A stretch of DNA of 63,146 bases, the filler included, from Rhabdomonas costata (taxonomy: Eukaryota): assembly GCA_019059605.1 (NCBI GenBank). It is 40 parts of 40 records of this genome, joined end to end, with 100 filler letters (N's around TTAATTAATTAA, not from the genome) between each part and the next. Parts side by side here need not be neighbours in the genome. Positions count along the whole stretch, not along the records: positions 18,983 to 20,463 come from JAHMHO010014824.1; 39 more parts are not named here. The stretch is one strand, 5' to 3'. A program made the translations under genes and the position numbers. The notes below the pieces were generated by a model. That model was not told the origin of the DNA, searched no databases, and worked only from the letters and a program-made list of their open reading frames with translations. How positions within the stretch are numbered: position 1 is the first letter of the stretch; every line of letters begins with the position of its first letter. Shown piece by piece: positions 1-63,146 of the stretch.

Positions 1-1482
1 TTGTTTGTGTACAGTTTTGCCTCAATATTGAGCCAAGAGGGAAAGAGGTGAGAATGCATAAATGGTTCAAGCACACTCAGGCGCCTTCATGAAAAAGCAC
101 GTTAAACTCACGGTTCTCACGAAACCCCAGTTAGCTCCACACCCAAAGGGACGTTCTGAGATGCAGATGCGACACTTCTGACACTTGGGCAGCGGTGCTA
201 ATCGTTCGAAAGAATGCCAATTTATAAGCACACAGGCGGAGTGTGGTGCACCCCACAAAGAGGGGATTCTTCCGCCGCACCCAAGACGCCTCAGAACCGG
301 ACAAGACGAGGAGCCGGAGCAGATTGGAAAGCCGCGTTCTCCACCTGCCAGCATCAACACCGCTGTCCTCCTAGCAGTGGAGGAAACAAAGCATCTGCGG
401 CCAGCGTGGCCCAAGAGTGAGACAGCACCAAGCACCTGAAAGCAAACCTGTTCTCCGCGGAACTCGTAGATGGAGCCTCCAGAGCCGATGACACCGTGGT
501 GACATCACTCTCCGAATAATTCGAAAACTGCACTCGAGTGAAGCTCGCGGAGCTCCGAGCAGAAGCGGGGGTGTTGCGGCAGGAGGCCTTCAAGATCCCT
601 CCACGACGGTGCGGGAGGGCACCAGGAGGGTGCGGTGGCGAAGAAACCTCCTGTACAACAGGCGAGTCCTCATATCTGCCATGAGCACCCAGGTGTCTGC
701 CTTGGAAGCACAGGCACCCATACTTTCAGGACATGGGAAGTCAGGAAGGGAGGGGGCATGTCCGAGTTCATGGCCCTTGGCAGAACACGAACTCCACTAT
801 TTTCAAATGGGGGTGAGTTGTGACCGTGGGTGTGCTGCAGTTCTCGGTGCGGCTGAGTGGGTGATATGGCAAAAGGGGTCCTGCAAGGGGGCAGTGCGGT
901 AAGAAAAGGGAGTTGAGCAGGACGTATTTGAGAAATGGCGATGTATGAGACAACCGAAGTCACGCAAGACCGGGGCTACCAAAATTGAGGGAACTTCGGT
1001 CGCATGGCAAGATGGAAGGCGGGTATTTCTGGAGATTCGGACTGGTATTGCCCACTTCATTTCAAAAGTGAGAACTGTTCATTAAATAAGAGCATGTCCG
1101 ACTTAATAATATGGAAAAAAATAATATGGAAAAAGGGTTGAAAAATGAAAAAGGAAACTGCAATGACCACTTTTTATGCTGCCCACTTCGTTGCATTGCC
1201 GCTTCCCATGATTTTATCGTTGGATTTCTAAAACTACCACTTTTACCTACCTTTTAAACTACCACTTTTAACGTGAAGCGGGCATTATTCGGGTATTCCG
1301 AAATATGATGACCAGGGGCTAAATCTTCCAGAATTATCTGATTAATTACGTGGTTCCGGCTGAGTTGCGGTGGCCGCTGGACTTCTGCTTGGACCACTCC
1401 AAGCTCTTTCTTGATAATTGGGTTTATGCTTTGCTCTTGGGTACTGATTCCCGCATTGACGTTGGGGATGTCCAGGCGGATG

Positions 1483-1582
1483 NNNNNNNNNNNNNNNNNN
1501 NNNNNNNNNNNNNNNNNNNNNNNNNNTTAATTAATTAANNNNNNNNNNNNNNNNNNNNNNNNNNNNNNNNNNNNNNNNNNNN
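1483..1582. other. Artificial contig linker (N44-TTAATTAATTAA-N44), first of 39 such linkers spaced about every 1581 bp
   Basis: Identical N-padded TTAATTAATTAA spacer (stop in all six frames) recurs through the window, e.g. 3065-3164, 4647-4746 up to 61566-61665. Genes on either side are unrelated. Confidence 0.98.
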
Positions 1583-1860
1583 GGTGTGTGTTAGCGCGAC
1601 TTAAGGCGCCCAGGGATGTGACGCGTAGCAAAAGAAGTATGATGTGGTCGGCGAGGAAGGCTCGCATGGAGTGAAGCGGTGACGATGAGAATTGTGAAGA
1701 GAAACATTGGAACGTGAACATGTTTGTGGATGCGTCTGTGTTTGGGCACCGTGGCGCTACAACAGCCTGTGTTTGAAGCAAGAGGGTAGCTAGTTATTCG
1801 GATTGCCTTGTGGTGGGTGTCCACTCGAGTTCAGCACCAGCGATCAAGCTGCTCCAACAC
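1583..1860 (-). mobile_element. Degenerate DIRS/Ngaro-type RNase H remnant
   Basis: Minus strand reads ..QSE*LATLL..NTDASTN..AFLADH/HTSFATRHIPGRL.., resembling the DIRS RNase H motifs ELLA..TDN..HIPGxxN. It has one stop and one frameshift. Confidence 0.35.
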
Positions 1861-3164
1861 ATAAGATCAGGGCGGAAACCAAGTGTACGAACGCTTTGGA
1901 GAATAAGTCGATTAGCTTATTAAATTCCTGTTCCCAAAGCTCCGCATACATATGCAGACAGCTCGGAGGATGCACACCGTAGCAAAGGAGAGGCTTGGCG
2001 CGCTGATCGCGATGGCGTGGAACAGCCCCGTCACGGACAGCTCGTTGATGAACACCACCAAGAGGTAGAAGAAGAAGTTCCCGGCGTACGGGGCGAGTCC
2101 TGAGAGGAGGGGGGGGGGATGAATTTGTACACAGGTATTTGCACAGGATACCCCACTTTCCAGGCTTTTGGCTGTTTGTTAACTTTGCCGAGGTGTCTCA
2201 CATCGAGGAGAAACACGGCATATGCCCTGTGATTGAGGGCAATGACCAAGCAGGTGTCAGTTTTTCTATCATTGATACAGCGAGGCGCTGCGTGGTCAGT
2301 ACGTTTCACCCTCGGCTGGGTTTCGCCTCTCGAAGGCTCCTTTTTTATCTGTCGAAGCTGAGCAGGCACAGGAGAAAGAAACCAAAAGTGTGGAGTCCAT
2401 GAGCAGAAGGTTGCAAAGGTCGCATTGTGAGGCAGAGGAGGTGACAGAGAAGTAAGTGAGGAGGTAGAATACAAAAGGAGCGTGGGTAGTGGTACATTCG
2501 GAAGGGGGGTCACATTATAAATGGGTAGGGAGCAGATAGCATCGAGGTGGTCGTGGGCAGAGAGCCACACCAGATAGCCAGTACACAATGGAGCCGTACA
2601 CGCAGGTCTCCACCAAGGCTTGAGGGATCTGAAGCAAGGGCACAAAGGTCCAGGATGCAACAGGCACGCGTGGTTCGAAGGAGGCTTTCCTTCATGTGTT
2701 CCAGCCGAATACGATACGCATTTCATGGATTATCATATCATTCGATATCATTCTTTGAATAGAAGCTGTGGACACTGTGACCTTCAAGGGTAGCTAAAAA
2801 TTGTGGCCCTCTCAGTCACCGGACCTGGGACCTGTTTGGCTAGTCAGTTTCGTCGATCCCCATTATCCGGACCGAGTTTCTCATATCATAACCAGCCTCT
2901 ATTGCACAGGGTCGGAAAGATGGAGATCCTCAGTTTTCAATATATTCCCAGCAGCTCAGGTGCTCGTTGGATGCTCTCATCTCATTTTTTGAATCCCCCC
3001 CGTCCAGCCCAGGAATTCTCCTTTGGTAGACCACTCACCAACCCCACACCCACGACAACCCACANNNNNNNNNNNNNNNNNNNNNNNNNNNNNNNNNNNN
3101 NNNNNNNNTTAATTAATTAANNNNNNNNNNNNNNNNNNNNNNNNNNNNNNNNNNNNNNNNNNNN

Positions 3165-3360
3165 GATGCCCAAGATGACCCCTAGATGCCAAGATGCATG
3201 AGAGTACCCTAGATGACCCTCGGATGCCAAGATGCCAGCCAAGATGACCCCCAGTACCTCTAGATGCCAGAGATGCACCAGCTGACCCCTAGGCCAGCTG
3301 ACCCCCTGCACCAGAGTACCCTAGATGCCAAGGATGCACCGGTACCCTAGCTGCCAAGAG
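3165..3360 (+). repeat. Degenerate minisatellite built from GATGCCAA / GATGACCC / GTACCCTA units
   Basis: Repeated gatgccaagatg, gatgaccc and (a)gtaccctag blocks are directly visible. Confidence 0.75.
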
Positions 3361-3509
3361 ATGTTAGGACGCTCAGTGGCATTTGCTATCGACCCCTCGG
3401 TGAGGGGGGGGGGGCAGTACCCAAACTGCACCAATATGAAGGGGGTAGGTCATATGCCAGCAGGTAGGTCATATCCCATTCAGAACATCTGCAGTGATGT
3501 TCCAATTCA

Positions 3510-4420
<911 letters not shown>

Positions 4421-4910
4421 CTAAAGAGAAAAAGTTCACACAGAGAAAAGTGTCACGTGTCCCATCAAACCCTGCTTCCAGTACGCGATTCTGAACATAA
4501 TGAAATACATTCGTTGAGTCCAGAGCCTTTATGAGGTTCACCCTCAATGAGAAGACAAAAACATGAAATGCAGAGCCCACTAGGCAGGCAGTTCACGCAA
4601 GACTTAATTTCTCTGAGAGATAGTTGGAGGCTAAACCCCCAAACCCNNNNNNNNNNNNNNNNNNNNNNNNNNNNNNNNNNNNNNNNNNNNTTAATTAATT
4701 AANNNNNNNNNNNNNNNNNNNNNNNNNNNNNNNNNNNNNNNNNNNNGGTTGTGGTGGGAGGGGTTGTGAAACGTGGTGGTGAAGCTGAGTAACAGTAGTG
4801 ATCACAATAAGGCGATGTGACGAGCGCACTCTCAAGAACCTTCAACCTTCAACCTTATTTCGAAGCTTTGGGTTTACTATACAGGAAAGCAAGGGAAGTG
4901 CAAGGCAAAT

Positions 4911-6228
4911 TTACAGTGGAGAGTGAAAAGAGACACGGCATGAAACGGGAAGGATTCGCGGGTTGCAGAGACACAATGAGGTCATACCGCTGCGCTGTGG
5001 CCGGTATGACTGAAGCGCGTTGAGGCCCTGCCCTGCGGCCATCTGTACACGAAACTCATCCAGGACGGAGTAAACACTGCTGCACACGGCCAGATCCTCT
5101 AGCACGGGCCGCAGATCCCTGAGCTCAGTGTCCGAAGAATCATCGAACCAAGACGTGCACTGAATGGAGTTCCTGGGCTGAAAGAGAAAGGAGGTCGGGC
5201 TGTTGTCTACGATAACAATCCGCTGCAGAGAGCGGCCCAGAAGGGAAAGGTCCTGCGAGCAGGCGCACGAATGGAAGCAGTGCCCCCCCCCACAACAAAA
5301 AATGCTTCCTCAAAGAAGGAAAAGCTGTGGCGTTGGAAACCTGCCCGACCCCTGACCCCCTTCACCTCCTGTCAGTTCACCTCTTTTAGCGTGATAGCTG
5401 ATCCGAAAGCTTGCGAACGGGTCTTTCGTGGGAGCATCCAGGCAGCGGGCGAGTAAGCGAGGGAAAACTTTTATGTTTCCATCTTTTCGTTGGCATCTGG
5501 TTCTGGGAGTGGCGAACTTTTTCGAATTTGGACTCCAGAACTGACTCCAGAAAACGTTCTGAGCTGGAGGACGAACTAAAACGAACACGTCGGAGGTCGC
5601 AAGCGACAGCAAAAAACCACCCACCAGCGGAAATTGGAACAGAGAACAGACAATACTTTAACGAAGAGCCCATTGGTATTAGAGCAATGTTCGCGAAAGA
5701 GCCTGTGGTGGACCATGGTGTTGTCAGGGTCGAGCTCATCCAGCACGGGGTCAGCGTACTGAAGAAAATCCCAGCACAACCCCAGCAAATTCCAAAGGAA
5801 GGAAGCAGAGTGAAAGATGCTCAGCAAGCCAGAGTGCCGATTGAAAAAGCAGGTGCTGCAGATTGCCGAGAGGGTTCGTGTGCTTAAACCGGAAGTGCGC
5901 ACTGGTGAGAGGAGGACAGGAACAAAATGTGCAAGTAAGATTTCAGGGACTAGGGAAGAAGGAAGGGAAGAACAGACCGACCAATAAAATGTTACGCAAT
6001 TGGAAAAAAAAAAGTGCACTGATCGTCAGCGTTGTGATGACCACCAAGGAAATCCCAGGAAAAAAATTGATGAAGCACACAAAAAAAAGAGACCGCATAA
6101 GTGGGAATTGAAACAATGAACTCGTGGAGTAGCAGACCTCAGATAAGGACGCTGTGAACACCACGACCTCGAACATCTGGGAGACAAACTTCATGAATTC
6201 GTCCACATACGGCCTTTTCCTCACGTAC
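4911..6228 (-). CDS. NIF/FCP1-SCP family CTD small phosphatase (partial, 3 exons)
   Basis: Exons 6228-6138 (YVRKRPYVDEF..VVVFTASLSE), 5758-5657 (YADPVLDELD..RLFREHC..GLFVK) and 5252-~4911 (DLSLLGRSLQRIVIVDNSP..FQPRN..SWFDD..DTEL). All introns GT-AG and in phase; 3' end uncertain. Confidence 0.93.
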
Positions 6229-6329
6229 NNNNNNNNNNNNNNNNNNNNNNNNNNNNNNNNNNNNNNNNNNNNTTAATTAATTAANNNNNNNNNNNNNNNN
6301 NNNNNNNNNNNNNNNNNNNNNNNNNNNNG

Positions 6330-6399
6330 TTGGGGTGGTGTCTCCCTCCGGCTCGCTCAAAATTTGAAAAAAGCGACCCGGAGGGAGACGCCACCCCAA
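6330..6399. repeat. Inverted repeat / hairpin element
   Basis: ttggggtggtgtctccctccgg (6330-6351) pairs with ccggagggagacgccaccccaa (6378-6399) with one G-T pair; inner tcgct/agcga extends the stem. Confidence 0.85.
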
Positions 6400-8400
6400 T
6401 TAAGGGCTCGCCATTTTATCACTTTATCAAAATGTTTCTCAGTTTTGGTATTTAATTTTTCCTCATGGGACATCTCGTTTTATGTAGGATGCGGCTGCCA
6501 CTTGTGAAAGTGAAGGAAGTGCTACGATATGTCAAGCGCCTTCCTCCGGTGAGGCGTGAGTTCTACCCACGATCATTCAACTTTCCAAGGCACTCACGTT
6601 TTCCAACTAACAATTCTGACGTCGACCTTCAGCACATAACTAACGTGTGTATGTTCTCCATGTTGGCACCAAGGATGGAGGTCAGCCACCGCCCGTTTTG
6701 GGTGGGAGATGGCAATGGCAGGAATTGTTGGCTTGGTCCTACGGCGAGTCCTTGCGGTCACTACGGGCCGTCACGGAGGTTGACTTTTTTCAGGCGACTT
6801 ATCACGGTTCAAGTAGCCAGATGATCCACGCACAACGCAAAAACAATGTTGGAAAACAAAGTGGAAAAAAGGGAGGCACGAGAGCCCTTCCAGACTCTTG
6901 CAGGCCACTTTGTGCTGGAAACGATGCAGATCCAGGCGACTTTCAGGGGTAAAAAAAATTGCAATTTGGCGAAAAAAATGCGGATAAGGAAAAACTGGAA
7001 AAAAATCATGCTTTTCAAGCCAAAAAATCCGATTCCGTTTTTTCTTTAAAACGTCAACCCGTCCACAGAAAAATGGAGGAGGGCAAAAGATGCGGCGGAT
7101 TGTGGGGTTTCCGCACAACCCAAGGGGTACCCAGTTTGGCGCGTTACCTTTTGATAGTGCGGGCTTCGGCGGGAGCGGTGCTTCAGCGGGTTCAGGTCGC
7201 ATTTCATTGAATTCAATCCTTGCACCAATCCAGCAGATAGTCAAACAAGGAGGCAAGGAGGTCAAGAACAAAACGAAGAGTCCATCCAATCTACTGGGAG
7301 GCACGGCAAAAGGCGTTTTAATAACAGCGGCAGCACGCTGAAAAGAGAAAAGAGTGAGAAGGAGAAGTGAAAACCACTTCACAAACGAGCCAAGCTGTCG
7401 CAGAAAGGACAGAAATTTGCAAAAAAAAAAAACCCTGCATTTTAAGCCAAAAATTCCCGAGGGGTCGAAATTGCAAAAAAAAAAACCTGAAGTTTCGCAT
7501 ATTCCCCTCCATTTCCAGACATATACACATATTACATACACATGCACATAAACACAAACCTACACATATTTACACATGTATACATTTTCACACATAAATC
7601 TCTCTTTCTCTGTGGTCCGGAACCATCCCCATTTTTTTACCACCCGATATGTCCTCTGAGCCAGATCCCCGGCGGCGGCGCACCGAGGAAGTCCTGTGGT
7701 GGGCCCTGGAGCTCTCTGAACAGGTGCGCCAACTTAGCCAACCGGTGGAAGCCCTGAGCCTGGCTCGGTGTTCTATCCAAAGAATGCCTGCACTCAGGAC
7801 CCCAACCACANNNNNNNNNNNNNNNNNNNNNNNNNNNNNNNNNNNNNNNNNNNNTTAATTAATTAANNNNNNNNNNNNNNNNNNNNNNNNNNNNNNNNNN
7901 NNNNNNNNNNTGTTGTGGTGGTGCCTACGAATTGCATGTACGCTGAAAGGTAGGAATGTATGGACTGTTCAAGATGCATAATAAAATAAATTCGCTGCAG
8001 AATCCTCATCTGGAGTGTGAACAAAGCCTAAAACAACAATTCCCCACAGGTGCCAAAAACCAATCGACAAACAATCGACAAACTAAATGTTACTGCAGTT
8101 CTGCTATCGGATTCTGTGCGTTCTTCCAGATGGGACAATCCAACCACTTCGCGTGAGGGCAGCGGGGGGAGGACCACACATTTTCTGCCCGAAGCACTAT
8201 TTAAAACCCCCCAGGATCACTCCCAGACCAGACCGGATCGGAACACAAAACAAACATCAGAAAATTGAAGTGGAGGGCTCGAATTTGAAATTATGGCAGT
8301 TTGAAAACACAATGTTCAGTTCACGAAATACAATACGTTCTATTGAAATGAATCTCAGTCAAAACCAAACCAAACGATGGAAGAAGAGATGCAGGCACAC

Positions 8401-9351
8401 CATGGAGTCAGAGCCGACTGCAAGAAGGGAATCGTTCACCGGGGACCATTCGAGTGAGACAACACTCTCTGTACGGGCAGAATCAGAAGGAAGCAGCATA
8501 CAAAACGACCCCCCCCCGCTCCCCACCAGATTCTCAGGCTTTTTTGCTTTTTTTTTTTGCCACTTCACTGCTTACCAGTTCCTCTTAATTTTTGCCTGCA
8601 TGTTGTGCCCATGCAATTGCTAATCCAGCCGACACGGGAAACTTCAAGATAATTAGCACACGCAACAATGCAAGAAACCTTCGGAAGCGGTCGAGCACAA
8701 AACAGTCTTGACCTCAACCCACTTCAATCAATGGGGACCTTTGCAGCACAGGAAAGCAAAAAGTCAACTGGGGAAGGGGACACACCTTGGTGAAAAGGGA
8801 ACTGGGCTACGGGACCAGCCTCTCCCGCCTTTACGCTGCGCAAGTCCCAAATTTTGAACACCCCACTGTCAGCGCCGGAGGCCAGAAGGTGCTTCGATTT
8901 TGCGTTTCTGTAAGGGCAGCCAAAAAAAACGGACCGAAAAACTGCTCAGATTGAGCACACATTTATAACTCGAATTTCCAAATGGGCACAAATCGTATAT
9001 GATGAACATTCTGACGGATAACTCGGAGTAGTCTTCTTGCGGAGAAGCTGTTGCTTCGATGCCAGCACTTTGTCACCAAAAAATTAGATCCTTCAACGGA
9101 TGGTCAGAATACTTCCATTTGTCCGGACAGCGCTTTGTTGCACGAGGGTTCCCAGCTGAAAATCTCGCTTCCCAGAAATGCAGCTGCGCCCATGCCGAGA
9201 GGAAGAGTCTAGGAGCACTCACGCAGGCATACGCGTTCCAGGAGATCACGTTGATATCCGTAGAGTCCGCCACCCACTGCATTTTTTGCGGCGACCGGTC
9301 CCGGACGTCCCAGAGCCGAATGGTAGTGTCCACGGAGCACGACGCGAGAAC
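8401..9351 (-). CDS. GRWD1: WD40 ribosome-assembly protein GRWD1/RRB1-like (partial, 3 exons)
   Basis: Exons 9351-9233 (VLASCSVDTTIRLWDVR..DINVISWN), 8907-8786 (HLLASGADSGVFKIWDLR..PVAQFPFHQ) and 8468-8401 (SVVSLEWSPVNDSLLAVGSD). GT-AG introns with matching phases. Confidence 0.85.
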
Positions 9352-9702
9352 CTTCACGGAAGCAAGCCAACTCAGGAACCAACCCCAAAACCNNNNNNNN
9401 NNNNNNNNNNNNNNNNNNNNNNNNNNNNNNNNNNNNTTAATTAATTAANNNNNNNNNNNNNNNNNNNNNNNNNNNNNNNNNNNNNNNNNNNNGTCGCTGT
9501 CCGTGTTTGTAGTGTAGTGCTCAAGCTTCTCCGCAGCCGTCAACTTCCCAAAGATGTTCAGGTCCAGCATTTTAAATCCCATATGCTATACGTTTTTCTT
9601 AAGTCTATGGAACGCCGTGTCGGACTTTGGACACTGAACTTTGTGCTTGTCAAATGCGTCGAAGGTCCATTGCTTGACCCCGCTCCCTTTTTTTTTGGCG
9701 GT

Positions 9703-9775
9703 GCAAAGCAAGGATGACGTTATTTCCAATGAATCCGATGATTCTTTCAAAATGCTTGAGAGAACTGAGCTTTGC
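9703..9775 (+). ncRNA. Box C/D snoRNA candidate, copy 1
   Basis: Terminal stem GCAAAGC/GCTTTGC, box C variant AGGATGA, D' ATGA, C' CCGATGA and box D CTGA directly before the 3' stem (k-turn geometry). Identical to copy 2 while the flanks diverge. Confidence 0.75.
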
Positions 9776-10134
9776 CTTCAGTTGGGAGCGAGTGGTGGCT
9801 GATTTCTGATTTCTTGTTGGTTTTTTCCCGTTGTTTCGACCCTCGGAAGTTGTGCTCTATGATTGGAAACAAGTCAGTTGCTTAAGCTTGGTAATACATT
9901 TTATCCCGAGTTTTTGTGAAGACGGTACCGATCTCTCTCAAGACTGTGTTTTTGCGGAGGCCTTCTTCGCCTCAAGTGCGCTCATTTTTGTCCTTGGCTG
10001 AACGGGCCCTCGCGTGACAATGAAGGAACCTTGCCTCCTTTCTGCATGGATATTGCCGCGGGTGAAACCTCCACCCGCGCTCACACACGCAAACACCGAC
10101 TGCCCCTGCCCCCCTCCCTTTTTTTTTTGGCGAT

Positions 10135-10207
10135 GCAAAGCAAGGATGACGTTATTTCCAATGAATCCGATGATTCTTTCAAAATGCTTGAGAGAACTGA
10201 GCTTTGC
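10135..10207 (+). ncRNA. Box C/D snoRNA candidate, copy 2
   Basis: 73-nt sequence identical to 9703-9775. Confidence 0.75.
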
Positions 10208-11516
10208 CTGCGTTTGGAAGCGAGCGGTTGCTGATTTCTTTCGTTGTTTCGACTCTTGGAAGGTGTGCTCTATCTCTATGATTGGAAATAAGCCTGTTCC
10301 TCAAACTTTTCTTCAACAAGTGCCCCGGTGAGGGAACCGTGTCAAGAAAGCACGTACTGCGCTTAGCGTACTGCTGCTCACTAGTCACGTCCTGCGCGGG
10401 ATGGGCTAGTACCGTGCCCCCCTCGCTCTCCCCAGTACATCGCACCCAGCAAAGCGAGTCGCTTCAGATATCCCCGAGTGTTTACCAGGACGTCCGATGA
10501 TCGGCATAATAATACCGTTCTGTTTTTGCGGAGGCTTTCTGCTGAGTTCCGTCCCTTAACTCGTTCATCTTGATTAGATTTTGACCACGTGTGCGATGAA
10601 AATCATTCACGCGCTTTGTGAGGACCTGCTCCACCCACCCCAACCGCCGAGGCAAGCTTGGGCTCCACCGGATTCTCTTTTTGGAACCGGTGGGCGTTAT
10701 TCTCTCGTCGTTCATCGTCTGGAGGGTTCCCTGTCGGTCTGTGGGTCGTCCCTCGGTCCAACCGACGGTGATTGCAGTGCTGATCGTTAGCTGAGTTCCT
10801 TGTGTTGTCAGGTCGAAGTCGCTGTCCGTGTTTGTAGTGTAGTGCTCAAGCTTCTCCGCAGCCGTCAACTTCCCAAAGATGTTCAGGTCCAGCATTTTAA
10901 ATCCCATATGCTATACGTTTTTCTTAAGTCTATGGAACGCCGTGTCGGACTTTGGACACTGAACTTTGTGCTTNNNNNNNNNNNNNNNNNNNNNNNNNNN
11001 NNNNNNNNNNNNNNNNNTTAATTAATTAANNNNNNNNNNNNNNNNNNNNNNNNNNNNNNNNNNNNNNNNNNNNGTGTGTGGGTAGGTTTTGTGCATGAAC
11101 TCGCTGTAGTAGCAACGAGCGTTGTTCCTGGCAGTGTTTTTTTTGGTTCGTTTTTTCTTGTTGTGCATTTTAATACAAACACGGCCTGAGGGTTCGACTG
11201 GGCGTTTTCACAGTAACGTGGGTTTTGTGTGCTGGAATGTTTTCGGTTTTTGGAGCTGGTGGTCTTTTTCGGGCCTTTAAGTTCCTTGTGAACTTAAAGT
11301 TGTTCGGTATTCGCGTATCGCTGCAGATCTTCCTATTCCCTCCCCCTCCCCCGATGCCCTTTTCTCTTGTTCGCTTCCATTGGGACTGCAGCACTCCCCG
11401 GTTTGTGACTGTTTTTACCTGAGGCCGCTCTGTGGCGTGTCATCAGTGCAAGCGTTTTTCTGCTGAGGACCACGGTCCACTTCTTCGAGCACTGTTCTTT
11501 GCGGCTCCATTATCAG

Positions 11517-12455
11517 GTGATGCCCCTGCTGGGGGGCGTCACGGCGGGCATGTTGGAAGAGGCCTTCTCGGTGTTCGGGGAGGTACACTCCGCAGTGGTG
11601 AACAACGGCACCCCGAATTACGGGCACGTGCGGTTTCTGGACCCGCTGAGTGCACAGCGTGCGGCGGAGCAGGGCGTCTTTCAGATCGGCACTACCCAGG
11701 CATCGTGCTTTGTTCGACAGACGGCCCACACTCCAACCACGCAGAATCTGGCACTGGCTTTAGCACTCGTAGGGAAAGCCGGGTGTGCGAGACGAACACC
11801 AGCCTGCCTGGGAGGTTCCGTCAGACAGTCCCAAGTCTTTTTTTGTAAGTAAGTATCACCGCTCAAGTCCTGGTCTTAAGCGGCGCTTGGAATCAGGCAC
11901 GCCCTCCTTCGGGCCACTCACTAACAGGGTTGTCGACGTTTTCATTACTTCTCTTGTTTTGCTCAAAACTATTTATCTACAGCTACACTGAATGGAAGTG
12001 CGCATGTGTGTGACTGAACGGAAGCATGCATGTCTATGTGTGGGCAGTGCTCGGTACGGCTGAGCCGCTGGCGTGCGGGGAAGGTCGCATCGGAGCCTCC
12101 GCCAAGTAACTACCTGGGGCTGTTCAACCTGCCCTTCACGACAAAGGCGGCCCAGCTTAAGACCTTCTTGTCCACCTTCCCGGGCTTCGTCAAAGTTCGA
12201 ATGGTTTGTTATGTGGTTGTGGCTGGGTATCATTCATGTGGCGTATTCCTTGATTTACCTGATTAGCAAACGCATTCAACGGCACCAAACATGCACATAA
12301 GCGACGGCCGTCACCCCGGGAAATTTTTTGTAATTTCGTTGCAGAGTCCCATTTCAGAATAGGATTTCAGCGGTCAAATGCTGCGAATAGCCTATGCAAA
12401 GCCAAAACCTGAAATACCCTTACGCACGGAGGCTTGTTCTCCACCAAAGGAGAAG
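11517..12455 (+). CDS. Tandem-RRM RNA-binding protein (partial)
   Basis: Exons 11517-11699 (..LEEAFSVFGEV..NYGHVRF..AQRA..IGTTQ), 12048-12203 (CSVRLS..SNYLGLFNLPF..LKTFLSTFPGFVKVRM) and 12363-12455 (DFSGQMLRIAYAK). The first intron has a GC donor; RNP1 of the second RRM was not found. Confidence 0.8.
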
Positions 12456-12878
12456 GTCCCACCGTGCCCAACCTTTTTCTAGAAGAAGATGACAGAGAGT
12501 TCCAAAATTGCCCAAGCTCAAAGGACAGCTGCCAGAGAGTCTCGTTGCAACAAANNNNNNNNNNNNNNNNNNNNNNNNNNNNNNNNNNNNNNNNNNNNTT
12601 AATTAATTAANNNNNNNNNNNNNNNNNNNNNNNNNNNNNNNNNNNNNNNNNNNNTGTTGTTTTTACTGCAGAAAAAAAGGCTAATTTACAACTGGGTTGG
12701 GTAATCACTGGTCCACTTCTGAGCAGTGCACCAGCTGAGGTCCGGAACGAAAGGAACTTCTACTAGACCCATACCCATTCAACTATAATCCCATCCCATG
12801 ATCACGCTACAGTGCACAAGGTGTGCATTCTGTTTTGGTTTGTGTGCATTCTGTCTGTGAGTGTGTGGCGGGGGACAC

Positions 12879-14136
12879 CCTGTCCTGTTCGCGGCGGAGC
12901 TGGCAGGTCACCAGCTCGAGCTGCTGGATGGTGCGCTCGGCGTTCAACAGCCGCAGCTGAGCTAGCCGAGGCTCCAGCAGGGCCCTGGCCTGGACGTCCC
13001 GGAACCGCACCTGCCCCAAAAACACGCAGAGAACAAAAAAAAAGAGAGAAAAAGAGCAGCAGCAAAAGAAGAGCTCCATAACAAATACAATACAGAGATC
13101 CCCACAAATTCGTATTTCTTTCTCAAAAACTCGTATTAAAAAATTCCCAAAATTTGGCCACATTGTGATGCAATGGTGATGTTGCCTTCATTGTACAGGA
13201 AAGTATGGAAGCACAACACTTTTCACCCTTTGCGGTGTTGGAGTTGTATCTTGCTTTTTCCTTGCCCTGTAAAGGGAAAGGAAGCACTCTGGACAACCCA
13301 CGCACAGACCTCCTGCTCTGCCAAGGTGCTGCTGCACGCTCCACCGCTCGGCAGAGCAAGCCTGTGACCGGCCGTCTCCGCGGCAAGTGGGGCCATGGCA
13401 CGGGCCCAGCACTCGCAGCACAGCCTCTCAAACTGCGCCGTGGTCTCGGGCTCACCGGTGATAAACTGGCTGTCGTGGAACCAGCCCTGGAAAAGCCGCG
13501 CCAGCTCCTCTTCGGCCTGCCGAAGCCGCCTGGACGAAGAAGTATAACAGCCGATGAGTGAGGGTGTGCGTTTGTGTTTGTGTTAGTGTCTGTTGGCGCA
13601 CAGCGCGCTGACTGTTGCCTGATTTACTGTTGGTCAGTACTGTGGACTGACCGGCGGCGCACGCGCTATTGGCCACAGTGTTGCTCCAGAGGTAACGTTG
13701 GAGTGAAAGAGAGGTGCCGTGGAAAGCTGAAAGCTCCGTGAAACCCTCCCTTCTGCCTCACGGGTCCCGGGCCTTTGTCGCGCAGCTGCGCTGTTCCGAC
13801 CGCTACCGGCACTGAACCATTGCAGTTCAAGTTTCTCACCTGCCCCTGTTATCGCCTCGCGAGGGCGCGCTGACTTGCGGGCCCACACCCACCGACTTGT
13901 CCGTCTGGAGGCTCACTATCGCACCCACCTGGCCCGGCAGTTTTTCCCACCCCCACCCCTCCACAACGGACAAAGACGACGACCCTAAATGCGTCTTGAA
14001 AACCACCGGCAAAAAAATCAGACCCATACCGGTTGAACTCGCAGAGGTTGATGTATGCCAAGGCCGAACCCACACTGACGCACGAGGGGTCGGTTTCCAT
14101 CTGCCGCGTCAGCTCCGCCATCAAGTCCCACCACAC
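12879..14136 (-). CDS. Hypothetical coiled-coil protein (partial, 3-4 exons)
   Basis: GC3-rich AG/GT-bounded exons 13529-13310 (RLRQAEEELARLFQ..AEQE) and 13010-12879 (VRFRDVQARALLEPRLAQLRLLNAERTIQQLE..) are in phase. Upstream exon boundaries are ambiguous. Confidence 0.6.
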
Positions 14137-14421
14137 NNNNNNNNNNNNNNNNNNNNNNNNNNNNNNNNNNNNNNNNNNNNTTAATTAATTAANNNNNNNN
14201 NNNNNNNNNNNNNNNNNNNNNNNNNNNNNNNNNNNNATGTCATTAGGGTACTTTTACATACCCCAATCACATTGAAGAAATCGTTCTATTGACTCACCTC
14301 CCTGTTCCAATTGAGGAGAAGTAGGTCAAGCCTACTTGATGAGACGGACCGTACACTGTATCCAGAACATCTCAACCTTTTTCCCGCACAAAGCACCCTC
14401 CCTGCAGAGAGGGATATAGAC

Positions 14422-15461
14422 CGCGGCGAAGAAAAAGCTTGACGTAGGGGTCGCTCGTGCGCCCGAGGAGGTCACGAACTCTGAGGTTCTTCCCGCTCTT
14501 CACGGTGATGAACGTCAGCACAGGCTGTTATTATTATTTGGAACCAAGAACCAAGAAGAGAGCAAAGTGAGGGGGGCCAACAGAGCACCCCAAAAGGAAT
14601 AGCATGTGCGGGAAGCAGGCCCCAATGCAAAAAATGGAGCAAAAAGGCAAACGGGAACACTCGAAAAACAAGTTGACACTGGAATCGAAAGGGAGCACAC
14701 AGAGACTGAGAGAGATAGAAACCGAAGGCACCGATGGGGCGGACGACGGGGAGCCGACGCGGAGGTCTGGGCTGTTGTCTGCGCTGCGGTGACGCACCCA
14801 CCTCCGGCGTCTACGGACGTTTGGGGTGGACTCCCAGAGCTCGCTGGGCGCGCTGTTCTCCCAGCCCTCGTGGTCCGTCACCCCAGCGCACTTCTCAAAC
14901 TCCCTGGCGACCCAAGGCAGCGAAAGCGCATCACAAATGGAAAGCATCATAATGGCGGTGTGGACGTTATCATGCACGCCGAGAAACCCGAGTCACATGA
15001 AAAGCCGTGGCAAACGCGGCGCGCGTTTGGCGCCACACGGATTTCACTCCGGTGCCGATGTTACCGATCTGTTGCAGAACCGGAACGACAGCGCTCCTCT
15101 GAATACGCGATTACCATGGCTCTGGGGTGGAATTTGTGGGCGTCTCTTTTGGGGTGCAGGCTTCCCTCCGACACGGCTCTGCACAGTTAGAACTGCCGCC
15201 ACAGAGTGGACGGCGCTTTGGGGGTGTACTCGCGGAAATGGGCTTGCCCCCCTCCCCCCACGAAAAAAGGGAGTGCATTGATGCCGAAGGATCACACAAA
15301 CAGGACCATGGGCCGTCCCACTTCCAGCCCTTGGGCAGCAGGTAGCCTTGCATGCTGCGACGCAGGCGTCCAGTTGCATCAGAAAACTTGTGGCAGCCCT
15401 CCCCGAGGCCCTTCGTCGTCCATGACCCACTGGAAGGGTCCAATCTTTGGTTCTCGTAAAT
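14422..15461 (-). CDS. DysF-domain + C2-domain protein (ferlin/TECPR1-like architecture; partial, 3 exons)
   Basis: Exons 15461-15307 (IYENQR..LPKGWKWDGPW, DysF-N), 14903-14732 (DHEGWE..VRRRRRWVRHR, DysF-C) and 14524-14422 (ITVKSGKNLRVRDLLGRTSDPYVKL, C2). GT-AG introns in phase. Confidence 0.85.
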
Positions 15462-18400
15462 CTGGAGCAAAGCACAAGCATGCGATACAAGAAGCAGACC
15501 GCTAACGCACGGGAGGCCTTCAAGCCGATTTTCTCTTCCTTTGGGAGTGGGAGAAGAGTCAGTGCAAGCAATGAATCAGCTAAACTAGTCCTGCAAAGCT
15601 GCAAAGCTACGGGCCAAACTAATCGTTACGTGGTGTTAAGCCGCCACGCGAGACAATCAAAAATCCCAACACCCTCGGCAGCTTCTCCCTTGACAAACCT
15701 CGCACTTGAACCACCCACNNNNNNNNNNNNNNNNNNNNNNNNNNNNNNNNNNNNNNNNNNNNTTAATTAATTAANNNNNNNNNNNNNNNNNNNNNNNNNN
15801 NNNNNNNNNNNNNNNNNNGTGTTGGTTTTCAGTGGGTTGAGGCCCCCGAGCTCAGTGCCCGCATAGCTGCGAAGCGTACCATCTGAACGTAAAATGCTTT
15901 TAGTCCAGACCCTTCCCAATAAAAAGAAACACGTCAGCTTTGGCATGACGTTGCCAAATAATTGGGCTAACGTCGCCGCTTTCGTGTGAAATGATAGTAG
16001 GAATAATAGTAGGAATGCTTTTCTGCGACGGGATCGCTTCTGTTCAGACATTTCTTGCGATTAGCAGCATACTGGAATAGATGCTGGGACATTGTCGTGG
16101 CACTGAATGACCAACGCAATGGCGTGTGTAACGAACGGCTTTTTCTGCAGGGATTCAAAATCGAGTCATGGACGTACGACGAGAAGGGGCGCCGTTGTAT
16201 TATGCGTCCAGTAATTTAACTGCGTAATTAGTTACGTTGAACATGGTGAGGGTGGGTTGCGCTCCACCCTTGACCCCACCTGTCGATTCCCACACTACAA
16301 ACAGAAGAAGCAAAATCGTTTTCATTAAAAAGAAGCTCTTTTTGTTGTGATATAGTAAGCGATAGATGGGGGCAAAGCAGGGTTATAACCCCCTCCCCTC
16401 GCCATTTTAGCAGGTTTACTCCTTAAAAACCGAAAGAAAGCATCGTTGATAGCAGAGTTGAACAGGTGACACATAAGTGCAGAACGCTTTCCTCCTTGTA
16501 AACGATTAGAAAACAAAACAAAGTTCCAGAGGGCGAAGCATGCCCCGGGGTCTTTTGTAAAAACAGTGAACATCTCGAAACGCTGTGTTGTCGGTCTCTG
16601 CACCATCAGGCCGGTGCTCACCCGCGTCTCTCGGCGGCTCTAAGATATCGGGCGCTGGGCTAGGTGTTATTACTCACTGTAAAGGATTACTGCGATTATT
16701 GTGAATAGCGTTTTTGTTGCGCCTGGTAGAACTTATGGCGTGGTGACTGCTGCCGCTTCTCTTGCCTCGGCTTTCTTTTCTTTGCAGTGTCAGTGGTGTG
16801 CTGGCGTTGCTTGGTTGTCGGACCCAATCACCTTGTGCTGCAGTTGTGAAGCGGCATCCACTTTGGGTTGCGTCGTTACCTGTTCGCTAACCCTGCTCGT
16901 TCGGCAAATGGGTTCTTGGTGCATGAGGTGAATGTTCGCGAGATAGCCTGACGCAATGGAGGTAGCATCATCCATGAAATCACCGCCCAATATATCAGTC
17001 TGGATGACGTACGTTTGCAGCACTCAAAAGCCATGTGGCTGCTTTACTTGGAAGCACTGTTGGTATTGTGGCCTGATATTAGACCCCCAGTGCCTTACTT
17101 TACTGATCCCTTCGTTGTCCTTAAACAGCTTGCTGAGAAGTCGTATCAGTTGAAGGTTTCACAGGAGATGAAGGCAGCGCGCGAATACGTTTTTTTCCTT
17201 TCCTTCTCTTCCCCCGCGCAATATATTGTTAGCTCGTTCGCTTATGCCCCTTTGTGTGGTTAGATCTCGTTGCCCGCATTGTTTTGACGGAAAAACACCC
17301 NNNNNNNNNNNNNNNNNNNNNNNNNNNNNNNNNNNNNNNNNNNNTTAATTAATTAANNNNNNNNNNNNNNNNNNNNNNNNNNNNNNNNNNNNNNNNNNNN
17401 ACGTCTGGTGGGGAGTGTGGTGCGCTTAAGCAGAGAGGTGTGATGGCATGACATACAAAGGTGGGGTCTGTGGGTTTGTGGGGTCTGTGGGCGCTGTCTG
17501 TCATGGGAAGAACCACTGGACGCAATATTACATGTGGCTGTACAAATGGTCCTTGAGAAAGCGCGGAGCTCTGGTCTTAACTCTTGTTTTTTGTGCTGTA
17601 ACGGTGGGGCCAGATTTTGAGGCTGGTCTATTGGTGCCTGGCGTTTTTGATCAGTATGGTTTTGTCATTCAAGACAGTGCTGGCTTCAGGGGCATGATTT
17701 GTGCATGATGTGATAGCTTCTTGCCGCTCCCAAACGACACTAACACAGACTTGGGTGTTCCGTGGTTGTTTCTTCCACAATACTAACCTAAAAGTGGCTC
17801 CAGCAGTCTAAAGTAAAATGACGACCATACCACAAGTGTCCAGAACGGGCTATGAGCTCGTATATGTACGGCTTCCTCAGAGTTTTTGTGACTTGAGCTA
17901 GTACAATCTCAGTTCCGTCTTTGCACGAAGTGTGTGTGAACCACATGCTATGACTACGACGACGAATGTAGTATTAAAAAGCCCAGTGGGAACAATGCTC
18001 AACGTTTCTTGGATGTCTGTTTAGTCCCACTGGTAGAATAGAAAGCGACTCCAGACCGACTGAAAGAGTCTCCTAGAATAGTCTATCCAGATGGCGTTGC
18101 GGAAAATGTAGCCGCAGATTCTTTGAAATATTTCATGTGCAAACACGCTTCTAGGCAGTGCACCAATCGACCAGTCAATCAATCAATTGGCGCTGCTTGT
18201 CATTTTCCTAGATGGTTTTTCCACTGCCTGCAGTAGACGAACGAGGGTGTTGTTGGATTTGAATAGCTGTGTATTGTTCACGCAATAAATAGGAACTTAT
18301 TATTTGTAGGCTTTCAAATGCAGTAGTACTCCACACCATCATCAGTGCTGAATCCACAGTTCGAGTTGAAGTCGATTGCCTTGTACCTACGTCCTCCCGT

Positions 18401-19035
18401 GTCATTTTGCATGACTCGAAAACATGTCCGAGAGGTACCTGGACGTTTTTTGTTGGTAACAAGCGCTGGAAGACAACCATGCCATGTCATGGTGAGCCCT
18501 TTCATCCGGAAGTAAAACCAGATGTTCATGTGCTTCACAAATTGCAGCACATAAGCCTGTAAAACCTGGCGGCTCATGGCGGTGTGATCCATCTTGCGCC
18601 ATCCTAGCCCAGTCCCTGTGCTGCCTTGACATAGTTGCTGAGAATGGCATGCCACTGATGCAAAAACCTGTCGCACACCATGTTGGACGTGCCAACTTCA
18701 GGTTCTGGGTGTTTTGTGTAAAAGTTTGTGTAGAGCAGGAAATTGCACGTGCGGAGGAGTAGTTGACATGCATATTTGTGGGCGAAATTGAACTTCAGGA
18801 AGTGCCTGTTCCTTGGTGGAGATCGTAGCCACTTGAATTATTTGATGCCACTACAAAGACCAATCTTTCCGCGAGGCGCCAANNNNNNNNNNNNNNNNNN
18901 NNNNNNNNNNNNNNNNNNNNNNNNNNTTAATTAATTAANNNNNNNNNNNNNNNNNNNNNNNNNNNNNNNNNNNNNNNNNNNNGGTTGGGGGTGTTTGTAT
19001 CCAGTGTCTTGGAGTGGACGATGGGGTGTGCATCT

Positions 19036-19962
19036 GAGGAAGCATTCGAAGACCTGAGAATGCTGACGTCGGAGTGAACGAACGGACCGACCTATGTCGG
19101 GGAGTGAGTGAACCACGCATTTAGGAGGGAGGAACGAAGTGACGACCGACAGCAATCAACTCCCCTTGCGGGCCCCATGACCATGAGCGCAGCGAATGGG
19201 CATGGGGATCAAGGCATCTTTGAGTTCTGCATTTAGGAGGAGATGCGACGAAGGAGCATCGACGACAGCAAGAACCCCACGAAGGCATGTCGAGGGTACC
19301 GAGGCATGCCGTAGTAGCGTATTCCACTGTCGGGATTCTCACGTCCTCTCGAATCCCTCATTCTTCTCTAGCACCGCAGGTAGGGTGAGCGTAACCGTGA
19401 AGCGGTGGAGCGAGCCATCAACAGAGGAAGCATTCGAGGCACCGAGAATGCTGACGTCGTGTGACCCAGTGAACGGAAGCACCTTAGGGTGGTGAAGTGA
19501 ACCACACGTAGAGGAGGGACTCGAGGTACCGAGAGTCACGACGTCATCAAGAGGAGGAACGTACCGACGTCAGTCGGGGAGTGACGACGACCAGCAAATA
19601 CTCCTCTTCTGAGTTCAGTGAACGTAGCCGGGTAGCGGCGGAGTGAACCACCATGCAGAGGAAGGATGCGAGGTACCGAGCATCCTGACGTCATTCAAAG
19701 AGGAACATGAGACATGACCGGAACGCAGTGAAGGGAATGTCGATTGTGACGTCGGAGGAACATGAGCGAGTGCAACGAAGCGATTGTGACGACCAAGGAA
19801 CGAGGAAGGAGCGTAGCGACGACCGAGAGACAGAACTCCAATGAATACCCCTACCCTTGATGAGAGACACGAACAGGAGGCACGAACAACGTGAGAGCCG
19901 AGTGTGAGAGTCGAACCTACCGAGGAACAGGAGACACGAGCATCGCGAGAGTCGAGTGTGAC
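19036..19962 (+). other. Array of about 20 covarying GA-mismatch/GNA-loop hairpins (structured single-stranded nucleic acid element)
   Basis: Repeated GAGGA-[stem]-GA-loop-GA-[stem']-GACGTC and GT-GA-AC-GNA-[stem]-loop-[stem']-GNA-GT-GA-AC modules. Stem sequences differ between copies but stay complementary; see findings. Confidence 0.85.
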
Positions 19963-22703
19963 ACTGTGACTCAGCTTGGCATCGCGGTTCTGTCCCTGCG
20001 GGGCCCTTACCCTTACACTCAACCCCACCACTATAGCCCTTAGACCATCGGAGTGTGGACGTGATGCTTTACCTTGATGCTGATGCGGTGTTGTCGGGGT
20101 GTTGGACTGCGCAAGGACTGACACACCGGTAAGAGTGATGCCCTGACACCGTACCACCACCACCAACGCTACCACCACCAACAGCAAGGCAAGCACAGAA
20201 CGCGTAGACCATTACTAATAGGGTAACACACCCTACGTTGATGGCATACAGGCCCTGTGTCCAACCTCGAAGCAGAGGGATAGGGTGTAGCATGTGTGTT
20301 ATGTGTAAGGTAAGAACGTAGAGGGTGGAACCAAGTGGAAGGGTCGGTACGCCCAAGCAGCAAGGAACCCGTCACCTCTAACGCCAACCCTACACATAGC
20401 CACCACGTGACTGTCTACTAACTGGGCAACCAAGCCCCAACGTTGGACAACCGCACCAAACAANNNNNNNNNNNNNNNNNNNNNNNNNNNNNNNNNNNNN
20501 NNNNNNNTTAATTAATTAANNNNNNNNNNNNNNNNNNNNNNNNNNNNNNNNNNNNNNNNNNNNTGGTGTACTTTTTTGGGCGGGAATTTAGACGGCTCCC
20601 AGCTGCCACGGTATACGGCTTTAACGTTCAAAATTTGTAGTTAACCACCTCAACGCCCCAACCTTTTTTTTTGGGAAGGCGCAGCTTACTGAGTATTCTC
20701 CTTCCGAAGTGTTTTAGGGGAGGGGTTGAGAAATCGCGAGAATTTTCAGAGTCGAGAGACAGAGAGAGAGAATACGACCGAATTCATTATATTGTCGACA
20801 TACGGGATTTGGTATGAATAGTTGACCCGCTAACGATCTGAAGTTCGGCGTGTGACTGCCAAACCTGCAGCCTGGCCACTGACCTTCCCGGTTGGTTTTC
20901 CGGAAGGCGCCCCGCATTCCGCACTCCTTTGACGGCCGTTGGGCGCTGCCGCGGCTTACCTAGGAAAAAATCTGGTACCTGGCTTTTGATTACCGTCCGC
21001 CGCCTTTCGCGGCCCGGGGGGGTTCCTTCGCGACTCCCGCTTTTTCTCGGTGACCTCGCGGTTGTGATTCTTTCTCCTCCTGCAGTAAAGGCACTCCTCA
21101 TTTCAGAAACCGAATCTCCTTCGGTCAAGCATCATCCCTTGCCCGGAAACAAAGGCCCCCACAACACTTACTTTCACCCACATTTTCCCCCTAACGAAAT
21201 TCCCTTTTTGGCCAAATGACCGTTCTGGCCATTCCCCTTGACCATTGCTACTGTCTTTTCCCTGCACAACACCCGCTGCCTTTTTCGTGCTTTATTCCCG
21301 CCTTTGGTTTCCTTTTGTACCGCTTTTCCCCCGCGGACCTTTTGGTCACTTGACCCTACCGGCTTGTTTTTAAATTTTACAAAACTAAAGGAAATTAAGT
21401 ATCCGTAAACCGGGCCCTGAGCCCAGTACGAGGTTCGGGGGCCCGAGCCCTCTCGAGTCGAGTCGAGTCGAGAAGAGAAGAGAAGAAAGCGTTGTTGCCA
21501 CAAGGGCGGAGATAAATCCTGTAGGTCTGTTGGTGGGTCTTCGGAATGAAGATGAAGAAGCGGTGCATTTGGATAAAGCCAGTGCCGAAATGGGAGCAGC
21601 TGGATGGGAAGAAAGTGGAGAACGAAGGCGAAGCAAGAGCAAGCACTTCTGACCGAGGTAAGTCGGGAAAAAGCACAACTCGAGTATATAACACCCTGCC
21701 CGGCAGAAAATCAAAGCGATAGAGGAAAATGGTAGAGAAGGCCGAACCGGAGAGAGAGAAGGCAAGAGATTGAAAGCTGTTTACCTATTTTACAGGTTAC
21801 AGCTAAAAGCTCGGCGGGGCGAGGCTAAAGCGAGGTAGAGGCGAGTCAGGGCTAAAAAGGTTGAGAGCTGAACCTTCTCACTTTCCCCTGTGCTGTGCTC
21901 TGGTGCCGTTCCCTTCTTGTTTGCCTTGTTTTTGGGTTGGAAGGGCGTAAGCGGACGGCTGGGTAGAGGCAAGACCTCCAGGACCCCACCTCCCAGCGGA
22001 ACACTCAAAAGCAAAGGCCTTTGAAACGAGCAGCCAACAAAACCCNNNNNNNNNNNNNNNNNNNNNNNNNNNNNNNNNNNNNNNNNNNNTTAATTAATTA
22101 ANNNNNNNNNNNNNNNNNNNNNNNNNNNNNNNNNNNNNNNNNNNNGGTGTGTGGGACTGCAGCGTTGGGTTCGTTTTGGTTTGAGGTGGCGAATTTCATA
22201 TTCTTCAATTGCGTTCGTTTTTGTTGACTTTTTGGAGGTTTGCCGAGCAAAAGAAATTGCTTTGGTTTTGAACTACTCAGTTTTGAACTTCGATCATCCC
22301 CACGATTGCTCTCCAGATTGGTTTCTGATTGTTTCTCACTGCCATTCCCCAGAAACGTCAGGCGTTTGCAATCATTCTGGGTGTCCTGTCTTCCCGAGCT
22401 CTAATCCCCTTGCACGAGGGCAAGATGCCGGATGGGGGCTAACGGGGGTACCCCTTCCCATCCGGCTCACAGCGGTATGTGCCAGCCTGCTTAGAAGCCA
22501 GCTGGATCATAACGTACCAATATATCTCCGATATCTCTCAAGTGTTGGACGAAATGGTCGCTGGCTGACAAGTCCATTTTTTTGCGATATCTTCGGCTTT
22601 GAATGGACGACATTGCCTGTGTACCTGTGTGTTCTTTGAAGCCTGCTTTTCTTTCGCTGGGCCATTTGTTCTCTCCGGGTCGGTTTCCTTCTTTTCCGTG
22701 CAA

Positions 22704-23236
22704 ATGGGGTGCCTTCGGCTGCGCCAAAGCACCCGCCTCACCTCGATGCTGGTGCTGAACGGCTCCTTCATGGTGGTGGAGCTGGTAGTGGGCCACACCA
22801 CGCACTGCAATGCCCTCACCGCGGATGCCTTCCACATGCTCAGCGACGTGTTCTCCGTGTTGATCGCGCTTCTGGCGGTGCGGTTTGGCGCGAAGCCAGG
22901 TTATTTCAGTAGAGGCGGCAGCGCACGCCGTGCTTCACTTCTACATGCACACGTACTCTTTGTTGATGGAAAAGAAACATGAGACGCTTCTTCCTTTCAC
23001 TGCCAGCGCGGCGACTTCCGAACGGGATCTACGGGGATTTACAAGGCTGAGATTGCCGTTTTCCTTCTTTCCGCCTGTGTTCAGAGAAGTATGTCAGTGA
23101 CCGGTACTCCTTTGGGTGGGCCCGGGCGGAGCTTGTCGGGGCTCTGGTGAACAGCGTGTTTCTGGTGGCGCTGAGCTTTGACCTGGTGATCCAGGCAGCG
23201 ATGGAGTTCTACGAGGGACACACCATCACCTCCCCG
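22704..23236 (+). CDS. Cation diffusion facilitator zinc transporter, ZnT1/ZRC1-like (5' part, 2 exons)
   Basis: Exons 22704-22899 (M..ELVVG..NALTADAFHMLSD) and 23085-23236 (RYSFGWARAELVGALVNSVFL). CDF signature present; GT-AG phase-1 intron. Confidence 0.93.
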
Positions 23237-23994
23237 GTTTACTCCCTGCACACCCGTTCGACATTAATCACTCCATTCCCCGTCCTCCTATTGTGCTTGT
23301 ATTTTCGCTGAGTTGATACAATTGTGTTTGTGTGGGGATTTTGTCTTTTCGAATTTCGTCTTTCGGTATGCGATATTGATTCTCGCAAAGGGGGAGTGAA
23401 GCGATTTATCGTCTTTACACGGTATGTGAACCTAGCACATGCATATTCCTAGGTATCTCAGGCTATATTAGTATCTCAGACTGTATTTTTCGTTGTTTGG
23501 AACTTCAGTTTAGGCCCTGGTTGTCAAAGCAAACAAGAAGGTAGGAGGCAGACCCAGCCGCCAGTGCAGCTGAAGCGGGCGGCCGGGGCAGAGACATTGC
23601 CAGCAGTTAGGGTTTTACAACCAACANNNNNNNNNNNNNNNNNNNNNNNNNNNNNNNNNNNNNNNNNNNNTTAATTAATTAANNNNNNNNNNNNNNNNNN
23701 NNNNNNNNNNNNNNNNNNNNNNNNNNTTTTTGTGGTATTGTTCGGAGGTTGGATCTCTATAATCATATTTTTCACAATGCATCATTTTTCTTGACGAAAA
23801 AAAACGGAGCTGGTTCTCTATTAATCCGATCCATTCTCTGAGGGTATCCAACTTTCCAGCACGCTTTCAAAAATTATTCGGCGATTCCGTTTTCCTGCTT
23901 TCTCTGTTGGCATGTGCGCAGGCTTGTCTGAATATCTATGTGCTTTTTGCGGTGTTGAGAGGGGTGGAGCGGGGCCTCTTTTCCCTCTGTGCAG

Positions 23995-24999
23995 TGGTTA
24001 CCATCAGCGAGCCCACGACCTCCATCTCCGCTGCATCAATGGACGTATGAACGCACTGAAACAGAGGGTCTGGAAGAGAGCATGCAGAAATCCAATTGCC
24101 TAAGACATCTCCCCTGGGAAATGGTTTCTGGAGGGCGGTGCCTTTGGGGTAGGTCTTCATCTCACCGGTCGATCGAAAACTGAGACATGTCATGACAGCG
24201 CAAAATGGTGAAGCAATGCACGGGTACATTTGGATACATGCACAGCCCAGTGGTACCGCCAGGTTTACAATCAGGTGCGCGCGCTGTGAGTGGCTGCGGA
24301 ACAGGATCGTCCCTCGGTCTTTCTCCTGTGGTGTTCCCTTTTGTGCAGGTCCATGTCGGATCCTTCAGCGACCCCCCGGACTTGCCAGGGCTGACTCACT
24401 TCATTGAGCACATGCTGTTCCTGGTGCGTGCACGTGGGTGTAGAATGCGATTGAATGGGATTCGAAAATTTGTTGCTTCAGTCTTTTTCATTGAGCCATT
24501 GTCAACCTGATCCCTAGTCATTCCACTTCATTGTTTCCGAATTCAGTGGTTACCATGCACTTCACTTTACATGCTATTCGCGAGAGGAGAGCTGTTGGGC
24601 AGGATGTCAAAGATCCCCCAAAACTGTGCTGTCTCAGGGCACGGAGAAGTATCCCACGGAGAACTCCTACCAGACGTTCCTCTCTGACCATGGCGGTATT
24701 TTTGTGTGCGCTCCATTTTGCCCCACACGCTTCCATTCACGGAAGAACAGATTCGGATTTTCATTGTTGTTTGCATCAGTTTCCTGTTATTGGTTTGTGA
24801 TAAACTGGGTTTTTAGTCATTCATAAAGATCACCCATGCGTGCCTCCTGGACCTTGGCCTTGTGCTTGCCTTCCCCGCCTCTCGACACTCTTTCCACGCG
24901 AACGTCAATGTCAGGGAATAGCAACGCGTTCACCGCGCTGGAGGACACGAACTTCTATTTTAGCATCTCCAGCGAGCACCTCCATGAGGCCCTGGAAAG
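23995..24999 (+). CDS. IDE: Insulin-degrading enzyme-like M16A metallopeptidase (partial, 4 exons)
   Basis: Exons 23995-24044, 24349-24423 ([25 protein letters not shown], HxxEH motif), 24638-24695 ([11 protein letters not shown]) and 24915-24999 (NSNAFT..TNFYF..EALER). GT-AG introns in phase. Confidence 0.92.
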
Positions 25000-25126
25000 G
25001 TGCGCATTTGTCATTGATATGTTTGTTGCAGCACCTCGCCCCGACTCCAGCGGTTGCCTTTTGAAATGACATGCAGTGTAGGTGTGATGGCAGGCTGAAA
25101 TTCGCATTCAAAGGACCAGGCATTGC

Positions 25127-25202
25127 TGGTACTGCTGTCCTAGTACTCCTTAGGGACCCCAGGGAAATGGGGTCCCTAAGGAGTACTAGGACAGCAGTAC
25201 CA
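25127..25202. repeat. Perfect 35-bp inverted repeat with 6-nt loop (intronic)
   Basis: 25127-25161 is the exact reverse complement of 25168-25202; loop gggaaa. Confidence 0.92.
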
Positions 25203-25424
25203 CCAAAANNNNNNNNNNNNNNNNNNNNNNNNNNNNNNNNNNNNNNNNNNNNTTAATTAATTAANNNNNNNNNNNNNNNNNNNNNNNNNNNNNNNNNNNN
25301 NNNNNNNNGGTTTGTGTGGATGCCGTCAAGAACATTGGCAGCCCTTCTCGGTGAGAGTTGCTTTTTCATGGGATAAGGAGCTAGGGTGTTAGTGTATGTG
25401 GGAGGTGGGGGGCGATGTTGGCAG

Positions 25425-26110
25425 CGGACTATTGCACCCGCCAGAAGGATTGCTCGTCGTGCACCATCCTGCGGAGGTGCGGGTGGTGCACCTCTCTGGG
25501 GCTGTGCCTGAATGGCACCGTCTCTGGGGACAACAGCGGGCAGTGTCCCCGCGAGAACTGGGACTTCGGAGGTCTCCGCTGCCACGGTGTGTGTGGGTGT
25601 GAGTGTGGGTGGGTGCCTGTGTCTGCATCTCAAGGATGGTGGGTAAGTTGGGAATTGTGGTGGTTTTGGTGGATTGTTCCTGTACATTAGTTTTCCTTTG
25701 CGCGCTGGGCGTAATCATTATTTCGGTTGTCTTGCTTGTTTTTGTGGTTCTTCGCACTCAAGCGCGCCTTCCTGCCTTCCTTTGGTTTCGTTTCCGCAAG
25801 TTGGTGATTTTGCCTTGTAGCTGCAACCCGGAACCTACTGAAGATCCGAAGATCCGGTTGGGGGCGAGAAGGAACCCAATCCACTGCAAGCGAAATGCCT
25901 ATGCCTGACTTTCTTCCCCCGTTTCCCGCTCCGCACCCGTGCCAACAGGGGGGCACACCTGCCAGTCCCTGACCACATGCCTGGACTGCAACAGCCGGTC
26001 CCCGTGCGGGTGGTGCACGGCCACGCAGAGCTGCTTCAAGGGTAACGCCACCTCGGACACCCAGGGCGTCTGCCCGCACCGGGAGTGGGACTGGTTCTTC
26101 AACTGCTCCG
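25425..26110 (+). CDS. PSI (plexin-semaphorin-integrin) repeat protein, extracellular (partial, 2 exons)
   Basis: Exons 25425-25586 and 25949-26110 each encode C-x4-C-x2-C-x5-CGWC-x5-C-..G..CP..W..C. Confidence 0.88.
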
Positions 26111-26889
26111 GTGTGCCAGTGTCGTCCTGCCTCTGATTCGTTCATTTGTTGTTGGATGCTTTGACAGCTAAGTTGAGGAATGAAGCGGTACAGTAACACT
26201 GACGGGGTTTTAACAATAGAATTTATGAGTGAGACACATTCCTCGGTCCCTTCGTTATCTTTTCGCGTGTATGATTCTGTGATGAATATGCGCACTTACT
26301 GATCCTTTTGATGTTGTGGAGCTTACTTCTTCGGCGCCAAATTCACCCTTCCGTCCTCCCGGTGCTCCCTGGCCTGCACCCGCGATTGAACCCGCAGTTC
26401 ATTCGCGGTAGCTTTGGAAGGGGTGGACCCTGTCTTGAGGAAGCTTGGACCCAGCTCGTCTGGGGGTGGGAAAGTCTGGTGGCAGTGAGATTCCCCGACC
26501 AGAACTTTGTTGAAAGTCCTATTTGATCGATGGTGATGGCCCTAGTGATGGCCCTACGATGAGGGTATGGCGCAGGAACGTTTGACAGGGGACCATATAA
26601 GCGCATCACCACGTGTATGTGTCTTGGGGTTCTTCAATAGGTAACTCGTACCCTAGCGGTGCTTACTAGCGTTCCTGTCATCACCAGGAGTGCCACGCCA
26701 TGACGATTCACCGTAAGCTCCATACCACGAATCAACGACAACAAGCGCTTTCGTTGTCGTTTGGCACGGTTACACAGCCACCTTACCTTNNNNNNNNNNN
26801 NNNNNNNNNNNNNNNNNNNNNNNNNNNNNNNNNTTAATTAATTAANNNNNNNNNNNNNNNNNNNNNNNNNNNNNNNNNNNNNNNNNNNN

Positions 26890-27125
26890 GGGTTGGGGGA
26901 AGCTCGCAGCTACTCGGCCCACTCGTTGTTTGATCACCGAGAGCTTCAGGTTCTGCATCCACCTCCGCCGCAATCTCAATGGAAGGGCGCCAGGAGGACG
27001 CGCGCTGTCGGAGGTATTTATTTGGGAGGCCCCCCTTCGATGGGCACTGGCCAGCCCGGGTCAATTCCCGCCAGTATGTTGGGGAGAGAGAACGCGTTTG
27101 CCCACCTCCTGGTTGTTGGTTGCGG

Positions 27126-27159
<34 letters not shown>

Positions 27160-28355
27160 CTTTACATCCATTTTTTGTTCGCCGTGGCACTGAACCAAAA
27201 GGGCGATGCGCGATCAAAGCAACACCCACCCTTAGACAGTGCACACTTCCCCGAAAACAACAACAACCGGCAAATCAGCTGTTGCTGCCACACTTGGGGC
27301 GCTGCCGTGACATGAATTCCTTTTTTCCTGGCCAGCAACGCGCAGCCACCCAAAAAGGACTCAAAACGGTTCCTCAAAAAGTTCTCTGAGGCAGAAGCAA
27401 ACCCGTTGCATTCCGGCCACTTCCAGTGCCAGCATGAAGTACCCTTAGCTATGATAAGCAGGCGGGGGTCTTCCAGCAGCACCCATCTACCATCTATCCT
27501 TCGTTGCGGCCTCCGGATCCAGTACAAATCCTCACGGGGTGCTGGGGGAGGGGGGTGAAGGACCACTACATCGACACAAATCTTCACCAGTTTGGCGGAT
27601 GACTTCCAACAAGGGTCCCCCTGGGACGGCAGCCGAACCGGAACACATGACACGGATATCCTAACCTATAACCTGAGCAAGACTGGCGAGTTTGCGGCCA
27701 TACTTGGTGGGATGGTGGTATTCTTGAGTTGATTTAACAACACTTCGTAGCCTCTGGCTGCATCTCTACGCGAAGTTCTGGTTCTGGTTCTGGCATCGTG
27801 AAGGGTCCATATTGACCTTTTCAGACCTTTTTTTTGACGACAGGGCCCCCTCAGAACGACAAAAAAGGAATTCGGGAAAGCGCAGGTGGTCCCAAAAAAT
27901 GGGTAAGGCACCTCAGACAGTCTGGAGATCATGTAGACAACGCGGTAGCCCACAGCCCGCAGGAAGTGCACCTGAAGAGACGGGACATACCAGAAAATCT
28001 CAGAGCATGAAGAACTTGCCGCAAGGGAAGACGAGAAGGAACGCAAAAAGCAAAAACCAGCCCAGGCGAAAAACGACTCATTTCAGACGTCCGCAACATG
28101 TTCCATGTATGCAGCTTCTAGCTTCTGCAGAAACCAAGATAAAACGAATCAGCATTGTTGGTGCGAAGCGTATAGCTGGATGAGGACCAGATACACTGGG
28201 TGCCCACTTCCAGAGACTGGAACCCAACTTTCGCAGGGTACTGGTAAGGACGGCTGCGGTTCGCGAGCTTTGGATAATGTCATTTTCGGCCCTTGAGCCC
28301 ACCAGGAGTCCTCCCCATGAGCAACAGAGACGAGATCAGGAACGGAGTCTAGGCC
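26890..28355 (-). CDS. Hypothetical protein (partial, about 4 exons)
   Basis: Phase-0 chain GLDSVPDLV..HPVYL | VHFLRAVGYRVVYMISRLSE | DLYWIRRPQRRIDGRWVLLEDPRLLIIAK | CPSKGG.. with GT donors. One acceptor would have to be GAG. No family recognised. Confidence 0.45.
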
Positions 28356-28626
28356 CTGGGGGGACACACACAANNNNNNNNNNNNNNNNNNNNNNNNNNN
28401 NNNNNNNNNNNNNNNNNTTAATTAATTAANNNNNNNNNNNNNNNNNNNNNNNNNNNNNNNNNNNNNNNNNNNNGGTGGTGGGGGGCAAACAAAAAGTCCC
28501 CTGAACAACTAAAGAAACAACATTCCAAACAAAGCAAAAACAAACTGAATGCGAACTTTGGAAGCAATGAAAAACACAGTGTGCTCACTGCAAAAGAGCA
28601 AGGGGAAGAGGAGTGGGGGGGCTAAC

Positions 28627-29953
28627 CCCGATCAAGTGTAACAGGTGGGTGATCGGCAACTTACGTGACCTATTTCTGTGGTGGTTGCTCTTTCGTCTCA
28701 CCGGAAACAAAGAGCAAAAGGGGACGTCTTCAGTAGAAACAAAACCGAAAAAATGATTACACTCAGTAACTACGCAAAAAGCAGCCTGCCATACAAAGGC
28801 AAACCGCCATGGGCACACCGTTCGGAAGGAGTAACAGCAAAGTGGCCCACTCCGCACGACTTATGCAAGTGTCACCCGTGTCGGAGTGAATGTACGCGAG
28901 TCCATCCCCACAGGCAGCTCCGCACGGTGCCTCCGCAACAGCAGAGCGTGGCGCAGGTTCGCCGCCAAGTGAACGTGTGCGGAGGTGTCCTCCTCAGCTG
29001 CCATCTCGCCAAGAATTGCTAGGGCCGACTCCACTTCCCCTAAATTGAAAACGGTAGGACCGTAGGCAAAAACAACCAGTACCTCTGAATTGCCTGCTCC
29101 ACTGAAGAGCGGTGGCAATCCTCAAGTTAACGTGTCCCTCCGCTTTGCTCCAAAGCTCCAAAGACCCTCTCATTCACACTGCTATACTTCGCAATCAACT
29201 GCTTACAACTGAAGCGATGGTACCTCTACTGGGGAGCGGCGGGAAGAGGAAAGCGCGCAGGTTGCTATCCTGGTAATTGGTCCCACCACCTTGGGTGCTC
29301 CAGCATTCCCTCTTTGCACATCAGTGGAATGTCAGAGAACGAGTGGACAAGCAACCACCACGGAAAATGCGAGTGACTTGCACACTTCCGAACGTCCGCA
29401 GACTCACAAAGACACACAAACGAGCCCTGATGTCAGCGACCGACCTACCCCCGAAAAATAACACAGCGGGAAAACAATGCAGCTGGAAAGGGTCCTGTGC
29501 CAGTGGTACCTCGACCAAAGCGACGCGCGGCCAGGGCAATGCTGTCTGCCATTTTCGCAAAAGCTCCACACCGAAGACCCTCAATCTCGTACATCCTTCG
29601 CAGAGAAAAGAACCAGAACACAGACAGACAACGGAAAGAGGGGGTCAAAAGAGTCCTGCCAATGGTAACAATTTGACAGGAGCAGGTCGAAACCTCCAAG
29701 AGCAAAGCCTTGCCAATCGATAAGCAAGCACAACCAGCACAAGCTGAGCAAATGACGCAAACAGCGAGCAAGCAGTACTGGTCCCGCTTCACAAGACTCG
29801 CCATTTTTAACGGAATATCCTGCATTCTTCAGGATGCGCTTGAGGTTGAACAAAAAAAGATTCAAGAAACAATCACGATCGCCAGGGAAACGCCTAACAG
29901 CATCGGCGCCAGCAGCATGAGGGCAAGCTGGTTCTCAACCGCTACCCAACAAC
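28627..29953 (-). CDS. Hypothetical alpha-helical protein (partial, 4 exons)
   Basis: Exons ..-29899, 29595-29510, 29039-28931 and 28669-28627 join in phase (..LLAPML MYEIEG..AARRFGR GEVESALAIL..ALLLRR SRKLPITHLLHLIG). The last intron needs a GC donor. Confidence 0.5.
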
Positions 29954-30822
29954 NNNNNNNNNNNNNNNNNNNNNNNNNNNNNNNNNNNNNNNNNNNNTTA
30001 ATTAATTAANNNNNNNNNNNNNNNNNNNNNNNNNNNNNNNNNNNNNNNNNNNNGTTTTGCATGAAAAGACAGCCCACCGGCGGCTCGCTGCCGGGCACCA
30101 CGCTGAGAAACCTTTGTCAAGCACAACTAGAACAGGGCTGTACCCAAACGCCCCAACCCTTGGCCCTTGGCGAAGCGAAGCTATCTCCTTCCGGCGCCTG
30201 TTGTGCACGTTGTGAATGTCCCCCAGATGGCACACAGCATCATTACACCGCACCGAAACCACGAGGCAAACCGCAGCTTAAATATGAAAGTGATGCACCC
30301 AGCAAAAGACAGAGACAGAACACAGGGAACGAAAGCGCCTGCATCAGCTCCTGCCTCGGCTGAAAAAGATGCACAAAGACGCACACGCAGACACACACAC
30401 AAAGACGCCAAGAAGGAACCCACGCGGCACAGGACGAATTCAAAATGCACTTATGAAGGAATGGGGAGGGCCGTGTAAGTCCTATATAAAACGTACGCAC
30501 TTACGCACTTACGCCTACGAACGTACGTACGCCGGCAAGCACACGCACATTACCAGCACCACCTGCTACAAGGGCAATGGCAGTGAGCCGCGGCACAACC
30601 GACCGCTGCGTGCTGCGTCTGCATGTGAGTGTACACGTTCCTACGCTTCACCAGTTGGGGGACAAGCAGAGATCAGAAGTGGTAACCTTACATCGTTCGT
30701 CCCTATGCTTGCACTCTCACGCACACGAAAAGCGTCTCCACTCACCACATGCATGATAAATACACCAACCAAGAGAACTCAACGCGTTCGCCTTCTGGCC
30801 TTCAGCCTAGAGCTCGTGCTTC

Positions 30823-31098
30823 TCAGAGCTGCCCAATCGAGCGCTGCGAGCGCTGGCTAAGAAGACCCCCTCGCCCTGGGGAGCGCATGGAGACGCTTCC
30901 AGCGACTGAGGCGCCGTACTTCGCCCGGGAGTGCTTCCGTAATGGCTCCACCCGGGCCCCCTTCCCACGAGAGCTACCGGGGGTCCAACCCCCCCCACCA
31001 CCACAATCGCCATCGCACTGCGGGCACACCGCAGGGCCCTTGCAGCGGTTGCACAGCAGCTGCTGCACCTCCGCGGGGAACACTCGCCCGCGGATCGC
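30823..31098 (-). CDS. Probable terminal exon of a hypothetical protein with CxxC..CxxC
   Basis: Acceptor cttag, then a GC3-rich frame AIRGRVFPAEVQQLLCNRCKGPAVCPQCDG.. running to TGA. Confidence 0.45.
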   Translation of the reverse strand, partial: AIRGRVFPAEVQQLLCNRCKGPAVCPQCDGDCGGGGGWTPGSSRGKGARVEPLRKHSRAKYGASVAGSVSMRSPGRGGLLSQRSQRSIGQL

Positions 31099-31633
31099 CT
31101 AAGACAACCCGTTATCATCCGAAATCCAGGTACATACCAGATTCTGATAGCCCATCACAGATATGGTTAGTTCGGTGCGCGAGTGGAAAAGAGGTTCAAA
31201 CCAACACCCGTTACCGCTCAGCTCATCCATTGGGACCACAAGCACTTCCGGGAAAACAGCTCCAAGTGGAACAGACGTCGTCCTGAGCACCACTGAGGCA
31301 TACATGACCTCACTTGGCAATGGTATGTGAAGTCCCATGTGGCTATTTCACCTGGATGCGTCGAAAAGCAACAATGACAGGACAAGAAAGTTGCAACTCA
31401 AGTATAAAGATACCACAATGCTTCTGACATCGCTCGCCATCGCATCACCATTTCGAACGATCTCCAGTGTCTGGAAGGCACCTCTAAAACAAAGCGGTAC
31501 AATACAAGCACACCGGGTCACAGATGGAGTACANNNNNNNNNNNNNNNNNNNNNNNNNNNNNNNNNNNNNNNNNNNNTTAATTAATTAANNNNNNNNNNN
31601 NNNNNNNNNNNNNNNNNNNNNNNNNNNNNNNNN

Positions 31634-32360
31634 GGGGGGTGAGCTTCCAGAATGTGGTGCCCTTCGCGCTGCAGCGGTGGGGGGCGCTGCCCGAGGAGTG
31701 CGCGGCGCGGGTGGCGCTGCTGCACAGCTTCCAGCAGGTCGTCGAGCTGCACGAGTGCACCAGCATCCTCAGCACCCTGGCCGGGCTGTCGCCCGCGGAC
31801 ATCAAGGCCTGGCTGGTGAAGTGGCGGGAGCGCCTGCCCAACCCGTGGGATGACTTCACCAATTGGTTTGCCAGTGCCGTTTCCATTTTGCCCCCATCCC
31901 TCCCGCCACTCCTTTTCATGGGACTATTTTTTCATCACTCAGTGTCCTCCTCCTTTCATTTCCTTTCCTTTCAAGTCAGATTACAGAATACCGAAGGATG
32001 ACCATTTAGCAGATTGCTAATACCATGACTCACGGTTTCTGCTTTTTCGCAAAACCCTCCTTCCAGGAAATAATGGGTGGTTGAAATCCTCAATACGGAC
32101 CAACGCACACAGTTCAAGTGGTAGATTCCTGTCTTTCCTTGCCCACAAAGAGGCTGTTCTGCACAAGAGTGCTCCACGCAGAACTGTGATCAGAGACCAC
32201 CCAGCCCGTCCAAGGGCTTTGTTCAGGCTTGCTCGCCACTCCAAAGTGGTGGGCTATTTTCTTTTTGACGTTTTCGCTGATGGGGCCAACCTACGCCCGC
32301 GAGGCCCTGTGGACGCTGCAGTGCCTGGCCCGGGTGGCGCGCAAGCAGAGGTTGCCTCAG
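31634..32360 (+). CDS. TRRAP: TRRAP/Tra1 FAT-domain fragment
   Basis: 31634-31865 reads ALQRWGALPE..ARVALLHSFQQVVELHE..DIKAWLVKWRERLPNPWDD; 32304-32360 reads ALWTLQCLARVARKQRLPQ. Both match remembered Tra1 FAT motifs; the connecting exon was not found. Confidence 0.8.
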
Positions 32361-33021
32361 GTGGCCGCAGCGATTCATCAGGCATAATGCCACCCCCGAC
32401 CCCCATACCTGCGACCCTGGCCGACCACCCGGCAGTCCGATCAGCCACCACACACAGTGCTCTGGTCCCCAAAAACAAAACAAGGGGAACAACGAAAGAC
32501 AGCCCCGTTAGGTGCGCAATCTGCGTGAAGACACGGCTGGCTTGGGCTCTGTCCGTCCTTTAGTAGTTCGAAGATGTAAGTCGTACGAAACGAAACACAT
32601 CACTGTCAAGTGCATTGGTCTCGTTTTTTGTTGTGTGTTTTGCCCTGGAGACACGCTCAGTTTTTGCTCTCATCCTCGACGTTTATCGTTTTGATATCTC
32701 TTCACTCTCTGCCCGTTGTACTGAAACTCCGAACGCCGCTAGATGCCCAATCTTCCTTGCAGACTTTCGATGCTCATTATCCCACTCCAACTCAAAGCAC
32801 CGAGGATCACACCGAAGTCATCTTGGAGACCAGAACCACGACCACAAGGAGCACACTGCTGAACAAGGATCGCGCCGAAAGAGAAACCCCACCACAGTAT
32901 CCACCCAGCCACATTCTCGCTACAAGTCAGACTCAACAGCCCAGATTCCATGCACAACATCGTAGACGAAAGTAAGGTAGCGAAGGAAACCAGCAAACAA
33001 CGGAGACAGGAACCCAGAAAG

Positions 33022-33075
33022 CGAACCCGAGGACCGAACCCGAAGACCGAACCCGAAGACCGAACGCCGACAGAC
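33022..33075 (+). repeat. 13-bp tandem repeat CGAACCCGARGAC, about 4 copies
   Basis: cgaacccgaggac cgaacccgaagac cgaacccgaagac cgaacgccgacagac. Confidence 0.8.
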
Positions 33076-33510
33076 CCCACGCTTTCCGAACATCAAGACC
33101 AAACACCCAACACATNNNNNNNNNNNNNNNNNNNNNNNNNNNNNNNNNNNNNNNNNNNNTTAATTAATTAANNNNNNNNNNNNNNNNNNNNNNNNNNNNN
33201 NNNNNNNNNNNNNNNGGGGTCTTGGCTCCCTGAAAATGACTGCGGATGGTTCGTGAGAAGAAGACCTGCATGGAGCAAGCAGGATGCGCGGAAGTGCCAG
33301 AACATTGGCAGGATAAGAAGAGGGGATTAAAAGAAGATTGTTCAGAAGGGGCATAAGGCATAGCGAGGCGGTGCGGGGGTCGGGGGCGAGGGAAATAAGA
33401 AGGAGACCCAAGCACAAGAGAGGAACAGCAAGAGCCGGATCGTCGGTGGTGGTATGCCACTGAGTCTCACAGCGTTTTTTCTGCTGGGAATGCAATGCAG
33501 GGCACCACAC

Positions 33511-33665
33511 CAAGTCGTTGACCCTCCCGAAGACGTCGTCGATCTTCCCGATCAGGGCCTTGTCCTTGGTCCACACCCCGGCGTTGAAGTGGGGGATCTC
33601 CACGGGCTTCATGGTGACCTGCGCCACGATGAGGTCCTCACAGGGGTGCAGGAAGGACCCCAGCA
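33511..33665 (-). CDS. GAR1: H/ACA snoRNP subunit GAR1 (internal exon)
   Basis: LGSFLHPCEDLIVAQVTMKPVEIPHFNAGVWTKDKALIGKIDDVFGRVNDL matches the Gar1/Naf1 core; AG/GT bounded. Confidence 0.88.
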
Positions 33666-34879
33666 CTGAGATGGCAACCGGAGACAAGAAACTTGTTGAC
33701 TCCAAGGGCCATATGCAGACTGTATGAATGCTCGAAAAACCAGGGTTGAAGCAAAGCTAAGGTAAAATGAGGCAGCATCTCGACTGGGTTTATGTCTTGG
33801 ATTTCCTTCCCTGTGAAGTCACCGCTGTAGGAAACTGTCAAGCGGCGATTATTGGTCATCTCCTGGGTGGGTGAGATAAACGTATCCATGGCGATACTAC
33901 GTTTATGGATCGCAATAGTGCATGCATTGGTATGGTATGGCATGGTGTGGCTTCACAAGAAAAGTACATTTTGATGTGCAATCAAGAAACATGTCAAACA
34001 GAAACGCACCGAAGCAACGAGGAGAATAGATGTCCCATTTCAAATGTTCATTAAATGTTCATTTTCCCTTATTTTTCGCTATCAAGTCCGAAAAGATCGC
34101 TTTAGCAACACTTTTCTCAGTTCTGTGTTTTGAAGTGAAGAGGGCAATGTAATTATGGATCACAACAGCATAGTACCGTATGACAGGATATTGGTCAATG
34201 CGGCACGGTACGGTATGCACACGCTACATTGCCATGACCTTTCTCGGCGCGGTGGCGTGTGGCAATTTAGCATCCTTCAGCAGGGGTGTGACACTGACAT
34301 TGAATCTGGGTGTGTAATGGGAAAGGAAAGGCCACGGTATGGGTTTGATGAGGTCGCCTTGCATCGTGCCGTGCTTTCAGCCTAGACTCCACCGAGATGA
34401 TACATGGGCGGACAGTGGGGTGAGTTGAGAGCCAAAGCCCTCTGTCCTTGTGCCTGCGATTCGAGAGATGCGCTTGAGATGGGGTCAAAGGCATCGGATG
34501 CACAAGGGAATGCCAAAGTTAACTTAGCGAAGGCCTATGGGGTGAAGCTGCACTGCCGCAGTTTCGACCGTTCCGTTGCCTTCAAGGAAGCTCAGGGAAA
34601 GGAGCTGTGAGCGCTATGGTGCGTTTTGGAGAGGAGAGTGGGGGCTGACCCTTCATATTTTCCGGTGTGGGCTCAGGGCCACGAAACCCACCCACCNNNN
34701 NNNNNNNNNNNNNNNNNNNNNNNNNNNNNNNNNNNNNNNNTTAATTAATTAANNNNNNNNNNNNNNNNNNNNNNNNNNNNNNNNNNNNNNNNNNNNTTTG
34801 TTGGGGAGTCGGCAAAACCTCTGCCCCGTCCACCAAAGTTTTTGCCGACTCCGCAACTTCCATTGCTTCTTCATTGGAA

Positions 34880-36270
34880 TGACCTCAGATCTGGCGAATG
34901 TGCCCTCGCGGCGTTAATCTGTGACTGCTGTGGGGCAGTAAAAATTACACTCCTCGATGGAACTGTTGCTGCCAGAGTTGGTCCTGACGACGTCGCTGAA
35001 AAAGAATTCGGCACTCATGGCAATGAAACCAAAGCGCTTGCTCCACCAAACGAAAATCTCGGCACCACCTCTTTTCCTTTATCGGCCGGCGTGAGAAACG
35101 CCGTACTGCCAGAAAAAGGCGTGTATCCATAGGGCATCGCATCCAACTTAATGCCTGCCATCTCTGTTACCACCGGTTTTTGCAACGACGACTCGGTAAA
35201 TGCAACAACGACTTGTGGTGGGGGTCTAGGCTTCCGAAAGTAGTCTACCACACGCGCACCAACCTTGCTCTTCATCAAGCTTGAATTTGCAAATTTTTAT
35301 TGGTCTCTTCTCATGCAGGTCGTTGTTTTGGTTACTTTTCCATCAAATCCTCCAACCCGCAGTCTGTGTTTGGCACCGCTCGGATGTTCGTACTCTTCTA
35401 TTCTTGAGCAACGCACTTTTGAATGCATCTTACCTTCAATTAGCCCGTTGTTTTCTGAAACATGTGGAAGTTTTTCGACAATCTTTTGCTCGCACACACC
35501 GACCCCAACTTCTTTGTCTACGCCGGGGCGTTTGCCGCGCACCTCATCATTTCTTCCGTGTTGTTGGTAAGTCCAAAATCCTCTCTGGTTCCATCTCCAC
35601 ATCAATGGTTTGGAAAGGAGCTCTGTTGCCATTGGATCTCCAATACACCTGCTGCTTTCCTCAGGCGCTTCTCCATCTTTGGTTCCTCAGTTGCACTAGC
35701 TTTTCAACCTGACCTCTTCAGCGTTTGTTGGGCACACTGCAGTTGATCTGCTCTCTCTCAAGTGTATCCGCACCCTTTCTTCTGCTTATGGTCTCCTTGA
35801 TTCCTCTACTCGCACCTGCCTCCTTCCACGGAACATTTGGCGCTAAATTCTATTTGTATGTTTCTACTCCATCCGCTCACTCCACCGGAATCCATTCCAC
35901 CACCGATATGCATGCATTTGCTCTTTTGACATGTCTCCCATATTTCGCCCACCACATTCCTTTGACACCAGGAAGCGCGATCCCTCCTATGTGGACTCTC
36001 AACAGACGGCTGAGCTGTATGCTATCGTTCATGCTCTCCTGCAAGCCTCTCTGCGTAAGTTCTCTCACATTTGTCTTGTCACAGACAACTTCTCTGCATT
36101 CTTCTCCACAGTTCACGGCAGCTTCTCTGCGCCACTGGACGCGCGTTCGTATTCTTAGGCGCATTAATCGGATTTGCCTTTCTCACAATCTACAACTGCA
36201 ACTGGCGCTCACAAACTCACACAATAATCCGGCTGACCCACAATAATCCGGCTGACCACTTTTCCCCCAA
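34880..36270 (+). mobile_element. Degenerate tyrosine-recombinase (DIRS/Ngaro/VIPER-TATE-like) retrotransposon RT-RNase H
   Basis: Ordered motifs across frameshifts: LICDC..V; FIKLEFANFYWS; APLGCSYS; FFDNLLL (YxDD position); LLVSPKSSLVPS..WFGKE; then RNase H QQTAELYAIVHAL..LVTDN..NPADHFS. Confidence 0.75.
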
Positions 36271-36411
36271 CCCCCCCNNNNNNNNNNNNNNNNNNNNNNN
36301 NNNNNNNNNNNNNNNNNNNNNTTAATTAATTAANNNNNNNNNNNNNNNNNNNNNNNNNNNNNNNNNNNNNNNNNNNNTGGGGTGTGTTTGGGTGGGGGGG
36401 GTGGCGCTAAC

Positions 36412-36569
36412 CTCGGGTTTGCTGATCAGCCGCTTGACCAGTCGAAGACGGGCAGCCGGGTTGAGAGCGGCGTAGTTTGCGTCCACCTTCAGCCCAGTGG
36501 AGGTGAAAGCGTTGAGCTGGACCCACTCCGTGGACTTCTCCTCCAGTGTGGGGCACGGGGTGCTCCAGT
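36412..36569 (-). CDS. GC3-rich exon of an unassigned protein
   Basis: AG/GT bounded; reads DWSTPCPTLEEKSTEWVQLNAFTSTGLKVDANYAALNPAARLRLVKRLISKPE. It cannot be phased canonically onto the upstream fucosyltransferase. Confidence 0.5.
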
Positions 36570-37076
36570 CTGAGCAGAGAAAACAAACCCGCCCGCATAG
36601 CCACATGCCGCACGGACGTCAAAATGCTTTGCCTTTTGACATGCACTGCCAAAAGAGTTCCAAAACGCACGTGCCATTTAATTTTTCGCCTCAGCCGCTC
36701 GCTCCGGTCAGCAAGGGGCAGATCAGCCCGTACCCTGTGGTGTCCAGTCATTGAGCATATCCCAACAACCTTGTCAACCGAGCTCGTTGGTATCCCAAAG
36801 CACCTGAACTTCGCCCTTGTCTTGATTTGAGTCTCTTTTCAAGCCAAGTTTTTACATTTTTGGTCTAAATTTGGGTTTTCAAGAGTTTTATAGGGGAGAA
36901 ACTGGTGTTTAGTGTGCACTAGATTGCTCGCAATCCTACTTTTTGAGTTCGCCAAATAAAAGTGTATGCAGCTATATCATCACTCATCATCCATATCTGC
37001 GCTTGCAAATCAGCGTCAGAGGTTTTATGCGCGGGCAGCTCTATGAACAGGTCGTGCAACGAGAGACACCGGAAGA

Positions 37077-37843
37077 CTAGTACACGGCTTCCTCGTCGGT
37101 CTTCAGGAAGCCGCACATCCCCGCAGTGACCGAGAACTGGCTGGAGAACATCACCAGCCCACTTGCCCCGCTGAGCACGTACCAGTCCACAAAGACCTCG
37201 ACAATGCTGCGGCGCATGCTTTCCGACTGCGCCGCGGATCTCTCCACGTTGTCGTGGTGCACCGTTCCAGCGGCAATGTACCGCACCTAAAGAAAAACCC
37301 TCAGCATATTTTCAGTGAATCCCAAAAAGGTCCAATGCGAACCGCTTAGAAAGTAAAAAATCCAAATGATGCAAGGCAATACTCAGAAAACATGGCTTCA
37401 AAGAAGTCACATGCAATGCAGCCGTTTTTTATACCACTTTTCATATTTGAGAGATGACTTGAATGTGCGCGACCCAAAAGCCTTCCTGCTTACCCATGTT
37501 TTCAGCCGACGAAGGCCTCCACTGGGGGCACACAATGCGCTCGAATCCACCGAGTGTCACCCTCTGATAAGCAACCACCCCCCTCTGATCAGCAGGCTCA
37601 CACCTGCTAAAAAGCGCACAATATGTGTCTTTATAAGCACAGGGAACGTGACATTTTGGAAAACCCACAATATCACTGAGAGTCAATTCAAAACGATTCT
37701 GCACTTGCACGCGTGCGCACACCTTGGAGCCGTACATCTTCCGGGCCATCTCCTTGGCAAGACTGTCATCGCTGGTGAGGTACCAGGGCGTTGCGGAGCC
37801 AAGCCGCAGATCCTTCTCAAGCCTCCATGCCCTCTCAAAACCC
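37077..37843 (-). CDS. Fucosyltransferase of the alpha-1,2/alpha-1,6/O-FucT superfamily (C-terminal part, 2 exons)
   Basis: Exons 37843-37723 (WYLTSDD, motif II) and 37286-37077 (VFVDWYVLSGASGLVMFSSQFSVTA, motif III). GT-AG phase-0 intron. Confidence 0.7.
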
Positions 37844-38619
37844 CTGAAACCCAACCCCNNNNNNNNNNNNNNNNNNNNNNNNNNNNNNNNNNNNNNNNNN
37901 NNTTAATTAATTAANNNNNNNNNNNNNNNNNNNNNNNNNNNNNNNNNNNNNNNNNNNNGTTGTGTGGTACTCCCCTCGAAGCTAAAAGGTCCAGCGCATT
38001 TTTTAGCTCCGAAGTCCACAAAATGACAAATTTATAGTGCCTTTTTCGGTTGTGATTCCTTGAGGTGAGGCAGAAAATATTTCCTGCTTCACTTCAAAAC
38101 TGAGAGGTTAAAAAACGTTTCCAAAAAGTGGACATTTCGGACTTACAGAGGTTTTTATATGGGAGATTTCGTTTTTCACCCTTATTTTCATAATGAAATG
38201 CACCTATGGCAGCTTTTTTTTTCAAATTTGTGTGGGGTGCATTGGGCGCCGTTTTTATCGCAGAAAAACACCTATGCTTCGAAGAATTCCCCATATTTTG
38301 CTGACAGTCGTTTCTTTTAGGCAATTGAAGGTAGACTTTCATTTTTATGTGCTTTTTTCGTCAAAGTCTAGTCTGTTTGATGTGGGTGGGTGGGTAACTC
38401 ACTTTTGAGGTGAGGGTTTTTTCTCAAGACAGGAATTTTTCCAAAAAAAAACGAACGCAATGTTTCGCCCCCCCCCCCCACCTGGAGATGTACACGCTGA
38501 GGCATACACTATCGACCTCACCGGGAAGACCGGCTCTCCCTCTTGCAAATTCTTCATATCAGCTTTGTACGTATAAAAGCGGAAGTGGTGGGCAAATGAT
38601 ATAGAGCAGTGCCCCGAAC

Positions 38620-39379
38620 CGGCTCCACATCCTCCAGAAAGCACTTCAGCTGGGTTTCCGTGGGGTTAATGTTCAGCGAGCGGATGATCGTGCCAAGCTC
38701 GCGCTTGTCACACAGCCCGCTGTTGTCACGCTCAAATAGCATGAAGGCCTGAGAGGTAACATGGACTTGACGCCATGCCCGAAATGCAAGTCAGGGGGGG
38801 GGGACGGCATTCAGGAGAGGCATGCCAATATCTACAGCGTATTTGGCCATTTCTACAACACTGAGAATAGCCTGCGAGCAGGCTTTCAAAACGCTCTCAC
38901 TGACCATTTGCGTAGGCCCCACTTTTCAGCAAAACCCAGCCGAAGAGAGCAGAAGAAATATAGGACGGGCATGGGGAGCATCTCCTTCAACAGGCGTCGA
39001 CAGTAATTTTCTCTCCAGGTATTCAATTGGATTGAAGTAATTTCCGAAACGTTCGCCGGAAAACTGAAAATAGGTACCCAGAGCAATACCCCGGCCTTGG
39101 GAATCCCGCCAGAAATGGGCGTGACGCACGGATACATTTGGGGCTGGAGTTGGGAAGCATGCTGACCCGAAAAAGCCACTGAAAACCGGAAGAACGCACC
39201 TCACGGATCCTCTTGGTGAGCATCTCCCGGCGCTTCTCCCGGGCCAGCGGGGTGACATAGAACATCTCATCGATGAGCTCGTCCGGGGTGGCCTCCGAGG
39301 GCCCACCCTTCTTGCCCTTCTTGGGCTTCCCCTTCGAGGCATCGCCCTCCTTGCCCTTGCCCTTCGCCTTTGGGGGCAT
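38620..39379 (-). CDS. EFCAB2: EF-hand protein, dynein regulatory complex subunit DRC8/EFCAB2-like (5' part, 2 exons)
   Basis: Exons 39379-39200 (MPPKAKGK..KRIRE) and 38748-38620 (AFMLFERDNSGLCDKRELGTIIRSLNINPTETQL). GT-AG phase-0 intron. Confidence 0.75.
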
Positions 39380-40091
39380 TCCCACAAAACACCCGAAGCC
39401 AACACACCACCATCCAAGAACGCGGCAACGTAAACGCATNNNNNNNNNNNNNNNNNNNNNNNNNNNNNNNNNNNNNNNNNNNNTTAATTAATTAANNNNN
39501 NNNNNNNNNNNNNNNNNNNNNNNNNNNNNNNNNNNNNNNTGTGGTGGGGGTAAGGGGAGCAAGAAGCCACTGGGGAGAAACTAGACCCAGATCGTGGGTG
39601 CGCAGTGCACCACAGCAATGCATAGCTCTGTGAAAAGAAGGTTTGTGTGTGCGCATGTGTGTGGGGGTGAGTAAAGGCCATGCACCATGACCACCATGAC
39701 AATCCTATAGTCATCTGATCAGTGAGTGCACGGAGATGTAAGAGTTCAATGTTGGAATAAATCAATCCACGCAGACGTATCCACACACAGCGCAAAAAGC
39801 AGTGTTGCAGATACTTGCGGTCGACAGCACTGTACAAAGATGCACAGACAGTTTCCTCAGAAACGGTCTTTGCACCATCACAACACAAAATTGAGTCCGC
39901 TGCGACACCAGGAAGAGACGGCCTCCGCACCAGCAAACATTTTTTAAAAACAACAGCGTGCAGGGGGAGCCTGCATTCCTTTCTTCGTTCCAGGAAGGAC
40001 ACAAAAACCAAAATAAAAGATATGCCACTAAAATGCCTGGAAAATATTGGTGTCCCCACGCCCGCATAACCCCACCCGAAGCTGCGAAGGA

Positions 40092-41020
40092 CTATCCCTG
40101 AGAACCAAGGGGAAGGTCTTCCCCTTCCTCCTCCCCTCCCTGGGACAAACTGCTCGGGGGAAGGATCATAGCCCGGACCAGGGTCTTTCGCAGCGAGGAC
40201 AGCGTCACGGGCTTGCCCAGGAAGAAGTTCATCCCACTTGCCGCGCACCGCTCCTCGTCTTCCTCGGACACTCCCGCGGTCAGGGCGACGATGGGAGCGG
40301 CCTGAAACTGCGGCAGCTCCCGAATTCTCTGCGAGGCCTCGTAGCCATCCATCACAGGCTGAAAAGTGAAAGGGCAAAATGTCATTGAAATAATGGTCCG
40401 TCCATAACCTTAAGTTCAGAGAGGCAACGTATCAGTTGCGGTAAGAATTCGAATCAGCAATACTTGGAGATGAGACTCTCTCTACAGCTGGCTTTGACAC
40501 TGGAGCGCGACCGAAAATAGTGTCTTCAGCGCATCCCACACCCTTTGCTTTGTTCACTTTCGTCAATTCAAACTAGAGCATCACGAAACCTTTTCGGGCG
40601 GAGTGAAAACCAGTTTCCCCCACAACGACAACTGAATATGGTGAGAGGACTTCGACGTTGTTTTCCTAAAAGCTGAGTTCGAACAGGCCCCGGGCATTTT
40701 TATGTAACGTGGGCTTTGACGTAGCAGACGAAGCTTTTGAGAAGCGCTATATACCTTTCCAATGAAGCGACCAGCGATCACAGACGCCCCAAAGACAATG
40801 ACTGCGCGAAAAATTTGAATCCGAGACCGACCGCAGAAAGGAAAACACACCATATGGCAGTCCATGAATACTATATCAAACGTCCGCTCTCTGCATTTCG
40901 CGAGGGCCTCGGCGCCGTTACTAGCAACCTCGTGACCAACATCCCACTGGTCCAGCATGCGGCACAGAACCATCTGATTCACCTTCAGGTCACCCACAAC
41001 AACTGCTTGCTTGTACCCAA
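40092..41020 (-). CDS. C-terminal response-regulator receiver domain, hybrid histidine kinase type (2 exons)
   Basis: ..VNQMVLCRML..ASNGAEAL..FDIVFMDCHM (exon ends 40851) | PVMDGYEASQRIR..PIVALTA..GMNFFLGKP..* (40358-40092). Phosphoacceptor D and the conserved T and K are present. Confidence 0.92.
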
Positions 41021-42108
41021 NNNNNNNNNNNNNNNNNNNNNNNNNNNNNNNNNNNNNNNNNNNNTTAATTAATTAANNNNNNNNNNNNNNNNNNNNNNNN
41101 NNNNNNNNNNNNNNNNNNNNTCAGTGGAGGAAGGTTAGAAGCGGGGGCAGGACATTCGTGACACGTTCATAACAAAAGACAGGGGAGACAAGTATAATGG
41201 AGTACCAGGAGGCGGAGTCACATTTAAGCCAAGGGAGCGGACGAGAGGAAGTGGAAGAAGACCAGCGACCGAAAGGTCAGTGGTGAGAACACAAAAAACC
41301 CATACAAAAAAGCACGTGAGCTGTGAGAAATAGAAAGAGAACGGAAAATACTTTTTGATTTGCGGCGGGAACAAAATATAAAAAAGTTTATTCGATTGCC
41401 AGGACGAGGCACATCGGCTCATGCGCGGCTGGACTTCAGACCCAAGGGGTGCTTTCATACAGAGATTTTGCTTGAAGCACAGAGCAAAAAACATGCCAAT
41501 AGAACGGAATGGAAAGACTAGTAATCAAAAAAAAACTCTGCAAATGATGGTGCACGAATGATATTTATCGGTTTCCTCCAACTATGAGACACCTTGAACA
41601 GGTGCAGCGGTGCAAGAAAGCCTGCTTCGAGCTTTGGAGTTGGTGTGGTGAAACAATGCGGTCTTCTGGGAAGGTATGTCGTGTAGGCATACCGTGGCCA
41701 CCCTAATTGTCACCCCCCGAGGCCTGCAACTCTTCTCAACAGGAAGCAACCACTCCCGCCACCAATCCACGGCAAGATCTCTTGGAGAATCGAGCCAATA
41801 CATCCAGTAAGTGCAATACTCAGCCTTTCTTCGTCATCCGCAACCGACGCGGACGTGCTCCCCTGTGGGACACCCGGCTCCTCATCCAACGCTGGTGAAG
41901 GGCACTCGCACCAGCGGCCCAAAAGACGTTCCTCAATACCGAGCGTGGAGTTTCGGCTTTGGGCGACGTCATTGCTGCAGCTGCTGCAACTGAAGCACTG
42001 AGGCACTTCAGTTCCAAAGTCTTCCAGTAAACTCGCCACTGAATCCGTTCCTTGCAGCTCCGACAGCAAGGCGTCCGCAGCAGCGTTCTTGCCAGAACCC
42101 CCACGCCC

Positions 42109-42459
42109 TTATGTTCGGTAGCCATTCATCACCGTTCCATTTCTCAGCACTGTAAAGGAGTCCAGCACAGCGGCGTCCACGCTGCGCACGAAGCGGAACT
42201 GAAACCTCTCAGCCGTGGCCCGGACATGAGCAAAGCCAACAAAGGAGTGCCTCCGTACCGACCACGGTGGCACGATCCGTGTGAAGGTTTGCGGAGTGGT
42301 GAGCTTTCCCCCTGTGCCGACTAAGACGCTGATCGGGCCCCCATTGGGTAAGCAGTGGCTGCGGAGTACCGGGCATGTGCGCTCGTAGTTGTGAACGTGG
42401 CCCCAAAGGGTAAGGGTGACACGATACTTCTCGAGCAGGGGCTCCAGTACACGTTTGAG
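42109..42459 (-). CDS. Purple acid phosphatase, terminal exon
   Basis: LEPLLEKYRVTLTLWGHVHNYERTCPV..GPISVLVGTGG..WSVRR..VGF..DSFTVLR; GHxH metal motif present. Confidence 0.9.
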   Translation of the reverse strand, partial: LKRVLEPLLEKYRVTLTLWGHVHNYERTCPVLRSHCLPNGGPISVLVGTGGKLTTPQTFTRIVPPWSVRRHSFVGFAHVRATAERFQFRFVRSVDAAVLDSFTVLRNGTVMNGYRT

Positions 42460-42703
42460 CTGCGAGAGAAAAGAAGCTGGGAGAGGAAAGGGCACAAACC
42501 GGGGGCCCACTCAGCCGCGGTAAAAACCACAACCGGACTTATGAAAAACCGTGCCATTAAACCTGAGCCTAGACCTCCAAACAAAGCGATTAAAAAACAA
42601 ANNNNNNNNNNNNNNNNNNNNNNNNNNNNNNNNNNNNNNNNNNNNTTAATTAATTAANNNNNNNNNNNNNNNNNNNNNNNNNNNNNNNNNNNNNNNNNNN
42701 NGG

Positions 42704-42829
42704 GTTTTGTGATCCAGATCTTCTGGGGATCGGGGAATGAAATTGACATGCTCAGATGTTGCTCATGGAATAGCATACTGTACATGTCAATTTCATTCCC
42801 CGATCCCCAGAAGATCTGGATCACAAAAC
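42704..42829. repeat. Perfect 47-bp inverted repeat with 32-nt spacer
   Basis: 42704-42750 is the exact reverse complement of 42783-42829. Confidence 0.92.
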
Positions 42830-43129
42830 ATTCTTGGCATGACATGAAGACTTGAATCCCCACTTCGACGTTTCTTCCAATTGCTGCTGTTGAAGCTCTC
42901 GGTTATTTCGGGAAGAGTTATCCCGATATTTTCCAGTTCGAGTTTTTGCACTTGCTTTTCGGCGGCCCAGAGATCCCCGGGGTCACAGATTTAACACCCT
43001 TGCTCCTCGCTGTCAGCGAGCGTGTACGCCACGGCCGAGCGCAGAAGACAGGGACCTCAAGAGGGCAGCGCGACATGCGACAACACGCACATGCACACAC
43101 GCGTACTCTCCCACCCCGTCTCTGTGCAG

Positions 43130-43570
43130 GCCGATGCCAGCTCTGGCGATGCTCCAGCGGAGCAAAGTGAACTCCCAGAAGACGCCACAAGGGAACTTCT
43201 GGAAGCTTTGGAAAAGCTGGACGAGCTGGAACGCCAGGTCCCCAGGGAAAGAGTGAGGTTTCCGTTTGGTCCTTTTTTTTTGGTAACGTATGGCTTGCTC
43301 CTGATTCCTGATTCCTGATTCGTTGGTATCGGGATAACTGAGAAGATTCCCGTCGCTGTCTGAAATAAAGGAGCGCTCGCACCAGGCGTCATAGGAGGGT
43401 CGATATTTCCTCGCGTTTTGTGTCGTTCGTTTAGCAGGGCTGAACTTTTTGTGTTCGCTGCTGCGTTGGCTCCTGCAGTGCCCGGGGTGGGGGGTGGGAG
43501 TTTGCAGGCCCGATATTTGGAGCAGGAGAACCGTGCTTTGGAAGGCTGCTTGCAGGAACTCAAAGCCAAG
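43130..43570 (+). CDS. Hypothetical coiled-coil protein (partial, 2 exons)
   Basis: Exons 43130-43237 (..ELLEALEKLDELERQ) and 43508-~43570 (ARYLEQENRALEGCLQELKAK). GT-AG phase-0 intron. Confidence 0.65.
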
Positions 43571-44324
43571 TGCGTGAGTTGTGAAGTTGTGTTGGGTTGC
43601 ACAGTGCCATGACTCGGGCGGGCGCGGGTGCAAATGGCAGGGGTTTAGGCAATTACAAGGGGAATATGCATATTAACGAATAGTTGCACTGATGTCTCAT
43701 GTCCACACACGCACATTCAATCTAGTGAATTCGGGTTGTGGGTGGTTCTTATGCTAGGTGGGGTGGCTATCTGAAAGCATTCGCTGCCACCTGGTGATAC
43801 ATCTACGGTCTTCCACTGATGATCGGTTTCCCGCTGAAAGCAGCAAAGTTTTTTCACCGGACCGAGGACCTGGCACGCCAGTGAACTACATATTTCGTAG
43901 GATGGTGGGGAGGGATGGCTCCTGAGTTTTGTACTTGATGTCAGCACCAGAGCGATTTGTGATGCTTCGTTGTGCACTGTCCTACAGACCTTATTGTCGG
44001 GCATTTTTAGGCCTTTTCTTTTCCGTGAAGAATTCATGTAGGCGCGCGCCATTCAGTCCACAGTGGTCACCTGCAGTCAGTCAAGCAACAGCCATCGCGC
44101 CATGCCCCCAGCACACACACACACACACACACACACACGTGGCGCCTTGGCGCGGTGTGCTGTGGCGTGTCCTTGTGCTTCTTNNNNNNNNNNNNNNNNN
44201 NNNNNNNNNNNNNNNNNNNNNNNNNNNTTAATTAATTAANNNNNNNNNNNNNNNNNNNNNNNNNNNNNNNNNNNNNNNNNNNNTTTGTGTGGTAGTGGGT
44301 AGACGGCGGGGGAGTGGGGCGGAC

Positions 44325-45241
44325 CTGCATATTATTCTCGGCATCCGGGTCCTCCTCGTCGTCCTCCTGAACGGAGGGACCGTCGGAGTCTCCTCGGAGC
44401 TGGTGAAGCAGGGCCTGGGGCACGTACCGGCGAACCAGCCTCAGGCTCTGCAGGATCTTCAAGCAGGACAGCTGCGTCGTGGTGGGGTCCTATATGCCCG
44501 GAAACGGCACAGAGCGGTGTGCTTTGCAGTTTAAATATGATCACATGGTAACCTGGAACAAGGGGGTTGGACTCGGACGCGTTTCTAGGCGTAATCCTAG
44601 GCGTAAGATCTGGGCCCATATAACTTTCGGGTCCCAGGGCAATCTGGCAGAGATTTACACGAAATAACTCGTAGTAGGGCCATTTCTTTTGCAATAAGTC
44701 CGAAAGCACCACCACAGAGCCACCTCAGCCCTAATCCACTCTAGGGCAGGGGACCGCTACACAAGACTACCTTATGGTGTGCGAATGAAGAAGCGAGCAG
44801 ATTTTGGACAAAAACCCCGACTTGCGGACCACAACAGTTTATGTTCTGACACAGGCATTCCAGAACATACGGAAAATCTACAAAAGGCCAAAAAATCAAA
44901 GTCCTGTGGAAAAATAGGAAGGAGGGTTGGGCAGAACGACCCAAACAACTTCAACTTCGTTCACCAAATTTATGTTATCCCGTTCAACGCAAGTGGTGAT
45001 TGAGACGCACAATTCCCGAAACCCCTCAAAGGGTGCAAAAAAAAAAGTCGAGCAGTATCCCTCCACAGATGGTAAAACGGACGATGGCAGGGGGTGGGTA
45101 GCGCAGTGTATGTGTACCTTGATCTCCTCCAGAAACGCCAGCTTCTCTAGGTCAAACGTCGCGATCGCCGCGCTTAGTTCCACCGCAACCTGCACGTCGT
45201 TGAGGCGCCTGTTGACCTCCAGCAGGCGCTTCTTCAGCTTC
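44325..45241 (-). CDS. Signalling protein fragment, possibly the linker upstream of a class III nucleotidyl cyclase-like domain (2 exons)
   Basis: Exons 45241-45118 (..ELSAAIATFDLEKLAFLEEIK) and 44489-44325 (DPTTTQLSCLKILQSLRLVRRYVPQALL). The exon structure is clear; the family call is a weak resemblance. Confidence 0.5.
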
Positions 45242-47450
45242 CTTGGGATACCATGGGAGACAGCTTGCCAGAATAAGCCGCGGCAAAAAGTGTTCTGAAA
45301 TTCCTTCTTCTGGCCGATTTCAAACATTCTCTGAACCGTTTGAATCATTCCACTTCGCGCGGAACCGTCCCGTCTGTTCATGATGTAAAAAACCCATCTT
45401 TTGCTCCGTTCAAGACTCTTGAAAACCTTGCCTTGGCAAGAAAGATACACTGCCTTCGACAGAAAAACCAGAAAAACTGAAGGACGCGTTTGGAAAAGCT
45501 ACTACCACCACCCAGCGCCATTTACCGCCGTCATTCGTACTCCCAACCCACATTCGCTTTCCTGCAGTGGAGACATTGTGAATGCGACAGATGTTGGAGT
45601 CCAAAAAGCCTATCAAAATGACTTGGAGGCAAAAGGGAGCCGTGCTACACAGCTCAGCGAACGATGCCGAAAAAAAAAGCGCCCTCTAGAGGCCTTTTCT
45701 TGGAAATTTTCTTGGAAATTAAAAAGCGCATTGGTGCACACGGGTGCAGAACTTCCGTAGCTTNNNNNNNNNNNNNNNNNNNNNNNNNNNNNNNNNNNNN
45801 NNNNNNNTTAATTAATTAANNNNNNNNNNNNNNNNNNNNNNNNNNNNNNNNNNNNNNNNNNNNGTTTTGTTGTGCACGGCATTTTCATCAAAAAAAACAT
45901 CAGGTGACACTTGGGCGTATAGCTGCTCTGTGGGGAACTGACTGTAGGCATCTAAACCGCACACCGTAGGAGGGCTTCCGGACACAAAACTGACTGAAGA
46001 ACTGAAGTGTGCTCAAGCAGTACACTAACGCACGGTAAGAGAAAGAGATTCTGGACAGAGTCCAGTTCAAAAAGGGAAACCGGCAAAGAAAAAGAGCAAT
46101 CGGGTCCGGGTCGGGGAAGGATCCCATACCCCCCGCGGCCGCAACAGCACGGAATGACGTACTCGCGCACGGTGCAAGCTGAGAGCCACAAAACGCGGGG
46201 ATGGCACACTCACACATAGCACACATAGTCCGATAAGAGGTCAACGCCAAATCGGACGGTGCGGAAACTATTAGACTGCCGATCCAAGTGATAAATGCAA
46301 GCAAAAAAAAAGCTCGACCCAGATGCCGTGTACTTGGGGGGGGGGTGACCGATCATCCAGAAAAAAAGCCAACTAACCACTGGCTGGAACCCAGATGAAC
46401 TGTCGGATTGCCTCAATATTCGTTTAAAGGAGCACGCAAAAAGCAGCCGAGCTTTCCAACTTCGCTTTTGCTATGCAATCCTCGCAATGTTGAGCAGCAG
46501 GGATGCACGCCCTGAAATATAAAAGCTCGTATGCGCTCACAGCAAGCTGAGACCAGAGCCAGATGACTACCTGGAGTAATGGATACGCAGGACCGAGAAC
46601 TTTCCTGAGCGCAAGCAGAGGTCAGAGCATTACGGTGCAGCCCCATATCATCGTGGGTCCATTCACAGGCACGAATTTCAACCCGACCCGGAGACATGTG
46701 TGTGGGATTCGCTTGTCCTATCCCACAATATTCAAATCCAAACAAACCAACAAATACAAAAAACCCGCGAAAGAGACCGACAAGGGGGGCTACTCTTGCG
46801 GCGTGGTTCTTCACGTGTCTTCGAATTCCTGACACCTACACGCGTACTCCGCAAGATAGCAACTACACAGCACATGCCATGTCTCCGCATCTGTTATCCA
46901 TTGTCCCAGACACCAGTCTCACATGTATGTGTGTGTCGCGCGCGTGGCGTGAAAAGTGAGGGGGGGGGTGGGGGCGAGGCACGCGCTGTGCACCAGCGGA
47001 GCGCCACTGGTAACAGAGGAGACCGTCGGCCTGCACAGAGAACCCCCAGAGAGACCCCCATTCTCCAGAAAAAAAAAGCCCAGACGCGCCGCAGAACAGC
47101 CTCCCCACAAGTGCTTCATACGTACCTCCACATATTTAGGGCGAGCCAACACACACGGCGGCGACCCAAAGGCCAAGGAATCAGCGACCAGGGGGCAAGC
47201 ACGGAAAACAGGAGAATATACGAAACGTACCACAAAAAAGGCCACATTGCCCATAAAAAATGCATAACGTATATAAAGCCTGTCTTCGCCGACCATACAT
47301 AAAGAACCAAACATGGGCTCCCCTGAGGCGCCCGTGACCAACANNNNNNNNNNNNNNNNNNNNNNNNNNNNNNNNNNNNNNNNNNNNTTAATTAATTAAN
47401 NNNNNNNNNNNNNNNNNNNNNNNNNNNNNNNNNNNNNNNNNNNGTTTGTT

Positions 47451-47537
47451 GGGAGTGAGGAAGGGGAGGGAAGTTTCCTTCCTCTCCATTTTTCAAGTTT
47501 GCAGTGGAAAGAAACTTCCCTCCCCTTCCTCACTTCC
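47451..47537. repeat. Inverted repeat with purine/pyrimidine arms
   Basis: agtgaggaaggggagggaagtttc (47454-47477) pairs perfectly with 47511-47534 and extends imperfectly both ways. Confidence 0.85.
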
Positions 47538-48432
47538 ATCAAAGCCATCTCTCCCCTCTTTTTTGTTTTTTGTTTTTCTGTGTATATTTGTGCTTTGTGG
47601 CTTCTTTTTTCCTCAGGATGATGGGATGAGCGACGCTCAAGAATCAGCTTTTGTGTGCACCGGTTGTGGTCACCGGAAATGTGTGTTGTTTCCTCAGATC
47701 GGGCGTCAGGATGGGATTCTGCAAAAAATGGCGAGAATGGTAAGGTCAGACGCATTTAGCTTTCAAAACTGGAAGCCCATTCCTTTCAGGCCTTCTCAAA
47801 CCTGTGATCTGTGATGTAAAGGTCGGGTCATGTCAAAAGCAAGAGTTACAGCAGAAACGACAATTCTCCAAAAAAAACTGACCCCCCCCCCTGAACCTCA
47901 CAGGCGATCTCACGCGGGCAATATTAACCTTCGGGCGCGTAGCCGAAGCAGGACTGGGGGTCTTTTTTATGTATAGCAGGCCTCCCGAAACGTCGTGCAG
48001 ATAAGAATTCTGACCCAGCCCCCAACTCACCAGTAATAGATCACTTTTTTTTTGCTCAGAGCTCTGGTTCAACCGTGGTACCTGTGGTGGTGTGGGAGAG
48101 GGGCCGGGAGACCCCCTTTTTTATCATGATCAACGGCTGAGTTTGAGCATTGCTTTTTGATCAGCAGGCGTTAAAATGCCGGAATCATGTGCTTGTGAGG
48201 TGGATGGGACAGGGGGATGGGAATCCTACACTGGCATCAAGCACCACCACGGGTAATCAGCATTGCGCCCCCCCGACCTGACCCGCGCCAAAGCTTTCTT
48301 GTTTTTACGCGATGCCGTTGTCTTCTGTTGTCTATTGAGCCTTCTGCTTTTCGACTTGTTCCTGTTTGCCTCTCTTCTTCCTCTGATTTGAGCCCAGCCC
48401 GTAGAGCAATCTCGGCTCGCCTCCAGTCTTAC

Positions 48433-48612
48433 ATGGATGTGCAGTTCCTCTCCAGTCCTTTGTCCCCTGCGGCGGCTCTTTCCATGCTTACCCCAGCGCA
48501 GCTGGAACAGGCCACGCAGATGACTCCGCGGCAGGCCGCCCAACTTGCAGTCCAGCTCCAAACGCTCCAAACGCTCGCCCAGAGGCGACAGGATACATGC
48601 CCGGTCCGATGA
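48433..48612 (+). CDS. Probable first exon of a Q/A-rich hypothetical protein
   Basis: ATG follows a long pyrimidine tract and AG; reads MDVQFLSSPLSPAAALSMLTPAQLEQATQMTPRQAAQLAVQLQTL. The 3' boundary is uncertain. Confidence 0.45.
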   Translation: MDVQFLSSPLSPAAALSMLTPAQLEQATQMTPRQAAQLAVQLQTLQTLAQRRQDTCPVR

Positions 48613-49151
48613 ACCCCCCCCACACAACCACCACTCTCATCCTTCCTCCTCCTTTCACCTGCGTGACGAATCCAAGGAAACGTGCCCGCGAGCTCGAAGG
48701 AAGATCCCACTATGAACTGTTCTGGCGGGCCTCCTGCTCTGCCGTTGGGCTCCACCAGCTGTCTCGTTAGTTCTACTTTGCGAATTCATTGTGGCTTGCT
48801 GGGGGTTGGATACCTGCTTCGGTGCCGCGAATTGAAAGCGCACGAGGAAATCCCGGGTTGATGTCCCGTTGCATAGCCTCACGGTTGCCCTTTGACCCCC
48901 AAACCCACCCAAACACACCCACAANNNNNNNNNNNNNNNNNNNNNNNNNNNNNNNNNNNNNNNNNNNNTTAATTAATTAANNNNNNNNNNNNNNNNNNNN
49001 NNNNNNNNNNNNNNNNNNNNNNNNTAGAAGGCACGGTTTCGTTTGTTCGTTTTTCTCTTCTTCTTTTTGGATTTCACGGGGCAGGGATTCATAAAACGAG
49101 GTGCAGCCATGCGAAAATTTGGGTTGCCCCCCCCCTCACTTTGTTTTGCAG

Positions 49152-49614
49152 GCTCCATGGAAATTTCACTGGATCGTGGGGTGGACGCTTCGGTACTTTT
49201 CCCCGTCACCGTGAGCTTCTTCGGGGAGTCCACCCTGGCCAACGTCTCGGTGCGTCCCTCTCTGTCTATCCGATCTGTGCAAAATGTTCGGGAGGGGGGC
49301 GAGTTTGAGTTTTGCGAGACTAAGAATGACGTCATTTGTCTATGTTCAGAGGAAGGATTCCTAATACTTTCATATAATCTCATGCTGGTGGGTTTTGCGC
49401 CATAGGAGTGTAGTCATGTTCCTGTTCTGAGCCTGTTTGGTGACGTTTGAGCAAGACATTTCCGATCTCCGTCTTCATACTCCATTTCGAGCTTTTTCTT
49501 TTTCTTGTTCTCCGTTTTTTTCAGGTGTCTGATATTCTCAGCTGTGAAAGTGGTCAGTCTGTGCCTTACTCTTCTGAAGTTGTGCTTTCTGTGGAGCGGT
49601 ATGAAGTGGTGTAA
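49152..49614 (+). CDS. ARCN1: Coatomer delta subunit, C-terminus (last 2 exons)
   Basis: Exons 49152-49249 (GSMEISL..DASVLFPVTVSF..STLANVS) and 49525-49614 (VSDIL..SVPYSSEVVLSVERYEVV*). Matches the end of the delta-COP mu-homology domain. Confidence 0.85.
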
Positions 49615-50605
49615 GTCGTGCTGCGGAGGGTTCCGCAGCTGGACCAGGAAGCACGACTCATTGCTTTTTCTCTCTGCTTTCCGACTGTTTTCTTGATTTT
49701 CCTCTCGATGGTTGTAACTGCCCTTAGTAGCTTAGAGAATTGGGCTTGATGTTCGCCGGGTCATTTTGTGTCAGTTGCGTGCCCCTTCACTGCTGAGAAG
49801 AAGAGCTCAATTTCCTTCGCTTGTGACCCTGAATGTAAAACACACGATTATAATTTATGTCCTTCGCGCATTACAAGGCTATTTGTCAAACTAGCAAACT
49901 ATCGGGATGATGCGCCCCGGTCGCGTTTAGTGTCGACTTCTATGGATCTGTTTGGATTTTGAATGTGATGCTGTAGACTTGCGGGTGAATTCTTCTTTCC
50001 TGTTTCTTTGCCGCATCCCCCTTAAAGCTGCCCTCGGCGGCCGCACCCTTCGCCAACGCGGACCATCTTCCTCTTCCACCGCTTTTGGGGGGCCCGGCTG
50101 TTCCGCTTCGGTCTTTTAGCCTCTACTTTTGCATGTTCCCCGCTGCGGCACCAGGAGCCTGCAAAAGCTAAATCCCGCAAATGCTTCCCAAAGGCCCACA
50201 CGCTTTGGAATTCACGGTCTGGTCGCGGCAGGGCCCGAGAACCCTTGGAAACAACACTGTCGCGCAAGGATGAAGCCACTCCGTGTGGGCCGCGGACACT
50301 CATGGCGGATTACGCCCAGAGGCCATCTATTTCACAAAAAGGTCGGAAGCAGCTGAATGCTAGCTGCGCATGAGATCGCCGCGGACCCGGACGCCAAGGT
50401 GTGAAACGCGCCGTCCTCCGGCAAAGCATGCGGGTCCGAGGCGGGTCAGCGGGTCCCACCGAAGACGACGAGCCGGAGATCCAGGGCATCAACCCCCCCA
50501 CCCCCNNNNNNNNNNNNNNNNNNNNNNNNNNNNNNNNNNNNNNNNNNNNTTAATTAATTAANNNNNNNNNNNNNNNNNNNNNNNNNNNNNNNNNNNNNNN
50601 NNNNN

Positions 50606-51553
50606 GGGGGTTGGGGGTGGATCTGCGGCGAAGTGCTTCAGTCTGCAGGCCCTCAACGACCCCCGGCTGAAGGCCCTGCCCTGCTCCATCCGAGTGCTGC
50701 TGGAGAACGCGATCCGGAATTGCGACGAGTTCAGCGTCACCGCGGCTGACGTGGAGCGCATCGCCAACTGGGCCACCACGGCAACCAAGGTACGCTCGTT
50801 TGTCGTTGAAGCGGGGGGCAGTGGTTGTGTTGTCAACAGGTAAAGTGTCTAAAAGCGTCTAGAAAAAATATTGCTGTTTTGATTGAATTGAAAAGGTTAG
50901 ATAGGTGATGTCAGTGCTCTTGAAAATGATTTCTTTTGATGCCAGGGGGGTTGAGCTGTGGCAATGTTCCTTTGTATTTTGGCTTAGGACTTCAAACAAT
51001 TGCTTGCTAAGGACCTGCCTGTTGCTGGGATTTGGGCGGATGAGTGGGACAGCACTATTCGAGGCGCAAAGGCCAGCGCCGCGGAGGCCATGCCGAAACG
51101 GGCGCCTGGAACGGGATCGTTTTCTGGTGAGCTCTTAGCGAGTGTTTTGATGCATGGTCCAATGGAGAAAGCGTCCTACGGATTTGAACAGGTTTCCTCG
51201 GGTAGCCTTTACCCCCACCCCACCCCGCTAACGTGAGTTGCAGCTCAGGGTGCGGTGATGGGTTCTCTGACAAGAGAATAAGCTAATTGAGGCAGAGGGT
51301 GTCTCAGGGCCACGCGCCGAGCATGTTCTCTGTTTATGGGGCATGGGTTCAGCTGTGCTTCTGCACTTGCGCTTCTGCAGGTCATCTTTCGGCTGAGTTG
51401 GGAGCGCTTTTGCTTGGGTTGCCCTCAGGCTTCTTTTGCTGTGGTCTCTCTTGTGTGTGTTGCGTTTGGCTGTTGATCCGGTCTTGCAGGTTGAAATCCC
51501 CTTCAAGCCTGCCCGTGTGGTGCTTCAGGACTACGCGGGGCTTGCGGCCATCG
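50606..51553 (+). CDS. ACO1: Aconitase A / IRP family, N-terminal part (2 exons)
   Basis: 50606-50789 reads [34 protein letters not shown]; 51490-51553 reads [25 protein letters not shown] phase-0 intron. Confidence 0.9.
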
Positions 51554-52186
51554 GTATGTCTGCACCATAAAGAGCCCATCGTTTGGGTCCAGTGGTGTGT
51601 CTGGAAACCGCCCAACACTCCAAGGGCATCCCTTTTTTCTGGAACTTCCAGTGACACAGCGATTCAACATGTTTTTAGTTTTGGACGCAAACGTGAGCAG
51701 AAGTGTGATTTAAACATAGGACAGAGCAAGCTTCTCTCTTTCTTCAGACCGTTCCCCGATGCTTGCGGTTTTGCATCCTAACACAGTGAGAGAGACGCCT
51801 ACAGGTACCTGCCCGTTCACCCATCCGAAGGAAACGTTCAATGGGTCGTTTCGGCTAGAGAAGATCCCAGCCTCCCCAAAAAGGAGTGCGGAGTCGCAGA
51901 GACCTGAGCAGCAATGGAGCAATGCAGGTAGCCGCTAGAATAGAGCAGCTGCGCGACAAAAGCCCTGGACCGGTGGAGCAGAAGGGAGGTTATCATACGT
52001 GGAACGAGCCGGTACCCCCGTTCGCTCCAACGGTACCTGTCGCGAGCACCCGTGACGTGCGCCCGTCAGTCCACAGTGGTCACAACNNNNNNNNNNNNNN
52101 NNNNNNNNNNNNNNNNNNNNNNNNNNNNNNTTAATTAATTAANNNNNNNNNNNNNNNNNNNNNNNNNNNNNNNNNNNNNNNNNNNN

Positions 52187-53661
52187 GTGGCTGGGGCTGG
52201 GGCTGATCTTCGTGGGGTGTGTGGTGAAGGAGGCCGGGAAGTGGGCTGAGACTACTGCTGCCGCCACGGCTGAGGTGGCCCTGACCCCCAACTCATCCCA
52301 AATCACACAAGACGGGTCAGGGAACACAGACGCCCCTTGGTCTTCGCTTGTGTGCGCCTGTCTGCCCTATGTGTCTTTGTTGGCGGAGGCTTTGCGGACG
52401 TGCACCCCATTTGTGCGGGCATGCGCTGGAAGTTGTACCTGGACTTATAGAGGTACCCATTACAAACCACCTTCAAATGACCCTTGGTTTTCCTGCTGGC
52501 AGATTTTGTTTGCTCGTTTAGATGGAACATCCTATTATCTTATGTTGTTAGAGGTTAGTAACCGTGACACTTTCAAACCAGAAGCATCCATGCCCATACA
52601 CTTCGGTGTGCGCACACTTCGACAATAGTAACAGGGACACCAATTTCATCTTTCACTGTGTACTGGGCAAACGTGCGTCGCAGCAATCATCAGCAATGTT
52701 GAATACGGAGCAATATTTGGCAAACCTGGCCGAAGGCGAGACCGATGAAGGAATTGTGGTTGCAGTGGCAGTGGTGGTGGCCCACGACACGCAGCAGAGA
52801 ACTCAGGGAAAACCCCCAAAGCGACGGGGGCCTTGGCAGGTGAGTCTCAAGACGGGAGTCAACCCTGCGCGCAACCGAGCATTGATCGAGGAGGTCTAAT
52901 GTATCAATGCCGGACGTTCATATACGTGCACACATGATCACGCACTCCGCCCTTGCTCCTTCGGCAGACCTCTGTGGTGTCCTCCGCGGTGGCCTCCGCC
53001 GCCGCGCCTGCCGTGATGTGGCACCTGTTGTTTGGGCTGGCCATGCTGGGCCTGCAGATTGGCTGCGGGGTGTTCAGCAGTGTCTTCAACGAGACGCTGC
53101 TGAAGAAGCAGCCTGTGGTCGGAGTGAACCTGCAGAACATGTTCATGTACACCCACGCCCTGGTGTGCAACGCCGGGTTTGTCGCGGCCCGGGGCCAGCT
53201 CAGGGAGGCCCTCTCCGCCGAGAACCTCTCTGCCCTGCTCTCGCCGGTGGTGCTCCCCATCGCGCTGATCATGGCTTTCATGGGTCTGTAAGTCTGTCGC
53301 TTTGTTCGTTTGTTGTTTGTTTTTGTGTGTGTTTGCACACAGCATCCATGCACACAGCGGTCGTGGTGGTGGTGGTGTATCCGTTTTTATCGGCGGTTCT
53401 GTTCCATCGCTTTTATCAAAAGTATTCATTCTTTTCCCCTGTGCATCCTTTCGCAGCCCCTCTTCCCCACCCCTTCTGGTTGGTTGCCATCAGACCAAAA
53501 GGTAGCGTGGACGTTTCTCCCAACCAAGAAATCTCGCTTGATTCCGAAGATCCACGCCTCACCCCTCCCCGCTTCAAGAGGAATCGCTGCTGCCCCCCAC
53601 AGGGGTGATGACCGGGTTCTACCTTAAGATCCTGGACTCCGTGCGGAAGTCCATTGGGAGC
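52187..53661 (+). CDS. Nucleotide-sugar transporter, SLC35A family (partial, 3 exons)
   Basis: Exons 52187-52274, 52968-53283 (GVFSSVFNETLLKK..NLQNMFMY) and 53603-53661 (GVMTGFYLKILDSVRKSIG). In phase. Confidence 0.88.
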
Positions 53662-54354
53662 NNNNNNNNNNNNNNNNNNNNNNNNNNNNNNNNNNNNNNN
53701 NNNNNTTAATTAATTAANNNNNNNNNNNNNNNNNNNNNNNNNNNNNNNNNNNNNNNNNNNNGCCACCCAGAGGAGGTGTTGTGCCTGTGTGAATCGCAGT
53801 GGCGAAACCACGCCCGCTCCCCATCTCTCCTCCTGTCGACAAGCTCATTCGTCAGCCCTTCATCTCTTCGCTGGTGCAGAAGATCCTCACTGTGGTCTTC
53901 GACGGCGGTTTGTAATCTGACTGCGGAACTGGGCGGTGGCGTTTGGGAGGAGGGGGGTATGACACAGGATGAAAACTGAAGGGGCAGAACTGATGTGTTG
54001 TGGACAGGGAGAAATAGGGAGGTATAAGGGAGGGAGGGGCAGTTCCCCAACACTGAACCCGTGAAAAAATGCCCGCACGCTTGAACAGCCCTCAGCTTGG
54101 ACAGCACCCATCATTGATAACCCAATGTTAAATATTGGAACTAGAAGACAGAATGAACCCTACCCTAAGACATCCGATCAAGCCAGACAAGAACAACGTT
54201 TTAGTCCGTTTCCTGCCCTGGCATCAAAGCGGAAGCCTTTGAGTCTGAAAGCATCGCGAATCGCCAAAAACATCACTACCTCGCAGGTAAAAATCGGAGT
54301 CTGCAGCTACCAAAGGAAAAGAAAAAACAGATAGATGATAAAGCTTCGACGCAC

Positions 54355-54643
54355 CCTCTTCTTGGGCCTCGGCTTGGGTGCGGGGGGCTCCTCGTAGCCC
54401 ACCAGCAGATAGTCCTGAGACGAGCACAGTGACAACCCCAGTCCTTTCGGAAACGCAAATAATACCAGTGTGAAGGTGTGTCGGGGGTCGGGGGGGGGGT
54501 CTGATTGACATGTGCACAACGGAAAACTTTCGGACAAACAACCCATATGAGGCATGCGCCCAAGAGAGCGTCCCAGATACTCAGCCTAACAACTTATCCG
54601 CGGAACCGATAGTGACTGACTGACTGACTGACTGACTGACTGA

Positions 54644-54674
<31 letters not shown>

Positions 54675-55151
54675 ACTGACCTTACCATCACCACTTTCAC
54701 TTCATACTCATGCAAGAACATGAACGATCAGAAAGTACCCCCCCCCCTCCCTCTATCCCTTCTCATTGAACTGACTCGCTGGAAAGATCCTGCGCAAACC
54801 ATCAGCATTTTTAGCAGGCTGCGCATCGTGATGCACGGCTCGGAGGCCTTGCGGTATTGCTGAAACAGCCCGTGCAGAGTGACACTGTATCGCTCGAGAA
54901 GATTCTGAGCAGCGACAAAAAAAAACGGGAAAAACAGGACTGCCACATTCTCCGCTTCTCTGCTGCCCCACAAAAAAAGACATCCGCGGCAAAGTCCAAG
55001 CAAGTTCTGGACGTGCGTATCTTGCTTTGGACTCCGGCGATCTAAATTTCTTTATGTACTTCATCTGGGAGCCGAAACAGGTCTATGTGTGAACGGGTAG
55101 GATGAAATACTGTACCATATGCCTGCTCTTTGATCCGGTCTTCATACATTC
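54355..55151 (-). CDS. Hypothetical protein (partial, 4 short exons)
   Basis: GMYEDRIKEQ (55151-55123) | MKYIKKFRSPESK (55064-55026) | NLLERYSVTLHGLFQQY..SLLKMLM (54904-54800) | DYLLVGYEEPPAPKPRPKKR (54414-54355). The first two introns require GC donors. Confidence 0.55.
54613..54680 (+). repeat. Compound tetranucleotide microsatellite (TGAC)n(TGGC)n
   Basis: Directly visible; intronic. Confidence 0.95.
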
Positions 55152-56553
55152 CTAATTGCCAAACGATATCGCAACACCCCAAACGTATTAAGATCCCCAA
55201 CAACCACCAACCACCAACCACCGCAAACACAAACACAAAACCNNNNNNNNNNNNNNNNNNNNNNNNNNNNNNNNNNNNNNNNNNNNTTAATTAATTAANN
55301 NNNNNNNNNNNNNNNNNNNNNNNNNNNNNNNNNNNNNNNNNNTTGTGCTTGTGTTTTGTGCGTTGGGAAGTCTTCCACGACTCTATTTTTTAGGCGCTGG
55401 CTTTCTGCTCTTTTCCCGCTTTTTTTCGTGTGTGTGTGTGTGTGTGTGTGTTCTGTTGAAGGGGACATGCCAGCTACCTTTCCTGCGGTAATGTGTGTCG
55501 AACGTTGACAGACTTGGCACAACAAGCTAGTCCCTCCCAAAGAATGGAGCAAAAACCTGTATAGAATATAGAATAATTCCTGTATAGAATATAATTCCAA
55601 TGGATCCGATGCGAGCATTTTTGCTTTTCTAAATGGTGTGCAAAAAAAATAGCTCACTGGGGATAGGGAGGGCTTCCGAGCATCAGCCCTCGTGCGTGCT
55701 TGCGCATTTTACAAAATGTGACCCCCGTTTCCAATAACCGAAAGTAAACGACCAAATTAAAAATAGGGGAATGCGTCGGCGGTCTGGACTGGAGTGGAGC
55801 GAAAAACCATACAACGCGGTTTTAAGGCACCTTACGACGGCGTATACCATCATGAGCTGACAAAGGAAAAGAATGTGTTCCTTTACGGAGTGTGTCTTGT
55901 TGGTTATCATTGTTGGTGGCAACTCATTTCTTGCTCGACTTCAGCCAACCAAAAGGATACGATTACGTTAGTTACGGAGGCCATGGCGCAGCCAGAGCGG
56001 GCGGCTGATGCAAGGACGGTTCCTGGGACATAGACTTTGGTTCTTCCTGGTCGTGCACGTTAAAGTGAAACAGGTCAAGCGGCTTAAAACGACGCCTTGA
56101 TTGGTTTATCGCCCCCCTACACCCCCCCCCTCAAAAAAAACAAATAGACCGGACGCATGGATTGAACATGATGGTGAGTAAATGGGCAGCGTGACCGGGA
56201 GGGCACAGTTTTGCTTTTGTAAAACTAATTTGCAGAAAGCAGGCGAAATAAAAACATTATTTGGTGTGAACGTGAGCGAACATGAGTGAGAGAGAACATG
56301 AGCGTGGTACGTGGTACGGTTCGTTCTCCTGGTACAATCAACGAGCGTGGAAGTAAAGAGGTAAAGACCGGCTGTGGATGCCTTTGGTTGTGATCTGAAA
56401 TAGTGCTCAGTTCCTGTGAAAGCAAGCGGAGTCAAAGATTCATCGGGAGGTCCTTCCCTCTCACCTGAGAAATTTCTCTCTCATTTTTCATTCAGCCTTT
56501 CCTCAAAAAGTCCACCAATCTTCTTCGAGTTTCCTATCTTCAAACAAAGCGAA

Positions 56554-56686
56554 ATGGCTGCGACCGACGCCCTACGTGAGCAGGAGTCGCAGCTCTCTCG
56601 CTCGATCACCGCGGAAATCGGTCGCGCATTCACGAACCCGGCGGAGGGTGCTGGTGCTGCGGTGACCCTTCCCCCATCCAAGCCGG
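56554..56686 (+). CDS. First exon of a hypothetical protein
   Basis: Reads MAATDALREQESQLSRSITAEIGRAFTNPAEGAGAAVTLPPSKP from an ATG to a GTGTGG donor; pyrimidine-rich upstream region. Confidence 0.55.
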
Positions 56687-56922
56687 GTGTGGCGTTTGGC
56701 TCCTAGAGAAGACTTTGCGTTGTTAGATGGATAACAAATGTAGTTGTGTGCTTTTGTCTGTTAGCTTCGGTGCGATCCCAAGTGGCTTAGATGGGGGAAG
56801 GGTCACCGCAGCACCAACACCCNNNNNNNNNNNNNNNNNNNNNNNNNNNNNNNNNNNNNNNNNNNNTTAATTAATTAANNNNNNNNNNNNNNNNNNNNNN
56901 NNNNNNNNNNNNNNNNNNNNNN

Positions 56923-57665
56923 GGTTGGTGGTGGAGTGCGTCCCACGGCTGGCCCACGAAGGCTCGCTCCGGCACCACCGCAACAGTCACCGCCCCAACT
57001 CCCACCACCACTATTGCAGCCGCAGCCGCAGCACCCCTCTATGCTGGCTCATGGAGAGTTGTCTGCGGTATCCCCGACCTCTCCGATCCCCCTTCGGGCA
57101 GAAGGGGAGGGCATTTCGGCCCTGGAGGCCGCGCCAGGGCTCTCTTCCAGCGTCACGATGGCCTCCGGTTCTGTGTGTCATCCTTTTACCCCCTCCCCCG
57201 GAATCCTGCTCACTGTGGGCTTGCTAACATGATTTTTGATAGTCAGAATAGTTCTCTTCTGGTTGCATGGTTGATCAAGAGCATCCCGTCCGTGAAGGTA
57301 CAGAGAGAATGCAAGTGTGAATTGGGAGCTAGCAGATAATTCCTTTCACTCATCCTCTCGCACATCCATTCCCCCATCCCACCTCCTACTGACCAATTCA
57401 CCCTCGAGCACGCAGGAACGTGGAAGTGGTAAGTGTTCTTATAAACCCTTTCGCCGTTAGGTTGTTGTTGACTCATCTGGAAACCCGTGCAAAAAGGTGA
57501 ATGCCTGAACTCTTGTACTTTTCAAGAGATGACCGCCATCTTTCCCTGCAATTGTGTCTTTGGGGTTTTGCCGTAGATCCAATCCCCATCGCTGGGGACC
57601 CAAACCAGCTGCTTCTCGAAGTTCTGCAGGCCAATCGCTCCTTGCACAAGTCCCTGAAGAAACAG
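56923..57665 (+). CDS. Hypothetical P/Q-rich and coiled-coil protein (partial, 2 exons)
   Basis: Exon ending 57167 and exon starting 57577 (DPIPIAGDPNQLLLEVLQANRSLHKSLKKQ) join in phase 1. Confidence 0.5.
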
Positions 57666-60084
57666 GCAAAGGCTTCCAGTGGTCCAGAATCCGAGTGCGG
57701 TGTCTTGGCAAAATGATATTTCTCATATGCAGCCTCCTCCATCATGAAGATGTGTTTGCATGACCGAGCGCGTGTTTGTGTCGTGTTGATACATGTCTGT
57801 GGGAAGGGTAACATTGTACGTCCCGCTGTGGTGCTTGGTATGGTTCTTGACCTATGGTTTTGGTGGCAATGATGTGCCTTGTTGCTGATCTCGGGTCTCA
57901 TTCGAGCGGAAATCCCCCAAAACTGACATGGATGAGAACTAAGTGCAAACCGGCGTCCATCCTTTCTAACTTCTTCCAGGCCACAGCACCCGGGCGGCAA
58001 TCACTCCGAGACGTGCTTTACAGCAGGTTATAGTAGAAACCATGCAATCCCCCGCCGTTTCAAAGCATCCTTGCCGCGCATTCCTAACGCTAACACGCAG
58101 TTACCTTCCCACCACAAAAGGCAGTGTGCCAAGACATCAACTTCATCACTGTTGCCAGCACGCGCAATAGGCGTGACCTCATTTCCGGTTCGTCGCCGTG
58201 GGGAAGAAAGGGGGGCTGCCACAAAATATAAATGATTAAAATAAGACTGGAATTTGTGTGGGATGAGCATGTGACATGTGTTTGTGTGTTATTGGTTTCC
58301 GCGCTGGAAGTGGCGCGGGTTTCCCTTGTCCGCCGAAAGCGCCGAACATTCGCGGAATGAAAATGAGGATGTGCAAGTCAGAAAGCGTGCGCAAAAAAAC
58401 CACNNNNNNNNNNNNNNNNNNNNNNNNNNNNNNNNNNNNNNNNNNNNTTAATTAATTAANNNNNNNNNNNNNNNNNNNNNNNNNNNNNNNNNNNNNNNNN
58501 NNNGTGGTGGGTGTGTTTGGTGGTGGTGGGGACAGCAGCCACGTGCCGCGAGCTCAATTCAAAAAATCTTCTCAAGTGCAATGCAATTTTTTGTCACTCC
58601 CACATTCCCTCTCCTGTTTCAGTTTTTGTGTTTACATTTGTGTTTGTGTTTTACAGCCTTTGTTTCTTTTTTTTTTACCTAGTTTTCCCTTACAGATCTC
58701 TCTCGCGTTCCTTCTTGTAATTGTTTGCATTGATGTTAGATGGTGTTGCACCATCGACGCTGGGCACCACAGGTCCGAGTACACCAAGTGGCCACCGTTG
58801 CAGCTGGAAGCTGCCAGTGTGCTATTGTCGACGTGGAAGAGGAGAGAGAGTCAAGACTGTGGGGGACCTACCGCTCAACCCAGCTGCCGTCCGCCCACCT
58901 GTGTGCCATTTTTAGGGCTTCCTGAGGCTTCTATCAATTTGCTCCGGAACATGGTGTTCATGTGCTTGAAGAGACACATGAGGTTTTTTGTTGGAGGACA
59001 AGCCTACAGCGCGGTTTTGAACGTCATCAGACCTTAACGTTTAACACAAGTACGTCGTCTGCTTTGCTGAAGCCTGCACAGCGCTCACTCTTACCTTCTG
59101 CTGTGGAGCAATGATGTTTAACTTTTTTTTAAAGTACCCAAAAAAGTACCCAGTCTCGGCATTCGATTAGGGAACTGGTTAGCGCGAGTGTTGATAAGAA
59201 TGGCAGGCATCATCAACTGTCGATGCTGTATGCTTGCTCTTGAGCGTGTGTTAGTATACAGTTCCTGGACGAATGCTCGACCCACTCTTTCACCAGGGGT
59301 TTGGGCTTCATCACATCATGTATAAGTGTGCATATGCGTGTTATATAACATAGTAGTGGTAGTCTGTGTCGAAGCCCGGTGGGTTCCGACTGGGCGCCGT
59401 CGGGGCAGAGCGTGCACTGCACGACTGGGGGGGGGGGAAGGCGGTGATGACGGAGGGAAGGCTCTGTCCTGCTCGCCCAGGCTCGGGCCACCAGCGAAGG
59501 GCGAAGTGGCGCAAAGATGCCCTTCGCCCATTTACAAATCACGTCACACCCAACAGAGCTAGTTCACAACGGCTTCCGCCAATGCACACAAATAGGAAGA
59601 CCTCCAACTGTCCCAGAAATCCTGTGGTATGCGTTGCCGACTAGCGGGAGGCCCGTTTGTCTGACCTTAGGAGCCTGTGTTCCGTAAACCCACGCGGAAA
59701 TTCCGATGCCCTTGCGATTCTGAGGCCAGTTCTGAGAGATGCGCCTTCATTGTATGCGTGCACTCAGAGCGACGCCCCCACCCAGGGATGCGCATCCAGT
59801 GTCAGAGAGAGTGTCCACAAGACAAAGGCCACAAACGCATAACCCAGAAGCCAAAAATAAATACCTACACCCACAAGTCCACGTTCAGTTATATTCACAG
59901 CACTAAGGCCATTACCAATACGTACGCACAATACAGAAGCCTTCACTCAGTCCACATCCTATACCCTTACTCACACAACACAAANNNNNNNNNNNNNNNN
60001 NNNNNNNNNNNNNNNNNNNNNNNNNNNNTTAATTAATTAANNNNNNNNNNNNNNNNNNNNNNNNNNNNNNNNNNNNNNNNNNNN

Positions 60085-61333
60085 TACGACCCGCAGTGCC
60101 CCTTTGTGAGCTTCAAGAAAGTGATCCGGGACATGGCCTCCCCGGTGGAGCTGGTGAGCTTCCACTCCGTGAGCAAGGGCATCATGGGGGAGTGCGGGCT
60201 GCGCGGAGGTTGGGCGTTTCTCTCTGGCGTTCGGCGCTCGAAGGGGGTTTTACACCTCTCAAAAGAAAAACCGTGGGTATTCTTTTCCGCGGAATGGAGC
60301 CGGCAGTATATGTATGACCAGCATTGCGGCGAGAACGCAGTGGGTTGTTGATGCGGGGATGGTGTCTGGTTGTGAATTTTTTGTTTCATCCGTGAGTGGC
60401 AAGCGACAGACATGTGGGGCCTCCATCCAAATAGCCTTTCCTACCTCACCCTTTAAAAACACTCACATCTAACAACTCGCAAAGCCCTGAGCCGGACCTC
60501 CCTTAGCGATGACGTTCTCTGGAAACGGGCTCTGAGTGTCGAAGTATGGGTGTCACTCCATAAGAACTCTTCCCTCTGGCTGTCCCTTCTAAGTGCTTGT
60601 GGGGTCCATCTTTCGCAGGGTACATGGAGCTGGTGAACTTCCTTCCCGAGGTTCTGGAGCAGGTGTACAAGACGGTCTCCGTGGAGCTGTGCTCGAACGT
60701 CCCTGGGCAGATTGTGGTGGAGCTGATGGTGAACCCACCAAAGCCAGGCCCTCATCCACCCGACAGACCTCTTTTCCAAATCCCAGAGTAGGCCAAGACA
60801 CGAGTGTGGTCTTTTTAGGGTAGTGCGCAGCGTTTAACGGAGTAGAGCGAGCTGATAAAAAAAGAAGCTTGAAAAGGTTTCCCTCTGGCTTCTTTGTGTT
60901 TCGGAGTTCCTGTGCTCTTTGAATTTTGTAGATCGAGACCGTCATTGGTGGGTTCCCCACTGCTTGTGCCCTCGTTTGCTATGGTTCATCCAAGCTTGCA
61001 GTGATTAAGGGCTGGGGGGTGCGACGATTCAAGCGAACCTTCAAGAAAAGAAGAATCCCCATCTAAAGCAATGCCAGCGTTTGCAATCTCTGGAGTTCTG
61101 CTTTAGCTGCATGGTGTTAGCGGCGGATGAGCAGGTATTCTTTTGCACTTCCAACAGGCGAGCCGTCACACGCGCAGTGGAAGGCGGAGTTCGACGCGGT
61201 GTACAGCTCCCTGGCGCGCAAGGCCGAAAAGCTGTGCAAGGGCCTGGCGCAGCTGGAGGGCGTGAGCTGCAACCTCAGCGTGGGTGCTATGTACGCATTT
61301 CCGAAGATCTCCTTGGGGCTCCGACAAATCAAG
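60085..61333 (+). CDS. GPT: Alanine aminotransferase (partial, 3 exons)
   Basis: Exons 60085-60208 ([24 protein letters not shown] lysine), 60619-60747 ([22 protein letters not shown]) and 61158-61333 ([25 protein letters not shown]). The second intron is GC-AG. Confidence 0.95.
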
Positions 61334-62347
61334 GTCCGCTCCCTCACTGCGGGGGAATAGGTCCGCTCCCTCACATAGTCGCGATGTAAGAATTTAAGAC
61401 TCACAGTGTTAAATTCGAAATTACGAACTGGGCTGCTGTGTGTGTGGGTTCCTAGTTCCCAGTTCCTAGTTCCCCTAGTTCCCCTAGTTCACCTAGTTCT
61501 CCATTTATCAGCCATGAAGGTCTAAAATTTGTCTCACACAAATCCAATGTCACACACAAAAAAACNNNNNNNNNNNNNNNNNNNNNNNNNNNNNNNNNNN
61601 NNNNNNNNNTTAATTAATTAANNNNNNNNNNNNNNNNNNNNNNNNNNNNNNNNNNNNNNNNNNNNGGGTGTTGGGGTTTCCAGCAACCTGCTGAACGTGA
61701 ACCCATCGACTGAGGAGCTCACTCGGAAACGGCGACTTACTTCGGCTCTTCACCCGACTGGCTGGGTAACTTCTTATGTTCTCATGTCCCCCTGGAACCG
61801 AAGCCTAAGCCATACCAATGAACCTGACACGAGTAAACTGAGCTGGACGGTTGGGGCAGATGCTCGGTGGGATGGTAGTACTCCTGAATTGAGTTTACTG
61901 GCAGCCTCCCAGCCTCCCATCTGGCTGCATCTCACCGTGTGGTTACGTCATCTTGAAAGGTCGATTTTAGGCCTTTTTAAGACCTTTCGCCACAGCAACA
62001 ATTCCAAGGTCTTGACAACAGGCCTGCACACTGAGCCAAAAGCTCTAGGCCGGGGCCGCTTCGCACACCTGGGGGCTCATGAGTACATCATGCGGGTACC
62101 AGATTGGGCAGGAAGTTTCGGTTTCCACCACCAAGAAAGGTGTTCGGCTTTGATAAATTCGATAATATTTTTGTCTTAGTGTTAGTAGTTAAAAAAAAAG
62201 AGAGAAAATTTCATGTACATTGGCCTGGCAGGCGCAGATAAGAACGTGTGTAAAGTGCGTGTGCTAGGCGCACAGCACGCCGGATGATCTGTATTCACGT
62301 GCGCGCGGAAAAGGGCCCCACAAGGACTAACCCAAGCTGTTGGCAAC

Positions 62348-63107
62348 CAAGTGGCCCTTCACGGTGCTGCTGCGGACGGCGACCACATCGATGTTCAGGC
62401 GATAGAGCTGGCTGACCACAAACGACTCCAGGTCGGGGTCCACCCAAGACCCGGTCCAGGCCACATGCACTGTGGCGTTCGGTCGCGCTGCCACCGCACC
62501 AAGAATCCATGCAGAGACCTAAACGCAAGAAAGAGGAATTCAATGGCTACCAATATGCTAGGGGTCCTGCTCTTAAAAACATCTCTGCATAAAAACAAGC
62601 GGAATGGGAGGATGGGAAAACTCAACACTTGATTTGGAAAGGCCAATATATGCAGCAAGAAAAGGGCAACCCACAGGATGCGTTGTTCTGAGAAAAGAAA
62701 GCAGCGGACAGAAAAGACGGATAAAACGGATTAAACGGAAAAGACGGTTAGAACCAACAGCACAAACCCAAAAGGCCAAGAAAAGAAATCCAGAGTGTTG
62801 AAAGCGAGAGGGGGGGGCGAGGTTGGCGATGGAGCCGGGCACGGTGGAAGCAAAACTACACCTGCCGGTATGTCTCAGGGATCGGCACCGGACCTAGCAC
62901 CCCAAGCACTCCCGTCTGCGACGATAGCGCAGCGGCGTACCCCGCTAGGTACATCGGCTGGTACAGCCGAGTGTACCCCACCCCGAAGTTCGGCGTCGCC
63001 GTCTTCCACCCCGAAATGTGCAGGAATATGGTGTTGGGGTACTGCGCCGCCGCTTCGATCATGCAGTCCTGGTAGCCAAAGCTGCAGCCCACAACTAGGT
63101 CAAAGCC
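62348..63107 (-). CDS. BMP/PnrA (basic membrane protein) family solute-binding domain (partial, 2 exons)
   Basis: Exons 63107-62862 (GFDLVVGCSFGYQD..AAQYPNTIFLHISG..YQPMYLAGYAA..GVLG..PIPE) and 62518-62348 (VSAWILGA..RPNATVHVAWTGSWVDPDLE). GT-AG phase-0 intron. Confidence 0.88.
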
Positions 63108-63146
63108 CTGTACAGTAGCGGAAAGAAAGAGAGAAAACACACAACC

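Follow-up and report, generated by a model that had tools for sequence, protein, structure and literature searches.

A candidate single-stranded DNA element: a row of small G·A hairpins foldable on one strand of a Rhabdomonas costata contig

Why should one strand of a stretch of eukaryotic DNA, and not its complement, parse almost end to end into small hairpins in which short Watson-Crick (WC) blocks alternate with GA opposite GA, and in which molecule would such a fold act? The question is raised by positions 19036–19962 (plus strand) of a 63-kb window, that is, the whole stretch of 63,146 nucleotides, filler included, analysed from the Rhabdomonas costata assembly GCA_019059605.1. The interval is not a free-standing genomic locus; 40 unrelated contigs of about 1.48 kb each, joined end to end, make up the window, and the hairpins lie within one of them (JAHMHO010014824.1, 18983–20463, 1481 bp).

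The modules and their contig

The first-pass annotation described about 20 adjacent hairpins, and all 18 that it listed were recovered, at or a few bases from where it had placed them, 17 of them by our hairpin scorer; the remaining one (19755–19793) has a loop above the scorer's limit and appears as a hairpin in the RNA-model fold. Two of its entries (19808–19820 and 19871–19907) proved to be the inner parts of longer hairpins at 19797–19831 and 19862–19916, and its two worked examples (19124–19150 and 19711–19741) parse exactly as given. The modules, 27–55 nt long and all different, share a plan: WC blocks of 1–7 bp are combined with tandem 5'-GA/5'-GA mismatches and some zipper loops of GNA opposite GNA, a GNA triloop closed by C-G is often present, and 11 of the 18 begin with G-GA and end with GA-C.

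Four modules are copies of one type. A1 (19036–19070) consists of a G-C pair, a GA/GA tandem, seven WC pairs, a second GA/GA tandem, two WC pairs and a 2-nt tip; A2 (19424–19458) is a further copy, the stem of A3 (19511–19545) carries compensatory changes relative to both, and that of A4 (19658–19692; z −3.35) is altered again, also in a compensatory manner. An A-like module (19279–19315; z −3.68) has a GGCATG/CATGCC stem, a T·G opposition, a GA/GA tandem, GG/CC and a GTA triloop. A GTGAAC...GTGAAC frame marks B1 (19070–19117; 13 WC pairs, seven G·A cells, loop CTAT), B2 (19469–19502; inner stem CACC/GGTG) and B3 (19618–19648; inner stem GCCG/CGGC), and a C/B hybrid (19553–19588; loop GTCA) shares the inner stem CCGAC/GTCGG with B1. 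C1 (19124–19150; six WC pairs) and C2 (19236–19266; eight WC pairs, z −4.55) each contain three GA/GA tandems and a C[GAA]G triloop, and C3 (19797–19831) has seven WC pairs, seven G·A cells and a C[GTA]G triloop. Within the D type, D1 (19702–19750) has 13 WC pairs, nine G·A cells including a GGA/GAA 3×3 loop, and a C[GCA]G triloop; D2 (19755–19793; z −0.09) repeats the outer frame of D1 around a weak inner part; and D3 (19862–19916, core 19868–19910) is followed by D4 (19922–19964). The two remaining modules are E (19173–19207; 13 WC pairs, one G·A, one GA/GA tandem, C[GCA]G triloop), the strongest single hairpin with z −3.9 under DNA parameters and −3.8 under RNA parameters, and G (19382–19418; nine WC pairs, five G·A cells), whose TGAAG loop amounts to a GAA triloop with a T·G closing opposition. 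A kissing-loop role for the GGTACC tips of type A was considered and dropped, as the tip is palindromic in just two of the four copies.

The hairpins take up all but a few linkers and spacers: the pyrimidine-containing linker at 19151–19172 carries recurrent ...AGCAA..ACTCC... motifs that are also found at 19267–19278, 19589–19617 and 19832–19861, and the T/C-rich spacer at 19316–19381 is the longest non-hairpin stretch within the array. The head of the contig (18983–19035, plus strand) has a G/T-only start followed by a sequence (GGAGTGGAC) that resembles the 3' arm of one more B-type hairpin, and the array probably extends past the 5' end of the contig. The 3' flank (19963–20463) is A/C-rich, lacks zipper hairpins, and contains an ACC-like run (20153–20180) and a C/A-only tail at its end; pairing between array and flank was unconvincing (joining gain −18.0 versus −10.2±4.4 kcal/mol). 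Both the G/T-only stretch and the C/A-only tail look primer-derived. GC content is 0.55–0.56 throughout the contig, which stands apart from the other 39 in its dinucleotide signature (delta* of the flank 0.288, versus 0.103±0.035 for same-size pieces of other contigs), a result that would allow for a separate replicon. Elsewhere in the window, a neighbouring contig contains a PRMT-like exon (best protein match 79%), and a dinoflagellate spliced-leader motif is absent, 63 kb being too little for that absence to inform.

The array region is non-coding: each plus frame holds 14–16 stops, there is no period-3 signal (ratio 1.9, below the median of the other contigs), no Pfam family matched any of seven ORFs at E≤0.01 or came close to its own cut-off (best E 0.036 and 0.27), and a 198-aa minus-strand ORF has no relatives in the protein database. 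A protein-coding repeat was dropped on these grounds. At gathering score Rfam has no match in the window, and at E≤10 on the contig there is none in the array and two weak ones in the flank (20076–20167), far below gathering, in agreement with the remark of the first-pass annotation, with which our literature searches are also consistent, that no named family matches. Nor was an orthologue of the array found in the collections searched: a 33-nt degenerate type-A pattern had no match in metagenome contigs or prokaryotic genome contigs; a looser pattern matched two viral contigs, about what chance would give by a rough estimate, each with one hairpin and no array; nothing came of scanning the metagenome, viral and prokaryotic collections at the level of translated ORFs, or of blastn against phage and plasmid collections; and the other 39 contigs hold no further copy. 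ORF, Pfam and Rfam analyses detected no organellar gene, rRNA fragment or replicon gene on the contig, which is weak evidence with 1.5 kb in view.

Hairpin excess, G·A orientation and covariation

Hairpins were counted with an ungapped scorer (WC +2, G·A +1, other mismatches −3) at cut-offs of score ≥14 or ≥16. At ≥14 the plus strand of 19036–19962 yields 17 hairpins covering 614 of 927 nt with a total score of 382, against 4.3 hairpins and a total of 68±28 in dinucleotide shuffles, none of which reached the observed total (0/200; z ~11); the shuffled controls that the first-pass annotation had proposed as a check thus do not parse equally well. At ≥16 there are 16 hairpins, compared with 2.3, 2.3 and 2.0 in shuffles preserving trinucleotides, tetranucleotides and 60-nt blocks, respectively (z 12.6–13.3; 0/200 each). 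The 39 other contigs, read on both strands as a natural control, give 0–6 hairpins on each of 78 contig-strands, and on the array contig itself the ratio is 16 on the plus strand to 2 on the minus, so that the earlier claim that only one strand folds in this way holds, and the complementary strand does not. Hairpins of WC pairs alone show little enrichment: 5 were counted against 1.5 in shuffles at score 12, but 7 against 5.5 at score 10 and 1 against 0.4 at score 14. The excess therefore sits in the G·A-containing architecture. Apart from a 13-mer of 1.9 copies, Tandem Repeats Finder detected no tandem array among the hairpins, the ACC run lying in the flank; direct-repeat families in the contig are irregularly spaced, and its longest inverted repeat is 20 nt at 80%.

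The signal is specific to G·A and to one orientation of it. With G·A allowed the scorer gives z 10.2, as compared to 1.1 when A·A plus G·G are allowed instead, and −0.3 for either G·T or A·C. All 30 tandem mismatches in the 17 hairpins are 5'-GA/5'-GA and none is AG/AG; likewise, GA/GA flanked by WC pairs on both sides occurs 107 times against 55±8 in shuffles, whereas the AG/AG arrangement is at its expected level (23 vs. 21±6). From sequence, these G·A pairs would be expected to adopt sheared geometry, although 16 of the 30 tandems stand in mixed R-GA-R/Y-GA-Y contexts, where stability is uncertain. Five T·G oppositions also occur inside hairpins. The 17 apical loops include six GNA triloops (five closed by C-G), four 2-nt tips and two 5-nt loops holding GAA or GTA, and none is GNRA or UNCG. 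Mini-hairpins with a GNA triloop and two closing WC pairs number 15 (six of them C-G closed), versus 4.9±2.1 in shuffles, a count reached in none of 500.

The first-pass annotation also held that paired bases vary between copies while the GA positions stay fixed, and staked its reading on that covariation being significant; the alignments of type A and of D3 with D4 bear out both points. In the four type-A copies, 39 of 40 cells are paired and both sides have changed in five of ten WC pairs, which none of 500 shuffles matched, and pairing collapses in slid-alignment controls. D3 and D4 differ at nine positions, of which eight form four compensatory pairs and one lies in the loop (P for at least four ~10^−6 by simulation). 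A1 and A2 differ in 4 of 35 columns, namely one compensatory pair and two tip bases; this identity of 31/35 contrasts with about 9 of 20 matching bases upstream, so that the modules act as units of copying or of constraint. In all nine covarying pairs one WC pair has been exchanged for another and none is seen as G·T, and the 62 cells of the two covarying families contain no G·U intermediate. These comparisons are of paralogous copies, all on one 1.5-kb contig. The fold looks selected in that paired bases change together between copies, and the compensatory change in two families, taken with the invariance of GA beside variable stems and the asymmetry between strands, supports the conclusion that selection acts on the strand-specific fold of 19036–19962. 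The core of the original proposal, that structure on one strand and not sequence as such is selected, is thus supported; single-stranded DNA, which it named as the folded molecule, is a candidate. The roles that it put forward (replicon control region, mobile-element or viral terminus, centromere-like fold-back, docking scaffold) are likewise candidates.

DNA, RNA and other accounts of the array

At a probability of roughly 0.4, our preferred reading is that selection preserves the folding of 18 or more distinct small hairpins along the plus, purine-rich strand, and that these act as single-stranded DNA. Once the duplex is opened, whether because a small or organellar replicon is replicated or undergoes strand displacement or within an R-loop or transcription bubble, the purine strand would collapse into compact mini-hairpins set in a row; the pyrimidine strand, with its C·T oppositions, would remain open. 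The row could then serve as a strand-specific landmark, either as a priming or origin-type signal resembling the hairpins of single-strand origins, or as a series of docking sites whose conserved purine stacks are recognised by a protein. We infer DNA rather than RNA as the folded molecule from indirect evidence, chiefly the kinds of apical loop and the fact that no G·T intermediate is seen. According to one report, d(GCGAAGC) melts at 76.5 C as compared to 39 C for r(GCGAAAGC), and such mini-hairpins are placed in the single-strand replication origins of phage G4 and ssiA (PMC13037366).

The same selected fold might instead act in RNA, a reading that we regard as a little less likely: a plus-strand transcript with some 18 hairpins would be a long structured non-coding RNA or untranslated region, a tandem-hairpin scaffold in which the 2×2 G·A loops and the conserved G-GA...GA-C ends provide repeated docking sites for an RNA-binding protein. 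Since eukaryotic nuclei seldom contain stable single-stranded DNA, RNA has the advantage a priori, and transcription is the commonest route by which one nuclear DNA strand comes to stand alone. Covariation is, moreover, the accepted and classical signature of functional RNA structure. Under the nearest-neighbour (Turner) model, the minimum-free-energy fold of all 18 modules is a single hairpin with symmetric purine internal loops, which makes RNA a live alternative to single-stranded DNA; z averages −2.1 per module, is negative in 17 of 18 and at or below −2 in 8 of 18, and for the whole region is −2.05 on the plus strand and −0.44 on the minus. Under the available DNA parameters the zipper is not recovered (mean module z about −1.0; whole region −0.41 on the plus and −0.45 on the minus strand), perhaps because the set lacks G·A terms. 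Several modules whose GA tandems are separated by no more than one WC pair (C1, C3 and D2) score weakly with either model. The five T·G oppositions would also suit RNA. On the other hand, the array has no Rfam match even at the permissive threshold; triloops and 2-nt tips prevail among the apical loops to the exclusion of GNRA and UNCG, and the 2-nt tip is disallowed in RNA models; the covarying families lack G·U intermediates; and there is neither a canonical C box nor any asymmetry in the purine loops.

A narrower form of the DNA reading, that the array is a dedicated DNA-level structured element of the eukaryote or of a small resident replicon, with at least 18 orthogonal mini-hairpins formed only on duplex opening, we consider unlikely as matters stand. 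Were it true, it would represent a new class of strand-specific signal (an origin or priming signal, a recombination or termination landmark, or a docking array), and covariation would play the same part in a DNA-level element as it does in structured RNAs. Here covariation marks a fold whose parts (sheared G·A tandems, GNA zippers and C-G-closed GNA triloops) are familiar above all through DNA biophysics and the fold-back satellites. If the array acts as DNA, it would offer natural evidence that selection maintains an elaborate non-B single-strand fold over about 1 kb, and some 18 natural sequence variants for G·A thermodynamics; if as RNA, an unusual tandem-hairpin scaffold with no Rfam relative. 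In either case the modules, at 27–55 nt, are short enough for direct melting, NMR and pull-down.

One could also envision selfish or repair-generated mini-hairpin repeats bloating a non-nuclear genome with no host function, their pairing kept by their own propagation or by hairpin-templated correction. The cited passages on the mitochondrial DNA of Crypthecodinium and Karlodinium describe dense G+C-rich small inverted repeats (PMC2151934, PMC3268668), and those on the organelle DNA (~50% GC) of Haematococcus and Stephanosphaera describe GC-rich palindromes (PMC7235400); the outlying composition of the contig and the drop in identity upstream of A1 and A2 would fit such an origin. However, the repeats in those passages are near-identical WC palindromes foldable on both strands, whereas here stems covary and one strand folds; hairpin-templated correction would erase G·A, yet 30 of 30 tandems share one orientation; and the contig has a GC content of 0.55 throughout, no organellar gene or rRNA fragment, and no second copy among the other 39. 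We therefore judge this account improbable.

Still less probable is a neutral origin, in which low-complexity DNA rich in purines, for instance degenerate runs of GGA- or CGA-type triplets, would parse into hairpins by accident once G·A is allowed. Purines make up 61% of the strand, which has 132 GA dinucleotides; some modules (C1 and C3) nearly amount to (GGA)n opposite (CGA)n, held by single WC pairs; and shuffled purine-rich controls still yield 4.3 hairpins at score 14; but nulls preserving up to tetranucleotides never came near the observed value, the equally frequent mismatch class A·A plus G·G shows no excess, the compensatory changes are significant, and neither a tandem period nor a period-3 signal is present, so that the present results largely refute it. 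An artefact of whole-genome amplification, assembly or contaminating synthetic DNA is hardly credible: the assembly is highly fragmented and most of the 40 contigs have G/T-only heads and C/A-only tails of a primer type that we take to be that of amplified libraries, but amplification chimeras are long perfect inverted duplications and not 18 different covarying G·A hairpins of 27–55 nt, the longest inverted repeat in the contig is the imperfect 20-nt one, and plasmid and phage collections hold no match.

Comparison with known systems

Among structured RNAs, the closest likeness is to tandem G·A 2×2 loops, since 5'-GA/5'-GA tandems flanked by WC pairs are stabilising in the RNA model used. Box C/D and k-turn motifs have a C box (RTGATGA), a D box (CTGA) and an asymmetric 3-nt bulge beside the tandem G·A; in the array the C box occurs nowhere and the purine loops are symmetric, 2×2 or 3×3, from which we conclude that the modules are not k-turns. 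A snoRNA cluster, k-turn or SECIS element was accordingly dropped, given the empty Rfam result for the array and the lack of C boxes. We know of no RNA family made of some 18 tandem-G·A hairpins in a row, and our literature searches yielded none.

Organellar repeats resemble the array, as far as the cited excerpts go, in being non-coding DNA packed with small hairpin-capable repeats at a GC content unusually high for an organelle. The inverted repeats of dinophycean mitochondrial DNA are defined as longer than 6 nt, no more than 5 nt apart and in non-coding DNA (PMC2151934); by comparison, WC-only hairpins in the array are slightly enriched at score 12 (5 against 1.5) and unenriched at scores 10 and 14, and linkage to cox1, cob, cox3 or rRNA fragments is absent from the 1.5 kb of the contig, which has no ORF, Pfam or Rfam signal of them and a GC content of 0.55–0.56. 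In the same excerpts organelle repeats are WC palindromes, usually near-identical and foldable on both strands, or kilobase-long and gene-carrying, and those passages describe no fixed G·A or covarying stems. Green-algal GC-rich palindromes occur as many near-identical copies foldable on either strand, whereas the stems of the array differ and only the plus strand folds; Leontynka-type plastome palindromes, sequence-identical and on both strands, were rejected for the same dissimilarity. A purine skew of the Haematococcus plastome found no support in PMC6205361. Amoebophrya-type hairpin-bounded introners were likewise rejected, as the hairpins are 0–8 nt apart in places, with no room for exons. 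The hairpin chromosomes of Cladophorales are truly single-stranded, 1–7 kb long, and consist of a kilobase-scale near-perfect inverted repeat, usually with a plastid gene (10.1101/145037); the longest inverted pair on the array contig is 20 nt at 80%, with no plastid gene.

Three further systems were compared. REP/REPIN elements are mobilised as single-stranded DNA by RAYT and have a conserved head sequence and many near-identical copies. These bacterial sequences are short hairpins of imperfect pairing, and that pairing is kept among the copies in a genome (PMC3116915); they resemble the array in this respect and in being read on one DNA strand. They differ in being bacterial and near-identical in their many copies, and no prokaryotic relative of the array contig was found in the collections searched. 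The d(GCGNAGC) mini-hairpins are C-G-closed GNA triloops with sheared G·A, far stabler as DNA than as RNA and active only when single-stranded (PMC13037366, PMC3201870); the array resembles them in its threefold excess of GNA-triloop motifs (15 vs. 4.9), and its five apical C[GNA]G loops agree with the type, in which a short G/C stem ends in a C-G pair that closes a GNA or GNNA loop. Phage and plasmid origin signals, however, comprise 1–3 hairpins in the known cases, whereas the array is at least 930 nt long and eukaryote-associated, with no replicon genes in view.

Fold-back satellites of centromeres provide the last comparison. The G strand of the Drosophila dodeca-satellite is a purine strand of a centromeric satellite that folds back on itself. 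In human satellite III, (ATGGA/TGGAA)n, one strand folds through WC pairs, sheared G·A and G·G or zipper intercalation (PMC11014236), and the array is alike in folding on one strand with GA/GA tandems and GNA/GNA loops; at sequence level, its purine strand has the pattern expected of such a fold, 30 GA/GA tandems to no AG/AG, for which sheared geometry is predicted. In contrast to these homogeneous short tandem units, the modules of the array are 27–55 nt long, all different, and covary in their stems, and the contig offers no homogeneous tandem array beyond the 13-nt unit of 1.9 copies, the ACC run and irregularly spaced direct repeats.

Hairpin excess on one strand

The array, a purine-rich row of G·A-allowing hairpins at 19036-19962 on the plus strand, was scored with an ungapped model (loops of 2-8 nt; Watson-Crick pairs +2, G opposite A +1, all else -3; greedy non-overlapping choice). 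We found 17 hairpins scoring at least 14, covering 614 of 927 nt with a total score of 382, against 4.3±1.7 hairpins and a total of 68±28 in dinucleotide shuffles. At a score of at least 16, the 16 hairpins observed compare with 2.3 in trinucleotide-preserving shuffles, 2.3 in tetranucleotide-preserving shuffles and 2.0 when shuffling was confined to 60-nt blocks (z 12.6-13.3). Shuffled controls were the check that the first-pass annotation had proposed, and under each of these nulls the observed count was reached in 0 of 200; all 18 hairpins that it had named were recovered, with coordinates within a few bases, and both of its worked examples parse exactly as it gave them. The hairpin pattern is thus confirmed, and lies far beyond chance.

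At the same threshold none of the 39 other contigs, with 0-6 hairpins per strand on both strands, reaches the 16 on the plus strand of the array contig (18983-20463). Its minus strand has 2, and the two strands also differ in GNA motifs (15 vs 3) and GA tandem arrangements (107 vs 4), in agreement with the earlier claim that only one strand folds this way. The window's runner-up in such hairpins, 37959-39439 on the minus strand, has 6 covering 214 nt, irregular and without the GA/GA zipper pattern. Hairpins restricted to Watson-Crick pairs show hardly any excess (at scores of 10, 12 and 14: 7 vs 5.5, 5 vs 1.5 and 1 vs 0.4), and a standard DNA energy model gave no signal over the whole region (z -0.41 on the plus strand, -0.45 on the minus); the signal therefore resides in the G·A-containing architecture. 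Under RNA parameters the region gave z of -2.05 and -0.44, respectively, values that are coarse because they derive from 20 shuffles each.

The array shows no coding potential, with 14-16 stops per plus-strand frame and no period-3 signal. For seven ORFs from both strands, Pfam gave nothing at E≤0.01 or close to its cut-off (top two 0.036 and 0.27); the longest of them, a minus-strand ORF of 198 aa, lacks relatives in the protein database. No tRNA and no tandem period turned up either, and inverted repeats extend to no more than 20 nt at 80%.

Tandem G·A pairs and covarying stems

The pattern is specific to G·A. By permitted mismatch (100 shuffles), z was 10.2 for G·A, 2.2 for C·T and -0.3 for both G·T and A·C; the A·A plus G·G class is as frequent as G·A, yet its z was only 1.1. 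The 17 hairpins comprise 170 Watson-Crick cells, 93 G·A and 17 others (6 A·A, 5 T·G, 4 G·G, 1 T·T, 1 A·C). Sheared tandem pairs form in the 5'-GA/5'-GA orientation; among the mismatch runs between Watson-Crick pairs, 30 tandems read 5'-GA-3' on both arms and none 5'-AG-3'. GA/GA tandems flanked by Watson-Crick pairs within 60 nt numbered 107, against 55±8 in shuffles (reached in 0/200), and the corresponding AG/AG arrangements 23, against 21±6. The context is pyrimidine-GA-purine on both arms in 14 of the 30 tandems (CGAG, CGAA/TGAG, TGAA) and mixed in the remaining 16 (GGAA/TGAC, GGAG/CGAC). The same hairpins hold several 3x3 purine loops and four G-N-A loops opposite G-N-A, which match the "zipper" motifs known from the solved structure of human satellite III (PMC11014236). 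Linkers after the C-type hairpins (19151-19172, 19267-19278, 19589-19617, 19832-19861) have a loose motif in common, AGCAA...ACTCC..., and in some of them a pyrimidine tract precedes AG; these linkers are the sole pyrimidine-rich bits of the array.

That stems vary while GA positions stay fixed, as had been claimed from the sequence, is borne out by the type A module, whose four 35-nt copies (starting at 19036, 19424, 19511 and 19658) align without gaps. Five of its 10 Watson-Crick pairs show double-sided change and 39 of 40 cells are paired, the lone exception being G·A, and none of the eight GA positions varies, nor does either flank; these values were reached by 0 of 500 shuffles, and when the partner is shifted by 1-3 columns, pairing falls to 25-50% and the double changes nearly vanish. 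Two 43-nt D modules (19868-19910 and 19922-19964) differ at nine positions. Eight of these make four compensatory pairs (two C-G to G-C, one G-C to A-T, one A-T to G-C), the remaining one sits in the middle of the loop, and no pair is broken; with nine substitutions placed at random in simulation, at least four compensatory pairs arise with P of about 1e-6, and every pair stays intact with P of 0.0016. Between the first two A copies 4 of the 35 columns differ, two of them tip bases and the other two a compensatory pair, while about 9 of 20 upstream bases match, so that the module behaves as the unit on which constraint or copying acts. Three GTGAAC-framed B modules have inner stems that all differ (CCGAC/GTCGG, CACC/GGTG, GCCG/CGGC) and were left out of the count because their alignment is ambiguous.

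In the D modules the mismatch beside the GA tandem is T·T in two (19706/19745 and 19761/19785) and G·G in two (19876/19902 and 19930/19956), both arms having changed together though unpaired. All of the covariation is among paralogues within one contig. Selection on a one-strand fold, as the first-pass annotation proposed, is supported by the covariation, the invariant GA positions beside variable stems and the strand asymmetry.

The folded molecule and its source

On indirect evidence we lean towards single-stranded DNA as the folded molecule, with a probability of roughly 0.4. Apical triloops are GAA, GCA and GTA, two each, with five of these six closed by C-G, plus AAC and ATC; in all, 15 GNA triloops have two closing pairs, against 4.9±2.1 in shuffles (reached in 0/500). 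PMC13037366 describes the C-G-closed GNA triloop as an extraordinarily stable DNA mini-hairpin that occurs in single-strand origins, d(GCGAAGC) melting at 76.5 C and its RNA tetraloop counterpart r(GCGAAAGC) at 39 C, and stability varies with the closing pair according to PMC3201870. Apical positions lack the loops that characterize stable RNA hairpins, with no GNRA or UNCG among the 17 hairpins; the remaining apical loops are 2-nt tips in GGYACC-like centres in four modules, tetraloops CTAT, TTAG and GTCA, and two 5-nt loops with GAA or GTA. Nor do the covarying pairs include a G·T intermediate, a state found in none of the 62 cells that make up the A and D families.

The array contig is, in addition, a composition outlier. 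Its 488-nt 3' flank lies at a dinucleotide distance of 0.288 from the other contigs pooled (same-size pieces 0.103±0.035, none as high), and the whole contig at 0.197, against a maximum of 0.174 among the others; observed/expected ratios in the flank (19963-20450) and the other 39 contigs are 1.12 vs 0.53 for TA, 1.49 vs 0.92 for AC/GT and 0.84 vs 1.27 for AA/TT. Given the shortness and low complexity of the flank, the deviation can be no more than a hint at an origin of the contig in a different compartment or replicon.

RNA is an only slightly less probable alternative, and one fully compatible with the fold. Folded singly under RNA parameters, a set that includes measured tandem-G·A terms, all 18 modules have as minimum-energy structure one hairpin with symmetric purine internal loops, about 16 matching the zipper nearly pair for pair (19862 and, at its tip, 19036 deviate); z lies below zero for 17 of the 18 and is at most -2 in 8, with a mean of -2.1. 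Module by module, the DNA parameter set, which we think lacks G·A terms, mostly found the longest Watson-Crick block alone (mean z about -1.0).

A main weakness is that the evidence comes from a single 1.5-kb contig of an amplified, fragmentary assembly. The window's 40 pieces, of 1475-1484 bp and apparently ordered by size, are joined by N44-TTAATTAATTAA-N44, and the array studied lies on one of them; because the pieces are unrelated and merely chained, adjacent ones carry no information on genomic context. In most of them the sequence opens with G and T only and closes with C and A only (first or last 10-30 bases; e.g., 36378-36400, 58504-58530, 47444 onward and the end of 34797-36277), which we take to be remnants of degenerate whole-genome-amplification primers, and contig ends should not be taken as genomic sequence. 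Another piece encodes, on the minus strand, two exons of a PRMT-like arginine methyltransferase (3894-4034 and ~4330-4420) with GT-AG introns; the top database match (79%) is to unnamed proteins, and the named matches are plant and algal PRMT10-like proteins. The DNA comes from a eukaryote, probably a protist or an alga. At 3165-3400 the same contig has satellite-like imperfect repeats with units of ~13-20 nt, variants of GCATCTAGGGTAC...

If the array acts as DNA, one could envision that when the duplex opens, the purine strand would fold up as a row of compact hairpins, with the pyrimidine strand left open, and that the row would single out one strand as the place for priming or initiation, much like the hairpins of single-strand origins; alternatively, repeated purine stacks might be offered to a binding protein. 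An RNA row could serve as a tandem-hairpin docking scaffold. Because stems vary while G·A positions and the G-GA...GA-C bases are fixed, the sequences suggest that the non-canonical parts may be what is recognized and that stems may be kept unlike one another, avoiding mispairing of neighbors.

Comparison with known systems

We place the array among purine-strand folds built on sheared G·A pairs, in no named family; no Rfam family matches within it, in line with the first-pass annotation. A full-text literature search that covered few subscription journals yielded no description of a covarying G·A-zipped hairpin array. No relatives turned up in metagenome, viral, prokaryotic, phage and plasmid collections; since these include no eukaryotic genomes, the result says little about distribution. 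Amoebophrya introners were rejected, as their hairpins sit at intron ends and do not form arrays.

Organelle hairpin repeats, here those of dinophycean mtDNA, green-algal GC-rich palindromes and the ssDNA hairpin chromosomes of Cladophorales, resemble the array in density but are Watson-Crick palindromes or kb-long palindromes, and the array contig carries no organellar marker. Single-strand origin hairpins share the triloop but are single elements of phage or plasmid origins. Fold-back centromeric satellites are like the array in chemistry, but they are homogeneous tandem repeats.

Follow-up and report, generated by a model that had tools for sequence, protein, structure and literature searches.

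The window, that is the whole stretch of 63,146 nucleotides of Rhabdomonas costata DNA analysed here, consists of 40 contigs joined end to end. The thirteenth (contig 13) contains a non-coding, purine-rich zone of degenerate, hierarchically duplicated repeats and hairpins (Table 1). This array of about 930 bp is restricted to the one contig. GC skew is positive across most of positions 18983-19980, where the + strand is G-rich and purine-rich; an inverted copy of the repeat (19324-19363) occupies the only pyrimidine-rich stretch of this strand, where the skew reverses. The contig starts with about 16 nt of G and T only and ends with 10 nt of A and C only. On the primer description given in the available part of PMC10781638, these ends are primer-derived. 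An amplification artefact was rejected as the origin of the array, since primer-like sequence is found at the contig ends only and the internal repeats are not G/T-only.

None of the nine ORFs of contig 13 reached a Pfam cut-off, the best score being obtained for DUF4641 (E=0.034, 13.7 bits versus a cut-off of 27). Among 30 further long ORFs of the other contigs, a Gar1/Naf1 domain alone passed (E=3.3e-13), ObR_Ig and PRMT5 remaining below their cut-offs. Two exon-like matches were found on other contigs, one to IRP1/aconitase (E=5e-11) and one to alanine aminotransferase (E=7e-11), and in both cases the similarity ends at a GT. The other contigs have the appearance of ordinary nuclear DNA containing introns, and the array appears to sit in DNA of nuclear type, in a eukaryote with introns. 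Rfam 15 gave no match at gathering in the window. When the contig was searched at E up to 10, mir-598 (18.2 bits versus 69) and mascRNA (15 versus 42.5) were returned; both are chance matches at 20076-20167, outside the zone.

The repeat unit of about 85 nt consists of two hairpin types, H2 then H1, and is nested within larger units of about 390 nt. Copies are 65-73% identical and irregularly spaced (388, 87 and 147 nt). TRF detected no regular array over 19033-19860, its sole report being a 13-nt x1.9 repeat at 19864-19888. The duplications are hierarchical and include a deletion variant as well as the inverted unit. The repeat model R1 retrieved eight copies with E<1 in contig 13 and none with E<1 in the other 39 contigs; likewise, the three occurrences of the word CGAGGYACCGAG are all in contig 13. 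Flanking words fixed between copies are GAGGA, GGYACC, YGACGTC and GTGAAC. GACGTC is found six times and TGACG seven times in 971 nt, and TGACGTC occurs four times on the + strand and three times on the − strand of contig 13 (13 times in the whole window).

Table 1. Position and main characteristics of the features of contig 13, in window coordinates.
Feature	Position	Strand	Characteristics
Contig 13 of 40 joined	18983..20463	.	1481 bp
Repeat and hairpin zone	19033..19961	+	non-coding, purine-rich, degenerate, hierarchically duplicated
H1a	19036..19070	+	GAGGA, 7-bp stem, tandem GA, A-T pair, loop GACC, tandem GA, stem, TGACGTC; family D1; 55.6 bits
H2a	19074..19113	+	GTGAAC ... GTGAAC rod; 18 positions: 11 Watson-Crick, 6 G·A, 1 G·G
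H3a	19124..19150	+	GGAGG-GA-G-GA-AC-GAA-GT-GA-C-GA-CC; C-GAA-G cap (19135-39); 12 pairs, 3 GA blocks; family D2
Hairpin	19173..19207	+	CCCCATG.CCAT-GA-GC-GCA-GC-GA-ATGG.CATGGGG; cap 19187-93; I7; z -4.05 RNA, -4.03 DNA
H1e, diverged H1	19236..19266	+	C-GAA-G cap (19249-53); 14 pairs including 3 tandem-GA blocks; 24 bits, E=1.2e-4
H1f, diverged H1	19284..19310	+	GG-GTA-CC cap (19294-300); 12.2 bits, E=0.34, weak
Inverted H1-like copy	19324..19363	−	20.5 bits, E=1.2e-3; inverted repeat I1
H2d	19384..19416	+	GTGAGC ... GCGAGC variant; GAA loop; three G·T positions
H1b	19424..19458	+	H1a architecture with CGAG/CGAG block, loop GCAC; 59.9 bits
H2b	19469..19502	+	
H1c	19511..19545	+	stem GACTC/GAGTC; 58.1 bits
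H1 copy without central stem-loop	19551..19576	+	19.7 bits; then CCGAC-GTCA-GTCGG hairpin (19564-19577)
H2c	19618..19648	+	13 positions: 8 Watson-Crick, 4 G·A, 1 G·T
H1d	19658..19692	+	stem GGATGC/GCATCC; 61.0 bits
Hairpin	19711..19741	+	GACAT-GA-CC-GGA-AC-GCA-GT-GAA-GG-GA-ATGTC; cap 19723-29; z -2.29 RNA, +0.13 DNA
H3c, H3a paralogue	19803..19823	+	family D2, 82%; GC-GTA-GC cap (19811-17); weak hairpin, z -0.06 RNA, -0.75 DNA

Folding of the + strand can yield about 15 short hairpins, built of runs of one to seven Watson-Crick pairs separated by symmetric tandem G·A steps, with 5'-GA-3' facing 5'-GA-3'; 3x3 GNA/GNA loops also occur. Using a definition of this hairpin class that was chosen after seeing the data, a scan of the + strand at 19000-19970 recovered 10 hairpins, versus 1.52±1.26 in 300 dinucleotide and 1.89±1.30 in 300 trinucleotide shuffles (maximum 7). 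The same scan found none on the − strand of the zone and, over both strands of each of the other 39 contigs (78 strands), a mean of 0.55 (maximum 3). An initial annotation of this DNA had implied that the + strand is the one that folds, and the count of 10 versus 0 supports this asymmetry. A period-3 or (NGA)n artefact was rejected as the source of GA opposite GA: the counts of GA in the three phases are 43, 46 and 47, and sequences shuffled by triplet blocks gave 1.1-1.3 hairpins versus 10. No K-turn or box C/D element was found, as there is no asymmetric 3-nt bulge, every G·A step is symmetric (2x2 or 3x3) with Watson-Crick pairs on either side, and no Rfam snoRNA matched.

Y-GA-R context, which had been put forward in favor of sheared pairs, does not help here. 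It is found in 14 of the 34 strand contexts of tandem G·A blocks, a share equal to that of all GA in the zone (50/136). Mixed context (R-GA-R/Y-GA-Y), the stability of which is uncertain in either polymer, accounts for 10 of 17 blocks. Exact CGAG/CGAG blocks are present in four of the 10 scanned hairpins (H1b, H1c, H1d and H1f), and the CGAG word itself is not enriched (11 versus 8.4 in dinucleotide and 11.9 in trinucleotide shuffles).

Comparison between copies gave more information on these folds. Across the four H1 copies, 35 of 36 pair cells are paired and five of nine pairs have changed on both sides. None of 500 shuffles reached this paired share or the covariation score, and slid controls were 22-50% paired, with 0-1 doubly changed pairs. 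Neither tandem-GA block varies among the four copies. The inner stems of H2 differ in all four copies yet all pair (CCGAC/GTCGG, CACC/GGTG, GCCG/CGGC and ACCGT/GCGGT); these H2 pairs come from a direct reading of the sequences by script, as their MAFFT alignment was too gappy for pair counting. The outer GTGAAC/GTGAAC is replaced by GTGAGC/GCGAGC in H2d, and the G·A steps are retained in 4/4 H2 copies. Since the four H1 copies are paralogues at one locus, their apparent covariation could result from arm-to-arm templated mutation instead of selection.

We tentatively favor an array that would have formed by repeated local duplication and whose + strand fold would be under constraint, most likely as an RNA platform for a hairpin-binding protein. 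The + strand would fold as a transcript, which might be a repeat-containing non-coding RNA, an intron or a spacer, and its reiterated hairpins would offer a multivalent platform to such a protein. As the H1-like unit at 19324-19363 is inverted, a + strand transcript would carry the antisense of this unit.

It is possible, if doubtful, that the array has no function at all and arose, much as a minisatellite does, through local duplication, inversion and slippage, the hairpin potential of one strand driving or accompanying instability. Complementarity could then be renewed without selection by template switching from arm to arm (quasi-palindrome correction), a mechanism to which we give the same doubtful standing. 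The confinement of the R1 family and of CGAGGYACCGAG to contig 13 is consistent with such a neutral origin, as are the hierarchical duplications with their deletion variant and inverted unit. The stability of the whole zone also agrees with it: global folding was not above shuffles (z -1.48 on the + strand and 0.03 on the − strand, 20 shuffles each), and local-span folding of the + strand gave z -1.13 as RNA and -0.32 as DNA. Finally, searches by pattern found no relatives in viral, metagenome or genome contigs. The strict H1 pattern had no match in viral contigs and none in metagenome contigs; its single match in genome contigs comes from a MAG of Acidobacteriota, where it falls within an ORF of 437 aa and belongs to no repeat, and was dismissed as chance. 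A looser pattern matched at least 120 metagenome loci, and among the 119 matches listed none has more than two complementary stem bases (98 with none, 18 with one and 3 with two), so that all are attributed to chance. However, template switching should convert GA/GA mismatches to Watson-Crick pairs, and these blocks are invariant in 4/4 H1 and kept in 4/4 H2 copies. Moreover, five doubly changed pairs with 1/36 cells unpaired is a lot for drift, and the − strand lacks the hairpin class, of which the other contigs hold few examples.

The nature of the polymer had been addressed in the initial annotation through the loops of positions 19124-19820, said to point to DNA rather than RNA. The eight GNA caps that it listed are all present: CGAAG at 19135-39 and 19249-53, GCGCAGC at 19187-93, GGGTACC at 19294-300, ACCGCAGGT at 19373-81, ACGCAGT at 19723-29, GTGCAAC at 19770-76 and GCGTAGC at 19811-17. 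Five of them (19135, 19187, 19249, 19294 and 19723) lie on supported hairpins (8-14 pairs counting tandem G·A, or MFE). The cap at 19811 stands atop a 5-pair hairpin no better than shuffles, and those at 19373 and 19770 belong to isolated minis of 3 bp and 2 bp, absent from the MFE.

Loops were counted over this 697-nt region against 2000 dinucleotide-preserving and 2000 trinucleotide-preserving shuffles, statistics that ignore the kinship of several of the counted GNA motifs, which are paralogous copies. GNA with at least one Watson-Crick closing pair occurs 30 times, versus 14.5±3.5 in dinucleotide shuffles (0/2000 reach 30) and 21.9±3.9 in trinucleotide shuffles (P=0.025). With at least two closing pairs, the count is 12 versus 3.6±1.9 (P=0.002) and 5.1±2.2 (P=0.0055), respectively. 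The excess of closed GNA is real, about two-fold. Much of it is composition, because the GNA trinucleotide itself is over-represented (85 versus 58.5±5.3). That the caps are mostly closed by C-G holds for the listed set (6/8) but not for the unbiased set of 30 (C-G 13, G-C 11, A-T 5 and T-A 1). C-GNA-G was counted 13 times versus 5.6±2.2 in dinucleotide shuffles (P=0.002), becoming marginal once trinucleotides are preserved (8.35±2.44, P=0.058), and 7 of the 13 lie at a hairpin apex with at least two further pairs. G-GNA-C is enriched as much (11 versus 3.9 expected), mostly through the recurring words GGAAC and GGTAC; thus, the GNA excess tracks repeat content and not selection for a stable DNA mini-hairpin. 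UUCG and clear GNRA caps are indeed lacking, as had been noticed: closed TNCG loops number 0, and the only GNRA with at least two pairs is AA-GCGA-TT at 19780. GNRA with at least one closing pair is depleted (4 versus 10.2 in dinucleotide and 9.6 in trinucleotide shuffles, P<=0.029).

Fifteen hairpins, also chosen after seeing the data, were scored with nearest-neighbour parameters. The mean z was -2.50 with RNA parameters (9/15 below -2) and -1.78 with DNA parameters (Mathews-2004; 6/15 below -2), a comparison that is not decisive because the DNA set includes no bonus for sheared G·A or GNA. G·T wobble positions are present in H2c, H2d and H1f. In eukaryotic nuclear DNA, a single-strand fold that is under constraint usually belongs to RNA. 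It is on these z values, on the wobbles and on this prior that we lean towards RNA, and the RNA reading rests on the prior. The enrichment of C-G-closed GNA and the depletion of closed GNRA (P about 0.03) argue against it and lean mildly to a DNA fold. The whole-zone folding values, no better than shuffles, the inverted H1-like unit and the lack of any Rfam match count against the RNA reading as well.

A functional + strand of single-stranded DNA is unlikely. Such a strand could arise as the non-template strand displaced in an R-loop, as the template for lagging-strand synthesis, or as a product of rolling-circle replication or reverse transcription; its G·A-zipped hairpins with C-GNA-G caps would then, with the same low probability, be formed by DNA and recognised by a protein. 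G-rich, purine-rich composition, as found on this strand, favours R-loops that leave such a strand displaced. The pairing grammar also fits motifs characterised in DNA, namely C-G-closed d(GNA) loops (available parts of PMC5815330 and PMC3201870) and CGAG blocks (available part of PMC10085684), the latter exact in the four hairpins named above. The first two sources, as far as their available text goes, describe the d(GNA) triloop closed by a C-G pair as the DNA counterpart of the GNRA tetraloop, and on this point the background of the initial annotation was right. The C-GNA-G excess over dinucleotide shuffles and the scarcity of closed GNRA and TNCG loops favor this view too, and GNA caps are found on 7 of about 16 hairpins. 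However, the equally enriched G-GNA-C form has no special DNA stability; the available text of PMC3201870 sets it against the stable C-G-closed form. Only one of the eight hairpins best supported by covariation (H1 x4, H2 x4) has a GNA cap, the GAA of H2d, closed by T·G. The 15 hairpins fold at least as well under RNA parameters and, to our knowledge, every motif invoked for single-stranded DNA has an RNA counterpart too. Contig 13 encodes no Rep/HUH, RT or other gene (Pfam, 9 ORFs), within 1.48 kb beyond which such a gene could lie, and blastn gave no match among 50,697 phage and 72,556 plasmid records. The ordinary nuclear appearance of the neighbouring contigs is a further point against it. 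The loop vocabulary, judged from the sequence, is not diagnostic, and one cannot tell DNA from RNA by the loops.

We consider it quite unlikely that selection, at a eukaryotic nuclear locus, maintains the ability of the purine-rich strand of the units to form G·A-zipped DNA hairpins, and that a hairpin-binding protein reads these. The units would fold on an R-loop-displaced strand, or at an exposed origin or centromere-like site. In the favored RNA reading, a GA-rich pairing grammar would naturally end in C-GNA-G or G-GNA-C and so give GNA triloops, which would not identify the polymer.

A role of the array as duplex DNA (promoter, enhancer or spacer sub-repeats), in which the conserved words would be protein-binding sites and the hairpins incidental, is improbable. 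The recurrence of GACGTC, TGACG and TGACGTC, the latter on both strands, would suit it, and conservation within the units is highest in the conserved words. GACGTC/TGACGTC presumably resembles bZIP (CRE/C-box) sites, and GAGGAA ETS-type cores. Duplex sites would account for these words, but not for stems that are doubly changed yet complementary, and they leave the strand-specific G·A symmetry without explanation.

Protein coding, whether by the + strand (an acidic repeat protein) or by a 198-aa stop-free frame on the − strand, is close to refuted. In its favor, the spacings between three of the H1 copies (87 and 147 nt) are multiples of 3, and these copies give similar peptides (EEAFEAPRMLTS, EEGLEVPRVTTS and EEGCEVPSILTS). 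However, six-frame translation finds no frame open across the zone, with stops in every + frame between H1 copies and H1a in a different frame, GA placement lacks period-3, no ORF has a Pfam family, the pyrimidine-rich strand that carries the − frame is stop-poor by composition, and phmmer of this frame against 1.84 billion proteins gave one match (E=1.9e-4), consisting of eight stretches of a 2680-aa protein and read as low complexity.

The hairpins of the array resemble several known systems. The C-GNA-G loop of d(GCGNAGC)-type mini-hairpins, as presented in the available parts of PMC3201870 and PMC5815330, occurs 13 times in 697 nt. Unlike in these mini-hairpins, G-C-closed GNA is equally enriched in the array, and most caps extend into G·A-interrupted stems instead of a 2-bp GC stem. 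The CGAG-rich region of the human AUTS2 promoter forms DNA hairpins stabilised by G:C and sheared G:A pairs, according to the available part of PMC10085684. As described there, C-GA-G opposite C-GA-G with G:C flanks corresponds to the inner block of H1b, H1c, H1d and H1f, and the purine-rich strand carries hairpins with G:C plus G:A pairs, which in the array are predicted from sequence. The AUTS2 element, in the same part of that source, is a simple CGAG repeat with one loop, studied in vitro as DNA, whereas the array has single blocks within diverse covarying stems in about 15 hairpins. Moreover, 10 of 17 array blocks are GGAG/CGAC or GGAA/TGAC and not CGAG, and consecutive CGAG repeats on both arms were not found.

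The G-strand of the purine-rich, centromeric dodeca-satellite of Drosophila reportedly folds back through tandem G·A pairs, and the array would share with it a strand-specific purine-rich fold-back, C-GA-G steps and a GTAC-containing core. Unlike homogeneous high-copy satellites, the array is not regular for TRF over 19033-19860, its copies are 65-73% alike and its stems covary. The Xist A-repeat and the NORAD repeat units are diverged units with a short conserved hairpin and conserved single-stranded words. The array likewise has several diverged units, each with a conserved hairpin and words, which provides a functional analogy for the RNA reading. The putative transcript has no sequence or Rfam relationship to these RNAs, and they lack its G·A-rich pairing grammar.

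G·A-stabilised hairpins (GNA triloops, CGAG blocks and purine-rich satellites) are well studied in vitro, and evidence for their evolutionary maintenance is thin. On a single 1.48-kb contig of amplified DNA, the array is for now a curiosity and not a system. With about 15 such hairpins at one locus, stems doubly changed and G·A steps fixed, it would offer a clean test of both selection and polymer. If the hairpins were indeed selected as DNA, C-GNA-G caps and CGAG blocks would be a natural, evolving code of single-stranded DNA rather than an in-vitro curiosity.

The GNA-cap feature lies entirely inside contig 13 (18983-20463). The window joins 40 contigs of 1475-1484 bp each through linkers of the form N44-TTAATTAATTAA-N44 (for example 18883-18982). 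The contigs are separate and do not form one locus; sequence across a linker provides no genomic context. Within contig 13, the zone 19033-19961 is non-coding, has a purine-rich plus strand and consists of diverged repeats, which a repeat search resolved into 21 direct-repeat families and which TRF missed.

Three hairpin modules, H1, H2 and H3, recur in this zone (see table). H1 is ordered as GAGGA, stem, tandem GA, a G-C pair, a 4-nt loop, tandem GA, stem and YGACGTC. A covariance model trained on its four strong copies was run over all 40 contigs; it found the other H1 units of the zone and no match with E<1 on the other 39 contigs. The inverted unit is the sole reversed one and sits in the only pyrimidine-rich plus-strand stretch of the array. 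The GTGAAC flanks of H2 can pair with each other once G·A is allowed; in the copy at 19618, 13 positions comprise 8 Watson-Crick, 4 G·A and 1 G·T pairs. H2 and H1 units alternate every 82-87 nt or so, this distance widening to about 150 nt where further sequence lies between them, and the full H2/H1 pattern repeats at about 390 nt.

Shorter words were also observed. A stretch of 971 nt holds 6 copies of the palindromic GACGTC and 7 of TGACG; we presume a likeness of these words to bZIP (CRE/C-box) sites. A conserved word of repeat family D6, GACGAC(C)..CAGCAA..N..ACTCC, lies 3' of hairpins of the H3 type or of the diverged H1 type with a C-GAA-G cap, and its ACTCC is able to pair with an upstream GGAG(T), giving an alternative outer stem. 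A C-rich word with the pattern CCYTGCGGGSCCC is found close to both array ends. Downstream of the array, a short ACC-rich run (family D3) has a period of 3, with 9.3 copies and 76% matches.

Features of the array and of other contigs in the window (positions along the whole window).
Feature	Position	Strand	Remark
H1, strong copies	19036, 19424, 19511, 19658
H1, diverged copy	19237		covariance model, E=1.2e-4
H1, diverged copy	19281		covariance model, E=0.34
H1, copy without stem-loop	19551		covariance model
H1-like inverted unit	19324-19363	-	covariance model, E=1.2e-3
H2 copies	19074, 19384, 19469, 19618		rods, GTGAAC at either side
H3 copies	19124, 19803		GGAGG-type words opposite CGACGAC-type words, C-GNA-G cap between
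GACGTC sites	19064-19070, 19452-19458, 19539-19545, 19568-19573, 19686-19692, 19747-19753
D6 word	19141-19168, 19258-19278, 19583-19606, 19818-19842
C-rich word	19163-19177, 19994-20006
ACC-rich run	20153-20194
Primer-like contig ends, examples	36378-36404, 58504-58531, 48895-48924, 18983-18998
Gar1/Naf1 domain	33216-33756	-	E=3.3e-13
IRP1/cytoplasmic aconitase-like exon	50622-50790	+	residues 18-70 matched, E=5e-11
Alanine-aminotransferase-like exon	60085-60210	+	residues 282-328 matched, E=7e-11
Bmp/PnrA-like substrate-binding protein fragment	62859-63146	-	E=2e-15

Hairpins of at least 7 pairs (Watson-Crick or G·T, GA/GA interruptions allowed) were counted under a definition set after the data had been seen. 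The plus strand of 19000-19970 contained 10, against 1.52±1.26 in dinucleotide and 1.89±1.30 in trinucleotide shuffles (300 each, maximum 7), 1.1-1.3 in triplet-block shuffles and a mean of 0.55 (maximum 3) in 78 strands of other contigs; the minus strand of the same interval contained none. No period-3 placement of GA was found in the zone. Across the four H1 copies, 35 of the 36 pair cells are paired, five of the nine pairs are altered at both sides and both G·A blocks are unchanged. Neither the paired share nor the covariation score was matched by any of 500 shuffles, and slid registers gave 22-50% pairing. The four H2 inner stems all differ from one another and are all complementary. By contrast, nearest-neighbour folding of the whole zone was no better than that of shuffles (global z -1.48 for the plus and 0.03 for the minus strand). 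At a span of 50, the local z of the plus strand was -1.13 as RNA and -0.32 as DNA, and the minus strand folded more poorly than its own shuffles. The caps are part of a real, strand-specific hairpin array, apparently under constraint.

The eight cap motifs listed by the initial annotation were all found where it had placed them; five are on supportable hairpins, one is on a weak hairpin and two are isolated 2-3-bp mini-hairpins. In 19124-19820, 30 GNA triplets have one or more closing Watson-Crick pairs and 12 have two or more, against 14.5±3.5 and 3.6±1.9 (P=0.002), respectively, in 2000 dinucleotide shuffles. Because GNA itself is over-represented (85 versus 58.5 expected), trinucleotide-preserving shuffles were added, giving 21.9±3.9 (P=0.025) and 5.1±2.2 (P=0.0055). 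The excess of closed GNA is real and about two-fold, with paralogous copies accounting for part of it. The initial annotation had seen no UUCG or clear GNRA caps; closed GNRA loops are depleted, numbering 4 versus 10.2 (dinucleotide) or 9.6 (trinucleotide, P≤0.029), and closed TNCG loops are absent (0 versus 2.0 in shuffles). Closure mostly by C-G applies to the eight motifs (6/8) but not to the unbiased count of 30 (C-G 13, G-C 11, A-T 5, T-A 1).

No relatives were found in viral, metagenome or prokaryotic genome contigs. The strict H1 pattern matched no viral or metagenome contig, and its one match in prokaryotic genomes was judged to be chance. A looser pattern gave at least 119 matches across at least 120 metagenome loci, and among the matches listed no stem was present. 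Among known systems, the array comes nearest to CGAG-block DNA hairpins, to GNA mini-hairpins and to fold-back satellites rich in purines; unlike all of these, it is degenerate and contains many hairpins that differ from one another and covary.

Contig starts carry G/T-only runs and contig ends A/C-only runs, with a modal length of exactly 10 and of 10, respectively; runs of at least 10 bases open 27 of the 40 contigs and close 25. In contigs 24 and 38, a 12-mer from a universal amplification primer survives ahead of a G/T run. Passages in PMC10781638 describe the primer 5'-TGTGTTGGGTGTGTTTGGKKKKKKKKKKNN-3' (K10NN type) in single-cell whole-genome amplification, and variants appear in passages of PMC6961581 and PMC10168098. 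The contig ends are non-biological: about 12 bases at either end of each contig derive from primer and are not to be read biologically, for instance as telomere-like repeats. Primer remnants and end runs together indicate low-input amplified DNA as the assembly source. The Gar1/Naf1 domain and the two exons, in both of which similarity stops at a GT, read as a donor site, speak for genomic DNA from a eukaryote with introns. The Bmp/PnrA-like fragment belongs to a family typical of bacteria; contamination or transfer may explain its presence. No Pfam family exceeded its own cut-off in 29 of the 30 long ORFs tested on other contigs.

Neutral repeat dynamics, in which templating renews the stems, is a rather doubtful account of the array. 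That the folded molecule is plus-strand ssDNA, as initially proposed from the caps, appears unlikely. The background invoked is sound: passages in PMC5815330 and PMC3201870 present the C-G-closed d(GNA) triloop as the DNA analogue of the GNRA tetraloop. Likewise, CGAG blocks (G:C plus sheared G:A) stabilise DNA hairpins according to a passage in PMC10085684, and exact CGAG/CGAG blocks are present in H1. The mild depletion of closed GNRA and the enrichment of C-G-closed GNA lean towards DNA, perhaps with a likelihood ratio of 2-3, to be set against a prior favouring RNA. However, G-GNA-C, which lacks special DNA stability and is represented by the repeat words GGAAC and GGTAC, is enriched equally with C-GNA-G, and the latter is marginal under trinucleotide shuffles (P=0.058). 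Only one of the eight covariation-supported hairpins (four H1, four H2) bears a GNA cap, and the Y-GA-R context of G·A blocks is not enriched (14/34 versus 50/136 for all GA). The hairpins stand out under RNA parameters no less than under DNA parameters: 15 hairpins, chosen post hoc, had a mean z of -2.50 as RNA (9/15 below -2) versus -1.78 as DNA (6/15), the DNA parameters giving no bonus to G·A or GNA. In RNA, where they have been studied, tandem G·A and 3x3 purine loops are commonplace, and contig 13 displays no sign of a rolling-circle or reverse-transcription system. For these reasons, DNA rather than RNA does not follow from the loops. An array of binding sites in duplex DNA is improbable, and protein-coding sequence can be dismissed almost entirely. 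We tentatively favour a plus-strand transcript that would serve as a platform of reiterated hairpins.

What the first reader, a model, noticed from the sequence alone, without database searches (positions are those of the whole stretch)
19036..19692. Module A: GAGGA-[7-bp stem]-GA-6 nt-GA-[stem']-GACGTC with compensatory stems
Seen: four copies with stems AGCATTC/GAATGCT (19041-19064, 19429-19452), GGGACTC/GAGTCAC (19516-19539, one mismatch) and AGGATGC/GCATCCT (19663-19686). The caps are AGACCT, GGCACC, GGTACC and GGTACC, so the outer cap pair also covaries (A-T vs G-C). The same GAGGA...GACG(T/A)C frame encloses longer inserts at 19700-19753 and 19755-19793. Inference: a fixed-geometry binding or processing site; the palindromic GGTACC cap could also allow loop-loop pairing.
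Basis: seen in the sequence. Interest (0 to 1): 0.72.

Follow-up and report, generated by a model that had tools for sequence, protein, structure and literature searches.

The report
GA-zipper hairpins beside euglenid mitochondrial genes
The four repeats belong to a family of about 190 copies whose two arms have changed together around fixed G-A pairs, and several contigs run from the end of a euglenid mitochondrial gene into arrays of such repeats, so they are likely single-stranded-DNA hairpins in a shared control region of the mitochondrial DNA that would help start its copying or transcription.

Summary
The four copies are real. They belong to a genome-wide family: 194 matches against 8 for the reversed pattern. 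In 69 distinct copies 92% of stem cells pair (shuffles 73%), and 8 of 10 pairs change on both sides. Module A is one unit of a ~930-nt array of 'GA-zipper' hairpins: short stems joined by tandem G·A steps and capped by two base pairs plus a GNA triloop or a 2-nt loop. GNRA and UUCG loops are nearly absent, which points to DNA rather than RNA. The scan noted such arrays before on other contigs of this genome, without a location. New here: 8 of 44 long contigs picked only for cox1, cob or nad similarity (euglenid type, TAG=Tyr) carry array-side blocks, against 1 of 39 controls. Seven of the eight have the same order and strand: gene end, spacer, array. The finding's own tail shares one of these blocks. 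Best reading: a shared non-coding control region of multipartite mitochondrial DNA whose main block folds on the template strand and likely serves initiation. The function is inferred. Loop-loop pairing is not supported. Gene-less cassettes in the same layout remain unidentified.

The parts
19036..19070 (+). Module A copy 1: 7-bp stem between two tandem G·A steps, cap AGACCT (2 bp + 2-nt loop)
19424..19458 (+). Module A copy 2, cap GGCACC
19511..19545 (+). Module A copy 3, one G·A mismatch in the stem, cap GGTACC
19658..19692 (+). Module A copy 4, cap GGTACC
19036..19962 (+). Whole GA-zipper array (at least 15 hairpins on + and one on -); the + strand is antisense to the inferred neighbouring mitochondrial gene or cassette
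19076..19111 (+). Zipper hairpin, 3 GA steps, irregular (bulged)
19124..19150 (+). Zipper hairpin, 3 GA steps, GAA triloop
19173..19207 (+). Long stem, 1 GA step, GCA triloop
19236..19266 (+). Zipper hairpin, 3 GA steps, GAA triloop
19282..19312 (+). Stem with 1 GA step and a 3-nt loop
19329..19359 (-). Inverted Module-A-like unit: perfect 7-bp stem between GA steps, 8-nt cap
   Evidence: read directly
19551..19571 (+). Short zipper, 1 GA step (weak parse)
19700..19753 (+).
19754..19793 (+).
19797..19831 (+). Zipper, 4 GA steps, GTA triloop
19864..19914 (+). Zipper, 4 GA steps, 13 pairs
19924..19962 (+). Zipper, 3 GA steps
19963..20463 (-). Non-coding spacer; 93.8% identical over 452 nt to L144 (G000:C12986), which begins with a short motif resembling the cob/nad5 3' tail
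20216..20239 (-). Core of the conserved block (CONS), found in 20 loci, among them L499, where it lies downstream of the cox1-type 3' tail; 0 hits in 39 control contigs

Best explanation
Module A is one repeated unit of an array of hairpins whose stems covary around invariant GA/GA steps, and arrays of this family follow mitochondrial gene ends in several contigs; they likely fold as single-stranded DNA in a shared control region of this euglenid's multipartite mitochondrial DNA and would act as the platform where RNA synthesis (transcript or replication primer) starts. Shown: the covariation, the invariant GA/GA steps, the loop spectrum, the gene-spacer-array order and the strand polarity. 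Inferred from DNA chemistry: sheared G·A pairs and folding as DNA. Inferred, untested mechanism: when the region opens (supercoiling, D-loop or strand displacement), the main block folds on the strand antisense to the genes while its TC/TC complement cannot; single-strand binding protein coats the complement; a T7-like mitochondrial RNA polymerase or a primase starts on the folded template strand, as at phage N4 early promoters. The short inverted block at the gene-proximal boundary would do the same for the other strand. Module order is shuffled by recombination or template switching, and many assembled copies are decayed or nuclear-inserted pieces.
For: Structure: 194 matches vs 8 for the reversed pattern. 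In 69 distinct copies 91.7% of cells pair vs 73.4% in shuffles, 136 two-sided changes vs 45, slid controls 24-46%. GA/GA in 121 copies, GA/TC or TC/GA in 0. DNA rather than RNA: 248 hairpins with 2 or more GA steps vs 0 with AG steps and 0 in 57.8 kb of control contigs; 106 of 115 triloops are GNA, 3 of 33 tetraloops GNRA, none UUCG; stem mismatches 21 G·A vs 5 G·T of 36. RNA counterparts of mini-hairpins are much less stable (PMC13037366, passages). Location: 8 of 110 gene-selected loci (8 of 44 at 900 nt or longer) carry array-side blocks or zippers vs 1 of 39 controls. cox1 3' end to boundary and array in L247 and L235, to pre-boundary blocks in L233 and L229; cob to array modules in L210; a nad5-like end to the pre-array block in L223; a cox1-type tail to CONS in L499; all 7 have the same polarity. 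Array contig L024 carries 126 nt (87%) of the spacer that follows cox1 in L231 and L229. Zippers lie downstream of CONS: 20 on the opposite strand, 1 on the same, none upstream (L144 counted once); downstream of the boundary 70 opposite vs 21 same. Precedent: N4 promoters, plasmid ssiA and phage G4 origins carry GNA mini-hairpins (PMC4496689, PMC13037366; passages); diplonemid constant regions are thought to carry origin and promoter (PMC7049700, passages).
Against: No call shows folding, a bound protein, a start site or a closed molecule. Standard DNA energy models give no excess stability (z -0.84 on +, -0.64 on -), and only 0.7-1.0 kcal/mol strand difference per module; that these models lack sheared-GA terms is my recall. 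The assembly is rich in rearranged joints: in two of three runs about half the laid contigs run on into unlike sequence. Four links break the pattern: L253 (pre-array block upstream of the cox1 end), L141 and L063 (array on the gene strand), L108 (cob cut mid-gene). 36 of 44 long gene contigs show no array-side feature. The nad5 call is weak (Pfam E 0.02-0.04). The finding's contig is tied to genes only through shared blocks, and it differs from the dominant high-depth variant, so it may be a minor or nuclear copy. Module A itself lacks the GNA loop that N4 polymerase reads. A dozen shuffled hairpins is more than an origin needs. No smooth G+T gradient towards the boundary.
Confidence: 0.45

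Rival explanations
1. The arrays are in mitochondrial DNA and fold as single-stranded DNA, but they are self-propagating or merely protective repeats (like double-hairpin elements, GC clusters or sponge hairpin elements); stable folds survive and recombine during single-stranded phases without starting anything.
For: Module order differs between contigs, with many skip and go-back joints. Many module types, high redundancy. Mini-hairpins resist nucleases (PMC13037366, passages). The same triloop zipper occurs in 6 unrelated viral contigs, one with several copies.
Against: Arrays keep a fixed place behind a conserved boundary motif (28 hits) and a fixed polarity. GA/GA is never corrected to a palindrome. 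None of 23 array contigs with a unique flank is flanked on both sides.
Confidence: 0.25
2. The arrays are the folded ends of linear mitochondrial molecules, like Streptomyces telomeres; Euglena gracilis mtDNA is linear with terminal repeats.
For: GNA-loop hairpins with sheared pairs pack Streptomyces 3' overhangs (PMC5449611, passages). E. gracilis has 4-8 kb linear molecules with terminal repeats (PMC4700960, passages). All 23 unique flanks join at the distal side of the array.
Against: The main block folds on the strand whose 5' end, not 3' end, would be terminal. L172, L007, L045, L014 and L161 run on past the array into a shared or similar region, and L172 on into GT-rich repeats. The one-sided joining is generic: 9 of 9 gene contigs show the same side.
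Confidence: 0.1
3. The arrays are a nuclear repeat or non-autonomous mobile element, and the links to mitochondrial genes are amplification chimeras or compound nuclear insertions.
For: Many arrays abut nuclear-type DNA. Rearranged joints are common. Earlier notes of the scan read related contigs as ordinary repeats.
Against: cox1 (46 matches) and cob (37) pieces abut nuclear-type DNA in the same way. The 23 junctions all differ, so there is no defined end or two-sided insertion. Seven independent gene contigs give the same order and strand, and share spacer sequence with array-selected contigs.
Confidence: 0.1
4. The hairpins act in RNA, as processing, termination or protein-binding signals of long mitochondrial transcripts.
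For: Tandem G·A pairs are common in RNA (recalled). RNA energy parameters fold the + strand 3-4 kcal/mol better than the - strand. Arrays lie downstream of genes.
Against: GNA triloops and 2-nt loops dominate, GNRA and UUCG loops are nearly absent, G·U pairs are rare. The main block is antisense to the genes. No relevant Rfam match.
Confidence: 0.07
5. Palindromic caps pair loop to loop between molecules.
For: GGTACC is the commonest cap (30 of 122).
Against: 86 of 122 caps are not self-complementary and their partners are nearly absent; cap positions 1-2 pair with 5-6 within the molecule.
Confidence: 0.03

Closest known systems
DNA mini-hairpins GCGNAGC / C-GNA-G triloops (review PMC13037366, passages read; PMC3201870, search listing only)
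   Same: Two base pairs under a minimal loop; 100 of 115 triloops in the arrays are C-GNA-G.
   Different: Module A has a 2-nt loop closed by G-C, and every cap sits on a ladder of tandem G·A steps with covarying stems.
Phage N4 early promoters; plasmid ssiA and phage G4 origin (PMC4496689, PMC13037366; passages read)
   Same: Strand-specific GNA-capped DNA hairpin on the template strand, variable stem letters as long as they pair; N4's enzyme is T7-like, as mitochondrial RNA polymerases are.
   Different: Single 5-7-bp hairpins with a mapped start site; here a dozen shuffled zippers, and no start site or enzyme shown.
Constant regions of diplonemid mitochondrial chromosomes (PMC7049700, passages) and of Stylonematophyceae minicircles (PMC10250338, passages)
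   Same: Unique gene or cassette next to shared, repeat-rich non-coding DNA; several classes; diplonemids also have cassettes without identified modules.
   Different: Genes here are contiguous, shared blocks form a 70-95% mosaic, circularity is not shown, and the diplonemid paper's main text has no occurrence of 'hairpin'.
Euglena gracilis mitochondrial DNA (PMC4700960, passages)
   Same: Euglenid; about one gene per piece, strong recombination, scattered gene fragments.
   Different: Described as linear pieces with terminal repeats; no G·A hairpin arrays in the passages seen.
Streptomyces telomere palindromes (PMC5449611, passages)
   Same: Packed single-strand hairpins with GNA loops and sheared G·A pairs.
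   Different: Terminal 3' overhang with terminal proteins; here arrays appear internal in some contigs and have the other polarity.
Mitochondrial hairpin repeats: double-hairpin elements, GC clusters, sponge RHE (search listing only; details recalled)
   Same: Hairpin-forming repeats that spread in mitochondrial non-coding DNA.
   Different: Recalled as Watson-Crick palindromes dispersed through the genome; here G·A ladders are clustered behind a fixed boundary.

Membership tests
DNA mini-hairpin (GCGNAGC type) | GNA loop on two base pairs, in Module A itself | tested here: not met
   Module A caps are 2 bp + 2-nt loop closed by G-C
DNA mini-hairpin (GCGNAGC type) | GNA loop on two base pairs, in the sibling hairpins of the array | tested here: met
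   106 of 115 triloops are GNA, 100 are C-GNA-G
DNA mini-hairpin (GCGNAGC type) | Exceptional melting point and nuclease resistance | not testable with these tools
   needs oligo melting or digestion
Non-coding region of euglenid mitochondrial DNA | Physical linkage to mitochondrial genes in constant order | tested here: met
   8 of 44 long gene contigs vs 1 of 39 controls; 7 of 8 same order and strand; amplified, fragmented assembly
Non-coding region of euglenid mitochondrial DNA | Located in the organelle rather than in nuclear insertions | not testable with these tools
   contig depth cannot show it
Diplonemid-type chromosome | Constant region over 90% identical over 100 bp around a unique cassette | tested here: inconclusive
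   within a class 77-99%; between classes short blocks at 60-90%
Diplonemid-type chromosome | Protein genes split into short modules | tested here: not met
   cox1 profile positions 16-236 and 237-415, cob 20-174 and a 230-aa nad4 stretch each lie in one frame
Diplonemid-type chromosome | Closed circles | not testable with these tools
   only a chain of overlaps; no contig closes
Kinetoplast minicircle | Cassettes encode guide RNAs complementary to mRNAs | tested here: not met
   14 cassette stretches, both strands, G·U allowed, against partial cox1, cob, nad4, nad5 and four other GT-rich stretches: none above the shuffle maximum; ungapped test only, cox2, cox3 and nad1 not included
Kinetoplast minicircle | CSB-1/2/3 (UMS) blocks | not tested
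   no reference sequence from a call
Phage N4-type hairpin promoter | GNA-capped hairpin on the template strand | tested here: met
   main block antisense to genes; applies to triloop siblings, not to Module A's loop
Phage N4-type hairpin promoter | Start site at fixed distance, used by a T7-like polymerase | not testable with these tools
   no RNA ends available
Streptomyces-type telomere | Hairpins on the 3' strand at a molecule end | tested here: not met
   polarity reversed and five contigs continue past the array
Nuclear transposable element | Defined ends, two-sided insertion with target duplication | tested here: not met
   23 different junctions, 0 two-sided; contigs are short
K-turn or other Rfam RNA | Asymmetric bulge beside tandem G·A (recalled), or a family match | tested here: not met
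   stems symmetric; only two chance-level Rfam hits, E 1.4 and 9.9, outside the array

The most novel reading that the evidence does not exclude
This euglenid has a multipartite, circular-mapping mitochondrial genome of 3-5 kb minichromosomes. Each carries one intact gene or one small gene-less cassette (unknown RNAs, possibly scattered rRNA pieces) and a shared control region made of G·A-zipper single-strand folds, which the T7-like mitochondrial polymerase reads as N4-style promoters or origins. It would be an intermediate between Euglena's linear pieces and diplonemid or kinetoplastid circles, and an organelle origin built on non-Watson-Crick DNA structure.
Probability: 0.22. Interest if true: 0.87.

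Novelty: new variant of a known kind. Interest (0 to 1): 0.62.

Why it matters
How euglenid mitochondrial DNA is organised and copied is an open question; only Euglena gracilis is described, as recombining linear pieces. A conserved gene-spacer-boundary-array layout gives primers and probes that make topology, origin and promoter directly testable. The arrays also give unusually rich natural covariation for tandem G·A DNA folds, which are known mostly from synthetic oligos and a few phage and bacterial sites. Not found in print in my searches, nor in the main-text passages or six held supplement files of PMC8219788. The library lacks most subscription journals, and I know Spencer and Gray 2011 only through citations in PMC4700960.

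Tried and rejected
Rfam: no relevant family on the contig, on 16 related loci, or on a cassette. rRNA identity of the cassettes: resemblances seen by eye were not supported. nhmmer and pairwise tests against E. coli rRNA were not significant; the collinear-anchor test gave 2 of 36 marginal excesses over 8-12 shuffles, on opposite strands; 20 cassette stretches gave combined p 0.09 sense and 0.27 antisense, with one hit to 23S 2045-2079 at p 0.015 uncorrected. Guide-RNA pairing: negative. Conserved ORFs in spacers: none seen in six-frame translations of 5 of 19 regions; the 198-aa frame over the array has no Pfam match. L500 as cox2 and L051 as cox3: no Pfam support. Palindrome correction as the source of covariation: rejected. 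One-sided junctions as a sign of polymerase stalling at hairpins: rejected, since gene contigs show the same bias. G+T gradient expected of strand displacement: not seen. Whole-array folding z-scores: not significant. Sequencing runs: no RNA holder listed; three runs of one sample, so not independent. A pattern for the cassette-flank hairpin was mis-specified and gave only 2 hits. The measure 'pairs with a two-sided change' alone was not significant (27 of 500 shuffles).

Full report
Setting. The window is 40 unrelated contigs of about 1.48 kb joined by N spacers. The finding lies in G000:C14824 (window 18983-20463), in an assembly of 104,289 contigs and 97 Mb. The host is a euglenid by its mitochondrial genes: 46 cox1 and 37 cob matches, many with in-frame TAG at tyrosine positions. 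This code is published for the euglenid Rhabdomonas costata (PMC8219788, passages). Many contigs start G/T-rich, which I read, from recall, as whole-genome-amplification primers; chimeras therefore have to be kept in mind.

Observation. The four copies, their stems and caps are as described. The frame with a loosely defined cap has 194 matches in the genome against 8 for the reversed pattern; only the first 100 were listed. In the loci fetched, 115 of 129 instances pair at 6-7 of 7 stem positions. The 41 distinct stems average 5.59 pairs, against 3.61 (maximum 4.46 in 5,000) when arms are re-paired at random. An unfiltered, gap-free alignment of 69 distinct copies gives 91.7% paired cells (shuffles 73.4%), 136 two-sided changes (45) and 8 of 10 pairs with such changes; sliding the partner drops pairing to 24-46%. 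Copies are related, so these counts are not independent events, and the pair-count measure alone was reached by 27 of 500 shuffles. The same tight pattern in viral, metagenome and prokaryote collections gives chance-like stems (3 of 218 scored with 6 pairs, none with 7), against 103 of 109 with 6 or 7 here.

What the module is. The GA dinucleotides face each other, so the unit is G-C, tandem G·A, 7 bp, tandem G·A, 2 bp and a 2-nt loop. It is one member of a design. Across 221 kb of fetched loci there are 248 hairpins with two or more GA/GA steps, none with AG/AG steps, and none in the other 39 contigs of the window. Nearly all end in a GA step, two base pairs and either a triloop (106) or a 2-nt loop (73). 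The finding's contig holds at least 15 such hairpins on + between 19036 and 19962, and one inverted unit. The step is never perfected: GA/GA 121 times, GA/TC or TC/GA never. This excludes palindrome correction as the cause of covariation and means only one strand can form the ladder. Loop and mismatch spectra point to DNA: 106 of 115 triloops GNA, 3 of 33 tetraloops GNRA, no UUCG, 21 G·A against 5 G·T mismatches. GNA mini-hairpins are far more stable in DNA than in RNA (PMC13037366, passages). Against this, standard energy models show no excess folding. Loop-loop pairing fails because most caps are neither self-complementary nor matched by a partner cap. Earlier notes of the scan reached a similar fold-level reading on other contigs; my reading was written before I saw them.

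Where it sits. Loci chosen only for similarity to cox1, cob or nad genes were checked for array-side features defined from array-selected loci: 8 of 110 (8 of 44 at 900 nt or longer) carry them, against 1 lone hairpin in 39 control contigs. L247 runs from the cox1 3' end through about 550 nt of GT-rich spacer and two conserved blocks to the boundary motif and the first hairpin. L235 runs from cox1 to boundary and array. L233 and L229 reach the pre-boundary blocks. L210 runs from 490 nt of cob to array modules. L223 runs from a nad5-like end to the pre-array block. L499 runs from a cox1-type tail to the CONS block. All seven have the same order and strand. Pfam confirms the cox1 C-terminal frame in L231 (E 2e-10) and, below the curated cut-off, in L233; the nad5 call is weak. 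Array contig L024 shares the post-cox1 spacer. Exceptions exist: L253, L141, L063 and L108 are rearranged relative to this pattern. The finding's own tail carries the CONS core at 20216-20239 and is 93.8% identical to L144, so its hairpins lie on the strand antisense to whatever gene or cassette precedes it. That polarity is general. In two public runs of one sample, single contigs at depth 160-350 cover the tail with 1-8 differences, while the array pieces listed lie at 7-37; the window's copy looks like a minor variant or a nuclear insertion. Arrays abut nuclear-type DNA at 23 different junctions, never on both sides, as cox1 and cob pieces do.

Larger layout. Many array contigs have, in place of a protein gene, GT-rich repeats, a small TTCG-loop hairpin, a unique 100-600-nt cassette and a mosaic spacer before the boundary. 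I counted about eight classes by eye. The cassettes are not guide RNAs for the genes tested and could not be shown to be rRNA. L172, L007 and L045 link the far side of the array to a shared or similar region and on to the GT-rich repeats. This suggests a circular or head-to-tail map of roughly 3-5 kb, but no contig closes it.

Mechanism. The best-supported reading is a shared control region in which a strand-specific DNA fold marks the template strand for a T7-like polymerase or a primase. At N4 early promoters supercoiling extrudes a GNA-capped hairpin and single-strand binding protein melts only the non-template copy (PMC4496689, passages). Location (about 0.8) and DNA-level fold (about 0.85) are well supported; the initiation role is inference by analogy, giving 0.45 overall. 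A selfish or protective repeat in the same place is the main rival (0.25). Telomere (0.1), nuclear repeat (0.1), RNA signal (0.07) and kissing loops (0.03) follow.

Comparison and novelty. It works like N4 promoters, single-strand initiation signals and Streptomyces telomere hairpins in fold chemistry, and like diplonemid or red-algal constant regions in position (PMC7049700, PMC10250338, PMC5449611; passages). It is not a member of the diplonemid, kinetoplast, telomere or transposon classes on the features tested. The triloop zipper core also occurs in 6 viral contigs, so the chemistry is widespread; Module A's 2-nt-loop form and the link to mitochondrial genes were found only here. My searches found no description in print. 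Verdict: real, a new variant of a known kind, interest 0.62.

Noticed in passing
L178 = G000:C31520:848-985 (-): cox3-like stretch (Pfam E 2e-5) with GC-rich codons, bounded by CAG and GC in nuclear-type sequence; cox3 may be nucleus-encoded in this euglenid.
   Followed up: no
L034, L032, L499, L500, L051, L063; L109, L210, L217, L223, L227: Different mitochondrial reading frames share 3' tails: one in cox1 and in two or three unidentified GT-rich frames, another in cob and the nad5-like frame; neither ends in a clear TAA. Possible shared 3' processing signals.
   Followed up: partly
L133, L140, L128, L142, L143, L040, L121, L043, L067, L145, L180: About eight classes of gene-less cassettes behind GT-rich repeats and a TTCG-loop hairpin; identity unknown. 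L040 has one stretch like 23S 2045-2079 (p 0.015 uncorrected).
   Followed up: partly
window 20083-20463: In run X2 (kind not on record) summed contig depth over parts of the tail reaches 5,000-15,000, far above X1 and X3; contigs cannot show expression, so this is unexplained.
   Followed up: no
all mitochondrial-type loci: Unique flanks always join at the 3' side of the GT-rich strand (23 of 23 array contigs, 9 of 9 gene contigs), probably a primer bias of the amplification.
   Followed up: partly
L177 = G000:C27469; L181, L182, L191; L066: AT-rich full-length cox3, other nad-family hits without TAG, and a second 18S: likely contaminants.
   Followed up: no
L161 (-) 100-175; L045 420-500 (reverse strand): The region beyond the array has repeated G-rich/TGTAAA motifs and A-tracts, reminiscent (recalled, untested) of kinetoplast origin and bent-DNA sequence.
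   Followed up: no
L193 = G000:C17972: A 36-codon nad5 fragment embedded in GT-rich non-coding DNA, like the scattered fragments of Euglena mtDNA.
   Followed up: no
L123 850-2002: An array joins sequence that looks by eye like an LTR-retrotransposon integrase region; not scanned.
   Followed up: no
L515, L516 (viral contigs): Clusters of the same triloop GA zipper in a giant-virus MAG contig and in a 64-kb viral contig, the latter with an inverted copy.
   Followed up: no
window 4911-6025, 22569-22982, 33217-33756, 40581-41018, 42109-42510: Ordinary nuclear exons: NIF phosphatase, cation efflux, Gar1/Naf1, response regulator, purple acid phosphatase.
   Followed up: no
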